From assembly GCA_965213705.1 (NCBI GenBank), contig OZ243913.1, positions 672,001-736,000 on the forward strand: DNA of 64,000 nucleotides. Reading direction: 5' to 3'. The notes below the pieces were generated by a model that was given only the letters and a program-made list of their open reading frames with translations, had not been told where the DNA came from and ran no database searches. The DNA is from Trueperaceae bacterium. GTDB taxonomy: Bacteria; Deinococcota; Deinococci; Deinococcales; Trueperaceae. Position numbers and translations under genes: made by a program. Below, one piece after another: positions 1 through 64,000 of this stretch (positions within the stretch are counted from its first letter, which is position 1; every line of letters begins with the position of its first letter).

Positions 1-583
1 TGGGAATGCGGGCTCGAGTCTCGGCTAAGTGCAACGACGTGTTGTTGCCGTGGCCCACGCCCAAAAGCAACACGTAGCCGTCCAGTTCGTAGAGTTTGCC
101 CAAGGGTGAAGCGTCCCCTAAAGCATCTTCTAAATCATGCTTTTCGGTGATAAACGCCGAGTGCGGCCCGAGCGCGGCGAACGACGCGGTCGGGTGATAG
201 CTGCGCCGCACTCCGGGCCAGGTGCGGAAGAGTTCCGCCACGCGCCCCATCTTGCGGGTCGGCGTTTTGGCCGGGTCGAAAGCGGGCAGGGATGCCCGAA
301 CGGTGGGCCACCAGCTTTCGGGAACGGGCGGGTTTTCCCACGCGCTCGGGTCGCTGTTGCCCGCGCTGTGCGCGGGCATGACGAGCGTGCCCGCGGGTCC
401 CAACACCTGCAACAACGCCTCGAGAACCGCGACCGGGCCGCCGGAGACCCAACCGAGCTTGCTCAAGGCGCTGTGGACGAGCACCGTTTGGCCGGGGGCT
501 AGACCGCACGTTTTAAAAGCGTCGGCGAGCCTGGCGACGGTGAGGGGCGAGGCGGCGTTTTGGACGGCGGCGGCTTCGGACAC
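1..583 (-). CDS. AAC(3)/YokD-family N-acetyltransferase (3' end runs off the window)
   Basis: Manual translation of the minus strand from GTG 583: MSEAAAV...TVLVHSALSKLGWVSGG...LVMPAHS...MGRVAELFR...RSYHPTASFAALG...LLLGVGHGNNTSLHLAE. Not in the ORF track because it has no stop in the window. Confidence 0.85.
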   Translation of the reverse strand, partial: MSEAAAVQNAASPLTVARLADAFKTCGLAPGQTVLVHSALSKLGWVSGGPVAVLEALLQVLGPAGTLVMPAHSAGNSDPSAWENPPVPESWWPTVRASLPAFDPAKTPTRKMGRVAELFRTWPGVRRSYHPTASFAALGPHSAFITEKHDLEDALGDASPLGKLYELDGYVLLLGVGHGNNTSLHLAETRARIP

Positions 584-662
584 GGCTCAGTTTACAGGAG
601 AAACGCGGCCTCGTCTTTTGGGAGGCCTCGAGGACTGGTTTTTAAAAAGTTTGCAGTAAAAA

Positions 663-703
663 CACAGGTATTCTCTACCATGAAATAGTAGAGGATACCT
701 GTG
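663..703 (-). terminator. Intrinsic terminator downstream of tRNA-Pro
   Basis: Inverted repeat CACAGGTATTCTCTAC...GTAGAGGATACCTGTG followed by a T-run on the minus strand. Confidence 0.7.
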
Positions 704-709
704 GGCTTG

Positions 710-787
<78 letters not shown>

Positions 788-934
788 CACCGGGTGGATG
801 TGTAGTGTACTTAAAAGAGGTCAGGTGGGTCAAGGGGAGAAAAACGTCATGTGGCGGCTCGAGCTACTTTTCAGCGTCGCCGAAACGTCGGCTTGACGGG
901 GGGTTTCCGCCCTGCCCCGTGGTTAAATCAACTC

Positions 935-1933
935 ATGCCCTTTCGTATCAAAGTCTCGCTGGCGGCGCTCGTGTTTGTCCTCACCTTGCTGCTCGTCGGC
1001 CCTTTGGTCATCCCGATTCCGCCCCTGGCCGGTACCGTCCCGGCCGCGCAACTCACCGACTCGGACAGCCGGTTTATCGAGGTGGACGGGGTGAACGTTC
1101 ACTACAAAACGTCTTCGCTCACGCCGCCGGAAAACGCGCCTACTTTCGTGCTGCTGCACGGCTTCGGCTTGAGCACCTACACCTGGCATAAAGTGATGGA
1201 CGAGTTCGGCGCGCTGGGGCGCGTGGTCGCCTTCGACCGTCCGGCTTTCGGCCTGACCGAGCGGCCCCTGCCGGAAACGTGGCGCGAAAACCCCTACACG
1301 CCGCAGGCGCAGGCCGAACTGACCTTGAGTTTTATGAACGCGCTTGACATCGACGAGGCCGTTTTGGTCGGCAACTCGGCCGGGGCGACGGTCGCCGCCA
1401 AAGCGGCTTTGGCACGTCCCGAGCGCGTGACAGGCCTTGTCATTGTCGACGGCGATATTTACGACGAGAGCAGCCGTTCTACGCTGTCCCGCTTGTTGTT
1501 GCGCACGCCCCAAATCGACCGGCTGGGCCCGCTGTTGACGCGGCAGTTGGCCGGCGAGCCGGGCACGGACTTTTTGCGCTCGGCCTGGAGCGACCCCGCC
1601 AAGCTGGACGAGGCGACCGTGGCAGCGTACCAAAAGCCTCTGCAAACTGAGGACTGGGACCGGGCCTTGTGGGAGTACACCAAGGCGAGCCGCCCGCCGG
1701 GTTTGGAGAGTGAGCTGAACCGCCTGACGCTGCCCGTCCTCGTCGTGACCGGCGCGGACGACAAGCTCGTCGCGCCGAGTTTGAGCGAGCGCCTGGCGGG
1801 CGAACTGCCCGACGCGAGACTGAGCGTGCTGGACGGTTGCGGCCACACGCCCCAAGAAGAGTGTCCGGAGCCTTTTATGACCGCCGTGACGGGTTGGCTC
1901 GAGCAAAAGGATTTTGCCGCGGCGAACCGCTAG
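935..1933 (+). CDS. Alpha/beta hydrolase with N-terminal membrane anchor
   Basis: LLHGFG, GNSAG nucleophile elbow, GHTPQEE catalytic His; start moved to ATG 935. Confidence 0.88.
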   Translation: MPFRIKVSLAALVFVLTLLLVGPLVIPIPPLAGTVPAAQLTDSDSRFIEVDGVNVHYKTSSLTPPENAPTFVLLHGFGLSTYTWHKVMDEFGALGRVVAFDRPAFGLTERPLPETWRENPYTPQAQAELTLSFMNALDIDEAVLVGNSAGATVAAKAALARPERVTGLVIVDGDIYDESSRSTLSRLLLRTPQIDRLGPLLTRQLAGEPGTDFLRSAWSDPAKLDEATVAAYQKPLQTEDWDRALWEYTKASRPPGLESELNRLTLPVLVVTGADDKLVAPSLSERLAGELPDARLSVLDGCGHTPQEECPEPFMTAVTGWLEQKDFAAANR

Positions 1934-1982
1934 GCGTGCTACTTTTCTCTTCTCGAACCTTTTGAGCGAGTTAGACTGATTC

Positions 1983-2702
1983 GTGGTTTTAGGAATCATC
2001 AGCGACGTTCACGCCAACGTTATCGCGCTCGAGGCGGTGCTGGCCGAGCTTGAACAAAAAGGGGCGGACACGATTGTCTGCTTAGGCGACTTGGTCGGCT
2101 ACGGGCCTTCGCCCAACGAAACTATCGACTTGGTGCGCAGCGCGGGCGTGCTCTGCACCTTGGGCGCGGCGGACGAACGCATCGCCTACGACTTCGCGCG
2201 TCAAAAAGTGCCGCGTGCGGGCGTTGCAGATTCGACCCTCGAGTGGACGCGCGACATTATCGAGCCGCGCCACGTCGAGTTTTTGCGCAGTTTGCCGGTG
2301 CAGCAGCGCTTGAACACGCCCGCCGGACGCCTGCGCTTTTTTCACGGCTCGCCCGAAACGCCCGCCGAACGCCTCAACTTAAACCAGGACCCGATTCGGC
2401 TGGGCAAACTGCTTGAGCGCAACCGCTGCACCATCCTCGCCTGCGGCGGTTCCCACGTGCCTTACTTCCGGCAGCTTCACGTCGGGTGGGCCGTCAACCC
2501 CGGCTCGGTCGGTTTGTCCTTAAACGGTGAGCCCGGCGCGGACTACGCGCTCTTTCGCATCAGTGACGAGGGCAAGGTCGAGGTCGAGATGGACAAGGTC
2601 GAGTACGACTTCGCCGCCGTGGCCTTCGACATCATCGCCTGGGGCTTGCCCGCGGCGGTCGCCGAAGCGGTGCAGCACGGGAAGATGCCGGAGACGCCGT
2701 AG
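1983..2702 (+). CDS. Metallophosphoesterase (YfcE/calcineurin-like)
   Basis: ISDVHAN, CLGDLVGYG, FHGSP, NPGSVG motifs; TAGACT box just upstream. Confidence 0.9.
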   Translation: MVLGIISDVHANVIALEAVLAELEQKGADTIVCLGDLVGYGPSPNETIDLVRSAGVLCTLGAADERIAYDFARQKVPRAGVADSTLEWTRDIIEPRHVEFLRSLPVQQRLNTPAGRLRFFHGSPETPAERLNLNQDPIRLGKLLERNRCTILACGGSHVPYFRQLHVGWAVNPGSVGLSLNGEPGADYALFRISDEGKVEVEMDKVEYDFAAVAFDIIAWGLPAAVAEAVQHGKMPETP

Positions 2703-2731
2703 AGTTATGGTCGGTTGAATGGCTTCGGGCG

Positions 2732-2872
2732 ATGAAGTTTAACAGCTACATCTGGGAACTTTACAAAACGTCAGAGGCAGGTAAAGAGGTTTTGGATTCT
2801 CTAAAAATCAAAGAACTTGATGCCGACCTTGATGAACTAAGCAGACAGCTCGTTGCCGAAGGGATTTACTAA
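2732..2872 (+). pseudogene. AT-rich 46-codon ORF, probable truncated remnant of a foreign gene
   Basis: MKFNSYIWELYKTSEAGKEVLDSLKIKELDADLDELSRQLVAEGIY*; atypical codon usage between convergent genes; ends next to CTCGAG at 2875. Confidence 0.4.
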
Positions 2873-2898
2873 AGCTCGAGGGCGCGCCGGCCAAAACC

Positions 2899-3672
2899 TC
2901 AATCGTCCGTTTCAACTTGCCACTGCACCCGCTCGATGGCGGTCGCCCGACCGTTTGCCAGCGTCAACACGACCCCGCAGAGCGTGCCGGGCTGGTCGGC
3001 GGGTTTGTAGCGGGCGGGGAGCTTTTGGACGAAGCGCCGGTGAACCTCTTCGAAACGCATCCCGATGGACGAGTTCTGCACGCCCGTCATGCCCACGTCG
3101 GTGATGTAGGCCGTACCCTTGAGCAGGGTTTCGTCGGCGGTTTGCACGTGGGTGTGGGTACCGATGACGGCGCTGACCCGGCCCGCTAAGTGGTAGCCCA
3201 TCACTTTCTTCTCGCTCGTCGCCTCGGCGTGAAAGTCTACGACGAGGGCTTGGCCGGGCGGCGTCGCTTCGGCCACGGCGTCGAGGGCGCGAAAGGGGTC
3301 GTCGAGGGCGTCCATAAAGACGCGGCCCATCGCCTGCGCCACGCTCACCTGTTCACCCCCCCGCGCCTCGAAAGTGGCGAAGCCCAAACCCGGCGTGCCC
3401 GGCGGGTAGTTCAGGGGGCGCAGCAGACGGGGCGTCTCCTCGACAAGGGCGAGGGTTTCGGCTTGGTCGAAAGAGTGGTTGCCGAGCGTGACCACGTCGA
3501 CGCCGGCGTCTAAGAGTTGCCCGAAGTGCTTGCGCGTGATGCCGAAGCCGCCCGCGGCGTTCTCACCGTTGGCGATGACGAAGTCGTAGTCGTCCCGGTA
3601 GCGCTCCAGGTAGGCTCGAGCCACCGCCAGCCCCGGCTTGGCAAAAATATCGCCGATAAAAAGGATTTTCAC
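2899..3672 (-). CDS. YmdB/TIGR00282-family metallophosphoesterase
   Basis: LFIGDI, ANGENAAGG, TLGNH, VDFHAEATSEK, GTHTHVQTAD, TDVGMTG. Confidence 0.93.
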   Translation of the reverse strand: MKILFIGDIFAKPGLAVARAYLERYRDDYDFVIANGENAAGGFGITRKHFGQLLDAGVDVVTLGNHSFDQAETLALVEETPRLLRPLNYPPGTPGLGFATFEARGGEQVSVAQAMGRVFMDALDDPFRALDAVAEATPPGQALVVDFHAEATSEKKVMGYHLAGRVSAVIGTHTHVQTADETLLKGTAYITDVGMTGVQNSSIGMRFEEVHRRFVQKLPARYKPADQPGTLCGVVLTLANGRATAIERVQWQVETDD

Positions 3673-3709
3673 GCGTCAGGATAACAGGCTGGGGAACGAG
3701 GTGCAGCGT

Positions 3710-4066
3710 TCACGCCTTGCTGAGCTCGTACTGCTCACGCCACAGAGGTTCGTCCCAACCGGCCGAGAGCGTGTTGCCGCTGCGCACTAAAGGTTGCACC
3801 ATCAGTTTGGGCTCGTCGATGAGCTTTTGCAGCATGGCGTCGTCGGACACGCGCAAGTGCTCGAGGCCTGCGTCCTTGTACGCCTTGCCGCCCGAGTCCA
3901 CCAACGCGTCCAAGCCGAACTTGCTCACAAAGCGGTTCAGTTCACCCGGCGCGATTTCGCGCTGCTGCAAGTCTACGAACTGCGGCTCGATGCCGCGCTC
4001 TTTGAAAAACCGCAACGCTTTTTTGGTGTCTTGCGACTTGTTGGTGCCGAAAATTTGGACGTTCAT
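3710..4066 (-). CDS. ArsC/Spx-family protein
   Basis: QIFGT...KKALRFFKERGI...PKLMVQPLVR; thioredoxin-like ArsC pattern without the usual Cys. Confidence 0.8.
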   Translation of the reverse strand: MNVQIFGTNKSQDTKKALRFFKERGIEPQFVDLQQREIAPGELNRFVSKFGLDALVDSGGKAYKDAGLEHLRVSDDAMLQKLIDEPKLMVQPLVRSGNTLSAGWDEPLWREQYELSKA

Positions 4067-4089
4067 GTCTCTAAAGTAGCAGAAGAGAA

Positions 4090-4158
4090 AGTACCGAGTA
4101 CCTAGTACCGAGTTGAAAGTGGTTTCACTCGGTGCTTTTCAATCGGTCCTCGGTACTG
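4090..4158. repeat. Intergenic heptamer-based inverted repeat (AGTACCGAGT x2 ... CTCGGT[G/A]CT x2)
   Basis: Same element recurs at 37160-37296. Confidence 0.65.
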
Positions 4159-4179
4159 TTTTTCGTTAGACTTGACCCT

Positions 4180-4608
4180 ATGGCCGAAACCCTGTTCAAC
4201 CTCCTCAACCTGCTGCCCTTGCCCGTGTGGGTGGGGATGCTCCTGTTTCCGCGGACGCGCTATACCCAGCGGCTGGTCATGGCTTACTGGCCCTACATGG
4301 TCCTGAGCGGGCTGTACGCGCTGTTTCTGCTCGTCTCGCTGACCCAGGCGACGGCCGGTTTCAGCCTGAGCTTCGATGCGCTGCGGGCCGGACTGGGGGG
4401 CGAGTGGGCGTTTTTAGCGGCCTGGGCGCACTTTGTCACTTTCGACCTGTTCGTCGGCGTGTGGATTTTCCGCGACGCGAAGTACTGGGGCGTCAACCCC
4501 GGCCTGTTTTTACTTTTCACGCTGTTCGCCGGGCCGCTGGGTTTGGGCGCTTACCTAATCGTGCGCGAGCGCAAAGCCAAAACCGACCCGGTGCGTACCC
4601 TCAACTGA
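4180..4608 (+). CDS. ABA4-like (DUF4281) membrane protein
   Basis: AWAHFVTFDLFVGVWI and LFAGPLGLGAY motifs; four hydrophobic segments. Confidence 0.85.
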   Translation: MAETLFNLLNLLPLPVWVGMLLFPRTRYTQRLVMAYWPYMVLSGLYALFLLVSLTQATAGFSLSFDALRAGLGGEWAFLAAWAHFVTFDLFVGVWIFRDAKYWGVNPGLFLLFTLFAGPLGLGAYLIVRERKAKTDPVRTLN

Positions 4609-4609
4609 A

Positions 4610-4635
4610 GTAGGGGCGGGTTTCAAACCCGCCCT
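4610..4635. repeat. GTAG-type REP-like hairpin / bidirectional terminator
   Basis: GTAGGGGCGGGTTTCAAACCCGCCC between convergent genes. Confidence 0.6.
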
Positions 4636-6203
4636 TAAAGCAGCTCGAGCAGGTTCACGCCCCGCCTGAGGTCGTCGGGTCCCGGCACCCGGTCCTGAAG
4701 CATGAGGTGCTCCAGGGCCGCCATAGGGGCGTCCCACTTGGCGCAAACGGCCGCCCGCACCGCGCCGTCTTTCAGGTAATAGGCGATAAAACCGCCGTCG
4801 TCGACGTCGCCGGTGTAGAGGATGTCGTCAAACGCCTCGGCGTGGCCCAGGTAGTGCAGCTTGAGGTCGGGCTGCGCCGTCCAGAAGTAGGGCACACCGT
4901 CGTAAGCCTCGGCTCGGCCGAGCATGTTGCGCGCGGCGAGGCGGCCGTGCTGCGCCGCGACGCGCCAGTGTTCGATGCGGGCGCACTCGCCATACTCGTT
5001 ACGCGGTAAGGGGAAGGTCGCCACGTCGCCCGCGGCGTAAAGACCGTCCGCCGCCCGGAGGCCCGCGTCGACGAGGATGCCGCCGTCCTCGGCCTTGTCC
5101 ACGCCGCTCACGATGTCGGTCACGGGCTCGACCCCGACGCCTAGGACCACGAAGTCGGCGTGAAGCGTCGTTCCGTCGTCGAGAACGACCCGCGCCACCC
5201 GCCCCTCGCCCTCGAAGGCGCTCGGCTCGTGCTCTAAGTAAAACTGTGTGCCGAGCCGTTCGTGGTGCCGCTTAACCCGTGCACCGACGCGCTCGCCCAA
5301 AAGTTTGGCGAAGGGCACGCGCTCGCGCGCCACGACCGACACCGCCACGCCCCGGTCTTGCAACAAGGCGGCGAGTTCCAGGGCGATAAAGCTCGAGCCC
5401 ACCAGCACCGCCCGGCCGTAGGACGCGGCGGCCGCCAAGATGTGCTCCGCGTCGCGAAGCGAGCGCAGGGTGTAGATGCCTGCTAAGTCACTTCCCGGCA
5501 GCTCGAGGCGGCGCGGCCGGCCCCCGGTCGCCACGAGCAGCGCGTCGTAGGGAAGCGTTTCGCCCGAGGCGAAGCGAAGTGTTTTCGCTTCGGCGTCGAC
5601 TTTAGTGACTTCTCCGTCGCGGCGCTCGACGTCCTGTTCCGTGTAGAAGTCCTCGTCGCGCAAGAAAAAGCGGCGCTCGTCGTGAACGCGGCCTATTTCG
5701 GTCGCCTTGCTCAGCGCGGTGCGGTCGTAGGGCCACACCGCTTCTTTGGTCACGAGGACAATTCGGCCCGCGAAGCCTTCGGCGCGGAGGGTCTCAACGG
5801 CGTGTTGTCCGGCGACGCCGCCGCCCAGCACCACAAAGGTGCGCTCGTCGCCGCGGTGGGCCGGTTCGGGCAGGCGCTCGGGCTCGGCCTCCGCGGGGAC
5901 GCTGACGAACACGTCGTCCCCGTCAATTCGCACCGCAAAGCGTGTCAGGGCGTTCAGACCGGGCGGCTCCAGGTGGTCGCCGGTCGTCACGTCGAAACAG
6001 GCGTGGTGCCAGGGGCAAATCACTTGCCGGCCCGAGAGGGCTCCTTGTGCGAGGGGCGCGCCATAGTGGCTGCAGTGACCGCTTATGGCGTACACCTCGC
6101 CGTCGACGTGGCTGAGCAGCAGGGTAGTTTCTCCCGCCGTGACCTCCCTCATGGTGTTTGGGGGAAAGTCGCTGAGGTTGGCTACTTTGTAATCGTTCGT
6201 CAT
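4635..6203 (-). CDS. Rieske [2Fe-2S] + FAD-dependent pyridine nucleotide oxidoreductase fusion
   Basis: CSHYG...CPWHH Rieske motifs; GGGVAG, ATGG, GSSFIALE, YAAGD, RIEHW. Confidence 0.92.
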   Translation of the reverse strand: MTNDYKVANLSDFPPNTMREVTAGETTLLLSHVDGEVYAISGHCSHYGAPLAQGALSGRQVICPWHHACFDVTTGDHLEPPGLNALTRFAVRIDGDDVFVSVPAEAEPERLPEPAHRGDERTFVVLGGGVAGQHAVETLRAEGFAGRIVLVTKEAVWPYDRTALSKATEIGRVHDERRFFLRDEDFYTEQDVERRDGEVTKVDAEAKTLRFASGETLPYDALLVATGGRPRRLELPGSDLAGIYTLRSLRDAEHILAAAASYGRAVLVGSSFIALELAALLQDRGVAVSVVARERVPFAKLLGERVGARVKRHHERLGTQFYLEHEPSAFEGEGRVARVVLDDGTTLHADFVVLGVGVEPVTDIVSGVDKAEDGGILVDAGLRAADGLYAAGDVATFPLPRNEYGECARIEHWRVAAQHGRLAARNMLGRAEAYDGVPYFWTAQPDLKLHYLGHAEAFDDILYTGDVDDGGFIAYYLKDGAVRAAVCAKWDAPMAALEHLMLQDRVPGPDDLRRGVNLLELL

Positions 6204-6454
6204 GCTTTAAGCCTAAAAGAAATCAGCCTGAAAGAAAAGGGTGCTCGGCTTTAGGGACTGCCCTGCAATGTTGCTCTTGTCAACCTACAACTGTCAACCT
6301 ACAACCGGCGCTTTCAACCCGGACTTTCAAGGGAGTGACGCTTATTGCTTTGCGCCAGCCGGACGCCGCGGCCGGGTTTTTGCCGTCAGGGTTGTGCAGA
6401 AGGTACCCGGCAGTCCTCTCGAGCCTTGTGCGGAGGCGGCGAAAGTCGTTGACT

Positions 6455-9307
6455 TTAGCGGCGGACTCGAGCGGGCCGAATCAACCCGAACTCCAAAGCC
6501 AACTCCGGGTTGTCGCGTTTTAGGGCCGTCATGCGCCGCCGGTACGACCAAAACTCGACGGCGACCGAAACCGTGTTGACGAGGTAGATGACGGCCAACG
6601 CGACGAGGTCCGTCCTCAGCGACAAACCCACACCGATGTTCCACGCGTAAAGGTGGGACAAGGTGTCCAGGCCGACGAGCGCCCAGGGAACCAGCAGCAG
6701 CAAACCCCACACCTCGTCCGCCAAACCGCTGCCCGGCACGAGCAGCGCGAGCACGTGGTAGGCCCAGGTGCGCGGCGCGTTGCGCACCCAGCGAAGCCGA
6801 GGGACAAACAGCCACACGAAGGTTACGGCGACCAGGACTAAAAACAAAACGACCAGGGGCGCCCACAGGGTCGTCGCCAAACCGGCCGGGCGTGCGGCCA
6901 TCAAACCCGACCAGGGGTTGACGAACACCCCGGCCACGGCCCCGCTCCAGTCGCCCGCTCGCGCTACTTGCAGGTCTTGCGAGCTTGGCACGGCCAAAAG
7001 AGGCGTGCCGGGTCGGTAAGCCCGCTGAAAGGCGAACAGGTCGGTCGTGTCTTCGTCCAGGTTGTACCTCGCCTCGGGCAGCCTGGACAGCTCGGTGGCG
7101 CGGCGGTAGAAGGTGTCGTCGCCGGTCAGTGCGCCCAGGTTGTTCAGGGCGGGTGCGAAGTCTTCAGCCGCGTCGTAGCGGGTGCGGGCGCGGTCCTCGT
7201 CGCCTGCTACTTGCGCCGCGTAACCCCTTACGAAGTCGCCGCGCGTCCCGGCGAGCGGCGCGTCTGCGTAGCTCTGGGCCGCGGCGCTCGCGAACGTACC
7301 CGACCCGAGGGCCGCCACGTCGTCCGCTCCCCGGTAACCGGACGCCAGCCCGGCCATGAGCAGCGCCCCGGCCAGCAACATCAGCAAGACGACCTTTTCG
7401 GTAAGGCTGTAAAAACGCATGATGAAAATTCGCGACACAGGGCTGACCGAGCGGTTCAACAAACGACGCCGCTCAAAGTTCACGCTTTGCGCCCGCCAGT
7501 ATTTGGCCGCTAGCGTAAAGTGCAGGGCCAGCACGGTAGCCAGCAACGCCAGGGCGCTGTACCAGCCCGAACGCCCGAGAAAGCGGGCGGCCGCCGCCGG
7601 CGGTGCCAGCCTCAGCCGGCCCCGCCCGAGGTCGCGCCAGCGGTCGGCCTCGAGTCCTTGCCCGTTTTGGCGCAGGAGGTCTGCGTAGTCCCGCAGCGCG
7701 CGGCCCACTGCGGGCACCTCGGGCGCGGCGAAGTAGGCCAGCCACGGTGCCCAAAAGCCGGCGCGCCCTAAGTCCTCAGCGGCAAGTGCCTCTTGAAAAG
7801 GCTGCAGCGGAAAGTTATAGGCCTCGTGCAAGGTCAGGTCGCGCAGCAGCCTCGGGTCGTAACCGCGGGCGGCGAAGTCTCGGAGCGCCTTGTCGGCTGC
7901 GAGGTTCGCCAAGTCCGGCTCGCCCAGCTCGAGCAGCGCGCGGCTCAGTCCGGCCGCGTCGTAAAAGGTCTCGGCGCGTTCCACCGCGGCCGCAAAGGCG
8001 CTCGTTGACTCGGGCGCGTTCAGTGTTTGCCCCACGCGCAGGTAGAGCCACGGGTTGGTCGGGTCTTGGGCCAAGCGGGCCGCGGGGTCTTCGCCCTGCG
8101 CCTCGGCCCGCAACCAGCCGAACAGCGCCGAGGTGGGGTCGAACACCACCGGCTCCGGGGTGCCGCTTGACAACGTCACCGTTTCGGTCTCGGTCGTCAC
8201 CGTGAGCCCGTCCGCGGCGGGGCTCAGCCCGGTGACTTGACTGGGCAGCGCGAGGCGGTCTTGCACCACGCCGGTCGCCAAGTCCAGGGTCAGCAGGCTG
8301 TTGCCGTGTCCCACGTAAACCGCGTCTGAATGGGTCAGCAACCCGCTCGTTTCACCGCTCTCGGGTGGAAAAGTCAGGGTCCAGAGAACCTCGTCGTCGC
8401 CCCGAGCCACCACAGCGTCATTTTCCAAGGCAACCTCGTCGGGGACGGAACGCTGCGCGCTCGGCGTGGGTGCCGGAGAAGGGGCGGGCGCCTCGGTTGG
8501 GAGGGTGTTCTCCGGCGCAACATCGTCCGGTTGGGGCGACGCCGGCGTAGCGGGTGTCTGCTCGAGGGGTGTTCGCTCGAGGGTCGCGCCGGGTTGTGAG
8601 TCTTCTTGAGGTGCGGTTTCGTCCGGCGTTGGGGACGGCGCTGCGGCTCGAGCTGAGGGGGTGTCGGCTGGTGGGGTGTCGGCCGGTACAGTCTCATTCA
8701 GGCCGGGTTCGTTCAGGCCGGGTTCATTCAAGCTGGGTGCGTTCGGGTCGGTCTCGGTGGTGTCGGACCCAGGGGGGTCAGACTCGGCTGGACCTGTCTC
8801 GGCCGGACCCGTCTCAGTTGGAGCCACCTCAGCCGGAGGGGCGGGCGTGACCGTCGACGTTTCTTCGCGGCTCGTCACCTCGACCTCGAACCGTGCGCTC
8901 AAGGTGTCGCCCCGGACAGTCAGCTGCCAGCGTCCCGGCGTGCCAAGTCGTGTGGTGTAGGTAAGGTCGCCTTGGGCGTCGGTTTGCACGTCCTCGACTA
9001 TATTTTCAGCCTGCAGTCCGGGCGCGGCTCCGTCGGGTTCGTTCGTCAGGGTCAGGGTGTAACCGGTTTCCGGAACCAGCCCCGACGCCGTGACGGTGAG
9101 GGGGTCGCCCGCACTCAAGTTGAGGTCGCTGAGCTTGATAAGGGGCAGCGACTGTGCTCGAGCGAAACCGCTTGTCAGGACGAGGCTGCCGGCCAAGCTG
9201 CAAACTAGGCCGTAAACCAAGCCGTAAACGAGGCTACAAGTGAATACACAGCGCAAAAGTTTGGGCAAACCGGTGGTGCGAACCATGAAAAGCCTCCCGT
9301 GACTCAC
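6455..9307 (-). CDS. Large exported/membrane protein with Pro/Thr-rich linker, TPR-like stretch and C-terminal TM helices; function unknown
   Basis: 950-aa ORF with signal-like N-terminus and low-complexity repeats (ETGPA, LNEPG, ADTPP); TATAAT 5 nt before GTG 9307. Confidence 0.75.
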   Translation of the reverse strand: MSHGRLFMVRTTGLPKLLRCVFTCSLVYGLVYGLVCSLAGSLVLTSGFARAQSLPLIKLSDLNLSAGDPLTVTASGLVPETGYTLTLTNEPDGAAPGLQAENIVEDVQTDAQGDLTYTTRLGTPGRWQLTVRGDTLSARFEVEVTSREETSTVTPAPPAEVAPTETGPAETGPAESDPPGSDTTETDPNAPSLNEPGLNEPGLNETVPADTPPADTPSARAAAPSPTPDETAPQEDSQPGATLERTPLEQTPATPASPQPDDVAPENTLPTEAPAPSPAPTPSAQRSVPDEVALENDAVVARGDDEVLWTLTFPPESGETSGLLTHSDAVYVGHGNSLLTLDLATGVVQDRLALPSQVTGLSPAADGLTVTTETETVTLSSGTPEPVVFDPTSALFGWLRAEAQGEDPAARLAQDPTNPWLYLRVGQTLNAPESTSAFAAAVERAETFYDAAGLSRALLELGEPDLANLAADKALRDFAARGYDPRLLRDLTLHEAYNFPLQPFQEALAAEDLGRAGFWAPWLAYFAAPEVPAVGRALRDYADLLRQNGQGLEADRWRDLGRGRLRLAPPAAAARFLGRSGWYSALALLATVLALHFTLAAKYWRAQSVNFERRRLLNRSVSPVSRIFIMRFYSLTEKVVLLMLLAGALLMAGLASGYRGADDVAALGSGTFASAAAQSYADAPLAGTRGDFVRGYAAQVAGDEDRARTRYDAAEDFAPALNNLGALTGDDTFYRRATELSRLPEARYNLDEDTTDLFAFQRAYRPGTPLLAVPSSQDLQVARAGDWSGAVAGVFVNPWSGLMAARPAGLATTLWAPLVVLFLVLVAVTFVWLFVPRLRWVRNAPRTWAYHVLALLVPGSGLADEVWGLLLLVPWALVGLDTLSHLYAWNIGVGLSLRTDLVALAVIYLVNTVSVAVEFWSYRRRMTALKRDNPELALEFGLIRPARVRR

Positions 9308-9554
9308 CGCGTATTATAAGGGAACGTCTCTGAACGGTAAGATACCCAGGCCCCGCCGAGGGTGGCCGTTTTTGTCAGCGCGGAAGTCAGCGCAGAAAGC
9401 AGTCAAAACCCCTTGAAGTAGCGAAAAAACGTTTTCTCGGGTTCGGCCCAGCGATTTCATCTCGTACGTTTTGTCGGTAGCTTCAACGGCTCAGGTGTGC
9501 CGAAAAGAGGGAAACTTCAACCCCGGGGCCCGGCGGGACTGGTATACTTGCGCA

Positions 9555-10262
9555 ATGCAGTCCGGCACCTGGGAACGCTTAGCCTTGCCTTTCGGCCAGG
9601 ACGCGCTCGAGTGGCGCGTCTTAGAGGTCAAAACGGGGGACGACGCGACCGACCAAGCCAGGGTTCGGCCGCAACTCCGCTTTGAGCGGGTCGTGGCGCG
9701 GCTCGACGAAACTCTTACCCCAGCCGGTTGGTCGAACCGGTACGTGGGTTTGGGTATAAACGCTCTTGCTTGTGAATTGACGCTGGAGGGCGTGACCAAG
9801 TCGGGCGTCGTCGCGCTGAACGGTGCGGGTTCAACGGTCTTTTTCACCGTGTGCGTCCAAGACGCCCTCGTCTACGCCGCCGAGCTGTTCGGGTTGAAGC
9901 CGCCCGCCGACCCCCACCTCGTTTACTGGGTGGATTATGACCCCGAGGCCGGCGTGCCCTTATTCGAGCCCGACCTCGCCGCAGTCCACGCCGAGAACGC
10001 CGCCGAGACCTTTGCGGAGACCGGCCTTGGGTCGTCCGTTTCCCCCTCTCGTGGGCAACCGCCCACCGACGAGCCGCCCGCTCCAAAACCGGCCGGCCAG
10101 CAGGCCATAGACCGTCTTGTCGAACGCCTGCGCGGCGAGGGCAAGGGCTTAGAAGTCGCCAAGCTCGTCACCACCTACGGCGGTTACGGCGACGACCCCG
10201 AAGCAGCCAAAGAACTGTACTCGCAACTGCGCGCCCTGCTGCTCAAGGCTCCGCCCTCGTGA
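9555..10262 (+). CDS. Rad52/Rad22-family single-strand annealing protein (DdrA-like paralog)
   Basis: LALPF...LEWRV, RLDETLTPAGWS, CELTLEGVTKSG, AAELFG; TATACT 6 nt before ATG. Confidence 0.75.
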   Translation: MQSGTWERLALPFGQDALEWRVLEVKTGDDATDQARVRPQLRFERVVARLDETLTPAGWSNRYVGLGINALACELTLEGVTKSGVVALNGAGSTVFFTVCVQDALVYAAELFGLKPPADPHLVYWVDYDPEAGVPLFEPDLAAVHAENAAETFAETGLGSSVSPSRGQPPTDEPPAPKPAGQQAIDRLVERLRGEGKGLEVAKLVTTYGGYGDDPEAAKELYSQLRALLLKAPPS

Positions 10263-10278
10263 TACTTTCGGGGGCAGC

Positions 10279-11028
10279 GTGATAAAAGTCGTCGCCATCG
10301 GCGACGTTCACGGTCAGTGGGCCGAGGTGTGGCAAGCCCTCAAGGCCGCGACCGCCTGCGACGCCAAGTTGGCCCCGACCGAGGCCGTCGTCGAGGGCCG
10401 TTTTCAGGTGCTGTTCATCGGCGACCTCGTCCACTACAAAGACACGCTCGCTTACGCTCGAGCGGTCGGCGAAGAGCCCTACGACTCTACAAATCCCGAC
10501 CACCTGCGCCGCGCCGCCAAAGCGCAAGTGCGCGAACTGTACCGCTTTAAGGACTACGTCGACAAAGCGAACGGCAACGTGACCATCATCATGGGCAACC
10601 ACGACGAGGCGGCGCTGACCCACAACTTTGAACTCAGCACCCGCGGCGGCCTGAAACACGACGAGTTCAACGGCAAAAAAGGCGGTACCGCCCTGCCTGA
10701 GGACTTGCAAACCTGGATGCAAGCCTTCAAACGCGAGCAGCTTCTTTACAACGTACATTTCGCCCACGCCGGACCGCTACCCGGAATGCAGTACTTCGAC
10801 GACTTTTTTTATCACGACGCGGACACTAAAAAGTGGTGGTACAACAAACCCCAAATCTTCGCCCACACCGGTCACCGCTTCGGCGTCTACGGCCATACGG
10901 TGATGGAGGAGGGCATCTACGTCGACAAAGACAACCGCTTCGCCATGATAGACGCGCTTTCCCACCGACAATTTTTCGAGATGTTTTTGGACGAAGAGCG
11001 CTTGGACTACAGGGTGATGCAGTTTTAG
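10279..11028 (+). CDS. Metallophosphoesterase
   Basis: IGDVHG, IGDLVH, MGNHD, AHAG, YGHT. Confidence 0.88.
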   Translation: MIKVVAIGDVHGQWAEVWQALKAATACDAKLAPTEAVVEGRFQVLFIGDLVHYKDTLAYARAVGEEPYDSTNPDHLRRAAKAQVRELYRFKDYVDKANGNVTIIMGNHDEAALTHNFELSTRGGLKHDEFNGKKGGTALPEDLQTWMQAFKREQLLYNVHFAHAGPLPGMQYFDDFFYHDADTKKWWYNKPQIFAHTGHRFGVYGHTVMEEGIYVDKDNRFAMIDALSHRQFFEMFLDEERLDYRVMQF

Positions 11029-11134
11029 GCTCCGGTTTGCTCAAGACCGTCTCAACTTCGGCACCATGACACGAGTGCCGTCAGCCCACCTGCAGAAAGC
11101 TTGAAGTAGAGTGTGGACGCGACGACGGCAACAC

Positions 11135-11320
11135 CAGAAACTTTAGAAATTTTACGCGGACATTTATCGCGCCGCGCTCACACACCAAACTCGAGCCCTT
11201 CGGCTAAGGAAACCTGTGCAAAAACTTGTAAAAGCAAAAACTGCGCAGTTTGGAGAAAGTCTTGTCGTAGACGTAGTTTTTGAGACGGCCGAAAAAAGGG
11301 AGCATCGACTTGAGGAAGTT
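11135..11320 (+). pseudogene. Decayed duplicate of the DUF4160-DUF2442 cassette at 13669-14216
   Basis: Aligns by eye to 13779-13830 and 13908-14040 (ETLEILRG.L.RRAH; KLEP; LVKAKT...VVDVVFET.EK) with internal deletions; followed by the same spacer repeat as the intact copy. Confidence 0.85.
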
Positions 11321-11428
11321 GGGGCTCGAGCCACTTGCCGACTTCAAATTTGCTTAGCGTTGAGGGCTCGAGCGGCCGTAGGGCGAGTACAGTCTGGTGG
11401 GTTTTGGGAAGGTGTTGAGGGCTCGAGG
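11321..11428. repeat. TA-array spacer copy R1 (units A+B)
   Basis: CTCGAG at 11325, 11367, 11422 (spacing 42, 55). Confidence 0.85.
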
Positions 11429-11437
11429 TATGTCGTC

Positions 11438-11722
11438 CTACTTTTTCCCGTAGGCAGAGTCATGGTTAGGGTGAAGCGAAACGAACTTTAAGACATCTCC
11501 ATCACGCTTTACCACAGCACGGCATTTTTGAGTAACCCGAAGGGTGTAAGCATCCTCCGCGAGAGACTTAATGCTTTCCCACCGCAAGCCCTTGTCACGG
11601 TAAACTTGCGTCCAAGAAAGTTGTTTGAGTTTGCGCAGCGTTTTGAAAAAGGCCAGCAGTTCAACTTTTTCAAGCTCGAGCAAATCCGCCTGAAACTGAG
11701 GTCGGTTGAGGTCGAACTCCAC
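11438..11722 (-). CDS. Putative RelE/ParE-fold toxin
   Basis: 94 aa, basic; YTLRVTQKCRAVV...HPNHDSAY C-terminus; coupled to the upstream gene. Confidence 0.65.
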   Translation of the reverse strand: MEFDLNRPQFQADLLELEKVELLAFFKTLRKLKQLSWTQVYRDKGLRWESIKSLAEDAYTLRVTQKCRAVVKRDGDVLKFVSLHPNHDSAYGKK

Positions 11723-12012
11723 TACTCGTCCAACGGCTCGCCGTGCTCAGCTTCCCACCTTTTGCGAATCTCAGTCTCGAAGCTGTCCAAGTCCGTGACC
11801 TGAGTAGGATGTTCCCTAGCCCACTCGAGACCTTCAGCTATTTTGCTTTTGGCGGGTTCTTGGTGTAACCACAGTTCGTTGTCTGGAATAACCGTTGCCG
11901 TCTTGATAACCCAAACACCCTCTTCCGGCGTATCTACAACAACGGTGCGTCCGGCGTATTCCTTACCTAACGAGAGCTGTCCACTCTGACCTATCGTTTT
12001 TACTTGTGACAC
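11722..12012 (-). CDS. Putative antitoxin with AbrB/MazE-like N-terminus
   Basis: KTIGQSGQLSLGKEYAG swapped-hairpin-like start, acidic C-terminus; 1-nt overlap with the toxin. Confidence 0.65.
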   Translation of the reverse strand: MSQVKTIGQSGQLSLGKEYAGRTVVVDTPEEGVWVIKTATVIPDNELWLHQEPAKSKIAEGLEWAREHPTQVTDLDSFETEIRKRWEAEHGEPLDE

Positions 12013-12094
12013 ACAAACCTACTTTCATGCTACAGGATAGCACGATTTAAACACATTAGAGATGTGATGGAGAGCTGACGAGATTGTGGAACTC

Positions 12095-12230
12095 ACGGCT
12101 CTTACCAACTTTGGGATTTGCTCAGCGTTGAGGGCTCGAGCGGCTATAGGATGATAATTGGGTGAAGTTGGGGATATTGGGGGCTCGCGGCGCTTGACAA
12201 CTTTGAACTCACGCAAGCAGGAGCTCGAGC
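12095..12230. repeat. TA-array spacer copy R2 (A'+B+A', degenerate)
   Basis: CTCGAG 12135, CTCGCG 12184, CTCGAG 12224. Confidence 0.75.
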
Positions 12231-12500
12231 CTAAGGAAAATAGCGATACATGTCTTTGCGGTGCAGCGCCCGCTTGAACACCACGGTGTCGTCTTCTACC
12301 GTAAAACCGACCCGGTAATCGCTAACTCAAATGCGGTAGGCGGCGTCAGCATTCTTCAGCTTTTTCAAGTTGGGTACGTCGGACAAACTATCCAAGGACG
12401 GGAAAGTATCGAAAGCCAACGTCTTGATGCGCTCGTAAGTTGCGTTACCCTGCAAGCGTTTTAAGTTTTTGACAAAACTTGCGGCGTAGACCGTTTTCAC
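12231..12500 (-). pseudogene. RelE/ParE toxin with an internal nonsense codon
   Basis: MKTVYAASFVKNLKRL...LKKLKNADAAYRI*VSDYRVGF...ALHRKDMYRYFP; TGA at 12327-12329 replaces the conserved Arg of YRIRxGDYR. Confidence 0.9.
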
Positions 12501-12691
12501 TCGGCAAGCGCCGCGAGGGCTTGCTCGAGCGTCAACACTTCTCCTTTATCAGCTTCTTGTATCGCTCGCAAAAGGCAAACGTCTTCTATGACCTCGAGAA
12601 GCTCTTCGTACACGTCTATGGGAAGAAGTACGTGGGTTTTGTTGCCTTCTTCGTCATGGAGAAAGGAAGGGTCTCGCGCAGTGTCAACCAT
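12497..12691 (-). CDS. Antitoxin (RelB-like) of the 12231-12500 toxin
   Basis: 64 aa acidic, GTGA overlap with the toxin; TACAAT 7 nt before ATG. Confidence 0.8.
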   Translation of the reverse strand: MVDTARDPSFLHDEEGNKTHVLLPIDVYEELLEVIEDVCLLRAIQEADKGEVLTLEQALAALAE

Positions 12692-12724
12692 TTGGATCAT
12701 TGTAGCAGGCTTTGAGTTTTGGGT

Positions 12725-12828
12725 GGGCTCGAGCCGCTTATCGGCCTCAAGTTTGCTTAGCGTTGAGGGCTCGAGAGTCCATAAGGTAGTTAGGTCGGGT
12801 GAGGCTGGGAGGTGTTTGGGGCTCGAGC
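12725..12828. repeat. TA-array spacer copy R3 (A+B)
   Basis: CTCGAG 12728, 12770, 12822 (spacing 42, 52). Confidence 0.85.
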
Positions 12829-13065
12829 CTACAACTGGTCCTGCGGTTCAGGCTCGGTGTTTTTAACTTTACCAAGCGCACGCTCAAACTTTTCACGGTT
12901 TCCCCGCTTGGCACGTTCCTCTAGATACTCGGTCGTCATGAGCGCCGCCATTTTTTCCGCCAACGCTGTAGCGACGAGTTGGTTGATGGAAACCCCCTCT
13001 TGCTTGGCGAGTTCCCGTGCCTGCTTGTGTAGGGATTCGGGTAGTCTCAGACTGATGGTGCTCAC
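12829..13065 (-). CDS. Ribbon-helix-helix (HicB-like) antitoxin
   Basis: ISLRLPESLHKQARELAKQEGVSINQLV RHH signature. Confidence 0.85.
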   Translation of the reverse strand: MSTISLRLPESLHKQARELAKQEGVSINQLVATALAEKMAALMTTEYLEERAKRGNREKFERALGKVKNTEPEPQDQL

Positions 13066-13490
13066 AGCGCTCCTATCTTTTGCAGCAGCGTCTTAGGGCT
13101 GACGACTTCGAGCCCGAACGTCTCGACACCGGAAAAATCCTTTTCATTATAGGTCACAATAAAATTACAGGCTGCTTCCACCGCCAGCTCGAGCACCATG
13201 TCGTTTTTGGGGTCTTTGAGAAAAGGCCGCCACAGAAAGAAGATGTCGTGCTTGTTGGCAACTGAACAAAGGTAATCGAGGATGTCGTCAATATCTTCAT
13301 GATTTAGGCCTATATTCTCGCTCAGTCTTTTAGCTACCTCTTCGTATTCCAGCGCGAGTGGCACAGAGAGGTTGATTGCGAAGGTATCCGTCAGTCCTAT
13401 CAGCGTCAAAAGTTTGTAGGAAGCGCCTCGGCTCGAGCGCAGCGCGGAGATGAGGACGTTTGTGTCGAGAACGACTTGGTAGGGGTTCAT
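13062..13490 (-). CDS. PIN-domain (VapC-like) toxin
   Basis: VVLDTNVLISAL, EYEEV, WRPFLKDPKNDMVLELAV, IVTYNEKDF. Confidence 0.92.
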   Translation of the reverse strand: MNPYQVVLDTNVLISALRSSRGASYKLLTLIGLTDTFAINLSVPLALEYEEVAKRLSENIGLNHEDIDDILDYLCSVANKHDIFFLWRPFLKDPKNDMVLELAVEAACNFIVTYNEKDFSGVETFGLEVVSPKTLLQKIGAL

Positions 13491-13491
13491 C

Positions 13492-13511
13492 TGGTATCAA
13501 ATACAATACCA
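13492..13511. promoter_or_regulatory. Candidate operator palindrome of the PIN/RHH pair
   Basis: TGGTATCAAATACAATACCA (TGGTAT...ATACCA) immediately upstream of the PIN ATG. Confidence 0.5.
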
Positions 13512-13540
13512 CGAAGGTAGTTCTCAGGTGTGTTTTGGGT

Positions 13541-13635
13541 TGGGCTCGAGCCACTTGCCAACTTCAAATTTGCTTAGCATTGAAAGCTCGAGCGGCCATA
13601 GGGTGATGATAGTCCGAAAGGTTGGAGGCTCGCGA
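13541..13635. repeat. TA-array spacer copy R4 (A+short B)
   Basis: CTCGAG 13545, 13587, CTCGCG 13629. Confidence 0.85.
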
Positions 13636-13668
13636 CGTATAAATTTGTGAAAAGGCTAAACTACGTTC

Positions 13669-13929
13669 ATGCCTTCAATCTGCATTTTCTACGGCATCGT
13701 CATCTACATGTACTACAACGACCACAATCCACCCCACTTCCACGCCGAATATACTGAATTTGAGGCCGTCTATACAATAGAAACTTTAGAAATCCTACGT
13801 GGAAATCTGCCGCGCCGCGCTCATGCACTCGTCGTAGAATGGGCTACCTTGAACCGGACAGAACTGCTGGACAACTGGCGCAAAGCAAGAGCGGCTGAGC
13901 CGCCCGCTAAACTCGAGCCCCTTGACTGA
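13669..13929 (+). CDS. DUF4160-family protein (putative toxin)
   Basis: MPSICIFYGIVIYMYYNDHNPPHFHAEY...LLDNW...KLEPL; TAAACT leaderless box. Confidence 0.9.
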   Translation: MPSICIFYGIVIYMYYNDHNPPHFHAEYTEFEAVYTIETLEILRGNLPRRAHALVVEWATLNRTELLDNWRKARAAEPPAKLEPLD

Positions 13930-13937
13930 GGAGATAC

Positions 13938-14216
13938 ATGCGACAACTTGTAAGAGCAAAAACTGTGCAACCTAGAGAGAGTTTTGTCGTAGATGTAGTT
14001 TTTGAAACGGACGAAAAGAGGAGCATTGACCTCGAGAAGTATCTGCAAGGCCCCGTTTTCGAAGCCGTGCGGAGTAACCCCGAGCTGTTCCAAAGTGTAA
14101 GGGTAGAGCGAGGGATTCTCACGTGGGGTGAAGGTGAGTTGTTGGCCGACATCGACCCTGACGTGCTTTATTACAATTTGGTTCCTGCACGTCTCGAGGA
14201 GGTTGAAGCGGCTTAG
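13938..14216 (+). CDS. DUF2442-family protein (putative antitoxin)
   Basis: VVFETDEKRSIDL...GPVFEAV...F..VRVE.G.LTW...DIDPDVLY. Confidence 0.85.
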   Translation: MRQLVRAKTVQPRESFVVDVVFETDEKRSIDLEKYLQGPVFEAVRSNPELFQSVRVERGILTWGEGELLADIDPDVLYYNLVPARLEEVEAA

Positions 14217-14223
14217 GAAGATT

Positions 14224-14352
14224 GGGGCTCGAGCCACTTCCCGACCGAAGAGTTTGCTTAGCGTTGAAAGCTCGAGCGGCCATAGAGTGATTGTAGTCTG
14301 GTGGGGTCGGGGAGTTGTTGGGGGCTCGAGACACTTGCCAACTTCAAATTTG
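14224..14352. repeat. TA-array spacer copy R5 (A+B+A)
   Basis: CTCGAG 14228, 14271, 14325 (spacing 43, 54), then a second A unit. Confidence 0.88.
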
Positions 14353-14367
14353 CGCTGAGTAAATTTT

Positions 14368-14637
14368 CTACGTCAACCTCTTATAAACATCCTTGCGGTG
14401 TCCGACGAGCATCAGAACGATGATATGTCCTTTGGTGTCTACAGAGTAGATGACTCGGTAATCGCCCACACGTAAGCGGTACAGTTGCTTAGCACCCCTG
14501 AGCTTTTTCGTGTTCGGCCCAAGGGGATTCTCGGCAAGCTGCCGGGTTCGCTCGACGATAAGTTGTACAGTCTCGGCAGGCAGCTTTTGCAGCGCTTTTT
14601 CGAACGAGCGGCGGGCGCTCAGGCTATAACTTGCCAC
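14368..14637 (-). CDS. RelE/ParE-family toxin
   Basis: LAENPLGPNTKKLRG...YRLRVGDYRVIY...VGHRKDVY. Confidence 0.93.
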   Translation of the reverse strand: MASYSLSARRSFEKALQKLPAETVQLIVERTRQLAENPLGPNTKKLRGAKQLYRLRVGDYRVIYSVDTKGHIIVLMLVGHRKDVYKRLT

Positions 14638-14821
14638 TGCGTTTCAAGTCGCTTACAAGTTCGTCAAAGGGAAGGGTATCTTCTTCCCCGAGTTCGGCGA
14701 CCACAGCCAAGTCGTGCAGGTCCTCGAGAAGCTCTTCGTACACGTCGATGGGAAGCAGTACGTGGGTTTTGTTGCCTTCTTCGTCGTGAAGAAAGGAAGG
14801 GTCTCGGGCAGTGTCGACCAT
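14624..14821 (-). CDS. Antitoxin (RelB-like), first 33 aa identical to 12497-12691
   Basis: MVDTARDPSFLHDEEGNKTHVLLPIDVYEELLE then DLHDLAVV...; overlaps the toxin start. Confidence 0.82.
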   Translation of the reverse strand: MVDTARDPSFLHDEEGNKTHVLLPIDVYEELLEDLHDLAVVAELGEEDTLPFDELVSDLKRSGKL

Positions 14822-14854
14822 TTGGATTATTGTAGCAGGCTTTGAGTTTTGGGT

Positions 14855-14905
14855 GGGCTCGAGCCGCTTACTCCTTTTGGACTTGCATAAAATGAGGGTT
14901 CGCAA
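14855..14905. repeat. TA-array spacer copy R6 (degenerate A)
   Basis: GGGCTCGAGCCGCTTA...TTGCATAAAATGAGGGTTCGC; 41-bp spacing. Confidence 0.6.
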
Positions 14906-14930
14906 CCGACGTTTTAGAAGCCCTGAACAC

Positions 14931-15281
14931 CTATAATCCCAGACAGTAGCAAACAGCTTCCTCAACTTCTTCAAGTATTCTTTCGGAAAGCCCACCTGCT
15001 GCTTGGGCTGGAAACCTCGCAGCGTCGACGGAGCGTAACTGAAAGCCGAGAAAAACGGTCTCGAGTGGTAACCCACTTTCGCTGGTCGGCACCCGCACAT
15101 TCGTTCGGTAATCTCGTTTGACGTTGTCGCCCTTTGTACCGACAACAACCGTGACCACCAGCGGGCGTGAGTTGATTTCGTCAATCGAGAGCACAAGCAC
15201 CGGCCGACTTCCCGCTTGTTCACGCCCCGTCGTAGGGTTCAAGTCGACAAAATAGATTTCGCCACGTTTTGGATGCGTCAC
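14931..15281 (-). CDS. MazF/PemK-family endoribonuclease toxin
   Basis: PKRGEIYFVDLNPTTGREQAGSRPVLVLS...FQLRSVD. Confidence 0.93.
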   Translation of the reverse strand: MTHPKRGEIYFVDLNPTTGREQAGSRPVLVLSIDEINSRPLVVTVVVGTKGDNVKRDYRTNVRVPTSESGLPLETVFLGFQLRSVDAARFPAQAAGGLSERILEEVEEAVCYCLGL

Positions 15282-15493
15282 AAGCCGCCAAGTCCGTCTT
15301 CTTCAGTTAGGCGGAACTCGACATCTAATGCACTCAGTTCTCGTTGAATATCGGGGTCGGCAACCATTTCGTCTAAGTCACTGCCAACGTCTTTTTGCAA
15401 GGTAGAGGCGAGCCGTTCAAGCAGCCACAGTTTGTCCTCATGCGTGAGGTTGGTGATTTGTTTTTCTAAGTCGAGTAAAGCTCGAGAGGCCAT
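15278..15493 (-). CDS. Putative antitoxin of the MazF toxin
   Basis: 71 aa acidic ORF MASRALLDLEKQ...EFRLTEEDGL with GTGA overlap; TATAAT 6 nt before ATG. Confidence 0.75.
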   Translation of the reverse strand: MASRALLDLEKQITNLTHEDKLWLLERLASTLQKDVGSDLDEMVADPDIQRELSALDVEFRLTEEDGLGGL

Positions 15494-15564
15494 AGGATGA
15501 TTATAGTCGGGTGGGGTTGGGGAGGGTGTTGAGGGTTCGAGGCGCTTGCTAATTTTGAATTTGT
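15478..15564. repeat. TA-array spacer copy R7 (B+A'), supplying promoter and start codon of the antitoxin
   Basis: CTCGAG 15481, TTCGAG 15536 (spacing 55). Confidence 0.8.
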
Positions 15565-16002
15565 GCGCCGCAATCTTCAAAATAAATTTGAGGTATTATT
15601 TCGGAAATGTTCGACCCTGTTCAAGAGTTTGATTTGCTTTCAAAACCAGGAAATTTGGGGTTCTATTCACGTTGTGAAATCACTACCATCTTCTTAAAGA
15701 AAAAAGGAGAGAAACAGCCGAAAAATTTGTATACGCTGTGCGTTTTAGAAGAATCCACCTTACCTAAAAACATCTTTACCTGTATCACGCCAAAATTGCA
15801 GTCGATTACGGCGGAGGTATCTTTAGGTATCGTCCGACATTACGAATCTCTGGAAAACACTCGAGCAAAGTACGTGCAACTTTTCCAGAATAACACTTGG
15901 GAAAACGAAGGTGAATTTCTTGGACTGTCGAAGCCAAAACCTCTGCCAAAACAGTTTGTGCCCTCAACAGAAAATACGCCACTCAATTCAGTTCTAAAGA
16001 AT

Positions 16003-17079
16003 TAGGACTTACGCACACAACTGCATAGGAATAGCAGGATGTTTGAGCTGCTGTCTCATGTAGTTGTCGAGTTGTCCAAACTTAAGCTGATAAACAGTGG
16101 TGCCGAGTCGAGTAGCAAAGCGCTTAAGCTGCGCCCAGACCAAGAAAGAACAAGCGATGTGGTTTCTCAGGGCTCTGGACATGCGGCATTGACAACCTTC
16201 AAGACCCGTTACTTGTTTGGCTTCACGGTGAAACTGCTCAATCTTCCAGCGAACGCCGCAGTGATGTTTCACAACGTCCGAGTCGTCCTGAGTCATGTCA
16301 TTGGTGACAATACAATCCGTGCGCTCGGTAGAGACCGCTAGCCGGAACAGTTTCATACGGTGACCTTTGGGCATCTTTTTGAGGTGAATCGTCTTGCCTT
16401 CTCTCAGTTCTTCGTCGCTCCAGTCTAAGCTGTCAACACGCTGATGTTTTCTCTCACCCTCGCTGTCATCAACGTGACGGTTCGTTTTGATGGGGCAGTA
16501 GTAGATTTTCTCTAACGACTCGATATATTTGATAACTTGCATGGAGGCGTACCAGCTATCCATCAGCACCGTCTTGAAAGAGAGTCTCTTGCCGTGCAGA
16601 ACGTTGTCGAGCATTTCCAGCATGTGCTTGATTTTGCTCTGCTCATCCCCCTCGGGGTCATACACCCGAAAGTCAATCACCCAGAACTGCTGCGTCTCAG
16701 GATTGACGTAGACGCACGTTACTACCCCGATGCCGTAGATGACCCGCTTTTCGTTCCCGCTCCACTGCCGCCTAACTAAGCGTGAATGGCGGCTATGGCG
16801 TTTGTCCAGCACCACATCGTCAAACAACACATAGCCCTGTTCGCTCAGCACCACATCCTCTCGCACGTTCTCCCACAGGGTTCTCGGTGTCAGCGTATCC
16901 AGCCGTAAAAAGCGATTCATGCTGTCGTGGCTATAACGCTCGCTATGGTCTGCCAGGTACGTCTGTGTGTAGTTGATTTGGCTACTAATCAAAAACTGAC
17001 AGTAGTCCAACCGGTGTTGCTGATAGTCCATAGCCCATGCCAGCAAGTCTTTTCATTTGAAGCGTGTGCGTAAGTCCTA
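16003..17079 (-). mobile_element. IS701-family insertion sequence, 1077 bp
   Basis: Perfect 16-bp terminal IRs TAGGACTTACGCACAC (16003-16018) / GTGTGCGTAAGTCCTA (17064-17079); 4-bp TSD GAAT (15999-16002, 17080-17083). Confidence 0.93.
16009..17046 (-). CDS. IS701-family DDE transposase
   Basis: SHDSMNRFL, LFDDVVLDK, VLMDSWY, RWKIEQFHREAKQVTG; stop codon inside the IR. Confidence 0.93.
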   Translation of the reverse strand: MLAWAMDYQQHRLDYCQFLISSQINYTQTYLADHSERYSHDSMNRFLRLDTLTPRTLWENVREDVVLSEQGYVLFDDVVLDKRHSRHSRLVRRQWSGNEKRVIYGIGVVTCVYVNPETQQFWVIDFRVYDPEGDEQSKIKHMLEMLDNVLHGKRLSFKTVLMDSWYASMQVIKYIESLEKIYYCPIKTNRHVDDSEGERKHQRVDSLDWSDEELREGKTIHLKKMPKGHRMKLFRLAVSTERTDCIVTNDMTQDDSDVVKHHCGVRWKIEQFHREAKQVTGLEGCQCRMSRALRNHIACSFLVWAQLKRFATRLGTTVYQLKFGQLDNYMRQQLKHPAIPMQLCA

Positions 17080-18283
17080 GAATAATTTCGACAGTGGCTC
17101 TTACGTGCTGGAATTCTTTGCTGAAGACAAAAGTGAATATCAAACCTTTTTATATGACAATGCCCTCTTGAATAAAGTAAGTGAAGTGATTCGAGGCTAC
17201 CTTCCAATTGACATTGCTTATATCAGGGAACGTATTGGCAATCTAATATTTCAGTTTCCAATAACACTTGTAGCAGTCGGAGAGAGTACAAACGCCGAGG
17301 GGAATACAATTCTATTCAATGTCGCTTGGCATCCAAAATTGAAAGAATTACCGGCGTGTGGTGTTGTAGTTCAGAGTGAATTAGATGGATTATTACTCAG
17401 TTTTGCTCAACAATCAAATTTTACAGAACTTAACAGTTCTGTTCAGGTCGGTTCAACAGACGCACAGGTAGAATCATTTATTTACGATAAGTCTACGTCC
17501 TTAGATACTTCGTACTTTTCGCGGTGCAGCTATAAAGGGCTTTAATTTAGGTACAAGACTTATCAGTCCAGAAAAACGAAGTGTGAAGGTACCAAATGAG
17601 AATCAACCGGGAGATACTGTTTTTGAAATCGAGGTGGCATCAAAGGTAACCCAAGGCCAAATATCGTCTGGGGACTACCACTTTCGTATCCAATCAAGGA
17701 TTTATGACTCAGAGAGAGAAAGGCTAGCACGTGAACGAATTTTTGTTCAGTATGGAAGAGGCACTGATGATAGGATAAAGGCGTTAGAAGATGTACGATT
17801 ATTGATTCAAAAGTATGGTGAAGAAGGTGCTTATCTTTGGGATCCGTATTTATCTGGTAGAGACCTGATTCAGACACTTTTTTTCTGTAAAACTGCACAT
17901 GTTCCGCTAAGAGCTATTGGTTCGAATAAGGTTGTGGGCTTGCAGAAAAAAGACAAAGCGTGTAACGCAAAAAATTCAGCATCTCCTTGGCCTGATTGGG
18001 TGAAAGAACAAGTAAAACTATTAGAGGGTAGTAGTAATCATGTTGGTCTGAACACGGAATTTCGATGTAAATGTGGTAATGCGGGTTGGGGCTTTCACGA
18101 CAGATTTTTGATTTTCCCAAGAATGCGTGAGCCTTTAGCTTGGTCGTTAGGTATTTCTGTCAACCAATTAGGCAAAGAGCACCACATATTGCAGCGTGTG
18201 GATAATGCACAAAATATCCTAGATGCGTTTAATGACTTATGGTCTGTGCTAAAAAATCCCAACTGCCTAATTTGGAAAAAGCT

Positions 18284-19798
18284 GTGACGTCAAGAGATTA
18301 TCAAGAGTTTATCGAGATTGTTATGGAGCGAGTTGATTCGATTGAACTTGACGAGGAATTTATAGAGATTGATTCTGCAAGCTCCAAGTTAGAATTAGAG
18401 GATTTCTTTCGTGGCAGTAATCTGGACTTCATCCATGATTTGCTTAATCGCAAGCTCGGGATGCTCTTCAAATATCAAGCTTCAAGTGTGAAGTTTCCTA
18501 TTTTGCCTGAAGATGTCAAAGAGGCGGCTAAATTTTTGGTCAAGAGCAGGAGCATGTTTTGGGACGCGCTAGCTATGAGGGATGCAAAGCAACTATTGAT
18601 TGCACTGATAATCTTTAGGCGTTTTGAGCTTGATTACACACTGCTTTTTGACTCTTCACAGCTAGACCAAGAGCAACGCTCCTGGTTGGTCGGCTGTTTG
18701 ATGAAGCTTTTATCGCTCAAAACAAGTGTTGATGTTGAAGTAAACGCAAACGTGCCAGAGTATGAAAAGAAATTGCTTCAGAGTTATCAAGTTGGGTTTG
18801 AAAACCTAGACATAAGAAGAGTTTACGAATTTATAGAGGCGCTAGAGAGAAGCAATATTTTCTACAGCCACTACTTGAGTGATGAGGCGCGCAAAGTTCT
18901 TTATTATGTTGATGTCGATCAATTCGATTGGCAGCTACAGCAGAAAACGGAGCTGTTAGAGATTATCGCTTTTTTGAAAAATTTATCGTTTGGGGCCAAA
19001 CTCTTTCTCTTGAACAAAAAGCGTAATTTCAATGAATGGACTTTGTTTGAGACTGTCAGGCAACTACTTCAAAAGAAAAACTCTAATTCTTGGGACCAAG
19101 AGAATATTGAGATTCTTTCCACTGGTATAGAACGTGTTTATGAGAAAAACTCTGTATTTTTTTCGGATATGAACAGTTATTTTTTAGGGAATATCGTGTA
19201 CAATAGCGCGTTAGGAAAAGTGCTTGCAACAATAGAATTGAAACACTTCAAAGAATTCATAAATAGAATCGAATTTAGTAAGTACAAAGATGTAAACAAG
19301 CTTCGTGCCTTCTGCGAATTACTTTCGTGCCTTGACAAATACGACTCTGATACACGCACCATTTTGTTCTGCCGAAGTATTTACAAGAAGTGGGAGATTT
19401 TTCTTCAGAGTAAGTATGGTAACGGAGAGTATCTTTTTAAGCCTACAGTTACAGATTACTTTTGTGTTCTTCTAGGTCATCTCCAAATAAAGCTTGACAC
19501 TCGACGAAAAGCAGTGAGAGCCGTTGGCAAGATTGTTCAATCCCTCGAGGAAATTCAATCCAGGTGGTTTAAAAACGCAATTGAAAGAACCTCTTTCTAT
19601 TTTGTTCAGCTATCGAAACTATATCTATTGAGCTTCCTATGGCGAGAGCAGGACTTTGAATTTGCATCGAATTCGCGCGTCAAAAATAGCTTGACTGGCT
19701 TTTTATCAGACAAACGGTTTCATATATTAAATCGAGGCATAGGCGAAGGAGACTACTACTTGGAGATGTCTAAAAACTTTGGCCTCGAAAAAAAGTAA
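18284..19798 (+). CDS. AT-rich hypothetical protein, probably alpha-helical; partner of the VPA1262-like gene
   Basis: Uninterrupted ~500-aa ORF; GTGA overlap with the upstream stop. Confidence 0.75.
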   Translation: MTSRDYQEFIEIVMERVDSIELDEEFIEIDSASSKLELEDFFRGSNLDFIHDLLNRKLGMLFKYQASSVKFPILPEDVKEAAKFLVKSRSMFWDALAMRDAKQLLIALIIFRRFELDYTLLFDSSQLDQEQRSWLVGCLMKLLSLKTSVDVEVNANVPEYEKKLLQSYQVGFENLDIRRVYEFIEALERSNIFYSHYLSDEARKVLYYVDVDQFDWQLQQKTELLEIIAFLKNLSFGAKLFLLNKKRNFNEWTLFETVRQLLQKKNSNSWDQENIEILSTGIERVYEKNSVFFSDMNSYFLGNIVYNSALGKVLATIELKHFKEFINRIEFSKYKDVNKLRAFCELLSCLDKYDSDTRTILFCRSIYKKWEIFLQSKYGNGEYLFKPTVTDYFCVLLGHLQIKLDTRRKAVRAVGKIVQSLEEIQSRWFKNAIERTSFYFVQLSKLYLLSFLWREQDFEFASNSRVKNSLTGFLSDKRFHILNRGIGEGDYYLEMSKNFGLEKK

Positions 19799-19811
19799 TC
19801 CAAGGCTTACC

Positions 19812-22658
19812 TCAGTTCAAGACCTTCCTCAAAAACTCCCCCGTATAACTCCCCGCCACCTTCGCCACACACTCCGGCGTCCCCTGCGCGATGACCTGCC
19901 CGCCGCCGTCGCCCCCTTCCGGCCCTAAGTCGATAAGGTAGTCCGCCGTCTTGACCACGTCCAGGTTGTGCTCGATGACGATGACCGTGTTGCCCGCGTC
20001 CACCAGGCGGTGCAAGACTTCTAACAGCTTTTGAATGTCGGCAAAGTGCAGCCCCGTAGTGGGCTCGTCCAAAAAGTAGACGGTCTTGCCGGTCGAGCGT
20101 TTGGAGAGTTCCTTGGCGAGCTTGATGCGCTGCGCCTCGCCGCCGCTGAACGTCAGGGCGCTCTGGCCGAGTTTGATGTAGTCCAGCCCGACATCGTGGA
20201 GGGTTTGCAGGACGCGGTAGATTTTGGGGTGGTTCTCGAAGAAAAGAAGCGCTTCTTGCACGTCCATCTCGAGCACGTCCGCAATCGTTTTGCCCTTGTA
20301 ACGCACCTGCAGGGTTTCGCGGTTGTAGCGGTGGCCGTTGCACTCTTTACACGTGACCCACACGTCGGCCAAAAAGTGCATCTCGATTTGGATGGAGCCG
20401 TAACCGCCGCAAGCTTCGCAGCGGCCGCCTTTGACGTTGAAGGAAAAACGCCCTTTTTTGTAGCCGCGCTTTTTCGCTTCGGGTACAAGCGCGAACACGT
20501 CGCGGATGTGGTCGAACACGCCCGCGTAGGTCGCCGGGTTGCTGCGCGGCGTGCGACCGATGGGGTCCTGGGTGATGTGGATGACCTTGTCGAGGTGCTC
20601 GAGGCCGCCGATGCTTTTGTGCGGCCCAGCCGTGACCGAAGCCCCGTTGAGGCTGCGCGCGAGGGCCGGGTAGAGCGTCCCGGTGACGAGGCTCGACTTG
20701 CCGCTGCCCGACACGCCCGTGACGCAAGTGAGTGTGCCGAGCGGGATGCGGGCGTCCACCTGCTGTAAGTTGTGGAGGCTGGCACCACAGATTTCGAGAT
20801 AATTCTCGCCCCGCCGCCGCTCGGGGTTGGGCGGCGCGATGGTGTCTTTGCCGCTCAGGTAGCGGCCCGTCAGGGACTTGCTGCTCTTGAGGATTTGCTT
20901 GTGCGTGCCCGCCGCGACGAGGTCGCCGCCCTGGACGCCCGCGCCGGGGCCGAGGTCGAGAATATAGTCGGCCCGGCTCATCGTCTCTTCGTCGTGCTCG
21001 ACGACCAACACCGTGTTGCCCATGTCGCGGAGGCGCTCGAGCGTTTGAATGAGCGCCTCGTTGTCGCGCGCGTGGAGGCCGATACTCGGTTCGTCCAGGA
21101 TATAGAGCACGCCCATCAGTCCGCTGCCGATTTGTGAGGCCAAACGGATGCGCTGACCCTCGCCGCCGGAAAGTGTCCCGGCGCGGCGGTCGAGCGTGAG
21201 GTAGTGCAGCCCGACGTTGAGCATGAACTGCAAGCGCTCGCGGATTTCCTTGAGGACTTCCCCGGCAATCTCGAGGTCGCGCTCACCCGCCTCAGTCTCG
21301 AACCTTTTAATCCACGCGGTCGCCTCGCCGATAGAAAAGGCGCTCAGCGCGGGCAGCGACGCGCCGCCGACGGTGACGGCCCTGGCTGCGGGGCTCAGGC
21401 GTTCGCCCGCACAGTCCGGGCAGGGCAACTCGTTCATAAACGTCTCGTACCACTCGCGCGCGTCGTCCGAGTCGGTCTCGCGGTAGCGCTGCTCGATATT
21501 GTACATCGCGCCCCAGATTTTGCGGTTGCGCGTGCGCACCGTGCCGCGTTTGTTGGTGTGGCGAATGGGGATGGTCTGGCCGCCGGAGCCGTAGAGCAGC
21601 GCGTGCCGCGTCTCTTCGGGCAAGTCTTTCCAGGGTGTGTCGAGGTCTCCGCCGTAATGGGCGACGATGGAGGCGACCACGCTCACCGTCCAGCCGGACT
21701 TTTTCTTCAGTTCGCCGTAGTAGCCCATCGCGCCGTCGTTCAGGCTCAGGCTCGAGTTCGGAACAACGAGGTTTGGGTCGGCGCTCGCCTGCGTGCCGAG
21801 GCCGTGGCAGGTTTCGCACATGCCGAGGGGCGAGTTGAAGCTGAACATCTGCGTGGAGAGTTCGGGAAACGAGATGTCGCAGTGGGGACAGGCATTGTGC
21901 TCGCTCAGCAGCACGTCAGCCTCGCCCGTGTCGGCGATGAGGAGGCCGTTTGCGGTTTTCAGGGTGAGTTCGACGGACTCGGTCAGTCGGCCCATGAACG
22001 CAGCGTCGTCCGCGGCATCTTCAGGAATGACGAGGCGGTCGATGATGACTTCGATGGAGTGTTTGTTCTTTTTCTCGAGGTCGATGTCGTCCGTCAGCGT
22101 GAGGGTTTCGCCGTTGACACGGGCGCGTATGAAACCGGCGGCGCGCGCGTCTTTGATGACCTCGACGTGCGTGCCCTTGCGGTTGCGGACAACGGGGGCC
22201 AACAGTTGCAGCTTCGTTCCCTCGGGCAAAGCAGCAAGTTGCCGGGCGATTTGTTCGGCGCTCTGCGCGTGGACCTCGCGGCCGCAATTCGGGCAGTGCG
22301 GCGTGCCGATGTTGGCGTAGAGCACGCGCAAGTAGTCCATCACTTCGGTGACAGTCGCGACGGTCGAGCGGGGGTTTTTGCTCACGGTTTTTTGCTCGAT
22401 GGCGATGGCGGGGGAGAGGCCGCCGATGTAGTCGACCTTGGGCTTTTCCATCTGGCCCAAAAACTGCCGCGCGTAGCTCGACAAGCTCTCGACGTAGCGC
22501 CGCTGTCCCTCGGCATAAATGGTGTCAAAGGCTAAGCTCGACTTGCCCGAACCCGACACGCCGGTAATCACCACGAGTTTGTCCCTGGGAATCGTCACGT
22601 CGATGTTTTTCAAGTTGTGGTGCTTCGCGCCGCGAACCGTAATGTGCTTTAAGGCCAT
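19812..22658 (-). CDS. uvrA: Excinuclease ABC subunit A
   Basis: Two GVSGSGKSSL Walker A motifs, LSGGEGQRIRLA, Zn fingers, FSFNVKGGRCEAC. Confidence 0.98.
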   Translation of the reverse strand: MALKHITVRGAKHHNLKNIDVTIPRDKLVVITGVSGSGKSSLAFDTIYAEGQRRYVESLSSYARQFLGQMEKPKVDYIGGLSPAIAIEQKTVSKNPRSTVATVTEVMDYLRVLYANIGTPHCPNCGREVHAQSAEQIARQLAALPEGTKLQLLAPVVRNRKGTHVEVIKDARAAGFIRARVNGETLTLTDDIDLEKKNKHSIEVIIDRLVIPEDAADDAAFMGRLTESVELTLKTANGLLIADTGEADVLLSEHNACPHCDISFPELSTQMFSFNSPLGMCETCHGLGTQASADPNLVVPNSSLSLNDGAMGYYGELKKKSGWTVSVVASIVAHYGGDLDTPWKDLPEETRHALLYGSGGQTIPIRHTNKRGTVRTRNRKIWGAMYNIEQRYRETDSDDAREWYETFMNELPCPDCAGERLSPAARAVTVGGASLPALSAFSIGEATAWIKRFETEAGERDLEIAGEVLKEIRERLQFMLNVGLHYLTLDRRAGTLSGGEGQRIRLASQIGSGLMGVLYILDEPSIGLHARDNEALIQTLERLRDMGNTVLVVEHDEETMSRADYILDLGPGAGVQGGDLVAAGTHKQILKSSKSLTGRYLSGKDTIAPPNPERRRGENYLEICGASLHNLQQVDARIPLGTLTCVTGVSGSGKSSLVTGTLYPALARSLNGASVTAGPHKSIGGLEHLDKVIHITQDPIGRTPRSNPATYAGVFDHIRDVFALVPEAKKRGYKKGRFSFNVKGGRCEACGGYGSIQIEMHFLADVWVTCKECNGHRYNRETLQVRYKGKTIADVLEMDVQEALLFFENHPKIYRVLQTLHDVGLDYIKLGQSALTFSGGEAQRIKLAKELSKRSTGKTVYFLDEPTTGLHFADIQKLLEVLHRLVDAGNTVIVIEHNLDVVKTADYLIDLGPEGGDGGGQVIAQGTPECVAKVAGSYTGEFLRKVLN

Positions 22659-22843
22659 GAAAGTCTCCCGCTCGAGCTGAACTTATCTACCTAGCCGACC
22701 AAACTCAACGAAAAAGTATACCTTAAAAATTAAGGACTCTGTCAGGTTTAGGACAAGGTTGACTTGGCAACTCGAGCAAACCTGAAACCCTCGGAGAGCA
22801 GCCCAAGTAGGTCTCAAGAGGAAATGCGACTATACTTAAACCC

Positions 22844-23785
22844 ATGAGTATCAGAAAATCTATACGAACACGCAAGTTGAAGCACCTTGGGTTGACCTAC
22901 TTACTACTTTTGGGCGGAGCTTGGGCACAAGGAGAAAAGATACCCGCTTTTCAAGTCATTCCCGTTTACGAAGGTCAGTTGGCTTTTATAGAGGCAATTC
23001 AAGCACAACCGGAACTGAGGCCCCTCGAGAAAACCGAACGTTATCAGGAGCTTGCCCTCGCTCCTTACGCCGAGGTGTGTGGGGCTGAGGGCGAAAAAGC
23101 GTTCGTTCAAAGTAACTACGGTTATGAGGTCAATGACCTCGAGACCTGGAAAAATGCTGTTCAGGACCTTATAGCAACAGATATAGCCGGTGCCGTCGAG
23201 GAAGGCGTGACGAGGTCGGCGTCTCTATTGTCGGCAGACCCTATCACCTTTTGTGTCTTTGCCCTGCACCCGAGCGAAAATACCTCGCTGTTGAAAAGGT
23301 TGGGGGGCGTGACGGGCTACACCGCTGCGGGAAACGTTGTTCTTCTCGAGGTTTACCCCGAGGGGGCGTGGCTCGAGTGGGTCGCGCCCAGCGTCGCCCA
23401 CGAGTACCACCACGCGGCTTGGTTGCAGCGCTTCCCGGACGGTTTTGACGGCTTCCAACTCACTGATTACCTTATCCTCGAGGGTAGAGCCGGCAGTTTT
23501 GCGGAGCTTGCTTACCCCGATTCTCCGGAACCCTGGACCAAAGCCTTGACCCCGGACGAACAGCATGTGCAGTGGGAAGCTTTACAGCCTCACTTGGGAA
23601 CGCGCAACCGGGGGCTCCAACAGAGAATTATGTTCGGCGGCGAGCGCTACCCTACCTGGACGGGTTATGTGATTGGCTTTAACATCGTTCAGTCATTTTT
23701 GAAAAAGCACCCGGACATGGATGTTGCAACTTGGACGGAGATGGACGCCCAAGAACTTTTGGAGCGCAGCGGCTACGCGCCTTGA
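22844..23785 (+). CDS. DUF2268-family predicted Zn-dependent protease, exported
   Basis: VAHEYHH, ILEGRA.SFA, WTGYVIGFNIV. Confidence 0.82.
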   Translation: MSIRKSIRTRKLKHLGLTYLLLLGGAWAQGEKIPAFQVIPVYEGQLAFIEAIQAQPELRPLEKTERYQELALAPYAEVCGAEGEKAFVQSNYGYEVNDLETWKNAVQDLIATDIAGAVEEGVTRSASLLSADPITFCVFALHPSENTSLLKRLGGVTGYTAAGNVVLLEVYPEGAWLEWVAPSVAHEYHHAAWLQRFPDGFDGFQLTDYLILEGRAGSFAELAYPDSPEPWTKALTPDEQHVQWEALQPHLGTRNRGLQQRIMFGGERYPTWTGYVIGFNIVQSFLKKHPDMDVATWTEMDAQELLERSGYAP

Positions 23786-24029
23786 CCCCACGTTTTCTTC
23801 AGCACTACGACTTTTTTACTGCTCAGCGAACATAATTCCGAAGCGACCATGTTGAAGAGGTTTGTGCTTACCTGAGTGAGCAAGAAAAGTGACCTAAACG
23901 TAACGTAGTACCGGGTCAGACTGTACACTTGAGACAGGATGAAACCGACAACGACTGAGACAGCTGAGTTTGAGGTCAGGTTTGGGTGTACGGTGCGCGT
24001 TTGCGCTCGAGGGCTCTCGAGGTGTGTCT

Positions 24030-24923
24030 ATGCGGATTAGGGTCGGCTGTGAACTCCTTTACAAAATACCTTACGAAGCGCCCCTCATCATCAAAGTGCA
24101 ATTGCGGGGCGGCCGCTATCACGAGCTTGTCGAGGAGCGCTGGGGCGCGACGCCCGACATCCCCATCACCACCTTCACAGACGAGTTCGGCAACCAGGTG
24201 TGGCGCTTGCTCGCGCCCGGCGGCGAGTTGCGCCTGAAGTACGACGCCCTCGCCGAGGTGCCGCCGGAACCCGACGCGGTGTTGCCCGACCTCAAAAAAG
24301 ACCTCGTCCAAGACTTGCCCGACGACGTGCTCATGTACACCCTGCCGAGCCGCTACTGCCAGTCCGACCTGTTTATCGACGACGCCTGGCGGATGTTCGG
24401 CGACGTCACGCCGGGCTGGGCGCAGGTGCAGGCGATTTGTGACTGGCTGCACGGCAACATCGCTTACGAGGCGGGCAGCACGCCGTCGACCACCAGTTTC
24501 GACGCTTACCAAGAGCAGCGCGGTGTGTGCCGCGACTTCGCGCACTTAGGCGTGTCGTTTTGCCGCGCGCTGAACATCCCGGCGCGCTACACCTGCGGCT
24601 ATTTACCCGACATCGGCGTGCCGCTGCCCCCCGTGCCGATGGACTTTCACGCCTGGTTTGAGGCGTACCTGGACGGCGACTGGCGCACCTTCGACGCGCG
24701 CCACAACGAGCCGCGAATAGGCCGGGCACTTATCGCTTACGGCCGCGACGCGGTCGACGCGGCCTTTGCCACCTCGTTCGGGGCGAGCCGGCTCACCCGT
24801 TTGCAAGTCTGGGCCGACCGAGTCGACGAAAAAACGACCCTCGACGACCCGCTCGTACCCCAGTATCCCTTTGCCGAGCCGAGCATCATCCACAACGAGC
24901 CACAAAACGAGGTACAGAAGTGA
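24030..24923 (+). CDS. Transglutaminase-like family protein
   Basis: GVCRDFAH, DFHAWFE, FDARH (Cys-His-Asp triad). Confidence 0.92.
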   Translation: MRIRVGCELLYKIPYEAPLIIKVQLRGGRYHELVEERWGATPDIPITTFTDEFGNQVWRLLAPGGELRLKYDALAEVPPEPDAVLPDLKKDLVQDLPDDVLMYTLPSRYCQSDLFIDDAWRMFGDVTPGWAQVQAICDWLHGNIAYEAGSTPSTTSFDAYQEQRGVCRDFAHLGVSFCRALNIPARYTCGYLPDIGVPLPPVPMDFHAWFEAYLDGDWRTFDARHNEPRIGRALIAYGRDAVDAAFATSFGASRLTRLQVWADRVDEKTTLDDPLVPQYPFAEPSIIHNEPQNEVQK

Positions 24924-25846
24924 TGCCGGGTGCGTTGGCCCCCGAAGTCGCGTTTTTGAATCACCGCGAGTTGAGTTGGCAGGGCGTGAAGCGGGCGCGC
25001 TACCTGTTTTACCAGCACTTTCACTACGCTTACCCCGGTCCCATCCGCGACCTGCGTCACCGGCTGGTGGTCGTGCCCGCCGCGCGCTACGGCGACCAGC
25101 AACTCTGCGACCACCACCTCCGGGTCGCGCCGGTCGAGGTAAGGACAAATAGCACCCTGGACGCCTTCGGCAACCGTGTTTTTGAATTCGAGGCTCCCAG
25201 GGTAACGGGCGCAGTCTCGTTCGAAGTGCTGACCGAACTCGAGCGCACCACCGCCGACCACCCTCACCTCACACCGGGTGTGGACGCCGACCTGTTTTTG
25301 GAGCCGACCGCGCTCACCGAGGCCGACGCGCGCATTCGTGAGACGGCGCTGGGTCTCGGAGAAACCGCTGCGGACGACCGCGTCCTCGCCGCCGCCATCA
25401 ACGCTTGGGTTTACGGCGCGATGCGCTACGGCTACGGCGTGACCCACGTCGGCACCACCGCCGCGCAAGCTTTAGCGACCGGCCAAGGTTTGTGCCAGGA
25501 CTACGCCCACCTCATGCTGGCGCTCTGCCGCGCGGCGGGGCTGCGGGCGCGCTACGTGTCGGGGCACATGCTCGCCGAGGGCGGTTCGCACGCCTGGGTC
25601 GAAGTCTTGTTGCCGGTCGCGGACGGTTTCGAGGTCGTCGCCTACGACCCGACCAACAAGCGCCGGCCGGGGTTGAACTACGTCACCGTGGCGGTGGGGC
25701 GCGACTACCGCGACGTCGCGCCGACCTCGGGGTCTTACCAGGGGTCGTACGTCGGACAGCTGACCATCACCAAGCGCGCCGGGCTGACCGCCGTGGAATA
25801 CGAGTGTGGGCAGGTCGTGGGCGACCACACGCGATTGGCCGCTTGA
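24920..25846 (+). CDS. Transglutaminase-like family protein with N-terminal Bact_transglu_N domain
   Basis: GLCQDYAH, SHAWVEV, YDPTN, VAVGRDYRDV. Confidence 0.92.
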   Translation: MMPGALAPEVAFLNHRELSWQGVKRARYLFYQHFHYAYPGPIRDLRHRLVVVPAARYGDQQLCDHHLRVAPVEVRTNSTLDAFGNRVFEFEAPRVTGAVSFEVLTELERTTADHPHLTPGVDADLFLEPTALTEADARIRETALGLGETAADDRVLAAAINAWVYGAMRYGYGVTHVGTTAAQALATGQGLCQDYAHLMLALCRAAGLRARYVSGHMLAEGGSHAWVEVLLPVADGFEVVAYDPTNKRRPGLNYVTVAVGRDYRDVAPTSGSYQGSYVGQLTITKRAGLTAVEYECGQVVGDHTRLAA

Positions 25847-25848
25847 GG

Positions 25849-26484
25849 TCAGCCGACCGGCACCTCTTTTTGCTTTTCTGACGACCGCGCGGCTCGAGCC
25901 TTTTTAGGCTTCGCCTGTTTCTCTTCTACAGGCTCCTTGTCCACATCTTTTTTGGCTTGCCGCACCTTGACGCTTTCCAGCGGCGTGTCCCGCGCGGGCA
26001 GTTTGAGCTTGTCGCGCGCGCCGTCGTAGGCGTTCAGCAGTAGGTAAACCGCGCCTTGCAGGTCGGAAAGTCCGCTCAGCAAATTGTCCTTGGTGCCGTT
26101 CATGAGGTTCAGGCTGTTGGCGTTGGCTTGCTCGAGTTCCTGCACGCTAGAGAGCAGGTCGCGCGCCGCCTGGCTCGCGTAGACGGTCTTTTTAGCTACA
26201 CGCTCTTTGTGCAGTTCGCCGAAGTAGCTCTTTTTCCAAACGGCCAACTTTTTGTCGTCGGCTATCGAAAAGTCCACCACGTCCACGTCGCGGCTGAGCA
26301 GTTTGTCGCTACCCTCGACGCGCTCTAGCCACACGTTCAGGGTGGTAGGTAGGGTGTGGCCTTCCAAATTCAAGTCGCCCGCCGCGACGTCCGTTTTGAC
26401 GCGCTCGTATAGCGCTTTGAGGTCGCGCCGGTTTTTGACTTCGAAAGCTTCGTCTTGTAAAAAGCTGCTAAAGGTTACGGGCAT
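25849..26484 (-). CDS. Hypothetical protein with Lys-rich tail
   Basis: Host-like codon usage, GGAGG RBS before ATG 26484. Confidence 0.7.
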   Translation of the reverse strand: MPVTFSSFLQDEAFEVKNRRDLKALYERVKTDVAAGDLNLEGHTLPTTLNVWLERVEGSDKLLSRDVDVVDFSIADDKKLAVWKKSYFGELHKERVAKKTVYASQAARDLLSSVQELEQANANSLNLMNGTKDNLLSGLSDLQGAVYLLLNAYDGARDKLKLPARDTPLESVKVRQAKKDVDKEPVEEKQAKPKKARAARSSEKQKEVPVG

Positions 26485-26691
26485 GTTTTCCTCCAAAAAT
26501 TTCGTCGTCTGCCGTAGCGTTCAAAGGATACCTTAGATTTTAAGGTAGTTGTGTCTGCGCCCGTGCGAAGTTTTGGGAAGTGACCGACGTCATCTCCGGA
26601 GGGTAGTGAAAAAACAGAAAAAAACTAAGTCTTCCCGAAAAGTCAGCCCGCTCCTTTTTAAGGTTTTCGAACAGGGCCAAGCAAGGCCTAG

Positions 26692-27369
26692 CTACCAAGC
26701 CAGGGGAGACCCGTCGTAATTCAGGTACACGCCGGACTCGTCCGTTTTCAGCTTCGCTAAAGCGTCTTTCATCTCCCGGACGCTTTCTTCCGGGCTGAGG
26801 CTGGCATTGGGTCCGCCCATGTCGGTGCGCACCCAACCGGGGCTTATCGCTACCGTGCGGATATTCTGCGGTTTCAAGTCCTGCGCCAAGGTGGCGACGA
26901 CCATGTTGAGGGCGGCTTTGGAACTGCGGTAGACGATTTCTCCGCCGGTCGACCCTGCAACACTTCCCAAAGCGCTGCTCATAAAAACCAGCAGCTTGTC
27001 CTGACTGGTTGCCACGTTGCGAACAAAGGCTTGCGCAACGAGTGTGGGCGCGACTACGTTGACGCTGAGGACGTTCGACCAAACGTCTCGGTTCAGGTCG
27101 GCAAGCTCTACGCCTCTGGGGCCGAACATGCCTGCGTTGTTAAAAAGAATGTCGATGGGTTCGCCTTTGAGTTTTTCGCTGAGCGCGCCGGTGGAAGCGC
27201 CGTCGGTCACGTCCAGTTCCAAGGGCTCGAGCCCCAGCTTCCGGAGCGCGTGAGCCGCCTGGGGTTCGCGGCAGGTGGCGAGGACCCGCCACTGGTCGGC
27301 TTGGTACTGTTTAGCCAGCTCCAGGCCCAAGCCCCTGTTCGCACCCGTGACGAGAATAGTTTTGGTCAT
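26692..27369 (-). CDS. SDR oxidoreductase (CsgA-like)
   Basis: TGANRGLG, NNAG, YRSSK, SPGWVRTDMGG. Confidence 0.93.
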   Translation of the reverse strand: MTKTILVTGANRGLGLELAKQYQADQWRVLATCREPQAAHALRKLGLEPLELDVTDGASTGALSEKLKGEPIDILFNNAGMFGPRGVELADLNRDVWSNVLSVNVVAPTLVAQAFVRNVATSQDKLLVFMSSALGSVAGSTGGEIVYRSSKAALNMVVATLAQDLKPQNIRTVAISPGWVRTDMGGPNASLSPEESVREMKDALAKLKTDESGVYLNYDGSPLAW

Positions 27370-27505
27370 GGGTCAGCTTAGCGCGACTTCGGCGGCAGAC
27401 ACAGGTGCCGTTCCTAGTGACCATCTTTCTGCTCGAGGGTTTTCGACACGCCGCTCGGTGCTTTGCGACGCAGACCGAAACCGACCTCCGGCTCTAAACT
27501 TCGGT

Positions 27506-28525
27506 ATGCGTTATCTTTTGAGTTTTTTCGTAGTTTTGAGTCTAGCCCTCGCACAGTCCACACCCGACCTCGTTTTACCCGCAGGTTACACGGCCGAGGC
27601 TTTCATAACCGATTTACAGGGTCCCACCCAAATGATTCTCGGCCCGGACGGGCGCTTGTGGACGGCCCAACTCGCGGGTGGGGAGAACGCCGGAGCGGGT
27701 CAAGTTATAGCCCTGTCGCTCGAGACCGGCGAGCGCAAAACCCTGCTCGACAACCTTTCAAAGCCGACCGGTTTGGCGGTGCTGGACGACTACTTGTGGG
27801 TTGCTGCGGGCAACAGCTTGGTAAGAGCACCTTTGGACGGCAATAAAGTGGGCACCCCCGAGACCGTCCTGAGCAACCTCCCGTTCAACGGACGCTCGAA
27901 CGGCACCCTCACCGTGACGCCGGACGGCAAGTTACTTTTTGAAACGAGCGGGCGACGACAGGGCGACGGGGCGCAGCCGGGCTCGGCGACGCTGTGGGAA
28001 TTGCACCCGGACGCGCCCACCGAGCCCACAGCTTTCGCCACCGGCTTCAAGGGTGCCTACGCCCACACCTTCGACGCGGCAGGCAACCTGTTTAGCACTG
28101 AAATCGGCGACGACCCGGTCAACGGCTCCGCGCCGCCCGACGAACTCAACCTCGTGACGGCGGGCGGCGACTACGGCTGGCCGCAGTGTTTCGGCGATCG
28201 TCAGGCGGCCCGAAACTACGGCGGCACACCCGAAAAGTGTGCCGAAACGAAACCTGCCTTGGCCGTCTTCGCGCCGCAGTCCACGCCGACGAGCGTCGTC
28301 GTGTCGCCGTTCGAGGATGACGTGCTGCTCGTGGCCTTGTGGGGTCCGGCAAACACGAGCGTGGTGAGTGTTCCTTACGACCCTGAAACGCTTCGAGCCA
28401 GCGGTGAGGTCACAACGTTTGTCGACGGTTTGGCGCTGCCGCAGTCGTTGCTGGTGCTGCCGGACGGGAGTTTGCTGGTGAGCGACTTTGCCAGTGGGAC
28501 CGTTCACCGGGTCACCCGGCGCTGA
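27506..28525 (+). CDS. Exported glucose/sorbosone dehydrogenase-like beta-propeller
   Basis: Signal peptide; PPDELNLV.AGGDYGWPQC. Confidence 0.8.
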   Translation: MRYLLSFFVVLSLALAQSTPDLVLPAGYTAEAFITDLQGPTQMILGPDGRLWTAQLAGGENAGAGQVIALSLETGERKTLLDNLSKPTGLAVLDDYLWVAAGNSLVRAPLDGNKVGTPETVLSNLPFNGRSNGTLTVTPDGKLLFETSGRRQGDGAQPGSATLWELHPDAPTEPTAFATGFKGAYAHTFDAAGNLFSTEIGDDPVNGSAPPDELNLVTAGGDYGWPQCFGDRQAARNYGGTPEKCAETKPALAVFAPQSTPTSVVVSPFEDDVLLVALWGPANTSVVSVPYDPETLRASGEVTTFVDGLALPQSLLVLPDGSLLVSDFASGTVHRVTRR

Positions 28526-28612
28526 GGGTTTGTTTTAGCGGCTCGAGAACGTTTTGCGCTCGAGAAGACAGGGTTGAGACGACGCCACCACGCAAAAGGT
28601 AAGCTTGAAGCC

Positions 28613-29527
28613 ATGCGGGTCTGGTTCGTCTTCGTTTGCCTGTGCCTGAGTGCTTGCGCGCCGCGGGTGACTGCACCGCCCCCCGGCGCGCCCCCAACAG
28701 TCCCGGTAACGACGGGAGCGGTTGCGGCGAGCGGGTCGGCGGGTTGCGGTAAAACTGCGCCCGCCACGCCGCCCTCAAGCTTGAACGTCGGCGGGCGGGC
28801 GCGCGACTTCATCACCGCCCTGCCCGCCGACTACGACCCCGACCGACCTCACGCGCTCGTCGTGGCGTTTCACGGCCGGACGAACTCGAGCGCCCAAGCG
28901 CGGACCTATTTCGGCCTGGAAAGCGCCATGCCCGACACCTTGTTCGTCTACCCGAGCGGGCTGCGGCAGGGCCGGGGGTACAGCTGGGCAGACCCCGGCG
29001 ACCCGGAAGGCGCGCTGCGGGACTACGCTTTTTTCGACGCCATCGTGCAGACTATGTCGGGGTTGTACTGTTTGGCTCCGAGCCGCGTGTTCGTCGTCGG
29101 GCACTCGCTCGGGGCGTACTTTGCGAACAGCGTGGCTTGCGCGCGCGCAGGCGTGGTTCGGGCGGTCGCCTCGCTCGCGGGCGGCCCCGGCGGGTCGCAG
29201 TGCCGCGGGCCGGTTGCCGCGATGATCATGCACAACCCGAATGACCGCCACGTGGCGGTCGCGCAGGGCGCGGCGGCGCGTGACGTGTTCAGGGCCGCGG
29301 ACCACGCGACCGCTCCGGCCATGCCCGTGACCGACCCTCTTTTACGTGCATTTCGTTGTGTGCAGTACGGCGCTGCGCCCGACGCGGCGCTTTACCCAGT
29401 GCTGTTTTACCCAGTGCTGTGGTGCCCGCACCCGTTCGACACCCGCCACGACGGCAGCTATTACCCGCACACCTGGCCCCCACGGACGGCCGAAGCGGTG
29501 GCGATGTTTTTTGGGGCGCTGCCCTAA
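28613..29527 (+). CDS. Lipoprotein esterase (PHB depolymerase/feruloyl esterase-like)
   Basis: LSAC lipobox, SAGCG, VAFHG, GHSLG, HTWP. Confidence 0.8.
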   Translation: MRVWFVFVCLCLSACAPRVTAPPPGAPPTVPVTTGAVAASGSAGCGKTAPATPPSSLNVGGRARDFITALPADYDPDRPHALVVAFHGRTNSSAQARTYFGLESAMPDTLFVYPSGLRQGRGYSWADPGDPEGALRDYAFFDAIVQTMSGLYCLAPSRVFVVGHSLGAYFANSVACARAGVVRAVASLAGGPGGSQCRGPVAAMIMHNPNDRHVAVAQGAAARDVFRAADHATAPAMPVTDPLLRAFRCVQYGAAPDAALYPVLFYPVLWCPHPFDTRHDGSYYPHTWPPRTAEAVAMFFGALP

Positions 29528-29689
29528 AACACTCAAAACCTCTCAAAAATTTTTAGAGAGTTCGCCTCAAGGCTGCTTCAGTTTTGGTTACCGGGTCGTA
29601 AGCGTTCTTAGGAAGCCTCGAGCTGCAAGGCGCCAAACCTCATGCCTGCAGTGAAAAGGTGGGGCGAGAAAACCACAGGCGCTGACACC

Positions 29690-29965
29690 TCAGTTTTTGT
29701 CGAAACCCACCACGTCGCCGCGCCAGCCGTAGAGCAGCGCGTCGATGTCGTGCGCTTGCATGGGTTCCGGGTCGACCGGGACGACGTCGACGACGGCGCC
29801 GGTAGGCAGCAGCGCGGCCACCTCGTAAGCGCGGTCGTGGGCAAGTTCCAGCGTCATGAGTAGGTCGTAGGCCTTGGCGGTAAACTCGGTGACGTTGCCG
29901 TTTTTCAAGTAAGCAAAGGCGGAGGGCCAGTAGCAGCGGTAGAGCGTCAGTTCAGCGGTTTTCAT
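29690..29965 (-). CDS. Hypothetical protein
   Basis: AGGAG RBS, host-like codon usage. Confidence 0.6.
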   Translation of the reverse strand: MKTAELTLYRCYWPSAFAYLKNGNVTEFTAKAYDLLMTLELAHDRAYEVAALLPTGAVVDVVPVDPEPMQAHDIDALLYGWRGDVVGFDKN

Positions 29966-30232
29966 GCCTCGTCTCCTAACAAGCTTGGCTTGGAACACTC
30001 CCCGGCCCCTTTCTCGGTTTAAGAGTTGGGCGAAAACGTGTTGCCTGCCGTTGAACCGACTATAGGGTTCGCGCCCTTACAAAAATCTTACGAACAGCGT
30101 TTGGGACGGCTTAACCGGTGCGAACAATGTCACAATAACCTCTGTCTTACTCGGCCCCACAGCTTGGCACGGCCTCATCAGGGGGGTGTCAGGCACTTAC
30201 ACCGCTCGCCCTCAACGGCTAACATTAGGACG

Positions 30233-30706
30233 ATGACGAGTCGAGAGATGCAAGCTCACTTCGGCTACTATGCCTGGGCCACGACGCGAATGCTGGACGC
30301 TTGCGAAGAACTGAGCGAAACCGCTTTGTCGAGCCCTACCGGGGGCGCGTTCGGGTCGGTGTTCGCAACCTTGGTTCACCTTTACAGCGCCGAGGACATC
30401 TGGTTGGCGCGTTGGCAGGGTCAAGAGCGGGGATTTACGCCCACCGACGCCTTTGCAGGCTTGGAGCCCCTCCGCACAGCTTGGGGCCTCAAACAAGCCG
30501 AGCTTGCAACCTTTTTGCAAACAACCGACCCGGGAGAGGTGTTCGCGGCGCGCGACTTCTCTCATCCGCTGTGGCACATGGTCTTGCACCTGAGCGACCA
30601 CGGCAGCTTTCACCGCGGCCAGGTGATGCACTTTTTGCGCATTGCCGGGGTCGCGCCGCCGCCGAGCAACTTTATCCACTACCTGCGCGCTCGAGCCGAC
30701 GAGTAG
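30233..30706 (+). CDS. DinB-family protein
   Basis: FGSVFATLVHL..AEDIWLARW; HL.DHGSFHRGQV. Confidence 0.88.
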   Translation: MTSREMQAHFGYYAWATTRMLDACEELSETALSSPTGGAFGSVFATLVHLYSAEDIWLARWQGQERGFTPTDAFAGLEPLRTAWGLKQAELATFLQTTDPGEVFAARDFSHPLWHMVLHLSDHGSFHRGQVMHFLRIAGVAPPPSNFIHYLRARADE

Positions 30707-30745
30707 GTTCAAAGTCGGGCGCGACCCGCTCAGCTGCCGAGCCCG

Positions 30746-31441
30746 TCAGCCGCCGAGTTTGATGGTGGCCTTGCCGCTTCGCAGGGTGAACGTGGCGCTG
30801 AAACCGTCCAGGGTGGGCTCGCTCTCGGCGGTCAGCGCAAAGGCGAAGCGGCCCGTGTTCGGCGTGTTTTGCCCGTCCAGGCGGAGGACGGCGACGAACG
30901 CCGCCAGCGTACTGCGCTCGCTTGCCGAAACGCTCAAGGCCGAGGCGAGGCTGGCCGGGTCGCCCACGTAGGCGTAACCGCAACTCAGCGCGCCCACGTC
31001 GCAGGCCGCGTCACGCGTGAAAACAAGCTCGAGGTCGTGACTGAACGCTAAGGTAGCCGCGCCGTTCGCTTCGTCGCTCAGGTTCGCGGCTCCGGCGCTG
31101 CGAATTAAGGTAAAGCTCGTCGGAAACCTCTCGGTGACGGGTCGGCTCAAGCTCACCTCGGGGCCGAAGCCTACCTGAACGTCCAGGCGCGCCAAGGAAA
31201 AGCCGCGCAAGTCGAGTTCTTGGTCGTCGAACGTGCGCGTGAAGGTGGCCTGCGCTTGGCTGTTTGCCTGGCTCGTGAGGCCTGCTTGGCGAGTGTCCGC
31301 GTCTGCGAAGGTCGTGGTCAGACTCTGACCCTCGACGCCGAACGGGTCGGCTATCTCAAGAGGTGGAACGAAAGCGGCGACCAGGCCGCAGCCGCTCAAA
31401 AGCACGGGCAGGGCCACGACAAGAAAATAGCGAGCATTCAT
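30746..31441 (-). CDS. Hypothetical lipoprotein
   Basis: LLSGC lipobox; AGAGG RBS. Confidence 0.7.
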   Translation of the reverse strand: MNARYFLVVALPVLLSGCGLVAAFVPPLEIADPFGVEGQSLTTTFADADTRQAGLTSQANSQAQATFTRTFDDQELDLRGFSLARLDVQVGFGPEVSLSRPVTERFPTSFTLIRSAGAANLSDEANGAATLAFSHDLELVFTRDAACDVGALSCGYAYVGDPASLASALSVSASERSTLAAFVAVLRLDGQNTPNTGRFAFALTAESEPTLDGFSATFTLRSGKATIKLGG

Positions 31442-31790
31442 CTGAACCTCTTTCTCGAGTTTTATACCGCTGGGACGACGGCGGCTTGCGCCCTTCGTTT
31501 GTGAGAACCGGTTCTCGGGTCACCAAAACTGTTCGGTGCCGGTATTCGCTCGCCCCGGCCGTCCGCAACCGGCGCGGCGAGAACGCCGGCCTCTTGCTAA
31601 GTCTAGGGTGCGTTCTCCCCTCGGGGCTAGGAGGTTTGTTACTTCTTGGTCGTCTCTTTTGGGGTTTTTGCGTTCGGTGTGTTTTGCGTTTTGGGCCTTT
31701 GCCGCGCGTTGCGAAAAGGGCGTTTTGAGGTTTGGTCCCGCGCGCCGCGCGTGTCTTTTGTGTCCCTGCATGTCTCCGTGTCTCAACGCC

Positions 31791-31819
31791 TTGACACTTT
31801 CGCTTTACCTTCCTATACT
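31791..31819 (+). promoter_or_regulatory. Sigma70-type promoter of the yceD-rpmF-fab cluster
   Basis: TTGACA-17 nt-TATACT. Confidence 0.75.
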
Positions 31820-31828
31820 TTGCAGCCT

Positions 31829-32401
31829 ATGTCGACACCCGCCGAGCCCAAACAAAACGCCGTTTTGAACCTGGCCCAACTCCTGGGCGGCGACGTCAGC
31901 GCCTACGAGGTCGAGGAAGAAGGCCTGCTCGCGCCGAGCGACGAACTGCTCGACGCCGACGGTCTACGTTTGCTCGAGCCCCTCAGTTGGCACCTCACCG
32001 TGCGCAGCACCGGCGGTGACGACGACTTTATCTTAGAAGGCGAAACCTCCGGCGTGGCGCTTTTGGAGTGCCGCCGCTGTTTGGAAGACGCGACGGTCCA
32101 AGTTCACTCGGACTTTATCTATCTCATGATTTACCGCCCCGGCACCGAAACCCTGACGCTGCTGGAAAACGGTGCGGACGAAGAAGACACCTTGCAGTTC
32201 GGCCGCCCGGAAGTGGACTTCGCCGAACTCATCACCCAACTGTTCGCCATCGACCTGCCCCTGACCGCGCTCTGCAAGGACGACTGCCGCGGCTTGTCGC
32301 CGGACGGCGTCAACTTAAACGACCACCCCGAGTACGTGAGCGAAGCGCCGGGCGAAGACACGACCTCGCCCTTCGCGGCGCTCAAAGACTTCGAAGTTTG
32401 A
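31829..32401 (+). CDS. DUF177/YceD-family protein
   Basis: [23 protein letters not shown]; upstream of rpmF. Confidence 0.9.
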
Positions 32402-32493
32402 GGGGTTGCGGGTCCGGTTGGCGTTGCGGCGCGGTCGTCTGCTATACTGCTACGGTTTGTGTCTCACAGGGCACGTGTAAAAGGAGTTTTTCA

Positions 32494-32682
32494 ATGGCAA
32501 AACATCCGGTTCCCAAAAAGCGCACCTCAAAAGCGCGCCGCGACTCGCGCCGCGCGCACGATAACTTAAGCGCTCCCAGCCTCACCGCTTGCGCGCAGTG
32601 CGGCGAGATGAAGCTGTCTCACACGGTTTGCCCGCACTGCGGCAGCTACAAGGGCAGGGACGTTCTCGACATCGAGGCGTAA
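32494..32682 (+). CDS. rpmF: 50S ribosomal protein L32
   Basis: [20 protein letters not shown]...CAQCG...[10 protein letters not shown]. Confidence 0.97.
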
Positions 32683-32805
32683 CCGTGGCGCAAACCGGCC
32701 GTCAGGCCGGAAGTCTGAAATAGGCTTAGAATAGGACTGCTGAGAAGCGGTCTTATTTTTTTGTCTCGAGGCAGGTTGACGGGTGGTTTTTGTGGACGTG
32801 ACAGC

Positions 32806-33792
32806 ATGAGCATGGCGAGGGCGGGCGTGACCGCGCTGGGCGCTTACGCCCCGGCCAAAACGGTGTCGAACGCGGACTTAGAACAGTTGATGGACACGAG
32901 CGACGAGTGGATAACCTCGCGGACCGGCATCAAAAACCGGCACGTGTCGGCCGACGACGAGTTCACCTCGACCTTGGCGTTCAGGGCGGTCGAGAACCTG
33001 CTGGCGCGGCACGGCGCGGACGCGCTGCAAGGGGTGGACTTGGTCGTCGTGGCGACCAACACGCCGGACGCCTTTTTCCCGGCCACGGCGGCGCTCGTGC
33101 AGGAGCGTTTCAAGCTCACGGCGGGCGTGTTCGACGTGCTTACCGCTTGTTCGGGCTGGCTCTACGCGCTCGCGACCGCCAAGGCTTATGTCGAGTCGGG
33201 GATGTGCCGCAAAGTGCTGACCATCGGGGCGGAAACCCTGACGAAGTTTTTGGACTGGAGCGACCGGAGCACCGCTATCTTGTTCGGCGACGGGGCGGGC
33301 GCGGCCGTCGTGGAACGCGTGCCGGAACCCTACGGGTTCAAGTCGTTCGTGTTGGGGGCGGACGGCTCCGGGGCCAAGCACCTGAACGTCGGGGCCGTCG
33401 CGCCGCACCTGCCCGACGGTACCCCCATCACCGGCAAGGTCTACCAAAACGGTCCCGAGGTGTTCAAGTTCGCGGTGCGGGTCATGCAGACCGCCTCCCT
33501 GGAGGCAATTCAAGCGGCCGAGCTGACGCCCAAAGACATCAGCTTGTTCGTGCCGCACCAGGCGAACCTGCGCATTATCAAGGCGGCTCGAGAACGCCTC
33601 GAGCTGAGCGAGGACCGCGTCGTCGTGACCATCCAGGAGTACGGCAACAACTCGACGGCCAGCATTCCCCTGGCGCTGAAACACGCGCTCGACGACGGCC
33701 GTATACAAGACGGCGACAACTTGCTGCTCGTCGCTTTCGGCGGCGGTTTGTCCTGGGGGGCGACGGTGCTCACCTGGGGGGGCGGTTCATGA
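32806..33792 (+). CDS. fabH: Beta-ketoacyl-ACP synthase III
   Basis: DTSDEWI.SRTGI, TACSG, PHQANLRII, YGNNSTAS. Confidence 0.96.
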   Translation: MSMARAGVTALGAYAPAKTVSNADLEQLMDTSDEWITSRTGIKNRHVSADDEFTSTLAFRAVENLLARHGADALQGVDLVVVATNTPDAFFPATAALVQERFKLTAGVFDVLTACSGWLYALATAKAYVESGMCRKVLTIGAETLTKFLDWSDRSTAILFGDGAGAAVVERVPEPYGFKSFVLGADGSGAKHLNVGAVAPHLPDGTPITGKVYQNGPEVFKFAVRVMQTASLEAIQAAELTPKDISLFVPHQANLRIIKAARERLELSEDRVVVTIQEYGNNSTASIPLALKHALDDGRIQDGDNLLLVAFGGGLSWGATVLTWGGGS

Positions 33793-34700
33793 TAGCCGCC
33801 CTGTTTCCCGGCCAGAACTCGCAAACCCTGGGCATGGCTAGAGACTTTTACGAATCTTCCGGGGCAGCGCGGCGCGTGTTGGACCGTTCGGAGGCCGCGC
33901 TGCCGGGCTTGTTAGAAATCATGTGGAACGGTCCCGAAGACGCCCTCAAACTCACCGCCAACCAGCAGCCCGCGCTGGTCGCGGCGGGAATGGCTGCCTA
34001 CGCGGCTTACTGCGAAGCCGGGGGCGACGCGGTCTACGCCGCCGGGCACAGCCTGGGCGAGTTTACAGCGCACGTGGCGGCGGGCTCGCTCGAGCTGGGC
34101 GACGCCCTCAAACTGGTGCGCAAGCGCGGCGAGTACATGCAAGAGGCGGTGCCCGCGGGCGTCGGCGCGATGGCGGCGGTGCTCAAGCTGGACCCGGCAA
34201 CGGTCGAGCGGGTGTGCGCGCAAACCGGTGGCGTCGAAATCGCCAACCTCAACTCGCCCCAACAAACCGTGATTTCGGGCGCGGCGGCGGCGGTCACGGC
34301 GGCGAGCGACGCGCTCAAACGAGAGGGCGCGCGCGTCGTTCCGCTTAAAGTCTCCGCGCCCTTCCACTGCAGCCTCATGCGGCCCGCAGCCGACCGGCTC
34401 GAGCGCGACTTGAACGCGCTTACCTTCCAAGCGCCGAAGTTGAGCATCGTCTGCAACGTCACCGCGGACGTGCTCGCCGACCCGGCACAAGCACCCGACT
34501 TGCTGACACGCCAAGTCACCGCGCCGGTGCGCTGGGTCGAGAGCGTGCAGCGCTTGCACGCTCTCGGCGTCACCAGGTTTTTAGAGTTCGGCTCGGGGTC
34601 GGTGCTGACCGGCCTCGTCGGGCGGATTTTGGACGATGTAGAGGCGCGGGCCGTCACCGACACGGCGTCACTGCGAGCCTCACTGGAGGTGGCGTCATGA
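33789..34700 (+). CDS. fabD: Malonyl-CoA:ACP transacylase
   Basis: LFPGQ, GHSLGE, VSAPFHC. Confidence 0.96.
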   Translation: MIAALFPGQNSQTLGMARDFYESSGAARRVLDRSEAALPGLLEIMWNGPEDALKLTANQQPALVAAGMAAYAAYCEAGGDAVYAAGHSLGEFTAHVAAGSLELGDALKLVRKRGEYMQEAVPAGVGAMAAVLKLDPATVERVCAQTGGVEIANLNSPQQTVISGAAAAVTAASDALKREGARVVPLKVSAPFHCSLMRPAADRLERDLNALTFQAPKLSIVCNVTADVLADPAQAPDLLTRQVTAPVRWVESVQRLHALGVTRFLEFGSGSVLTGLVGRILDDVEARAVTDTASLRASLEVAS

Positions 34701-35461
34701 CGCAGCAAACGGCGCAAGGTGAAACCCCGCGCGTCGCGCTGGTGACGGGCTCGTCGCGGGGGCTGGGCCGGGCGATGGCGCTGGCCTTGGGCGCGCAGGG
34801 GTGCGCGGTCGCGGTGCACTACGGTCGTTCCGAAGGCCCGGCGCAAGAAGTGGCTGAAGCGCTGCGCGCCGTAGGCGCACGCGCCGCCGTGTTCGGCGCG
34901 GACGTCTCGAGCGCTGCCGCCTGTCAAGACTTAGTCAAAGCTGTGAGCGAGGAACTCGGCGGTTTGGACATTCTGGTCAACAACGCGGGCATCACCAGGG
35001 ACGGGCTGGTCTTGCGCATGAAAGAAGACGACTGGGACATGGTGCTCAAGACCAACCTCTCGAGCGCTTTTCACCTCTCCAAAACTGCGCTGCGCCCCAT
35101 GTTGCGGGCCGGCTGGGGCCGCATCGTCAACATCTCGTCGGTGGTGGGTTTGACGGGCAACGCGGGCCAGGCCAACTACGTCGCGGCCAAGGCGGGCTTG
35201 GTCGGCCTCACCAAGGCGCTCGCCAAGGAGTACGGCGGCAAAGGCGTCACCGTGAACGCCGTCGCGCCGGGATTCATCGCCTCGGACATGACCCAAGTCC
35301 TCGGGGAAGACCTCAAAAAGGCTTACCTGTCGCAGATTCCCGCGGGGCGCTTCGGGCAGCCGGAAGAGGTCGCGGCCCTGGTCGCGTTTCTGGCGAGCGA
35401 CTCGGCCGCCTACATCAACGGTCAGACGGTGGCGGTGGACGGGGGTATGGTGATGCACTAA
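34697..35461 (+). CDS. fabG: 3-oxoacyl-ACP reductase
   Basis: NNAGITRD, GQANYVAAK; operon context. Confidence 0.96.
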   Translation: MTQQTAQGETPRVALVTGSSRGLGRAMALALGAQGCAVAVHYGRSEGPAQEVAEALRAVGARAAVFGADVSSAAACQDLVKAVSEELGGLDILVNNAGITRDGLVLRMKEDDWDMVLKTNLSSAFHLSKTALRPMLRAGWGRIVNISSVVGLTGNAGQANYVAAKAGLVGLTKALAKEYGGKGVTVNAVAPGFIASDMTQVLGEDLKKAYLSQIPAGRFGQPEEVAALVAFLASDSAAYINGQTVAVDGGMVMH

Positions 35462-35647
35462 GCGGGGGTCGGCGGCCTTTTTTGGCGCGGTCGTTCGTGC
35501 GGTCGTTCGTGCAGTGGTTCACTGAAGTCGGCCGCGTGAGGTTGGGCGGGCAGAAAGCGGTCGGGTTGCGTCTGCGAGCTTGCATGTTACACTCCCTGAG
35601 AATTTGGGCTAACATTGCCCCAGGAAAACTTTACTAGGAGGAACACC

Positions 35648-35887
35648 GTGGAACACTCAGAAGTTTTTGCCAAGATTAAAGACGTGGTCGCCGACAAACT
35701 CGACACCGACCCCGACGAAATCACCGAGAGCGCCTCGTTTGTCGACGACTTGGGCGCGGACTCGCTCGACGTGGTCGAACTCATCATGGGTTTGGAAGAC
35801 GAGTTCGGAATTGAGATAAGCGACGAAGAAGCCGAGAACATCCGCACCGTCGGCGACGCGGTGACGTTTATCTCGAGCCAGCAGTAA
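35648..35887 (+). CDS. acpP: Acyl carrier protein
   Basis: [12 protein letters not shown]. Confidence 0.97.
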
Positions 35888-35925
35888 GTCGCTCGAGCGC
35901 GCCCGTCACAAGGTAGACTAGGGCC

Positions 35926-37155
<1,230 letters not shown>

Positions 37156-37159
37156 GGGA

Positions 37160-37296
37160 GAGTACCGAGTGATGAGTACCGAGTAAAGAACAGAGGCTAA
37201 AAAGGGCTCGAGCCAGCGGCTTGTGGCGGGTGGCTTATAAAAAGCCAAAGCGACGAGACGACTCAGGTCACACTCGGTACTTTCTACTCGGTACTT
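37160..37296. repeat. Intergenic heptamer-based inverted repeat, second copy
   Basis: GAGTACCGAGTGATGAGTACCGAGT ... ACTCGGTACTTTCTACTCGGTACT. Confidence 0.7.
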
Positions 37297-37400
37297 TTCA
37301 CCCGTGCCCGGCAATAGTAGGTTGCCTCCTAAACATTCGGTTTGGGGTCGCGTAGGCTTGCACTTGCCTACAAACGGCTACAAATCTTTAAGGGGGCAGT

Positions 37401-38276
37401 ATGTTTTACCACGACAGCAAGTTACAGTACACGGTCCGGGTGGACACGCCGAACCCGCTGTTCGCCAAGGCGCTTCAACAGGCCATCGGCGGCATCGAGG
37501 GCGAAATCCGGGTGATGATGCAGTACCTGTTCCAGGCCTTCGGGTCGCGCGGCCCGACCAAATACCGGGACATGCTCCTAGAAACCGGCACCGAGGAGAT
37601 GGGCCACGTCGAAATGCTCGCCACGGCCGTCGCCATGAACTTAGAAGGCGCGCCGACGAGTTTCAAAGAGGACGCCGCCAAAGACGGAGCCGTCGAAGCC
37701 GTGTTGGGCGGCATGAACCTCCGCCACATCTTGTCTTCGGGTTTGGGCGCAATGCCGGTCAACTCTAACGGCGTCCCGTTCGACTGCTCACACGTCTACG
37801 CGACCGGCAACATCGCCGCCGACATGTACGCCAACGTCACCGCCGAGTCGGGCGGGCGCGCGCTGGCGGTGCGCCTTTACAACATGACCGACGACCCCGG
37901 TATGAAGGACATGCTCAAGTTCTTGATCGCCCGCGACACTATGCACCAAGAGCAGTGGCTGGCCGTGTTGGAAGAACTCGGCGGCCCTAAAAACCACCCC
38001 ATTCCCAACTCGTTCCCGCAAGAAGAAGAGCTGCAGGACTACAACTACGTGTTCCTGGGCTTCAAAAAAGATGGCTCCGAACCGCCGCAGGGCCGCTGGT
38101 CGAGCGGGCCGTCCATCGACGGGCGCAGTGAATTCAGCAGCCGCGTCATGACGCCGCAGGGCCAAGAGCCCAAGCTCGCGCCGCCCAAGCCGGGCACGGG
38201 CGCGCAAAAAGAGCAGATGACGGGGCCGGGGTTGGTCGACAAGGCCGTCACCGTGGTTCAGGAGATTCTCGAGTAG
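37401..38276 (+). CDS. Manganese catalase family protein
   Basis: GGIEGE...QYLFQ, TEEMGHVE, ARDTMHQ. Confidence 0.93.
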   Translation: MFYHDSKLQYTVRVDTPNPLFAKALQQAIGGIEGEIRVMMQYLFQAFGSRGPTKYRDMLLETGTEEMGHVEMLATAVAMNLEGAPTSFKEDAAKDGAVEAVLGGMNLRHILSSGLGAMPVNSNGVPFDCSHVYATGNIAADMYANVTAESGGRALAVRLYNMTDDPGMKDMLKFLIARDTMHQEQWLAVLEELGGPKNHPIPNSFPQEEELQDYNYVFLGFKKDGSEPPQGRWSSGPSIDGRSEFSSRVMTPQGQEPKLAPPKPGTGAQKEQMTGPGLVDKAVTVVQEILE

Positions 38277-38344
38277 AACCTGAGGTCGTCGACACGCTGG
38301 GTTCGTAATCCGGCGTGTCGACGACTTGCAACAAGGGGGGAAGT

Positions 38345-38734
38345 ATGCGTTTTATACCGACGAGTGTTCACGGCGTTTTGGACTACCTGACGGGCGCTTT
38401 GCTGATCGTCATGCCCTGGCTTTTCGGTTTTGCGTTGGGAGGCGCGGAAACCTGGGTCCCGGTCGTGCTGGGGGCGGGTGTCATCCTTTACAGTTTATTA
38501 ACGAACTACGAACTTGGCGCGGTGCGGGCGCTGAGCATGAGCGCGCACCTCGGACTGGACGCCGCGGGCGGTCTTTTACTCGCCGTTTCGCCCTGGCTTT
38601 TCGGCTTCAGCGACGTCGTCTTTTGGCCTCACCTCATCGTCGGGCTGTTTGAAATCGGGGCCGCCCTAACAACCCGTACGACGCCGTACCGAGCCAGTGC
38701 TAGGGACGAACCCTATCGACAACCGCGCACTTAA
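38345..38734 (+). CDS. SPW-repeat membrane protein
   Basis: HGVLDY, MPWLFGF / SPWLFGF repeats. Confidence 0.85.
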   Translation: MRFIPTSVHGVLDYLTGALLIVMPWLFGFALGGAETWVPVVLGAGVILYSLLTNYELGAVRALSMSAHLGLDAAGGLLLAVSPWLFGFSDVVFWPHLIVGLFEIGAALTTRTTPYRASARDEPYRQPRT

Positions 38735-39203
38735 TCCGGCTCACCTGCAGCGGCGAACGCTTCGGATTGGCTTCGTCCTCGGGGTGGGTTTGATAGGTAC
38801 GCTCGACGGCACGGTCGTTCACGAACTGTTCCAGTGGCACCGCTTTTACGTCCACACGACCGAGTTTTGGCGCGTCTTTATCGACGGGCTGTTTCACTTG
38901 GGCTCGGCGTTGCTGCTGTTCGTCGGCGCCCTTCAGCTGTGGCGGCAACGCGAAAGGTTGGCCGCCCTGCAAGACGGCGGCGCGGCCCTGGGCGCAGGTG
39001 TGCTGTTGGGCATGGGCGCGTTCAACCTTTACGACGGCGTCGTTCAACACAAAATCCTCAGACTCCACCCGGTGCGGCTCGGGATCGAAAACCAACTGCC
39101 CTACGACCTCGCTTGGAACGCGGTCGCCGTTCTCCTGCTACTTGTGGGTTGGGCTTTGTGGCGCGTGGCGAAGCGGCGGGTGGCTGCTTCTCGGCCCGCT
39201 TAG
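38697..39203 (+). CDS. DUF2243-family membrane protein (start uncertain)
   Basis: DGTVVHELFQWH, DGLFH, FNLYDGVVQHKILRLH. Confidence 0.82.
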   Translation: MLGTNPIDNRALNPAHLQRRTLRIGFVLGVGLIGTLDGTVVHELFQWHRFYVHTTEFWRVFIDGLFHLGSALLLFVGALQLWRQRERLAALQDGGAALGAGVLLGMGAFNLYDGVVQHKILRLHPVRLGIENQLPYDLAWNAVAVLLLLVGWALWRVAKRRVAASRPA

Positions 39204-39316
39204 AAACCAGACCTTTTCGTCTCGGCGAGACGGCGACGCGAGTCGGCCTCACCGTCGCTCGAGGGCGCTGTTTAAAACTTGAGAGTTCAGGGGCTCGAGG
39301 CCCCGAAAGGAACCGA

Positions 39317-40516
39317 ATGACTACAAACAAGACGCGTGTTTACCCACTTGCGGGTGTGGCCGTGTTCGCCCTTCTCGCCGCCTGCGCTCCGGCAGCCGGG
39401 TCCGGCGCGAACACCGCCGCAACCTTGCCGCAACGGCGCGCCGCCGGGCCGGCCGAGGTGGTCGCAACTTTTCCCGAACTCATGCCGACCGGCGTTACCG
39501 TCGCCGCCGACGGCCGCACCTTTGTCAACTTTCCCCGCTGGGAAGAGGGTGTGCCCTACACCGTCGCGGAACTTGTCGACGGTCAAACCGTACCTTACCC
39601 CGACCTGGAAACCAATCGGCTTATTGAAACTGCGCCGGACACGCACTTCATCTCGGTGCAGAGCGTCGTGGTCGGCCCCGACAACCGGCTGTGGGTGCTC
39701 GACACCGGGCGGCCCCTCTTCAACACGCCGCCGGTCGGCCCCAAACTGGTCGCCATCAATTTGGACACCAACCAAATCGAACAAACCATTTCCTTCGGCA
39801 ACAGCGCCGCCGTTCTGGACACGACCTACCTAAACGACGTGCGCTTCGACCTGCGCAGCGGCGCGGCAGGGACGGCGTTCATCACCGACTCTTCCTCGCT
39901 GGGGCCGAACGCCCTCATCGTGGTCGACCTGGCGACGGGTGAGGCGTTCCGGCAGCTCGAGGGCGACCCGTCGGTGAGTGCCGTGCCGAACTTTTTGCCC
40001 GTCGTCGAGGGCCGGGTGCTCCTGAGCGACCCCGCCGACGCGCCGCCGAGCTACCTGGGCCTCGGGGCCGACGGGATTGCGATTACCGCCGACGCGCTCT
40101 TTTACCGTCCGCTGGCGAGTCGTCACCTCTACAGCGTACCGCTGGACCTGCTCGCCGACCCTGGAACCGACCCGCAAACCTTGGCAAGTGCGGTCACCGA
40201 CTACGGCGACCTGGGCTTCGCCTCGGACGGCCTCGAGTCCGACACCCTGGGCCGTGTCTACCTCACGAACTACGAGGACGGCGCGGTCCTTCGCTTTACG
40301 CCGGACGCGCCGCTCGGCGACCGCTTCGAGACGCTGCTTTACAATGCGGTCGTCATCTGGCCCGACACGCTCTCGCTGGCGGCGGACGGCTCGCTGTACT
40401 TGACGGTCAACCAACTCAACCGCCAGCCGACGTATCACAACGGCGAGGACCTGCGCCGACCGCCTTACAAGCTGATTCGCATCGCCACCGACGCGGAGCC
40501 GGTGCGCTTGCAGTAG
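39317..40516 (+). CDS. Major royal jelly/Yellow-family beta-propeller lipoprotein
   Basis: LAAC lipobox; FVNFPRW, SVQSV, LWVLDTG, YLNDVRFD, WPDTL. Confidence 0.88.
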   Translation: MTTNKTRVYPLAGVAVFALLAACAPAAGSGANTAATLPQRRAAGPAEVVATFPELMPTGVTVAADGRTFVNFPRWEEGVPYTVAELVDGQTVPYPDLETNRLIETAPDTHFISVQSVVVGPDNRLWVLDTGRPLFNTPPVGPKLVAINLDTNQIEQTISFGNSAAVLDTTYLNDVRFDLRSGAAGTAFITDSSSLGPNALIVVDLATGEAFRQLEGDPSVSAVPNFLPVVEGRVLLSDPADAPPSYLGLGADGIAITADALFYRPLASRHLYSVPLDLLADPGTDPQTLASAVTDYGDLGFASDGLESDTLGRVYLTNYEDGAVLRFTPDAPLGDRFETLLYNAVVIWPDTLSLAADGSLYLTVNQLNRQPTYHNGEDLRRPPYKLIRIATDAEPVRLQ

Positions 40517-40532
40517 GACTTGCAATAGGAGA

Positions 40533-40559
40533 TGTAGAGGCGCAAGACGCGCCTCTACA
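40533..40559. repeat. GTAG-type REP-like hairpin
   Basis: TGTAGAGGCGC-AAGAC-GCGCCTCTACA. Confidence 0.55.
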
Positions 40560-40589
40560 AATTTTTACTCGAGGCCGTGCTTACGCTTC

Positions 40590-41030
40590 AAACTCTCAAC
40601 CGAGACGATTACACCGAAGCCAACCGGGCGATGTGAAACGGCGAGCATTTATGCAGGTCTCAAGATGGAAGGTCTGCTCGCCGCCGTCCAAAAACCCGAC
40701 TGCAGCACGCTGGACGCGCTCGAGCAGCGCGTCTTCGCTTTGCTCGGCGTCGTGGGTAAGACGGTCGCCCAACTGAGTTGCAACAACGACCGCGAACCGC
40801 TGTCGCTCGCCAAGCTCGGGGCGGCGCGCTGTGTCGGCTTCGACAGCAGCGACGCGTTTGCAGAGCAAGGTAAGCTGCTGGTGGAAACGGGCAGTTTGGC
40901 CGCCGAGTTCTCGCGCGCGAGCGTCTACAGACATCCCGCACGCGTTTGACGACAGCTTCGACATCGTTTACGTCACCGTCGGCACGCTAGTCCAAGTCCT
41001 CGAGCCTGACCCAATCGTCTTCGACGGGAC
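40590..41030 (+). pseudogene. Class I SAM-methyltransferase remnant
   Basis: YTEANRAM* then KTVAQLSCNNDRE.LSL.KLGAARCVGFD, frameshift to DIPHAFDDSFDIVYVTVGTL; truncated. Confidence 0.7.
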
Positions 41031-41089
41031 ACGTGGTGATGCCGTCAAGAACGCAACCCCCACGTCTGACGTACCAAAAAATTGCTCAA

Positions 41090-41452
41090 CTACTCCTGAA
41101 ACGCCCGCCGCGCCGCCTCGACGTCCGAAAAGTGTGCCACCGTCCATCCGCCCAGCGCCCGAATCGGCTCGACCAGGGTTAAACCCAAGGGGCTGAGGGC
41201 ATACACCACCTTGGGTGGAATTTCCGGATGGTGCTCTCTCGTCACCAGCCCGTTGCGCTCTAAATCTCTGAGTGTCTTTGTGAGCATTTTTTGTGAGATG
41301 TCGCCAAGCTCCCGCATCAGTTCGCCGTGCCTTTTCTCTTCGTTTGACAAAGACGCCAGGACGAGTAGCGCCCACCGGTTGGCGAGCATCTTGAAAACTT
41401 TCCTGGAGGGGCACTTGGGGTTGAGCACGTTCGGCGTGGGGGTATCAAGCAT
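41090..41452 (-). CDS. HxlR-family winged-helix regulator
   Basis: CPSR...NRW, ISQKMLTKTLRDLERNGLV, PPKVVYALS. Confidence 0.93.
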   Translation of the reverse strand: MLDTPTPNVLNPKCPSRKVFKMLANRWALLVLASLSNEEKRHGELMRELGDISQKMLTKTLRDLERNGLVTREHHPEIPPKVVYALSPLGLTLVEPIRALGGWTVAHFSDVEAARRAFQE

Positions 41453-41599
41453 AACCGTAGCTTAGCAAAAGAAGCAAGGCACTTTTTTATCCTATAGAAC
41501 CAGGCAGTGCCAAGGCTACTTGTTTCCCTAGAGCGGGTTTCTTAGGGTAAGTGGCAGGTCGTTATGCGGCCTTACATTTCACGTTTAGGAGTCGCTTTT

Positions 41600-42157
41600 A
41601 TGAAAAAGATACTCGGTCTCGTTGCTCTTTTCACCCTCGTTACCCTGAGTTGGGCGCAGTCCCCCGCAGACCTGTCGGGTCGGTGGACAAGCCCTACCTG
41701 CGAAGACATAGGTAACGGTCTTTACCTCACACGTGAGTTTGAGCTTAGCGACACCCTGTGGTCCATCGGCTTCACCCTGTACGCCGATGAAGCCTGCACG
41801 GTCGGTCTGGCCCAGGGGCGTAACGAAGGCATCTATAACTTGGGTGCCGAATCCGCAGGTGGGCGTGAAGGCAACTTCGGTTTCAGCAAAAAGTACCACA
41901 CCCCGCTCGTCGCCGACTTCGTCACGGCTTTCGGCGACGCGGGGTGCGGTTCGGCTCCCTGGGAACTAGGCGTCGAGCAAGGCATCAGCAGCACCGGCTG
42001 TCCCGCGACGGGCACGCCCGCTATCGTTGAATGCCCTGTGGAGTACGACCTCGTCAAGCTCGAGGACGACCTGCTCTACTTCGGTGAGCGCTCAGGCGGG
42101 ATGTGCGACGCCGACAACCGCACGAACACGTTCGGTCTACCCGTCCAGAAACAGTAG
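41600..42157 (+). CDS. Exported Cys-rich protein resembling the APCDD1 domain
   Basis: Signal peptide; GRWTSPTCE...YLTREF...W....YADEAC, EYDLVKL...LYFGER. Confidence 0.6.
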   Translation: MKKILGLVALFTLVTLSWAQSPADLSGRWTSPTCEDIGNGLYLTREFELSDTLWSIGFTLYADEACTVGLAQGRNEGIYNLGAESAGGREGNFGFSKKYHTPLVADFVTAFGDAGCGSAPWELGVEQGISSTGCPATGTPAIVECPVEYDLVKLEDDLLYFGERSGGMCDADNRTNTFGLPVQKQ

Positions 42158-42208
42158 TCGGACACGCAAGAAACGACATCGTCACAAAAATTACCGGAGG
42201 AGACAGTC

Positions 42209-42517
42209 GTGCATATTCGCCTCGTACGCTTGAGCGTCAAGCTCGAGTCCGTCAATGCTTTCCTCAAAGCGAGCGGCGAGAATGTGGGGAAGACGGTGCT
42301 CGAGGCGGGCGTCGTCCGCTTCGACCTGCTTCAGGAGCAAGACGACCCGACGACCTTTGTGGTGGTCGAGGTTTATGCGAGTGACGCGGCGAGGCTCGCT
42401 CACTTTGAAACCGAGGCGTTTCGGGTTTGGAGGGAGAAAACGGCCCCGATGCTGGAAAGTTTTAGCTCAACTCAGTACGTGAGGCCGGTAGAGAGCCTCA
42501 AAAGCCTGAGCGCTTAA
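42209..42517 (+). CDS. ABM-family (LsrG/quinol monooxygenase-like) protein
   Basis: EAGVVRFDLLQ...FVVVEVY...AHFET. Confidence 0.85.
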   Translation: MHIRLVRLSVKLESVNAFLKASGENVGKTVLEAGVVRFDLLQEQDDPTTFVVVEVYASDAARLAHFETEAFRVWREKTAPMLESFSSTQYVRPVESLKSLSA

Positions 42518-42525
42518 GAGCCCAC

Positions 42526-43431
42526 ATGGACACCATCGTCGTCACCGGAGCTACGGGACAAATCGGCAGCGAACTCGTCCACCTGCTCGCCTCGCACGCG
42601 TCGCAGCCTGAGATACGAGCTGCCACGCGCAATCCTTCATCATCCGCCGCAGGACTTTTGAGAGTGATGAACCCGGGGACGGTTCACCCCACAGCCTTCG
42701 ACATTGAAGATGAAGGGGGGCTCGAGAGGCTGTTCCAAGACGCGACCAAGCTCTGTATCATCGCGCCGGTCATCGACAGCATGGCAGCGTGGCACGCCAA
42801 ACTTATGGAGGTCTTCACGCGTGTCGGTCAACCCGCGTACATCGTCAAGGTCAGCGTCACGGGCGCACGCTCACCCGACAGCGACCCACCGCCCGGACGC
42901 TTTCCCTCGCTCCACTGGCAAGGGGAAGAGGCGATTCGGCGCAGCGACGTCGCTAGCACGGTGGTTCGCCCGACCATCTTTATGCAGCACTTTTTGAGCG
43001 TGCCGGGACTTTACACGAAGGGCGACGACCGCTTTTACCTGCCGAGTAGCGAGGGTGAAATCGCCTTTTTGGACTGCCGCGACATCGCCCACGCTGCGGC
43101 GACACTTTTGACAATGAACGCAGGAGAACGGCGAGTTTTCGAGGGGCAAGCCTTTGAACTCACCGGACCGAGTGCGCTCACCGCGGGCGAGATTGCCAGC
43201 ATCCTCAGTCTCGTAGCGGGCAGGCCCATAATGCACGTCGACGGTGTGGCGGCGTTTGAAGCGCACTGCCGCGAGTTAGGTGTGACCGACGCGCTGAAAA
43301 GCGTCTATGCGGAGGCTGCCGAGGGCTGGTTCAGCAGGCTCGAGCTAACCACCTTTGAACGCATTACCGGCAGACAACCTACCTCATTCGCCAAATTCGC
43401 CTACGACCACGCCGGCTATTTCAAGGAGTAA
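42526..43431 (+). CDS. NmrA-like NAD(P)-binding protein
   Basis: VTGATGQIG, RPTIFMQ, FELTGP. Confidence 0.88.
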   Translation: MDTIVVTGATGQIGSELVHLLASHASQPEIRAATRNPSSSAAGLLRVMNPGTVHPTAFDIEDEGGLERLFQDATKLCIIAPVIDSMAAWHAKLMEVFTRVGQPAYIVKVSVTGARSPDSDPPPGRFPSLHWQGEEAIRRSDVASTVVRPTIFMQHFLSVPGLYTKGDDRFYLPSSEGEIAFLDCRDIAHAAATLLTMNAGERRVFEGQAFELTGPSALTAGEIASILSLVAGRPIMHVDGVAAFEAHCRELGVTDALKSVYAEAAEGWFSRLELTTFERITGRQPTSFAKFAYDHAGYFKE

Positions 43432-43434
43432 GCC

Positions 43435-43770
43435 ATGTTCACCTTTACGCTCACCGTAGAAGTTCCCGACGACCATGTCGAAACGTTTCTGGCCTTGACG
43501 CAAAAAGTCGCCGAGGCGACGCGTCAGGAAAAAGGCTGCCTCATCTTTGACCTGCTACGTTCGGCCAGTCGGCCAAACGAATTCACGACCTACGAAGCCT
43601 TTACGGATGAAGCGGATTGGAACCGGCACGTCGCTTTTGAACACACCAAAGCGTGGATGCGCGGCGTTCAAGAACTCGTAACGGAGCGCGGGTTCGACTC
43701 GGACCTCGTCAGCGCGTATTACGACCATTGGGCGGCGTTCACGATAGCGAAAGGTCAGTACCAGGGGTGA
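43435..43770 (+). CDS. ABM-family monooxygenase-like protein
   Basis: TRQEKGCLIFDL...FTTYE.F...H...EH. Confidence 0.85.
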   Translation: MFTFTLTVEVPDDHVETFLALTQKVAEATRQEKGCLIFDLLRSASRPNEFTTYEAFTDEADWNRHVAFEHTKAWMRGVQELVTERGFDSDLVSAYYDHWAAFTIAKGQYQG

Positions 43771-43816
43771 CAACAAGCGCGCTGTTTTCGAGCTTCCGTG
43801 CGGTGTGACCGGTTTT

Positions 43817-45007
43817 TCAAATGGGGGCGGTAGCATTCGCTTTATAAAGTGCGTAGAGTTTTTCAGCGGCGTCACCGCGTTTCAGACCCGTAAGGCTGAT
43901 GTTCTCCGGCATACCGGGCAGGGCGCGGCGGGCGTGCTCGAGCCACCCCTCAGCCTCGGCCTCGGTCGAAATATCGTTCGGGCGGGCGTCGTAGCTTGAA
44001 AAATACCCTTTCGTCCCGAGGTACTGGACGGCGGGCACCCAGGACGCTTCCTTAGCCATGTCGAAGTCGTTGAAAAACGAGAGCATGTGTCCGTTCTCCG
44101 CGAGCCTGCGCTGCAGGGCGTCCACGCTGATGTCGGCGACCTGCGCTCGCGTTTCTTTGGCGAGCGCCGCTGCATAGCCCGCCGCCTCCGCCAACTGGAT
44201 AAGCGTCGGCGTCTGCCGCACCGTCCCCCAGGCGACGTGCGTGACCGAGCAGCACACGCTCACCAGCAGGTTGTCGAGCCTCTCGGGAAGCATCACCCGG
44301 TAGGGCACCTGCGCGGGGCGGGTCTGCTCCTGCAAAAAGAACTGCCCGTCACAGGCCGTTCCGGGGCGGCGCTCGGGGGTGCAAGCGAGCGAGTCGAGCG
44401 GAAAGTCGGTGACGGCGACGCTGTCGGCGTGGACGGGCGTGCGCTCCGAACGGGATGCTAAGAGCGCGTCGTGCTCGGTGAAGGTGGTGCGGCCCCAAAT
44501 CCTGCGTGCCTCGCGGACGTAGAGGTGGGTGGGGATGTTGTCGTTGTCGGTGAACTCGTCTTTTGAGAGGCCCCACTCGAGCGCCCGCAACCGCACCGCC
44601 CGCACGCGCCTCCGGTCGAGTTCGACAGCGGCAGGGTGATAGCGGTGCAAAACGGTGATGTCTTCCGCCTCGACCATCTCCCTGGCGACTTTGAGCGCCG
44701 CACTCGGCTCGAAAGTCATCATGGGGTTGCCGGGCTCCAAATAGACGCACTGCCGGTACTGGTCTGAATCCTCGCCGTAGGCCTCCCGGTAGTGGCGGAC
44801 GATGCCCGACTTTAACTCCTCGAGCAAGGGCGCACGCACCCCGGTGTAGTGCGTCTCGATAGCGCCCAAGGAGGCGAGCACGCCCGCGAAGTGTTCGTCC
44901 TGCGTGACCAGCAGCGTGGTAAGTCCCTCCCTGGCCGCGCGAACGGCGGCAGCGACGCCCGGGGCCGACTCACCAAAAACAAGCACATCAGCCTTCATCA
45001 TTTTCAT
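43817..45007 (-). pseudogene. FAD-dependent oxidoreductase with a probable in-frame internal deletion
   Basis: N-terminal AAAVRAAREG/TFEPS jumps directly to WGLSKDEFTDN..P..LYVREARR; the family's DATYEGD-containing middle region is absent; junction codons CTC GAG at 44576-44581. Confidence 0.65.
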
Positions 45008-45023
45008 CGTTAACCACTCCTTG

Positions 45024-45053
45024 TTGACAGATATCAGATATCTGTTTTAAAGT
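45024..45053. promoter_or_regulatory. Promoter overlapping a perfect palindrome (likely FadR/GntR operator)
   Basis: ACAGATATC-A-GATATCTGT at 45027-45045 overlaps TTGACA at 45024. Confidence 0.7.
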
Positions 45054-45104
45054 ATAGCTCGAGGCAGTTAACTTGGATAGGAGCAACTCGGATAGGAGCA
45101 GGGT

Positions 45105-46418
45105 GTGGAGAATCTTCCCCCGACGGAACTTCCCGGCTTGACCAAAAACTTTCACGTTCCCGCAGCCGTGTCGGGCAACGACGAGGCTCGGGCCCGCTGG
45201 TTTTCCGGCTTGGGTCTAGGGCTTTTCGTCCACTGGTCGCTCGACGTGCAGCTCGGGTCGGTCATCAGCCACTCGATGGTGGGGGCGTCGCAGGACTATC
45301 TGGAGCGCTTCGTCCACGACTTGCCCAAAACCTTCAACCCGACGCGCTTCGACCCGGACGCCTGGGCGCGGCAGGCGAAGGTCGCCGGGGTGCGCTACGT
45401 GGTGTTTACCACCAAGCACCACAGCGGCTTTTGCATGTTCGACACCGAAACCACCAGCTTCAACGTGATGAACACGCCTTATGGTAAAGACATCATCAGA
45501 GAGGTCGTGGACGCTTTTCGCGCCTGGGACATCGCCGTCGGCTTTTACTTTTCCCCCGACGACTTCTGGCTCTTGCACCGGCAGGGATACGAGGTGACGC
45601 GGTCGCGCCCCGAAGCCAACCCGCGCAACAACCCCGAGCTGATGGCGCACAACAGGACGCAGCTCCGCGAATTATTAACCCACTACGGGCCTGTCGACAT
45701 CGTCTTTTTCGACGGCGAGCCCGAGGGGTTGAAAGAACTCGCCTGGGAGCTTTCGCCGCAGACGGTGGTGACGCGAGGCGACATGGCGACGCCCGAGCAG
45801 ACCCTGCCGGACGCGCCCCTGCCGCCCCCCTGGGAGGCGTGCTTCACGCTCGGCACCCAGTGGGCGTACAAACCTACCCATGAAACGTACAAGTCGGGCA
45901 CGGAGCTTATCGACATGCTCGTCGAGACGCGGGCCAAGGGCGGCAACCTGCTCTTAAACGTAGGTCCCAAACCCGACGGCGGCTTACCCATCCAACAGAC
46001 GGACCGCCTGCAAGAACTCGCGCTGTGGATGTTCGTGAACGGGGAGGCGATTTACGACACGGCGTCCCTCCCGGTCGTCCGGGAAACGCTCACGCTCGAG
46101 CACGAGGTCTGGTACACGCGCAAGGGCGACACCGTCTACGCCCTCGTTACGGGCGGCGCGTGGCCCAAGGGAGAGCGCAAAGTCGTCACCCTGAAGAGCA
46201 TTTGCGCGACCGAAGCCACGGAAGTCGAGGTGTTGGGGCAGTCGGGCAACGCGCTCGAGTACCGCCTCGGTGTCAGTCCTAAAGCGAGCTGGACGCAGGA
46301 TGATAACGGACTGCACCTCTCGGTGATGCGGGCGCAGCGCCTGCACAACGACTCAAAATGGCCCAACCCCGTGGTGATTCGCGTTACTCACGCCCGTTGG
46401 CAAGACGAAAGGGCCTGA
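45105..46418 (+). CDS. Alpha-L-fucosidase (GH29)
   Basis: GLFVHW, FNPTRFDPDAW, TTKHHSGF, FFDG, GNLLLNVGP. Confidence 0.92.
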   Translation: MENLPPTELPGLTKNFHVPAAVSGNDEARARWFSGLGLGLFVHWSLDVQLGSVISHSMVGASQDYLERFVHDLPKTFNPTRFDPDAWARQAKVAGVRYVVFTTKHHSGFCMFDTETTSFNVMNTPYGKDIIREVVDAFRAWDIAVGFYFSPDDFWLLHRQGYEVTRSRPEANPRNNPELMAHNRTQLRELLTHYGPVDIVFFDGEPEGLKELAWELSPQTVVTRGDMATPEQTLPDAPLPPPWEACFTLGTQWAYKPTHETYKSGTELIDMLVETRAKGGNLLLNVGPKPDGGLPIQQTDRLQELALWMFVNGEAIYDTASLPVVRETLTLEHEVWYTRKGDTVYALVTGGAWPKGERKVVTLKSICATEATEVEVLGQSGNALEYRLGVSPKASWTQDDNGLHLSVMRAQRLHNDSKWPNPVVIRVTHARWQDERA

Positions 46419-46419
46419 C

Positions 46420-47139
46420 GTGGCCCGGCTGAAGACCCTCGAGCGCAGCCCCGCCATCCGCGAACGCGTGCAGGACGCCATCCGAGCCTACGTGTCCGAG
46501 AACGGCCTTAAAGCAGGTGACGCCCTGCCGCCCGAAACGAAGTTGGCTGAGCAGTTGGGCGTAAGCCGCTTGTCCGTGCGCGAGGCGGTCAAGGTGTTGG
46601 AGAGCACGGGCTTCGTGCGCTCGGAACGCGGCAACGGCCTGTTCGTCGGCAGCTTCTCGTTCGACCCGCTTCTGGAGCACCTGCCTTACGGCCTCATGGA
46701 CGACCTTTCCAACCTCTCCGACCTGTTGCAGATGCGGGCCTTTTTGGAACTCGGCATGGCGGACGCGGTGCTCGCTCGCCTCACGGAGGAGCAGCTCGAG
46801 GCGGCACGCGCGGTTCTTGAACAGATGAAGGCGCAGGCGGCAGCGGGCGGCGTCTTGCCCGAGGCCGACCGCGAGTTTCACCGGCTCTACTGCCGGAACC
46901 TCGGCAACCCCCTCATCAGCAAGGTCACCGATATGTTTTGGCAGGCCTTCCGCCGCGCCAGCCAGCACGCCGCCATTGGGGACACCGACCCGGCCCGCAC
47001 CTACCGCGACCACGAGCGGGTCGTCCGCGCCCTCGAGACCGGCGACCTCACGGGGCTCCGAAGCGCGCTCGAGCAGCACTACGCCTACATCCTCGAGCGT
47101 TTAGGACGCGCTCAACAGCGCCAGAAAGGAGGCGCGTGA
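46420..47139 (+). CDS. FadR/GntR-family regulator
   Basis: GDALPPETKLAEQLGVSRLSVREA; FCD domain DREFH. Confidence 0.93.
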   Translation: MARLKTLERSPAIRERVQDAIRAYVSENGLKAGDALPPETKLAEQLGVSRLSVREAVKVLESTGFVRSERGNGLFVGSFSFDPLLEHLPYGLMDDLSNLSDLLQMRAFLELGMADAVLARLTEEQLEAARAVLEQMKAQAAAGGVLPEADREFHRLYCRNLGNPLISKVTDMFWQAFRRASQHAAIGDTDPARTYRDHERVVRALETGDLTGLRSALEQHYAYILERLGRAQQRQKGGA

Positions 47140-48026
47140 CCCTCTCCGGCGTCATTCCGCCCGTCATTACGCCCCTGACGGATGACGGCAGCCTCGACCT
47201 GCCCGCACTCGAGCGGCTGTTGGAACGTCTCATCGCAGCGGGCGTGGGTGGGCTGTTCATGCTGGGTACGAGCGGCGAAGGCCCGTGGCTGAAGCGCGAA
47301 CAGCAAATCAAAGTTCTCGAGGTCGCTGTTCGGGTTGCGGCGGGGCAGGTGCCCGTTATCGCCGGGGTGCTCGAGCCGAGTACGGGCCGCGTTGTCGAAG
47401 CCTTGTCCGCCTTTGAAAACGTGGGAGTGGACGCCTTAGCCCTCACGACGCCCTACTACTTCGGGGTTTCCGACACAGCCCAGCTTCATCATTTTGAAAG
47501 GGTGCTCGAGGCGACGAACCTCCCCGTCGTGCTCTACAACATCCCGTCGGCGACGCACAATTCGCTCTCGGTCGAGACCGTTCGGCAGCTCGCCCGACAT
47601 CCGCACGTCCTCGGCATCAAAGACAGCACGGGCGACCGAGAGCACTTCCGCCGGTTGCTCGAGCTTAAAACCGCACACGACGGCTTCAGCGTTTTGCAAG
47701 GTGCCGAGGTCGCCGCGGGCGAGGCGCTGCTGGCGGGTGCCGACGGCGTGGTCGCGGGCCTCGCCAACCTCGAGCCGGAGCCTTTCGTGCAGATGCTCGA
47801 GGCGGCGCGGCGGGGGGACGAGGCGCGGGTGCGGGTGCTTCAAGCACGCGTCGCCGCCCTGTGGGAACTCCACACTCACGGCCACTGGCTGAGCTGTTTA
47901 AAGTACGCCGCCCACCTGCGCGGGTGCGGGTGCGGGAAAACCCTGGGGCTAGAGGAGCTTGCGCCGGACGCCCAAGCCCAAATAGCCGACGTTCTAAGCC
48001 TGTACCAACAAGGAGGTACACCATGA
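47136..48026 (+). CDS. DHDPS/NAL-family aldolase
   Basis: GTSGE, LYNIP, GIKDS. Confidence 0.92.
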   Translation: MTLSGVIPPVITPLTDDGSLDLPALERLLERLIAAGVGGLFMLGTSGEGPWLKREQQIKVLEVAVRVAAGQVPVIAGVLEPSTGRVVEALSAFENVGVDALALTTPYYFGVSDTAQLHHFERVLEATNLPVVLYNIPSATHNSLSVETVRQLARHPHVLGIKDSTGDREHFRRLLELKTAHDGFSVLQGAEVAAGEALLAGADGVVAGLANLEPEPFVQMLEAARRGDEARVRVLQARVAALWELHTHGHWLSCLKYAAHLRGCGCGKTLGLEELAPDAQAQIADVLSLYQQGGTP

Positions 48027-49297
48027 AACCGTCCGTTTTTCGTCCCCTCATCGTTCTGCTCGCCGTTTTCGGTCTCTCCACAGCCCTGGCCCAGGACACC
48101 GTGCGCGTGTTCACCCTCGACTCGTTTCAAGAACTTATCGAAGGCGAGGGCGACGCGGGCACCAACGTACTCGCTGATGCCCCCTTCACTGTCGAGTGGG
48201 AACTGAGCCCCTTCCAGGGCTACGAACTCAAGATGCGCCGCGCCATCACCAGCCCGCGCCCGAGCGTGGACGTGGTGTTCGTGCTGGACAGGTGGGGCGG
48301 CTCGAGCATCTACCGCAGCGCCACGCCGCTCGGCCCCCTCATGGACGCGGAGCCGATTGAGGACTTCGACGACGTCATCGCGGGCACCTTAGAGCCGTTC
48401 ACTTTTGGGGGTGAACTCTACGGCATCCCCTTCCGCAGCGCCTTTCACGTGCTCTGGTACAACGCCGACATGTTGGCGGCGCAGACCGGCACCTCCGAGC
48501 CGCCTTCGAGCATGGCGGCTTTCTGGGACAACGTGGCCGCGACGACCTACACTGACGACAACGGCGACCAGGTCTACGGGCTCGCCATCTATGGCGGCGC
48601 GGAGGGCGGCAAGGAGTTTATCAAGCTGGCGATGGCTTACGGGGCTCGCATCCTGGACGATGACCTCAACGTGACCGTCGACAGTCCTGAAATGATTCAG
48701 TTCGTCACCGACATCAGCGACGCCTTCCAGGCGGGCCAGGTCGTGCCGAACTTCGACACCATCGCCTCGGGCGACGTGCGCACCTACCTCAAACAGGGCT
48801 TGGCCGCGCACGCGGTCACGACCTTCAGTTTTTACAACGACTTCAACAATCCCGAATCTTCACAGGTTCCGGGGCAAATCCGGGACGCCGTGCTGCCCGC
48901 CGCCGAGGGGTCGGGTTTGGAGTTTGCGCCTCACCAGGTGGCGACCTGGGGGCTGGTCATCCCTGCCGGACTATCTGACGAGCGTAAAGCTTTAGCATGG
49001 GAATTCATTCGCTACCTCTCGAGCGGTGATGCCTCACTCGCCCTCGCCTTGAACGGCAACGGCCCCATCCGCCAGTCCGCTTTCTCCGACGCTGGCTACA
49101 ACGAGACCGAGCCGACCTCGGCGACGCTGCAAGCCATCGCGCCGACCGCCAAGGCCATCATCCAGGCCATCGACGCCTCGACCGAAATTCTGGAGATTTA
49201 CGGCGAAGAGGTCACCGCCGCCATGCTCGGCGACAAGACGCCCGAAGAGGCGATGGCGGACGCCGCTACCGCCATCCGCGTCGTCGTAGAACAATAG
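48023..49297 (+). CDS. Sugar ABC transporter substrate-binding protein
   Basis: Signal peptide; LYGIP, LWYNADM, AWEFIRYL. Confidence 0.9.
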   Translation: MKPSVFRPLIVLLAVFGLSTALAQDTVRVFTLDSFQELIEGEGDAGTNVLADAPFTVEWELSPFQGYELKMRRAITSPRPSVDVVFVLDRWGGSSIYRSATPLGPLMDAEPIEDFDDVIAGTLEPFTFGGELYGIPFRSAFHVLWYNADMLAAQTGTSEPPSSMAAFWDNVAATTYTDDNGDQVYGLAIYGGAEGGKEFIKLAMAYGARILDDDLNVTVDSPEMIQFVTDISDAFQAGQVVPNFDTIASGDVRTYLKQGLAAHAVTTFSFYNDFNNPESSQVPGQIRDAVLPAAEGSGLEFAPHQVATWGLVIPAGLSDERKALAWEFIRYLSSGDASLALALNGNGPIRQSAFSDAGYNETEPTSATLQAIAPTAKAIIQAIDASTEILEIYGEEVTAAMLGDKTPEEAMADAATAIRVVVEQ

Positions 49298-49318
49298 GGG
49301 CCGCTACTCCAGCGACCC

Positions 49319-50245
49319 ATGCTTCAAAGTCGAACCCGCCCACCCAAGGCTGAGCCCGCCCGCCGCGCCCCGCGTTTCTCGGAACGCCTGCGCGGCTACG
49401 GGCTCCTCTTGCCCGCCGCCCTGCTCTTGACGGGCATCATCCTGGTGCCGGAACTCTTAGCGCTCGGCATGGCCTTTACCGATTACGAGATTGGGCTCGA
49501 GCCCACCTTCGTGGGCTTCCGCAACTTTACGCGCGTGCTTACCGACCCGCGCTTTTTGCACGCTTTGCAGGTGAACGTTATCTACGTCGTCGCGGCGGTG
49601 GCGGCGCAGATGATTCTCGGGGTGCTTCTGGCGGTCCACATGGCGAAGCGCTTCCGCTTCCAGGGGCTCTGGATTGCGCTCATCATGCTGCCCTCGGCGC
49701 TCTCGACCACGGTCTTAATCGTCGTCTGGCGCTATATTTTAGACCTCAACATCGGGGTGGCGAACTACTTTATCTCACGGCTCGGCTTCGACCCGGTTTA
49801 TTTTCTCAGCCAGGAGAACGCGCTCTTCACCGTCATTTTGGTCGAGGTGTGGGCGGCGATTCCGCAGGTTTTTTTGTTTATTTATCCCGCCCGCAGCACC
49901 ATCTCGCAAGACATCTACGACAGCGCCGCCATCGACGGGGCGAGCGGCTTTGCGCTCTTTCGCCACATCACGCTGCCGCTCTTGAAACCCGCCATCTACG
50001 TGGCGCTGATTTTTCGCACCATCTTCACCATCCGCTCGTTCGGCGTGGTGTGGCTCATGACCGGGGGCGGGCCGCGTCGCTCTACCGAGTTGCTGGCGAT
50101 TTATCTCTACAAAGAGGGTTTCGTCTACAACCGCTTCTACAGCGCGGCGGCGGTGTCGTTTCTCATTCTCGTGATTACCGTCCTCATTTCGGGCTGGCTG
50201 GTGCGCCGCATGTACTTGAACACCTTCGCCGAGAGTACCGCGTGA
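49319..50245 (+). CDS. Sugar ABC transporter permease
   Basis: FVGFRNF, AAIDGA...FRHITLPLL. Confidence 0.93.
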   Translation: MLQSRTRPPKAEPARRAPRFSERLRGYGLLLPAALLLTGIILVPELLALGMAFTDYEIGLEPTFVGFRNFTRVLTDPRFLHALQVNVIYVVAAVAAQMILGVLLAVHMAKRFRFQGLWIALIMLPSALSTTVLIVVWRYILDLNIGVANYFISRLGFDPVYFLSQENALFTVILVEVWAAIPQVFLFIYPARSTISQDIYDSAAIDGASGFALFRHITLPLLKPAIYVALIFRTIFTIRSFGVVWLMTGGGPRRSTELLAIYLYKEGFVYNRFYSAAAVSFLILVITVLISGWLVRRMYLNTFAESTA

Positions 50246-51084
50246 GCATGTTCACCCGTAAGCGCCTCGGGCGCGGCGTCGACTACGCCATCACCTTGGT
50301 GGCCGCCGCCTTTTTGTCGTTTCCCGTGCTGCTCCTTGTTTTGTCGTCATTCAAGCTCGAGCGCGACATCTTTTCGCGCGCGCCGACATTTTTGTTCAGG
50401 CCGCAGCTCGACAACTACCGCATTATTCTCGAGAACAACAATTTTGTGTCCGGGCTGCAGATGAGTCTGCTCGTCACCGTGGGCGCGGTGCTCCTGACGC
50501 TGCTCGCTTCTCTGCCCGCCGCGTACGCGTACTCGAGGACCGGTCTCGTCGGCGTGAAACGGACCGCGCTGGGCCTCATCGCCGTGCGGATGTTCCCGCC
50601 GATTATCATCGCCATTCCCCTCTATCCTATTCTGCTCAGGCTCAACCTCTTCGACACGCCCTGGGTGCTCATCCTGGTCCACGCGGCCTTTCAAATCAGC
50701 ATCACCACGCTGCTCCTCAAGGTGTTTATCGACGCCGTCCCCAAAGAACTCGACGAGGCCTCCATGATAGACGGCTGCAACCGCGCCCAGTCGTTCTTTC
50801 TGGTCGTGTTTCCGCTCCTCGCCCCCGGTCTTTTCGCCGCCTCCATCTTCGTGGCGCTCGCCGCCTGGAACGACTACCTGTTCGCTTTCCTGTTCACCAA
50901 CTTCGAAGCTAGGACGCTGCCCATCGTCATCTCTGAACTGCTCCACGAGGTCGAACTCGGCCAGGTCGGCTGGGGCGAGGTTTTCGCGGTCTGCACGGTG
51001 CAAATGGTGCCAATTATCGCTTTTATCTGGGCGACGCAAAAACGGCTCTTGAGTTCTTTTACCCTGGGCGCGGTCAAGGGCTAG
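50242..51084 (+). CDS. Sugar ABC transporter permease
   Basis: PKELDEASMIDG, AWNDYLFA, GAVKG. Confidence 0.93.
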   Translation: MSMFTRKRLGRGVDYAITLVAAAFLSFPVLLLVLSSFKLERDIFSRAPTFLFRPQLDNYRIILENNNFVSGLQMSLLVTVGAVLLTLLASLPAAYAYSRTGLVGVKRTALGLIAVRMFPPIIIAIPLYPILLRLNLFDTPWVLILVHAAFQISITTLLLKVFIDAVPKELDEASMIDGCNRAQSFFLVVFPLLAPGLFAASIFVALAAWNDYLFAFLFTNFEARTLPIVISELLHEVELGQVGWGEVFAVCTVQMVPIIAFIWATQKRLLSSFTLGAVKG

Positions 51085-52460
51085 TGTCGCGTCTCAACCT
51101 CCTTTTCGTCGTCGCCGACCAGCTCCGGGCGGACGTCGCCTATCACGAGGCGTACCCGTTCGTCCAAACACCCAACCTCGACCGGCTGCGCCGCCGGGGG
51201 ACGACGTTTACGAATACGTTTTGTCAGTATCCCGTCTGCGGTCCGTCGCGCGCCTCGTTTATAACCGGGCGCTATCCGCAGCAGGTCGGCGTTTTGGACA
51301 ACCGCTCGCTGCTGCCGCCCGAGGAGCGCACCTGGGGGCATCACCTCGAGGCTAACGGCTTTGAAACCGTCGCCTTCGGCAAAACGCACGGCATGAACCC
51401 CGGTTTTACCCGCTACCCCGAACCGGATTTTCTGATGAGCTTAGGCACGACCGAGTGGGGCTGGTTCAGCGGGCAGTCGATGACGACGGCGAGCCGAGAG
51501 GAGCCGAGACGTCCCCTGGTCGGTGTGCTCGAGGGTGGTGAAGCGGCTCACTACGACGTGCAGGTCACGTCTCGGGCGGTTCGCTTTCTCTCCCAACGAG
51601 ACGCGAACCGCCCTTTTGCCATGTTCGTCGGCCTCCACACGCCACATCCGCCCCTCTTTCTCCCCGCCGCGTACCACCACCTCTACTCGCCTGATGAGAC
51701 CGAACTTTTTGAGGTGTCCGAAGACCCCGCGACCAAACCTTCCATCCAGCAGGCGGTGCGCGAACCTTGGTTGGGAAGCTCAGAGGATGTGAGGCGGGAA
51801 CTCGTGGCGGCTTATCTGGCGCAGGTCACGCTAATGGACGCGTGCCTGGGGCGCTTGTTGGACGGGCTCGAGCATCACGGTCTGCTAGGCGACACGCTCA
51901 TCATTTTTACCGCCGACCACGGCGAGCAACTTGGCGAACACAATATGCTCGGCAAATTCAACAGTTTTTATGAAGGCAGCTTGCGCGTGCCGCTGGTGCT
52001 CAGCCTCTCCTCTAAAATCCAGCCGGAGCGAAACTCTTCCGCGCTCGTCGAGTTACTGGACATCGTTCCGACCCTTTTCGACCTCTTGGGAGTGCCGCAG
52101 CCGGACAGTCTCGGGGGAAAAACCCTGCTGCCGCTCCTCGAGCACTCAGAGCGCAGCCACCGCTCGTACGTCCACGCGGTACTGCTGGACAAGTCTGCGA
52201 GCAAGGTGGGACACTCGAGCCACTTTACAAATGCGGTTCGCGGTCAGATGGTTCGTTCAGAACGCCTTAAACTTGCCGTTTACACAGATGGGGCCGGGGA
52301 GCTTTACGACCTCGTGGACGACCCCGCCGAACGTGTGAACCGTTACGCCGACAGGGCGTTATTCGATGAGAAAACGGAGCTGCTCGAGGCCCTCCTGCGT
52401 CACGCCGGTTCGACTTTCAGGACGCCGCCGCTGTGGGGGCACAACAACTTTCCCGGTTAG
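51084..52460 (+). CDS. Formylglycine-type sulfatase
   Basis: ADQLR, CGPSRASFITG, GKTH, TADHG. Confidence 0.93.
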   Translation: MSRLNLLFVVADQLRADVAYHEAYPFVQTPNLDRLRRRGTTFTNTFCQYPVCGPSRASFITGRYPQQVGVLDNRSLLPPEERTWGHHLEANGFETVAFGKTHGMNPGFTRYPEPDFLMSLGTTEWGWFSGQSMTTASREEPRRPLVGVLEGGEAAHYDVQVTSRAVRFLSQRDANRPFAMFVGLHTPHPPLFLPAAYHHLYSPDETELFEVSEDPATKPSIQQAVREPWLGSSEDVRRELVAAYLAQVTLMDACLGRLLDGLEHHGLLGDTLIIFTADHGEQLGEHNMLGKFNSFYEGSLRVPLVLSLSSKIQPERNSSALVELLDIVPTLFDLLGVPQPDSLGGKTLLPLLEHSERSHRSYVHAVLLDKSASKVGHSSHFTNAVRGQMVRSERLKLAVYTDGAGELYDLVDDPAERVNRYADRALFDEKTELLEALLRHAGSTFRTPPLWGHNNFPG

Positions 52461-52510
52461 CTGCCGAGCCCCTGTTCCGACTCCGGCAAGATGCACGCCG
52501 CCTCGAGCCC

Positions 52511-53950
52511 TCACCCGACCCTGTCCACAAACCCCGCCGCCGCTTCTAAAACATCTCTCACCTCCGGCTCACTCTGCGCTTCGCAGTACACGCGCAGCAC
52601 CGGCTCGGTGCCGCTCGGGCGGAACATCAGCCAGGCCTTGCCGCTCAGGTTGAGCTTGATACCGTCCAAACGCTCGACCGACTCGACCCTGCGCCCCGCA
52701 AACGCTTCCGGCGGATGTTGCAGCGCCGCCATCACCGCGTCCTTGAGGGCGTTGCCGCTTAGGTGGAGGTCCAGGCGGTCGTAGGCGTGCTGCCAAGCGA
52801 CTTCTTTCTCGATGTCGGCAAACAACTCGGCCAAAGACTTCCCCGTGCTCGCCGTTGCTGCCAGCAGCAACAGCCCGTTGGCAATGCCGTCGCGTTCGGG
52901 TAGGTGCCCACTCACGCCGATGCCACCCGATTCCTCGCCGCCGACGAGGACGTCCCCGTCTAGCATCGCGTCGACGATGTACTTGAAGCCGACCGGCGTT
53001 TCGACGACCTCCAAACCCCGCGCTCGCGCTAAACGTTCGACGATTCTCGAGACCGTAAACGTTTTGACCACTTTACCTGTTTTTCCTTGGCGGCTTAAAC
53101 TCTCAATCAACACCGCAAAAATCTGGTGCGAGTTGAAAAACGTTCCCCCCGGCAACACCACGCCGATGCGGTCGGCGTCGCCGTCGGTGGCGATGAGCAG
53201 CCCGTCGCTTCGCGTTTTCATGTAGGCCGTCGCCGCGCCTAAGTTGTCCGGAATCGGCTCGGGGTTGACGCCGTAAAATAGGGGGTCGGATTTGGGGTGC
53301 AGGTCGACAGCACGCCCTCCGAGGCCGATGTGCTCGAAAAAGCCACTCAGCCAACCCGTGCCCGAGCCGCCCATCGCCTCGTGGACGATTTCACCTTGCA
53401 CGGTTTGCAAAGCCTCGACGGCGACCAGGTTTGCAAGGGCATCGAGATAAGCCTCACGGATGTCGAAAGTGTCGACCTTGTGGCGCTCAGGGTCGAAGAC
53501 GGCAACGTCGTCCGGAGCTGTTTTCTCGACCCGCTCGCTCACCGCTTTGTAAATGTCGCTGGTGGCGGTGCCGCCGTAAACGCCTTTGAGTTTGAAGCCG
53601 TGGTACGGCGGCGGGTTGTGCGACGCGGTCAGCATCACGCCGCCGCCCGTTTTAAGGTGTTTGACCGCGAACGACAGCGCGGGCGTGGGCAAGTAGTCCG
53701 CTGAAACGGAGACCTCGAGCCCGTTCGCCGCCAACACTTCGGCCGCCCGGCGCGCGAACAGCGGGCCGTTGAAACGGGTGTCGTAGCCGACGAGCACCTT
53801 GGTTTGCCCTTTTTCCAGGAGATAGTCCGCGTAGGCTTGGGCGGCCCTCGAGAGGTTGGAAAAAGTAAACTTGTCGGCAATCACGTCGCGCCAACCGTCG
53901 GTGCCGAACACGAGTTTGTCCACAGCTTGACCTTCGCCCTGACTTGCCAT
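52511..53950 (-). CDS. Phosphoglucomutase/phosphomannomutase
   Basis: FGTDGWR, TASHNP, DGDADR, GEESGG, RPSGTEP; start at ATG 53950. Confidence 0.94.
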   Translation of the reverse strand: MASQGEGQAVDKLVFGTDGWRDVIADKFTFSNLSRAAQAYADYLLEKGQTKVLVGYDTRFNGPLFARRAAEVLAANGLEVSVSADYLPTPALSFAVKHLKTGGGVMLTASHNPPPYHGFKLKGVYGGTATSDIYKAVSERVEKTAPDDVAVFDPERHKVDTFDIREAYLDALANLVAVEALQTVQGEIVHEAMGGSGTGWLSGFFEHIGLGGRAVDLHPKSDPLFYGVNPEPIPDNLGAATAYMKTRSDGLLIATDGDADRIGVVLPGGTFFNSHQIFAVLIESLSRQGKTGKVVKTFTVSRIVERLARARGLEVVETPVGFKYIVDAMLDGDVLVGGEESGGIGVSGHLPERDGIANGLLLLAATASTGKSLAELFADIEKEVAWQHAYDRLDLHLSGNALKDAVMAALQHPPEAFAGRRVESVERLDGIKLNLSGKAWLMFRPSGTEPVLRVYCEAQSEPEVRDVLEAAAGFVDRVG

Positions 53951-55005
53951 CAACTCACCGCGAACGTGGTCAGGCGTTCGTCGTCCAACACTTTTTTGAG
54001 GTCTTGCACGCGGTCTTTGTGAACTAAAAGCACCGCGTTCCCCCGCTTGACGATGACTAAGTTTTCGACGCCCAGGGTCACGATGACGTCGTCCGCGGCG
54101 TCGGTGTAGATGATGTTGCCCGACGTTTCCAAACCCACGTGCGTGCCGACGACTGTGTTGGCCGCGCCATCCTCCTGCTCGAGCAGCCGCTCCAGCGCGA
54201 CCCAGTCGCCGATGTCGTCCCACGCGAAGTCGCCGGGTACGACGAAAGCTCTGTCGGTGCGCTCCATCACCGCGTAGTCGATGCTGATTTTGGGCAGGTC
54301 GGGGAAGGTCTCGAGCAGCCGGTTTTCCCGCCGCGCCGCGCGCATGGGTTTCATGAGGTCGGGGGCGTAGCGGTCCAGCTCCGTGAGAATAACCTCGACC
54401 GGCCACACAAAAATGCCCGCATTCCAACTGTAACCGCCCGCGGCCAGGTAGCGCTCGGCCTTGGCGGCGTTGGGTTTCTCGACGAACTGCCGCACGCGGT
54501 AACCGTCCCCGACGGGCTCGCCCGCTTGCACGTAGCCGTACCCCGTCGCCGCCCAGGTGGGCCGGATGCCGATGGTGACGAGGCCGGTGGTTTCTTCTGC
54601 TAAAGCTGCAGCCCGCCGCACCGTCTCCCGAAACGCCTCGGGCTTGCCTATGCGGTGGTCGGCCGAGAAAAACCCGGCGACCGCGTCCGGGTGGCGTTCG
54701 TAAAGCGTCAGCGAGGCCAGCGCCACCGCCGGGGCCGAGTCGCGCCCGACGGGCTCCAAGATGAGGTTGCCGCTCGGCACCTCGGGCAAGTGCTCTTTCA
54801 CCAGGTCGCTGTAGCGTTCGCCCGTGGCGACAAAAATGTCTTCGGGCGAGTCGACGAGTGGCAATACCCGGTCGAAGGTCGCCTGGATGAGGCTGCGCCC
54901 GCTGCGCTCTAAGTCTAAAAACTGCTTCGGTTTGTCCGGCGTCGACAGCGGCCAAAACCGCTGGCCTTTACCGCCCGCCATGATGACGGCTAAAAACTTG
55001 CTCAC
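53950..55005 (-). CDS. manC: Mannose-1-phosphate guanylyltransferase
   Basis: IMAGGKGQRFWPLS...PKQF, FVEKP, WNAGIF, SIDYAVME, WDDIG. Confidence 0.93.
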   Translation of the reverse strand: MSKFLAVIMAGGKGQRFWPLSTPDKPKQFLDLERSGRSLIQATFDRVLPLVDSPEDIFVATGERYSDLVKEHLPEVPSGNLILEPVGRDSAPAVALASLTLYERHPDAVAGFFSADHRIGKPEAFRETVRRAAALAEETTGLVTIGIRPTWAATGYGYVQAGEPVGDGYRVRQFVEKPNAAKAERYLAAGGYSWNAGIFVWPVEVILTELDRYAPDLMKPMRAARRENRLLETFPDLPKISIDYAVMERTDRAFVVPGDFAWDDIGDWVALERLLEQEDGAANTVVGTHVGLETSGNIIYTDAADDVIVTLGVENLVIVKRGNAVLLVHKDRVQDLKKVLDDERLTTFAVS

Positions 55006-55293
55006 GCTTTACCCCCTTTGGTTTTGAGGCCCCTTTGTAGGTCAATCATAGCCCGGTCGTCCCGAAAAGGCGAAAAACCGTGGAGTGAAGCTCGAGCCCT
55101 CAAACCTCCGCCTGCCCCGAGCCGACCGGCTACAAGCCGAGAAAGCGGAGGATTTTACTGCTGAACGTCTCTAAACAAAGTGTACTGGCAGAGTCTCGAA
55201 AGAATTCGTTGCGCCCTGCCACCTACCCTAGCAACGCCTCGAGCCGGTCTGCGCCATTTATCAAGAAAGCTCATCACCACCGAGGAGACACCT

Positions 55294-56130
55294 GTGAGCC
55301 TGAGAGTCTTTGCCACCTTCGTCTTTTTGTTATCCAGCCTTGCCGGTGCCCAGGTCACGCGTGAAGCGCTGGTGCAACTCGCCAACGAACTGGAACGACT
55401 TCCCGAAACGTCCTCACTGGAAGACGCCGCGCCTTACTTTGCCGACCTGCCCGTGTACAGCACGAAAACGAGCAGCGCCAAACTGGTGCCCACCGCCTTT
55501 TTGACGACCGGTTTGAGCGTCGAGCGCGGCGTGCCCGTCGTCCTGCTGGTGAACACGTTGGAGCTGATGATGCGCTCGAGCCGCCTGGTCGAAACAGGGT
55601 TCGGCGAGAGTTCGGACGCGAGCGTGACGTTTCCCGCCGAAAAAGAGTGCAGGGTTTACGAGGCGCTCGTCTGGGGAAAAACCTACGGCGTTTCCGCGGC
55701 CTCGCTGAAAACCTTGTCCGAGCTTTTGGAGAAAAACCTCGTGTCTAAGGACTTCACCGTTGCGCGCGTCGAGGCCTACGAAAAGTTCGTCGCCGGAGCC
55801 GCCATCTTTGCCACCGAGTTGAGAAAGCAGTTCGTGACGACGCTCCTGGAGCAAAGTGACGTGAGCCTGGACGACCTCAAGGCGGATTTGAACGAGGTTC
55901 TGTCGGAAAACCCCAACTCGGTCTTTATTCCGCGCGTCGCCGCAGCGCGAACAAAGGAAGAACTGAACGACGTGCTGCAGCAACTGCTCGAGGCCGACGC
56001 GGAAGAGGCGACCCTGAAAGCTTTTACCGCGCAAAAGGGCGACACCCAAATCGCGGGGCTGTGGACGGGCGAGGCACCCAACGAGCCCGGTGACCTCGCG
56101 CTCGTGTGGTGCGTTTTGGGCGCTAGGTGA
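55294..56130 (+). CDS. Exported hypothetical protein
   Basis: GAGGAG RBS, signal peptide ending AGA-Q. Confidence 0.7.
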   Translation: MSLRVFATFVFLLSSLAGAQVTREALVQLANELERLPETSSLEDAAPYFADLPVYSTKTSSAKLVPTAFLTTGLSVERGVPVVLLVNTLELMMRSSRLVETGFGESSDASVTFPAEKECRVYEALVWGKTYGVSAASLKTLSELLEKNLVSKDFTVARVEAYEKFVAGAAIFATELRKQFVTTLLEQSDVSLDDLKADLNEVLSENPNSVFIPRVAAARTKEELNDVLQQLLEADAEEATLKAFTAQKGDTQIAGLWTGEAPNEPGDLALVWCVLGAR

Positions 56131-56195
56131 GGCCGGAGTGTTTGATTGACCTTTTTGGCAAAGCGTCTTGAGGTGTAGGGCGGTCTCGAGCGCGG

Positions 56196-57761
56196 TCACG
56201 CCTTAAAACGGCGCGCGAACGCGTTCAACTCCGGCAGTTTGAGGACCACGCTCAGCCCGGCGTAAACGACGCCGAACAAAAACGTGCCGACGAGCGCGTA
56301 AAGCAGGTAAGCTATCCAGTTCACTGCCGGGGGCAGCGCGGACAGCAGCAGCGACGTGGCTAAAGCGGCCAGCCCGGCCGCCAGCCACACCCGCAAACTG
56401 TGCTGCACAAAACGTTCCGCCCCGAAGTGCTCGGCCCTAGCCACCAACACCAGCAAGCCCGTCAACTGCAGCCAACTCGCAATCACCGTCGCCCAGGACA
56501 ACCCCTCTATGCCCAGCGGCCGGTACAGCAGGTAGTAGAGCGCGCCCTGCACTGTCAAGGTGACCAAGGTCAGTACAATCGGCACCCGTACCCGCTTGCG
56601 CACGTAAAACGTCCTGACGAGAAGGTTGTTCACCCCGATGGGAAAAATCGCCAGCCCGAGCGGGACGACGGCCAACGCGGTCGAGGCGAGCGTGAAGGGC
56701 TCGGCACCCGCCCGCCCCAGCAGGGGAAACCAGTTGAAGACGACTTCCACGACGGGCCGGGCCAACACCGTGAGGAGCAGCCCGGCCGGAACGGTCAAAA
56801 AGCTGATGAACCGCAACCCCTCGAGCAGCGTCCCGGCAAACACCTCCGGCGCGTCCACCGCCTGCGCGCTGAGGCGCGAGTAGTAAGCGAGCGCGGGCGA
56901 CACGCTGAACAGGCCCAACGCAAGACTCACGAACAGGTCGGCGTTGGTGAACGCCGTGACGCTGCCTGGGGGCAACAGGTCGAGCACGTTCGCCGAGACG
57001 AGATTGAGAACCTGCCGCCCGCTCGTCGTAAACACCGACGGCACCGTCAACAGCAGCACCGCCGACAAACCGGGGTGCCAGAGTTTGAGGCCGTGCAGGT
57101 GACCGCCGCGCAGCAGCGCCGGCAACTGCACCGCGAACTGCGCCACGCCGCCCAACACGAAGCCCCAAGCCAGGGCTTCCGCGCGGTGCGGGTACAGTAG
57201 CATCACCACGATGGACACCACGTTGAGCGCCACCGGTGCCCAGGCGGGCCAAAAAAAGCGCTCCTCGGCGTTGAGAATGCCCATCGCCCAGGCCGAGAGC
57301 GATATGGCAAACAAAAACGGAAACACGATGCGCGTCAGCTGCAGCGCCAGGTCGCGGTCGACGCTGCCGCCGCTCAGCAGCAGGTCGACGATGTAGGGCG
57401 CTAAAGCGTAGGCCAGCAGCAACAGCACTCCGTTGACGATAATGAGGAGCCCCAGCAAAGCGGCCGACAAACGTCTGGCCTCGGCACCCTTGAAACTTCG
57501 GTAAACCGGGATGAACGAGTTGCTGAGCGCACCCTCGGCGAGGAGTTCGCGGAACAGGTTCGGCACGCGCAGCGCTATAAAAAAAGCGTCGGTAACGGTC
57601 TTGTCGAACAGTTGGGTGATGAGCGACTGCCGCAAAAACCCGGTTATGCGGCTGCCCAAGGTGCCGCCCATGAGGGTGAGGGCGTTGTGTGCGCTGGTTT
57701 GCTGTTTGGGCGGAGGGCTCGAGGCGGCGTCCAGGTCGGGTTGGGGTTTCAACTTTCCCAC
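56196..57761 (-). CDS. murJ: Lipid II flippase MurJ
   Basis: SRITGFLR, DAFFIALRVPNLFRELLAEGAL..SFIP. Confidence 0.95.
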   Translation of the reverse strand: MGKLKPQPDLDAASSPPPKQQTSAHNALTLMGGTLGSRITGFLRQSLITQLFDKTVTDAFFIALRVPNLFRELLAEGALSNSFIPVYRSFKGAEARRLSAALLGLLIIVNGVLLLLAYALAPYIVDLLLSGGSVDRDLALQLTRIVFPFLFAISLSAWAMGILNAEERFFWPAWAPVALNVVSIVVMLLYPHRAEALAWGFVLGGVAQFAVQLPALLRGGHLHGLKLWHPGLSAVLLLTVPSVFTTSGRQVLNLVSANVLDLLPPGSVTAFTNADLFVSLALGLFSVSPALAYYSRLSAQAVDAPEVFAGTLLEGLRFISFLTVPAGLLLTVLARPVVEVVFNWFPLLGRAGAEPFTLASTALAVVPLGLAIFPIGVNNLLVRTFYVRKRVRVPIVLTLVTLTVQGALYYLLYRPLGIEGLSWATVIASWLQLTGLLVLVARAEHFGAERFVQHSLRVWLAAGLAALATSLLLSALPPAVNWIAYLLYALVGTFLFGVVYAGLSVVLKLPELNAFARRFKA

Positions 57762-57931
57762 CGCAAGGTTCGGCGGGCTGTTAAGAAGTAAGAAGTAAGA
57801 AGCGAGGCGTAGGGAGGTTGCGAAGCGCCGACGTTCACCATGTCTGCCGGGTACACAACCAGGGGTTGAAACCCCTTGTTATAGGCGGCAAAGGTCGTCA
57901 TAGTCCAGCTTATCCACAGCCTGTGGACGAC

Positions 57932-59116
57932 TCAAGCACCGACGGCGAGTTTGGCGAAGCGTTCTTCGACCCTAGCAAGCGTCTCGTCTTTTTTGGGAAA
58001 CGCAAACCGCACCCGCCCGCGGCCCAAACTCGGGTCGCTGCGGTAGAACGAGGAGCCCGGAATCGCGCCGATGCCGAGTTCGTCGATGAGCCAATACACG
58101 AACTTGTCATCGTCGTCCGACAAACCCAACCGTTCAGCCACCGGCCGAAAGTCGGCGAGGGTGTAGTAAGCGCCTTCGGGCGTGGGCGCGTCGAAACCGG
58201 CGGCCTTCAAAATTGCCATCATCTTCGTGCGGCGCTCCACGTAATACTTTTTCAGCCAGTCGTAATACTCCGGCCCGAAGTTGACGGCCGTCACCGACGC
58301 CTTTTGCAAGGGCGAGGGCGCGCAAATTGTCGTGAAGTCGTGGATTTTGCGCAACGCGTTCGTGAGATGTGCGGGGGCGATGGCGTAGCCGACCCGCCAG
58401 CCCGTCACCGAGTAGCTTTTGGACAAGCCGCTGATGGTGATGGTCCGCTCACCCATGCCGTCCAAGGTGGCGATGGGGATGTGCTCGAGCCCGTCGAAAA
58501 CCATGTGCTCGTAAATCTCGTCGCTGATGGCGACCACGTCGAACTCCAGGCACAGGTCGGCGATTTGTTGCAACTCCTCACGCCGAAACACGCGCCCCGA
58601 CGGGTTGTGCGGCGTGTTGAAGATGCAGGCCTTGACGCCCGGCGTCTCGAAGGCTTTACGCAGTTCGTCGGGGTCAAAACGAAAGTCCGGCGGGCGAATC
58701 GGCACCCACAGGGCTTCGGCCCCGGCGAAAACGACGCCCGCGTGGTAGTTCTCATGGGCGGGCTCGAGGATAACCACCTTCTCGCCCTTGTCTACCACCC
58801 CTAACAGCGCGCTGATAACCGCCTCGGTCACGCCGCAGGTGATGGTGACTTCGCTAACCGGGTCGGGCCGAAAGCCGTAAAAACGTTCGGTCTTGTCGGC
58901 CACCGCCGCGCGCAGGTCTAGCAAGCCCCAAGTCGGCACGTACTGGTTGAAACCGTTTTGCAGCGCTTCGCTGGCGGCGTCGAGCAGTTCTTGAGGCGGT
59001 GAAAAGTCCGGCGAGCCCTGGCCCAAGTTGATGGCCCCCTTGCTGAGGGCGTACACGGTGAGGCCGCGGATGGTGGATTCGAACAGGTTGTCGACGCGCG
59101 TGGCGGCTTGGGGCAT
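57932..59116 (-). CDS. PLP-dependent aminotransferase class I/II
   Basis: INLGQGSPD, PHNPSG, SDEIY, SKSYSVTGWRVG. Confidence 0.94.
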   Translation of the reverse strand: MPQAATRVDNLFESTIRGLTVYALSKGAINLGQGSPDFSPPQELLDAASEALQNGFNQYVPTWGLLDLRAAVADKTERFYGFRPDPVSEVTITCGVTEAVISALLGVVDKGEKVVILEPAHENYHAGVVFAGAEALWVPIRPPDFRFDPDELRKAFETPGVKACIFNTPHNPSGRVFRREELQQIADLCLEFDVVAISDEIYEHMVFDGLEHIPIATLDGMGERTITISGLSKSYSVTGWRVGYAIAPAHLTNALRKIHDFTTICAPSPLQKASVTAVNFGPEYYDWLKKYYVERRTKMMAILKAAGFDAPTPEGAYYTLADFRPVAERLGLSDDDDKFVYWLIDELGIGAIPGSSFYRSDPSLGRGRVRFAFPKKDETLARVEERFAKLAVGA

Positions 59117-59243
59117 GGGGGCTCCTAAAAAGGGTGGGGACTCGAGACCTGCCTGCTAGCATACCCGTTTGCCAGCTTAGCCCTCCGAATACTGCCACAG
59201 CAAGGTTCTGGGGATTTACATTCTCTTTCGTAAACACAGTTTC

Positions 59244-59789
59244 TCAAACAGGCACAAGGGCCAAACCTGCCAGCGCGGCGGTGCGTTTTGTATCGTCGCC
59301 GAGCGCGCCGAAGACGATGAAACCCTCTACAATTGCCAAAGCGAGCGACGCTAAGGGTTCACGTTCCTCCTCCTTGTCTACCTTTAAGGCTGCGGCAATC
59401 CAGTCCAGAAAGGTCGTGCCTATTTCTTGGGCAACCGCACGATAAGGTGCCTGTTCCCTGGCGGCAAGGGTGACCAGCTCGAGCCAAAGACGCAGGTAGG
59501 GTCGAATCCGCGTATCTTCCAGCATTTCGGAGAGCTGGGGGAGGAGGCTCTGAAACGGCGTCGGTTCAGCTCGAGCAGCGTCCAAAATCCCGACAAGACG
59601 TTCCGTAACCAAGGTCAGCGTCGCGGTGAGCAGTTCTTCCTTGTCCACAAAATAGTGGAGCAGCATCCGGTCACTCGTTCCTGCCGCCGCCGCCAAGGGA
59701 CGCAGGCTGGCACTTTGCAGGCCGTGGGCGAGTACATAGTCTGCCGAGCGCTCGAGGATTTCTTGTCTTCGCGCCTCACCTTTGGTCAT
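59244..59789 (-). CDS. TetR-family regulator
   Basis: SLRPLAAAAGTSDRMLLHYF. Confidence 0.92.
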   Translation of the reverse strand: MTKGEARRQEILERSADYVLAHGLQSASLRPLAAAAGTSDRMLLHYFVDKEELLTATLTLVTERLVGILDAARAEPTPFQSLLPQLSEMLEDTRIRPYLRLWLELVTLAAREQAPYRAVAQEIGTTFLDWIAAALKVDKEEEREPLASLALAIVEGFIVFGALGDDTKRTAALAGLALVPV

Positions 59790-59816
59790 AGTTCAGACTA
59801 CCCCTTGACTTGCCGG

Positions 59817-59859
59817 TGTAGCGAGTGCTACATTTACACTACTTGTAGCACTCGCTACA
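59817..59859. promoter_or_regulatory. Double operator for the TetR regulator
   Basis: TGTAGCGAGTGCTACA (59817-59832) and its exact reverse complement (59844-59859) between divergent genes. Confidence 0.8.
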
Positions 59860-59882
59860 AGATTCACGCACCGGAGGTTAAC

Positions 59883-60326
59883 ATGCGAACACGGGCCGTC
59901 GATACTCACTCAAACCGCCAACGTCACAGCACTCTAGCCACAGGCCAGTTGGGGCTGGTCGTCGTGCTCGGGGTGGCCTTCTGGTTTGCGGCGGCTATGG
60001 GCGTACGCTTTGGGTCTGCGGCGGGTTTCTTCGGCGCAACCGCAAGCTTGCTCACCTTCGCGCTCACAGTCCCCGTCTGCTGGCTTGCGGTACTGTTTGT
60101 CAAGAAGATGGCTAAGCTCGAGGCCGGTCAAGTTGTGCCGGGTATCGTTGTGGGCGTTGTAGTCGCTACCTTTTGCGACGGAATCGCGCTGACTTGGGCG
60201 CGCGGCCTCTACGGGCTCGACGCGGCTCAGGTCACGCTCGGAGCCGCCTGGATACTGTGGGGTGTCGGGCTGTTCCTGCTGTTCGCTTACCTTGACGACC
60301 ATCGCCGAGTGGAAGAGACGCGCTAA
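59883..60326 (+). CDS. Small 4-TM membrane protein
   Basis: GGAGG RBS; hydrophobic; divergent from TetR. Confidence 0.75.
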   Translation: MRTRAVDTHSNRQRHSTLATGQLGLVVVLGVAFWFAAAMGVRFGSAAGFFGATASLLTFALTVPVCWLAVLFVKKMAKLEAGQVVPGIVVGVVVATFCDGIALTWARGLYGLDAAQVTLGAAWILWGVGLFLLFAYLDDHRRVEETR

Positions 60327-60473
60327 GTGAGACGCCCTCGAGAAAAAACCTCTGTGACGACCGATACCAGCCTGCACGTGGTATGAAAAGAGCAGAAGGA
60401 ACCTCAGTTCAAACTACACCCACTTTCCCCTTTGCGGAATTTGTGTATCTATTTCTCGAGTCACAGGAGGCTT

Positions 60474-61211
60474 GTGCACTTCACAGAATTTTTCGCCATT
60501 ACTGAGCGCTACCAAGACATCCTCAACCCCTCGTCCCACGACAAACTGATGCTGCTGGCCGAATACTGCAACGTCGCAGACGGCAGCCGCGTCCTGGACA
60601 TCGGTTGCGGTAAAGGCTACCTGTTGCGGAGTTGGGCCAAACAGTGGCGAATAGAGGGCGTGGGCGTAGACATCAACCCGGTCTCGGTTGCCGAAGCGAA
60701 AGAAAAGGCGGCGCAGGAGGGCGTGGCCGCGCGGCTGACCTTTATTGAGGGTTCGGCCGCCGAGTACAAAGGCGAGGCGGCTTTCGACATCGTCACCTGC
60801 ATCGGCGCTCCGTTCGCCATCGGCAGTTTTCGGGAAGCTGTGGCGTGGATGGTTGCCAGAACCAAACCTGACGGGAACATCGCTATCGGCGACGAGTATT
60901 TGCCCGCACCCTTGCCCGAACATATTGACGAAGATGTAAAGGACTATCCAACCCTGAGCCGGCTCAGCAGCATCTTGGCAGAGGAAGGGTTGTTCACGAC
61001 GGGTGTCATTGCCGCTGCCCCCGACGACTGGGACAGGTACGCGAGCGGCGGCTGGCGGGCGGGTTACGACTGGCTGCGAGATAATCCGGGGCATCCCGAC
61101 TATGACGAGGTAGCCGAGCGTCTAAAGCAAGGCCGTGAAGCGCACCTTAAATTCATCCGGCAGTATTTGGGTTGGGCGATGTTGGTGGGGCGCAAGGTCG
61201 GGTTAAGCTGA
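60474..61211 (+). CDS. Class I SAM-dependent methyltransferase
   Basis: VLDIGCGKG, GVDIN, YLGWA. Confidence 0.9.
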   Translation: MHFTEFFAITERYQDILNPSSHDKLMLLAEYCNVADGSRVLDIGCGKGYLLRSWAKQWRIEGVGVDINPVSVAEAKEKAAQEGVAARLTFIEGSAAEYKGEAAFDIVTCIGAPFAIGSFREAVAWMVARTKPDGNIAIGDEYLPAPLPEHIDEDVKDYPTLSRLSSILAEEGLFTTGVIAAAPDDWDRYASGGWRAGYDWLRDNPGHPDYDEVAERLKQGREAHLKFIRQYLGWAMLVGRKVGLS

Positions 61212-61215
61212 CACC

Positions 61216-62061
61216 ATGACTTCCGATACAGCTAAGTTTCAGGCCCTCGTCGTCGACATGGACGGCGTGCTGTGGCGCGGCGACACAGCGCTGCCGGGTT
61301 TATCCAAATTTTTTGACGCGCTGGCCGACCTGCAACTGCCCTTCGTTCTCGCCACCAACAATGCCATGAAAGTCGCCGCGCAGTACACCGAAAAATTGGC
61401 CGGGTTCGGCGTCGAGGTGAGTGCTGAGCACATCCTCACCTCGTCCGAGGCGACGGCGACGTTTATCAAGCACCATCATCCCGAGGTCGACACGGTTTAC
61501 GTCGTTGGGGAAGAGGGTTTGCGGCGGGCGCTTCGTGAGCAAAACCTCCAGGTTATCAGCCCGGAAGAGGTGAGGAAAGGGGCGACCGCGCCGCTCGTCG
61601 TTTTGGGGCTGGCTCGAGACGCCCTCACTTACGAGATGCTGGCGATGGGCAGCTTGCTCGTTCACAAGGGCGCGAGCCTCATCGCCACCAACGACGACGC
61701 GACTTACCCGACCGAACTCGGGCCGCTGCCGGGTGCGGGCGCGGTGCTGTCGGTGTTGACTACAGCCACGGGTGCGAAACCCACCGTCGTCGGCAAGCCC
61801 AACGCGGCGATGTTCGAAGAAGCGCTGCAGCGGCTAGGCACGGCTGCGGAAGACACCCTTATGGTCGGCGACCGGCTCGCCACCGACATCGCAGGCGGCG
61901 CGGCGGCGGGGATGAAGACGGTGCTGGTGCTGACGGGGGTCTCGACGCGTGACGACTTAGAGACCTCCGACGTTCAGCCGGACTTCGTGATGGAGGACGT
62001 TCGGGAGTTGACAAAGTTTTTGCTCGAGGCGGGTTCGAACAACAGTTCTGCAGATGATTGA
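61216..62061 (+). CDS. HAD-IIA hydrolase (NagD-like)
   Basis: DMDGVL, TNN, GKP, MVGDRLATDI. Confidence 0.94.
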   Translation: MTSDTAKFQALVVDMDGVLWRGDTALPGLSKFFDALADLQLPFVLATNNAMKVAAQYTEKLAGFGVEVSAEHILTSSEATATFIKHHHPEVDTVYVVGEEGLRRALREQNLQVISPEEVRKGATAPLVVLGLARDALTYEMLAMGSLLVHKGASLIATNDDATYPTELGPLPGAGAVLSVLTTATGAKPTVVGKPNAAMFEEALQRLGTAAEDTLMVGDRLATDIAGGAAAGMKTVLVLTGVSTRDDLETSDVQPDFVMEDVRELTKFLLEAGSNNSSADD

Positions 62062-62176
62062 GACGGTTTTGTTCGTGACCGCGGTGTAGACCCCCCGGCC
62101 CGAAGGGCCACCCCCCTAGAAAGGGGGTAAGGTCAACAGCGGTTTTGCTTAGATTCATCAAAGCCGAAAGGCGGAG

Positions 62177-63868
62177 TTACTTCAAAGTAACCGCCTGCCG
62201 CACCACGCCCGCGCGTTCGTGCTTCACGGTGATGTGGAGCGTGCCGCCGCCGGGCGCGTGGACGACCCACTCGAGCTTGAGCCGCTCCGTCGTCGGGTCG
62301 GCTGTGGTGGGGCTGGGCGCGACGTTTTTGTAGGCGCGACCGGAAAGCTGTCCGTGAACCTCTCGTACTTTACCGACTTTCAGACTTGCGCCCTCGGGTA
62401 ATTCGACTTCCGCGACCACGCCGCGGACGAGCTTTTTCTCCTGCGCGTGCTTGGTGACGTAACTCGGTAGCCAGCCGGTGTTGTGGACGACGATTTGAAC
62501 CCGATAAGTGTCGTCGCCCAAAGGTTCGACTTCCGATGAGTGGGGCTCGAGCTTGGGCGAAATCAGCAGGTGCCACAAGCACCACTCCGGAAACTTGGCG
62601 ACCTCACGTTCTAAAAACTGCGGCGGCGGGTTGCGCCAGGCGTAAAGCGCGTCCCAGCCGCCGAGTTCGACCTCGCCCAGTTGCGGATGCTGAAACGCGT
62701 ACCAGTCCACGTAGCCCCGGCCCTCCAAGGTTTCGTCGCTCCACTTCAACAGTTTGAGGTCGTCCCCAAAATCGTGCTCGCGGTACCAGTCGATGAACTT
62801 GTAGTCCGTGATGCCCGCCTGCCGTTGCGGGCTCCAGATTTCGACCGTCCAGGCGAACACGCCCAAACCCTCGACCAGCCAGTCGTCGAACGCCCCGGTG
62901 ATAGTTTCTTTGGGGTGATACTTGAAGTCGTGGAACACGCTCGCGTGCGGGTAGCCGGTCAGTTCCGTGCCTTTAGCGCCGATTTTCTGGTAGGTCCACA
63001 GGTCCTCGGCGGCAAATTCCTCGTCGCTCTGCCCGCTGAACGGGCGCAGCAGCACGCCGCCGTAGGTGTGAAAGGTGATGCCGCCGGTGATGTTGGGGTG
63101 CTTGGCGACGAAGTCGACCAGGTTTTTCACCTCCGGCTCGGACACAGGGTACGGCCCCGCGCCCGCCTGCTCGGCCTGGTTGCGCCAGTTGGCGGGAAAG
63201 TTGCGGTTCAGGTCGAGACCCTCTTTTTTCGCTTGCACGGTGAGGGTGACGCCGTCGTAGTCGTCGAGCAAACCCTCGGGCAACACGCGGTAGTAAGTTC
63301 CGCCCGTCTCGGTCGGGTCGCGGCGCACGAGCAGGCGCGGTTCTTTTTCCGACACCTTCCAAGGCCCGTTGGCGTCCCGGACGCGCATACACAGCAGCCG
63401 CCCGTCACCGTCGATGTCCTCTTGACGCAGCCCGTCGATAGGCGTTTCATTGTAAGGATACGGGCGCGTCGAGGAGCGGATGATTTTCGGCGCGTCGGCC
63501 AGCGCGAGTTCGGCCCCGTCGGGGTTGACGCGGGGGACGACGTAAAAGGCCCTCGTGTCGAGCGCCCGCGTCACGTCTTCACGCTCGCCGTAGGTTTTGA
63601 CGAGCATGTCGATAAGGTACAAGCAAGCCGTCGACGGCGACACCTCCGTGGCGTGGATGTTGCCGTCTATCCACAGCGCGGGTTTGTCCGCGGCGGGGCC
63701 GGTGTGAAAGTTCGTCACCGTGACGAGGTGAACGTCGCGGCCCTCGTAACTTCGGCCGAGGGTCTCGAGCTTCACTAAGTCGGGGTGTTCGTCGGCAAAG
63801 GCTTTCAGAACGGCGGTCAGCTCGTTGTAGCGGTAGTAGCGGTCGAAGTCCAGTTCGGGCATGGGCAT
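62177..63868 (-). CDS. M14-family metallocarboxypeptidase
   Basis: GNIHATE, NPDG, DLNRNFP, SEPE, FHT. Confidence 0.92.
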   Translation of the reverse strand: MPMPELDFDRYYRYNELTAVLKAFADEHPDLVKLETLGRSYEGRDVHLVTVTNFHTGPAADKPALWIDGNIHATEVSPSTACLYLIDMLVKTYGEREDVTRALDTRAFYVVPRVNPDGAELALADAPKIIRSSTRPYPYNETPIDGLRQEDIDGDGRLLCMRVRDANGPWKVSEKEPRLLVRRDPTETGGTYYRVLPEGLLDDYDGVTLTVQAKKEGLDLNRNFPANWRNQAEQAGAGPYPVSEPEVKNLVDFVAKHPNITGGITFHTYGGVLLRPFSGQSDEEFAAEDLWTYQKIGAKGTELTGYPHASVFHDFKYHPKETITGAFDDWLVEGLGVFAWTVEIWSPQRQAGITDYKFIDWYREHDFGDDLKLLKWSDETLEGRGYVDWYAFQHPQLGEVELGGWDALYAWRNPPPQFLEREVAKFPEWCLWHLLISPKLEPHSSEVEPLGDDTYRVQIVVHNTGWLPSYVTKHAQEKKLVRGVVAEVELPEGASLKVGKVREVHGQLSGRAYKNVAPSPTTADPTTERLKLEWVVHAPGGGTLHITVKHERAGVVRQAVTLK

Positions 63869-64000
63869 CAGCTTACGTCAAAAAAGAAACGCACTCATAA
63901 GGTGCGCCTCTCGGGTCTCGGTGTTCAAAATCAGGCCGAGGCTTGGGTTTCCAGCTCGCTTTTCGGGAACCACCGGGCTTCCGGCTTGACTTCGGGCGCG

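Follow-up and report, generated by a model that had tools for sequence, protein, structure and literature searches.

Repeated copies of a predicted leaderless promoter and start codon in a toxin-antitoxin cassette array of Trueperaceae

The locus described here lies within 64,000 nucleotides of a Trueperaceae bacterium (assembly GCA_965213705.1, contig OZ243913.1; hereafter 'the window') and comprises an array of toxin-antitoxin cassettes separated by spacers, in which two short repeated units, A and B, alternate with a palindromic core, CTCGAG or a close variant (Table 1). The toxin-position ORF at 12327..12691 had no Pfam match, and was judged 'RelE-like' by eye. The duplicated segment at 14722..14870 matches 12592-12740 over 149 nt with 7 mismatches, the likeness stopping 1 nt past an internal in-frame CTCGAG, and the internal deletion of the decayed DUF4160/DUF2442 copy begins where the intact copy has CTCGAG.

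Table 1. Features of the array, in window coordinates.
Feature	Position	Strand	Remarks
Divergent unit A	15542..15573	minus	Upstream of B7, behind CTCGAA core 15536-15541
Unit B7	15487..15535	minus	C-rich tract; TATAAT 15505-15500; ATG 15493; 5' end of the antitoxin gene itself
Putative antitoxin of MazF pair, 71 aa	15278..15493	minus	546 homologues; no Pfam or NCBIfam family
MazF/PemK toxin	14931..15281	minus	PF02452
Unit A6	14864..14900	minus	Followed by core 14858-14863
Duplicated RelB-like promoter and 33 codons	14722..14870	minus	TACAAT, 7 nt, ATG 14821
RelB-like antitoxin and ParE toxin	14368..14821	minus	PF18506, PF05016; absent from G001 array
Spacer R5	14228..14363	minus	A', core 14325, B5 14277-14324 (TACAAT, ATG 14283), core 14271, A5, core 14228
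B5 frame, 54 codons	14119..14283	minus	Antisense to end of DUF2442
DUF4160 and DUF2442 pair	13669..14216	plus	Inverted; own TAAACT-6 nt-ATG; DUF4160 DhiT-like, under NCBIfam cut-off
Spacer R4	13545..13634	minus	Core CGCGAG 13629, B4 13593-13628 (TATCAT, ATG 13599), core 13587, A4, core 13545; micro-ORF 13564-13599
PIN toxin and HicB-like ribbon-helix-helix antitoxin	12829..13490	minus	PIN PF13470; absent from G001 array
Spacer R3	12728..12827	minus	Core 12822, B3 12776-12821 (no box, ATG 12782), core 12770, A3, core 12728; micro-ORF 12747-12782
RelB-like antitoxin and toxin-position ORF	12327..12691	minus	PF18506; ORF stops after 57 aa, its G001 counterpart after 89 aa
Spacer R2	12092..12229	minus	Core 12224, A', core CGCGAG 12184, B2 (ATA), core 12135, A2
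Two-gene module, 96 aa and 94 aa	11438..12012	minus	No family over cut-off; toxin-antitoxin-like by layout
Spacer R1	11325..11427	minus	Core 11422, B1 (TGTACT, ACG), core 11367, A1, core 11325
Decayed second DUF4160/DUF2442 copy	11131..11324	plus	Distal end of array

A profile search of the 4.25-Mb source genome recovered six copies of B and nine of A, all at the array locus, with E values from 6.5e-16 to 1.9e-6; the best matches outside it reached E 2.4 (B) and 0.074 (A), so the copies are not chance resemblances and none is dispersed elsewhere in the genome. Both units are confined to this locus and its ortholog in a genome of the same genus, G001. Unit B was thereby found in 2 of 128 family genomes and was absent from all 126 others (the unpublished genome G111 enters these family totals only, and three of its loci were excluded), while unit A was absent from all 150 other genomes of an order sample that lacked G001. 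An exact-pattern scan of genome contigs matched the G001 contig only, a metagenome scan gave two partial protein matches, and a search of Rfam was negative up to E 5.

Read on the minus strand, R7 runs TATAAT-CATCCT-ATG in a frame continuous with the 71-aa ORF, R4 runs TATCAT-CACCCT-ATG into the micro-ORF MAARAFNAKQI, R3 encodes the micro-ORF MDSRALNAKQT (each ending at a stop codon), and R5 opens its antisense frame with TACAAT-CACTCT-ATG; the start-codon position is ACG in R1 and ATA in R2. All of these readings by the first-pass annotation were confirmed. Its description of the B units as a -10 box plus ATG holds for R7, R4 and R5; at the 6-nt spacing R3 reads CCTAAC, with no TANNNT, the R1 box is degraded, the R2 box is out of place and the ATG is gone from R1 and R2, so that only three of the six window copies retain both elements. 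The spacing itself is a real signal of the source genome, as that annotation had noted for Deinococcota: TANNNT stands 6 nt ahead of the first ATG in 133 of 1925 long ORFs, whereas any single spacing from 0-4 or 9-24 nt has 9-25 of them, in line with the leaderless promoters described for the phylum, with TANNNT about 6 nt before ATG (PMC12340547). On the genome's own leaderless matrix B7, B5 and B4 score 13.5, 12.2 and 12.5 bits (9th-20th percentile of the training set) and B1-B3 score below zero. By this standard unit B is shaped like a leaderless promoter with its start codon, and we treat it as a predicted promoter; at B there was no match to a two-box promoter, no -35 match and no Shine-Dalgarno sequence. 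Across the window and G001 arrays, 8 of 13 B copies carry the box and ATG motif.

The 71-aa ORF is a putative antitoxin by virtue of its position directly upstream of the MazF/PemK gene. Judged from protein length, the ATG of unit B is the native start of this gene: 89 of the 120 homologues listed carry nine residues before a conserved Glu, the same N-terminal length as the antitoxin itself. The first-pass annotation had held that a lack of transcription starts at the B units, together with homologues natively starting MASRA in repeat-free genomes, would tell against its reading; the sequence half of this is borne out in substance by these 89, though most homologues do not literally read MASRA. 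One (P0005, 80% identical) begins MASQAL and others among the closer ones (P0006-P0008) begin MTKLLELEKQ, so N-termini vary in this lineage; the homologue in G110 has its own TATAAT-6 nt-ATG, and a search of that genome for B gave no match. Unit B is attached to the same antitoxin in both the source genome and G001, though the cassette has moved between opposite ends of the array, and these are the two B copies, of 13, that head a full-length gene. Protein length suggests that B came from the gene, as opposed to having replaced the gene's upstream DNA. Unit A as a leftover of antitoxin coding sequence was not accepted (p 0.02 for one of four copies, 0.11-0.24 for the rest).

It had further been proposed that joining at CTCGAG supplies an incoming ORF with both transcription and a translation start. 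This hand-over is not supported, because the start is native to the antitoxin, no other full-length gene was found on a search of the 13 B copies, the box and ATG show no extra conservation, and only 768 of 5467 genic CTCGAG sites (14%) are read in the frame that B's ATG sets. Among the 11 copies lacking a full-length gene, departures from consensus make up 11 of 66 cells in the box and ATG columns and 34 of 198 in neighbouring columns, a comparison of little power given that the copies are related and non-independent. Box and ATG are both kept in 6 of these 11; the 8 that keep the ATG open frames of 9-54 codons, which are likely by-products and probably of little interest in themselves. The remaining cassettes have a TANNNT motif of their own. 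One G001 copy, Bg, reads on into a HicB tail in the same frame, as a 36-codon fragment; neither its joint nor the fusions in arrays of other genera lie at CTCGAG.

What stands of the portable promoter and start is its form, its repetition through a rearranged array and its likeness to designs elsewhere. In the rearranged arrays of G055 and G056 a single repeat (TATCCT-6 nt-ATG and about 12 codons), which lacks CTCGAG and in G055 has, by eye, a hairpin and T run, heads a DUF433 gene (PF04255) and a RelB-like gene (PF18506); in G046 two unrelated genes in antitoxin position and a stub of 31 codons stand behind one and the same unit. These repeats are unrelated to A and B, and stubs of antitoxin 5' ends occur in all three arrays. 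The wider idea, that a repeat with a predicted -10 box and ATG heads unrelated antitoxins, is thus supported in the arrays of two other genera.

Cassettes vary in content and order, and the repeats are where modules have come in, dropped out or been exchanged. The G001 ortholog holds the same toxin-antitoxin cassettes in a different order, including four orthologous cassettes that are 81-91% identical. Further variant contigs that coexist in one sample, probably the source sample and therefore not independent, include one identical to the RelB cassette through 12734 (the end of GCTCGAGC) that then continues into another unit, a jump from 14353 to uvrA, and an intact DUF2442 where the window copy is decayed. 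As cassette order differs in the relative, the repeats are likely swap points that work without an integrase. No excised circle was seen among the assembled contigs; a joint of 15531 to 14929 was not counted as one, a G001-like strain with a B copy after mazF explaining it equally.

Our favoured reading, held with moderate confidence, is that B is a duplicated antitoxin 5' end which with A forms the spacer repeat, that host recombination shuffles the cassettes, and that gene-less B copies decay. Unit B would have been copied from the MazF-partner antitoxin gene, from the predicted leaderless promoter through the ATG and three codons to the first CTCGAG; the resulting same-orientation repeats of 100-150 bp may provide homology for excision, reinsertion and exchange, with CTCGAG giving microhomology at some joints, some of them inside genes. 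Decay of the gene-less copies, apparent at the sequence level, would leave micro-ORFs of arbitrary length. Another gene would take over the promoter and start now and then, as in related arrays, but cassettes here would not normally be expressed that way. The closest known system is the PeSL (promoter-early stem-loop) cassette of the T4-type phages RB49 and phi1, in which small variable genes lie between promoter repeats that end at the start codon of the next gene, and modules are deleted, inserted and shuffled when the repeats recombine, no integrase being named (PMC2839356). The Trueperaceae repeats likewise separate variable modules that are swapped at the repeats; in 8 of 13 B copies a predicted promoter box precedes an ATG. 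In contrast to PeSL, as described there, the Trueperaceae array is chromosomal, its cargo is toxin-antitoxin pairs with TANNNT motifs of their own, its predicted start is leaderless in place of a sigma-70 early promoter with Shine-Dalgarno, and A and B lack a terminator-like stem-loop. In 4.7 kb there were five terminator-like sites against 6.1 expected by chance, one of which touches a spacer.

An unlikely but still credible alternative is that selection keeps B at cassette borders as a portable expression module, which gives arriving genes transcription and a start; empty B3 and B4 would drive the next cassette and B5 would act antisense to the inverted DUF2442. The six gene-less copies that keep box and ATG, the unrelated genes headed by one repeat in G055/G056 and G046, and the in-frame Bg all agree with it, as do the gene-free promoter cassettes reported to affect their neighbours in Vibrio superintegrons (10.1101/2023.11.21.568050). 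It sits poorly, however, with the absence of excess conservation, the small share of genic CTCGAG in B's frame, the cassettes' own TANNNT motifs, and the fusion of only one full-length gene across 13 copies, Bg being a fragment not joined at CTCGAG.

The core is itself abundant. CTCGAG is the most over-represented hexamer in the source genome (8868 copies, 3.7x), and the longer palindrome GCTCGAGC (2879 copies, 8.4x) is over-represented 2.4-16x in 11 of 11 other family genomes, in stretches biased to arrays. In all four arrays measured, spacers have 14-20 CTCGAG per kb and array genes 2.4-4.9, and the hexamer also occurs within spacers of the G004, G017, G046, G054, G055 and G058 arrays. With cores every 35-55 bp, junctions near CTCGAG inside spacers are partly circular evidence. 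Outside the array, 46 of 372 alignment ends fell near CTCGAG against 23 expected from shifted positions; against a gene-end control the excess disappeared (22 of 206 versus 18.6, the observed count being reached by 231 of 1000 draws), and a genome-wide breakpoint role was rejected. A one-sided flank (TTG and purines) is shared by 23 of 33 array cores and by 283 of 17736 sites in the genome, a pattern compatible with common descent and equally with a recombinase site.

We consider it improbable that the core and its flank serve a dedicated enzyme with its gene elsewhere, either a recombinase or a nicking enzyme, that is integron- or pdif-like or guided by methylation of the palindrome and has left A and B behind as insertion residues. 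In keeping with it, all units share one orientation, most cores share the flank, one variant contig and one chimeric gene have their switch no more than 1 nt from a core, several other arrays have CTCGAG in their spacers, and the source genome encodes, as a candidate for such methylation, an Eco57I-type methyltransferase (G000:C1:1135936-1137624) with 41-50% identical matches in G001, G017 and G110; a search for an XhoI-family nuclease found none, and detected no control either. Integron attC sites carry the boxes RYYYAAC...GTTRRRY, and in dif sites a 6-bp centre lies between two 11-bp arms in inverted orientation. No attC box pair within 40-200 nt occurs in window 11000-15700, and the two attC-like pairs in G001 coincide with no repeat. 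IntI (TIGR02249) was over cut-off in neither the source genome nor G001 (best 66.5 of 265 bits), in a search that no control genome passed either, and the nearest tyrosine recombinase (PF00589) lies 558 kb away. The only conserved hairpin pairing was core to core, with 0 of 9 pairs covarying; a B-A duplex, suggested by eye from an apparent covariation of B's 5' part with the A that follows, failed across nine pairs (p 0.12 and 0.28 for cognate partners; 6 of 120 permutations for the source genome alone, post hoc). Identity with an integron was therefore rejected, as was identity with dif or pdif, the cores pairing on average 3.06 of 11 arm positions against 3.09 at 8868 genomic sites. The spacers, moreover, are unmatched across genera (best E 0.049 for A; one 24-nt match, E 0.004, for B), and thousands of cores genome-wide show breakpoints no more often than gene ends.

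Sedentary integrons and CALINs, as described in PMC4889954, PMC13108822 and 10.1101/2023.11.21.568050, resemble the array in variable order, same-orientation spacers and promoter-bearing toxin-antitoxin cassettes, one here inverted; unlike them, the Trueperaceae array lacks IntI, the attC box pair and a conserved folded site, its cargo is almost all toxin-antitoxin and its cassettes are not promoterless. In cyanobacteria, the HIP1 octamer (GCGATCGC), into which the SDR5 repeat inserts, offers another parallel (PMC4390886; 10.1101/2024.09.10.611283), as an iterated palindrome bordering small repeats and meeting some recombination joints; a connection of HIP1 with site-specific recombination has also been drawn (PMC4390886). 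The Trueperaceae palindrome differs in sequence and phylum, A and B are not dispersed, and GCTCGAGC is 8.4-fold enriched against 55-228 in most of the HIP1 genomes covered, under models that may differ. The array is chromosomal and its cores lack inverted 11-bp arms, which separates it from the pdif (XerC/XerD) modules of Acinetobacter plasmids, where toxin-antitoxin modules lie between short sites with a 6-bp centre.

Least probable of all is that tandem duplication and deletion have left the repeats behind as passive debris in a variable locus downstream of uvrA, where toxin-antitoxin pairs accumulate because they resist loss and order reflects independent gains and losses: the decayed cassettes are distal in both genomes, and about 4 of 19 other genomes read have, by eye, toxin-antitoxin-like pairs behind the same uvrA paralog with no repeats noted, but the four orthologous cassettes are reordered, variants switch within repeats, and every border is repeat-marked here and in other genera, where order also differs.

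One may speculate, with a good deal of doubt, that Trueperaceae run an integrase-free toxin-antitoxin platform in which each array's border repeat is at once swap point, leaderless promoter and translation start; GCTCGAGC, which a conserved methylation system would cut or mark, would seed crossovers, also inside genes to give in-frame chimeric antitoxins, and empty repeats would tune their neighbours by sense and antisense transcription. A literature search, light on subscription papers, found no account of such arrays or of this palindrome in Trueperaceae. The array as a whole would show a way for bacteria without integrons to build, reorder and recombine banks of toxin-antitoxin genes from repeated gene starts alone. 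Where, as in this phylum, a six-base box ahead of ATG is enough for expression, 50 bp of repeat have room for both transcription and translation signals. The locus also points to a HIP-like palindrome outside the cyanobacteria, whose possible part in recombination is testable in a small region that rearranges naturally.

In G000, the complete Trueperaceae-like genome of which the window is part, six toxin-antitoxin-type gene pairs and one decayed pair are separated by spacers composed of two repeat units, A (about 36 nt) and B (36-49 nt; copies B1-B5 and B7), bounded by CTCGAG-like cores. A search of G000 placed six B and nine A matches at the array locus (E 1.9e-6 or better) and gave no match to either unit below E 0.07 elsewhere. 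The first-pass annotation had read B as a portable leaderless promoter and start codon for ORFs joined at CTCGAG, or for 11-codon micro-ORFs. All the sequences it quoted were present when re-read at each site, but the -10 box is absent from repeat sites R3 and R1; the R5 frame runs for 54 codons, antisense into DUF2442. TANNNT placed 6 nt ahead of ATG is a genuine signal in G000, where 133 of 1925 long ORFs have it, consistent with PMC12340547. Scored against this class, B7, B5 and B4 are ordinary, rather weak members; B1-B3 do not score as members. TANNNT motifs of their own also precede the other cassettes: the spacing is 6-7 nt in RelB and DUF4160, and 12-24 nt in PIN and the unnamed pair.

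Judged by sequence comparison, the ATG of B is the native start of the 71-aa putative antitoxin gene of the MazF pair, because most of the homologs listed share its N-terminal length and a homolog in the B-free genome G110 has its own TATAAT-6 nt-ATG. Of 546 homologs, 120 were listed and compared; in 89 of these the conserved Glu is preceded by exactly nine residues, as in MASRALLDL-E; the third residue of 112 distant homologs is most often Ser, and a homolog 80% identical begins MASQAL, three others MTKLLEL. B travelled with this gene from one array end to the other between G000 and the same-genus genome G001, and in both genomes together a full-length gene follows B in two of 13 copies, each time the 71-aa antitoxin gene. 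The 11 other copies show decay: box and ATG are both retained in six, the frames are 9-54 codons long, and box and ATG deviate in 11 of 66 cells against 34 of 198 in their neighbours, and are thus no better kept, in a test made weak by the relatedness of the copies. In B the first base of CTCGAG falls at the second codon position, as it does in 768 of the 5467 genic CTCGAG sites in G000 (3771 are in-frame Leu-Glu); a gene cut there and placed behind B would keep its frame in about one case in seven. Given the native ATG, the single full-length gene behind B and this frame count, the claim that CTCGAG joining gives an incoming ORF its start finds no support here.

Other junctions favour the capture of promoters and starts. 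The terminal G001 copy of B reads in frame into the final 25 codons of a HicB-type gene (76% to a G000 gene located elsewhere) at a joint that is not CTCGAG, and two window antitoxins have the RelB promoter and 33 codons in common (149 nt, 7 mismatches, ending 1 nt past an in-frame CTCGAG) while their C-terminal halves and toxins differ. G046, of another genus, has three copies of a unit with TATAAT-6 nt-ATG; all lie in a toxin-antitoxin array, where they head two unrelated genes and a stub. A 90-nt repeat in G055 and G056, of a third genus, lies at 7 and 6 borders respectively. Most full copies end in TANNNT-6 nt-ATG; the repeat heads DUF433 and RelB-like genes and otherwise yields stubs of 5-33 codons, and the two genomes differ in cassette order. 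In the pilin-adjacent arrays of G055, G056 and G054 the repeat consists of a hairpin and T run (judged by eye in G055) followed by a -10 box and ATG, and is joined to antitoxins unrelated to one another. Repeat-spaced arrays are likewise present in G004, G017, G054 and G058; these are examples picked from 52 screened loci rather than a census, and their spacer repeats have no convincing match to A or B. The idea of a portable promoter plus ATG is supported by the repeats of G046 and G055/G056, but not at B's CTCGAG, and we consider it unlikely, with box and ATG no better kept, that B itself is a selected expression module.

With 8868 copies, CTCGAG is the hexamer most over-represented in G000, and stretches of 11 other family genomes are enriched in it too; GCTCGAGC (2879 copies, 8.4-fold enriched) behaves like a highly iterated palindrome, an enrichment resembling cyanobacterial HIP1 (PMC4390886, 10.1101/2024.09.10.611283). 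GATC, GAGCTC, CCATGG and TGGCCA are strongly avoided in G000. A candidate partner of CTCGAG is an Eco57I-type adenine methyltransferase conserved in four genomes: the G000 enzyme is matched in G001, G017 and G110 at 41-50% identity. In all four arrays measured CTCGAG is denser in spacers (14-20 per kb) than in array genes (2.4-4.9), and a one-sided flank is common to 23 of 33 cores and rare elsewhere (283 of 17736), as common descent or a dedicated enzyme acting at the core might leave; such an enzyme seems distinctly doubtful. Outside the array, an apparent CTCGAG excess at breakpoints (46/372 against 23) was lost against a gene-end control (22/206 against 18.6). Tests of the array for integron or CALIN identity, attC boxes included, and of the cores for dif-like arms came out negative.

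G001 is about 86% identical to G000 (282 kb aligned); its array sits at the corresponding position, behind a uvrA paralog, with the cassettes reordered. Further forms appear in minority-variant contigs from a single sample (two runs) that is probably the source: in one, the match to the RelB cassette extends to 12734, the final base of GCTCGAGC, and then gives way to another unit; a second jumps from 14353 to uvrA; a third has DUF2442 intact where the window carries a deletion; and a fourth has a new A allele ahead of the RelB promoter. They may represent strains or related species. We favour, with modest confidence, exchange between same-orientation repeats, which host recombination would bring about, CTCGAG serving as occasional microhomology and promoter capture arising as a side outcome. 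Passive debris sits poorly with the reordering and is very improbable.

Features of the array, its surroundings and related loci
Feature	Genome	Coordinates	Remark
Array	G000	window 11131-15573	from uvrA side: MazF pair, RelB/ParE, DUF4160/2442 (inverted), PIN/HicB-like, RelB pair, unnamed pair, decayed DUF pair
Array	G001		from uvrA side: RelB pair, DUF pair (inverted), unnamed pair, MazF pair, HicB tail
Antitoxins with common RelB tract	G000	window 12592-12740, 14722-14870	
RelB-cassette toxin-position ORF	G000	window 12327-12500	ends after 57 codons; 89 in G001 ortholog
TGGTAT...ATACCA inverted repeat	G000	window 13493-13512	ahead of PIN gene; similar one ahead of G017 homolog; possible operator of ribbon-helix-helix antitoxin (predicted)
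Distal array edge	G000	window about 11030-11130; C1:656617-656924	G000/G001 rearrangement point; 26-kb block to its left located elsewhere in G001
Low-GC insert between array and uvrA	G000	window 15607-19798	also two ORFs without family; other genes there in G001; skipped in one sample variant
DDE transposase in insert	G000	window 16003-17079	16-bp inverted repeats
VPA1262-family gene in insert	G000	window 17105-18287	in pieces
Eco57I-type methyltransferase	G000	C1:1135936-1137624 (L093)	
HicA/HicB-like pair	G000	C1:1765190-1765800	in-frame stop in first gene
Site behind uvrA paralog	several genera	L064-L082	variable across family; toxin-antitoxin-like pairs, named by eye
Array directly behind two pilin-like genes	G055	L159:7460-12500	
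Array directly behind two pilin-like genes	G056	L161:6970-10350	
Array directly behind two pilin-like genes	G054	L171:5870-7580	
Array with own CTCGAG-containing spacer repeat	G058	L162:3740-16001	
Array with own CTCGAG-containing spacer repeat	G017	L017:5960-9870	
Array with own CTCGAG-containing spacer repeat	G004	L163:4510-7310	
Array with own CTCGAG-containing spacer repeat	G054/G055	L164/L166	
Array with own CTCGAG-containing spacer repeat	G046	L038:8340-11260	
Array of attC-like repeats (TAAC...GTT, by eye)	G079	L144:258-2887	includes DUF4160 cassette; may be a true integron-type array in the family

The array works most like the promoter-early stem-loop cassettes of T4-type phages (PMC2839356), from which it differs in being chromosomal and predicted leaderless, with no terminator in A or B. 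Functional parallels are offered by the gene-less promoter cassettes of Vibrio (10.1101/2023.11.21.568050) and by toxin-antitoxin cassettes in integrons (PMC13108822). The literature searches listed no account of these arrays. The observation behind the first-pass annotation is confirmed and its interpretation partly supported; its value lies in family-wide, integrase-free toxin-antitoxin arrays with repeats predicted to bear promoters, and not in the micro-ORFs.
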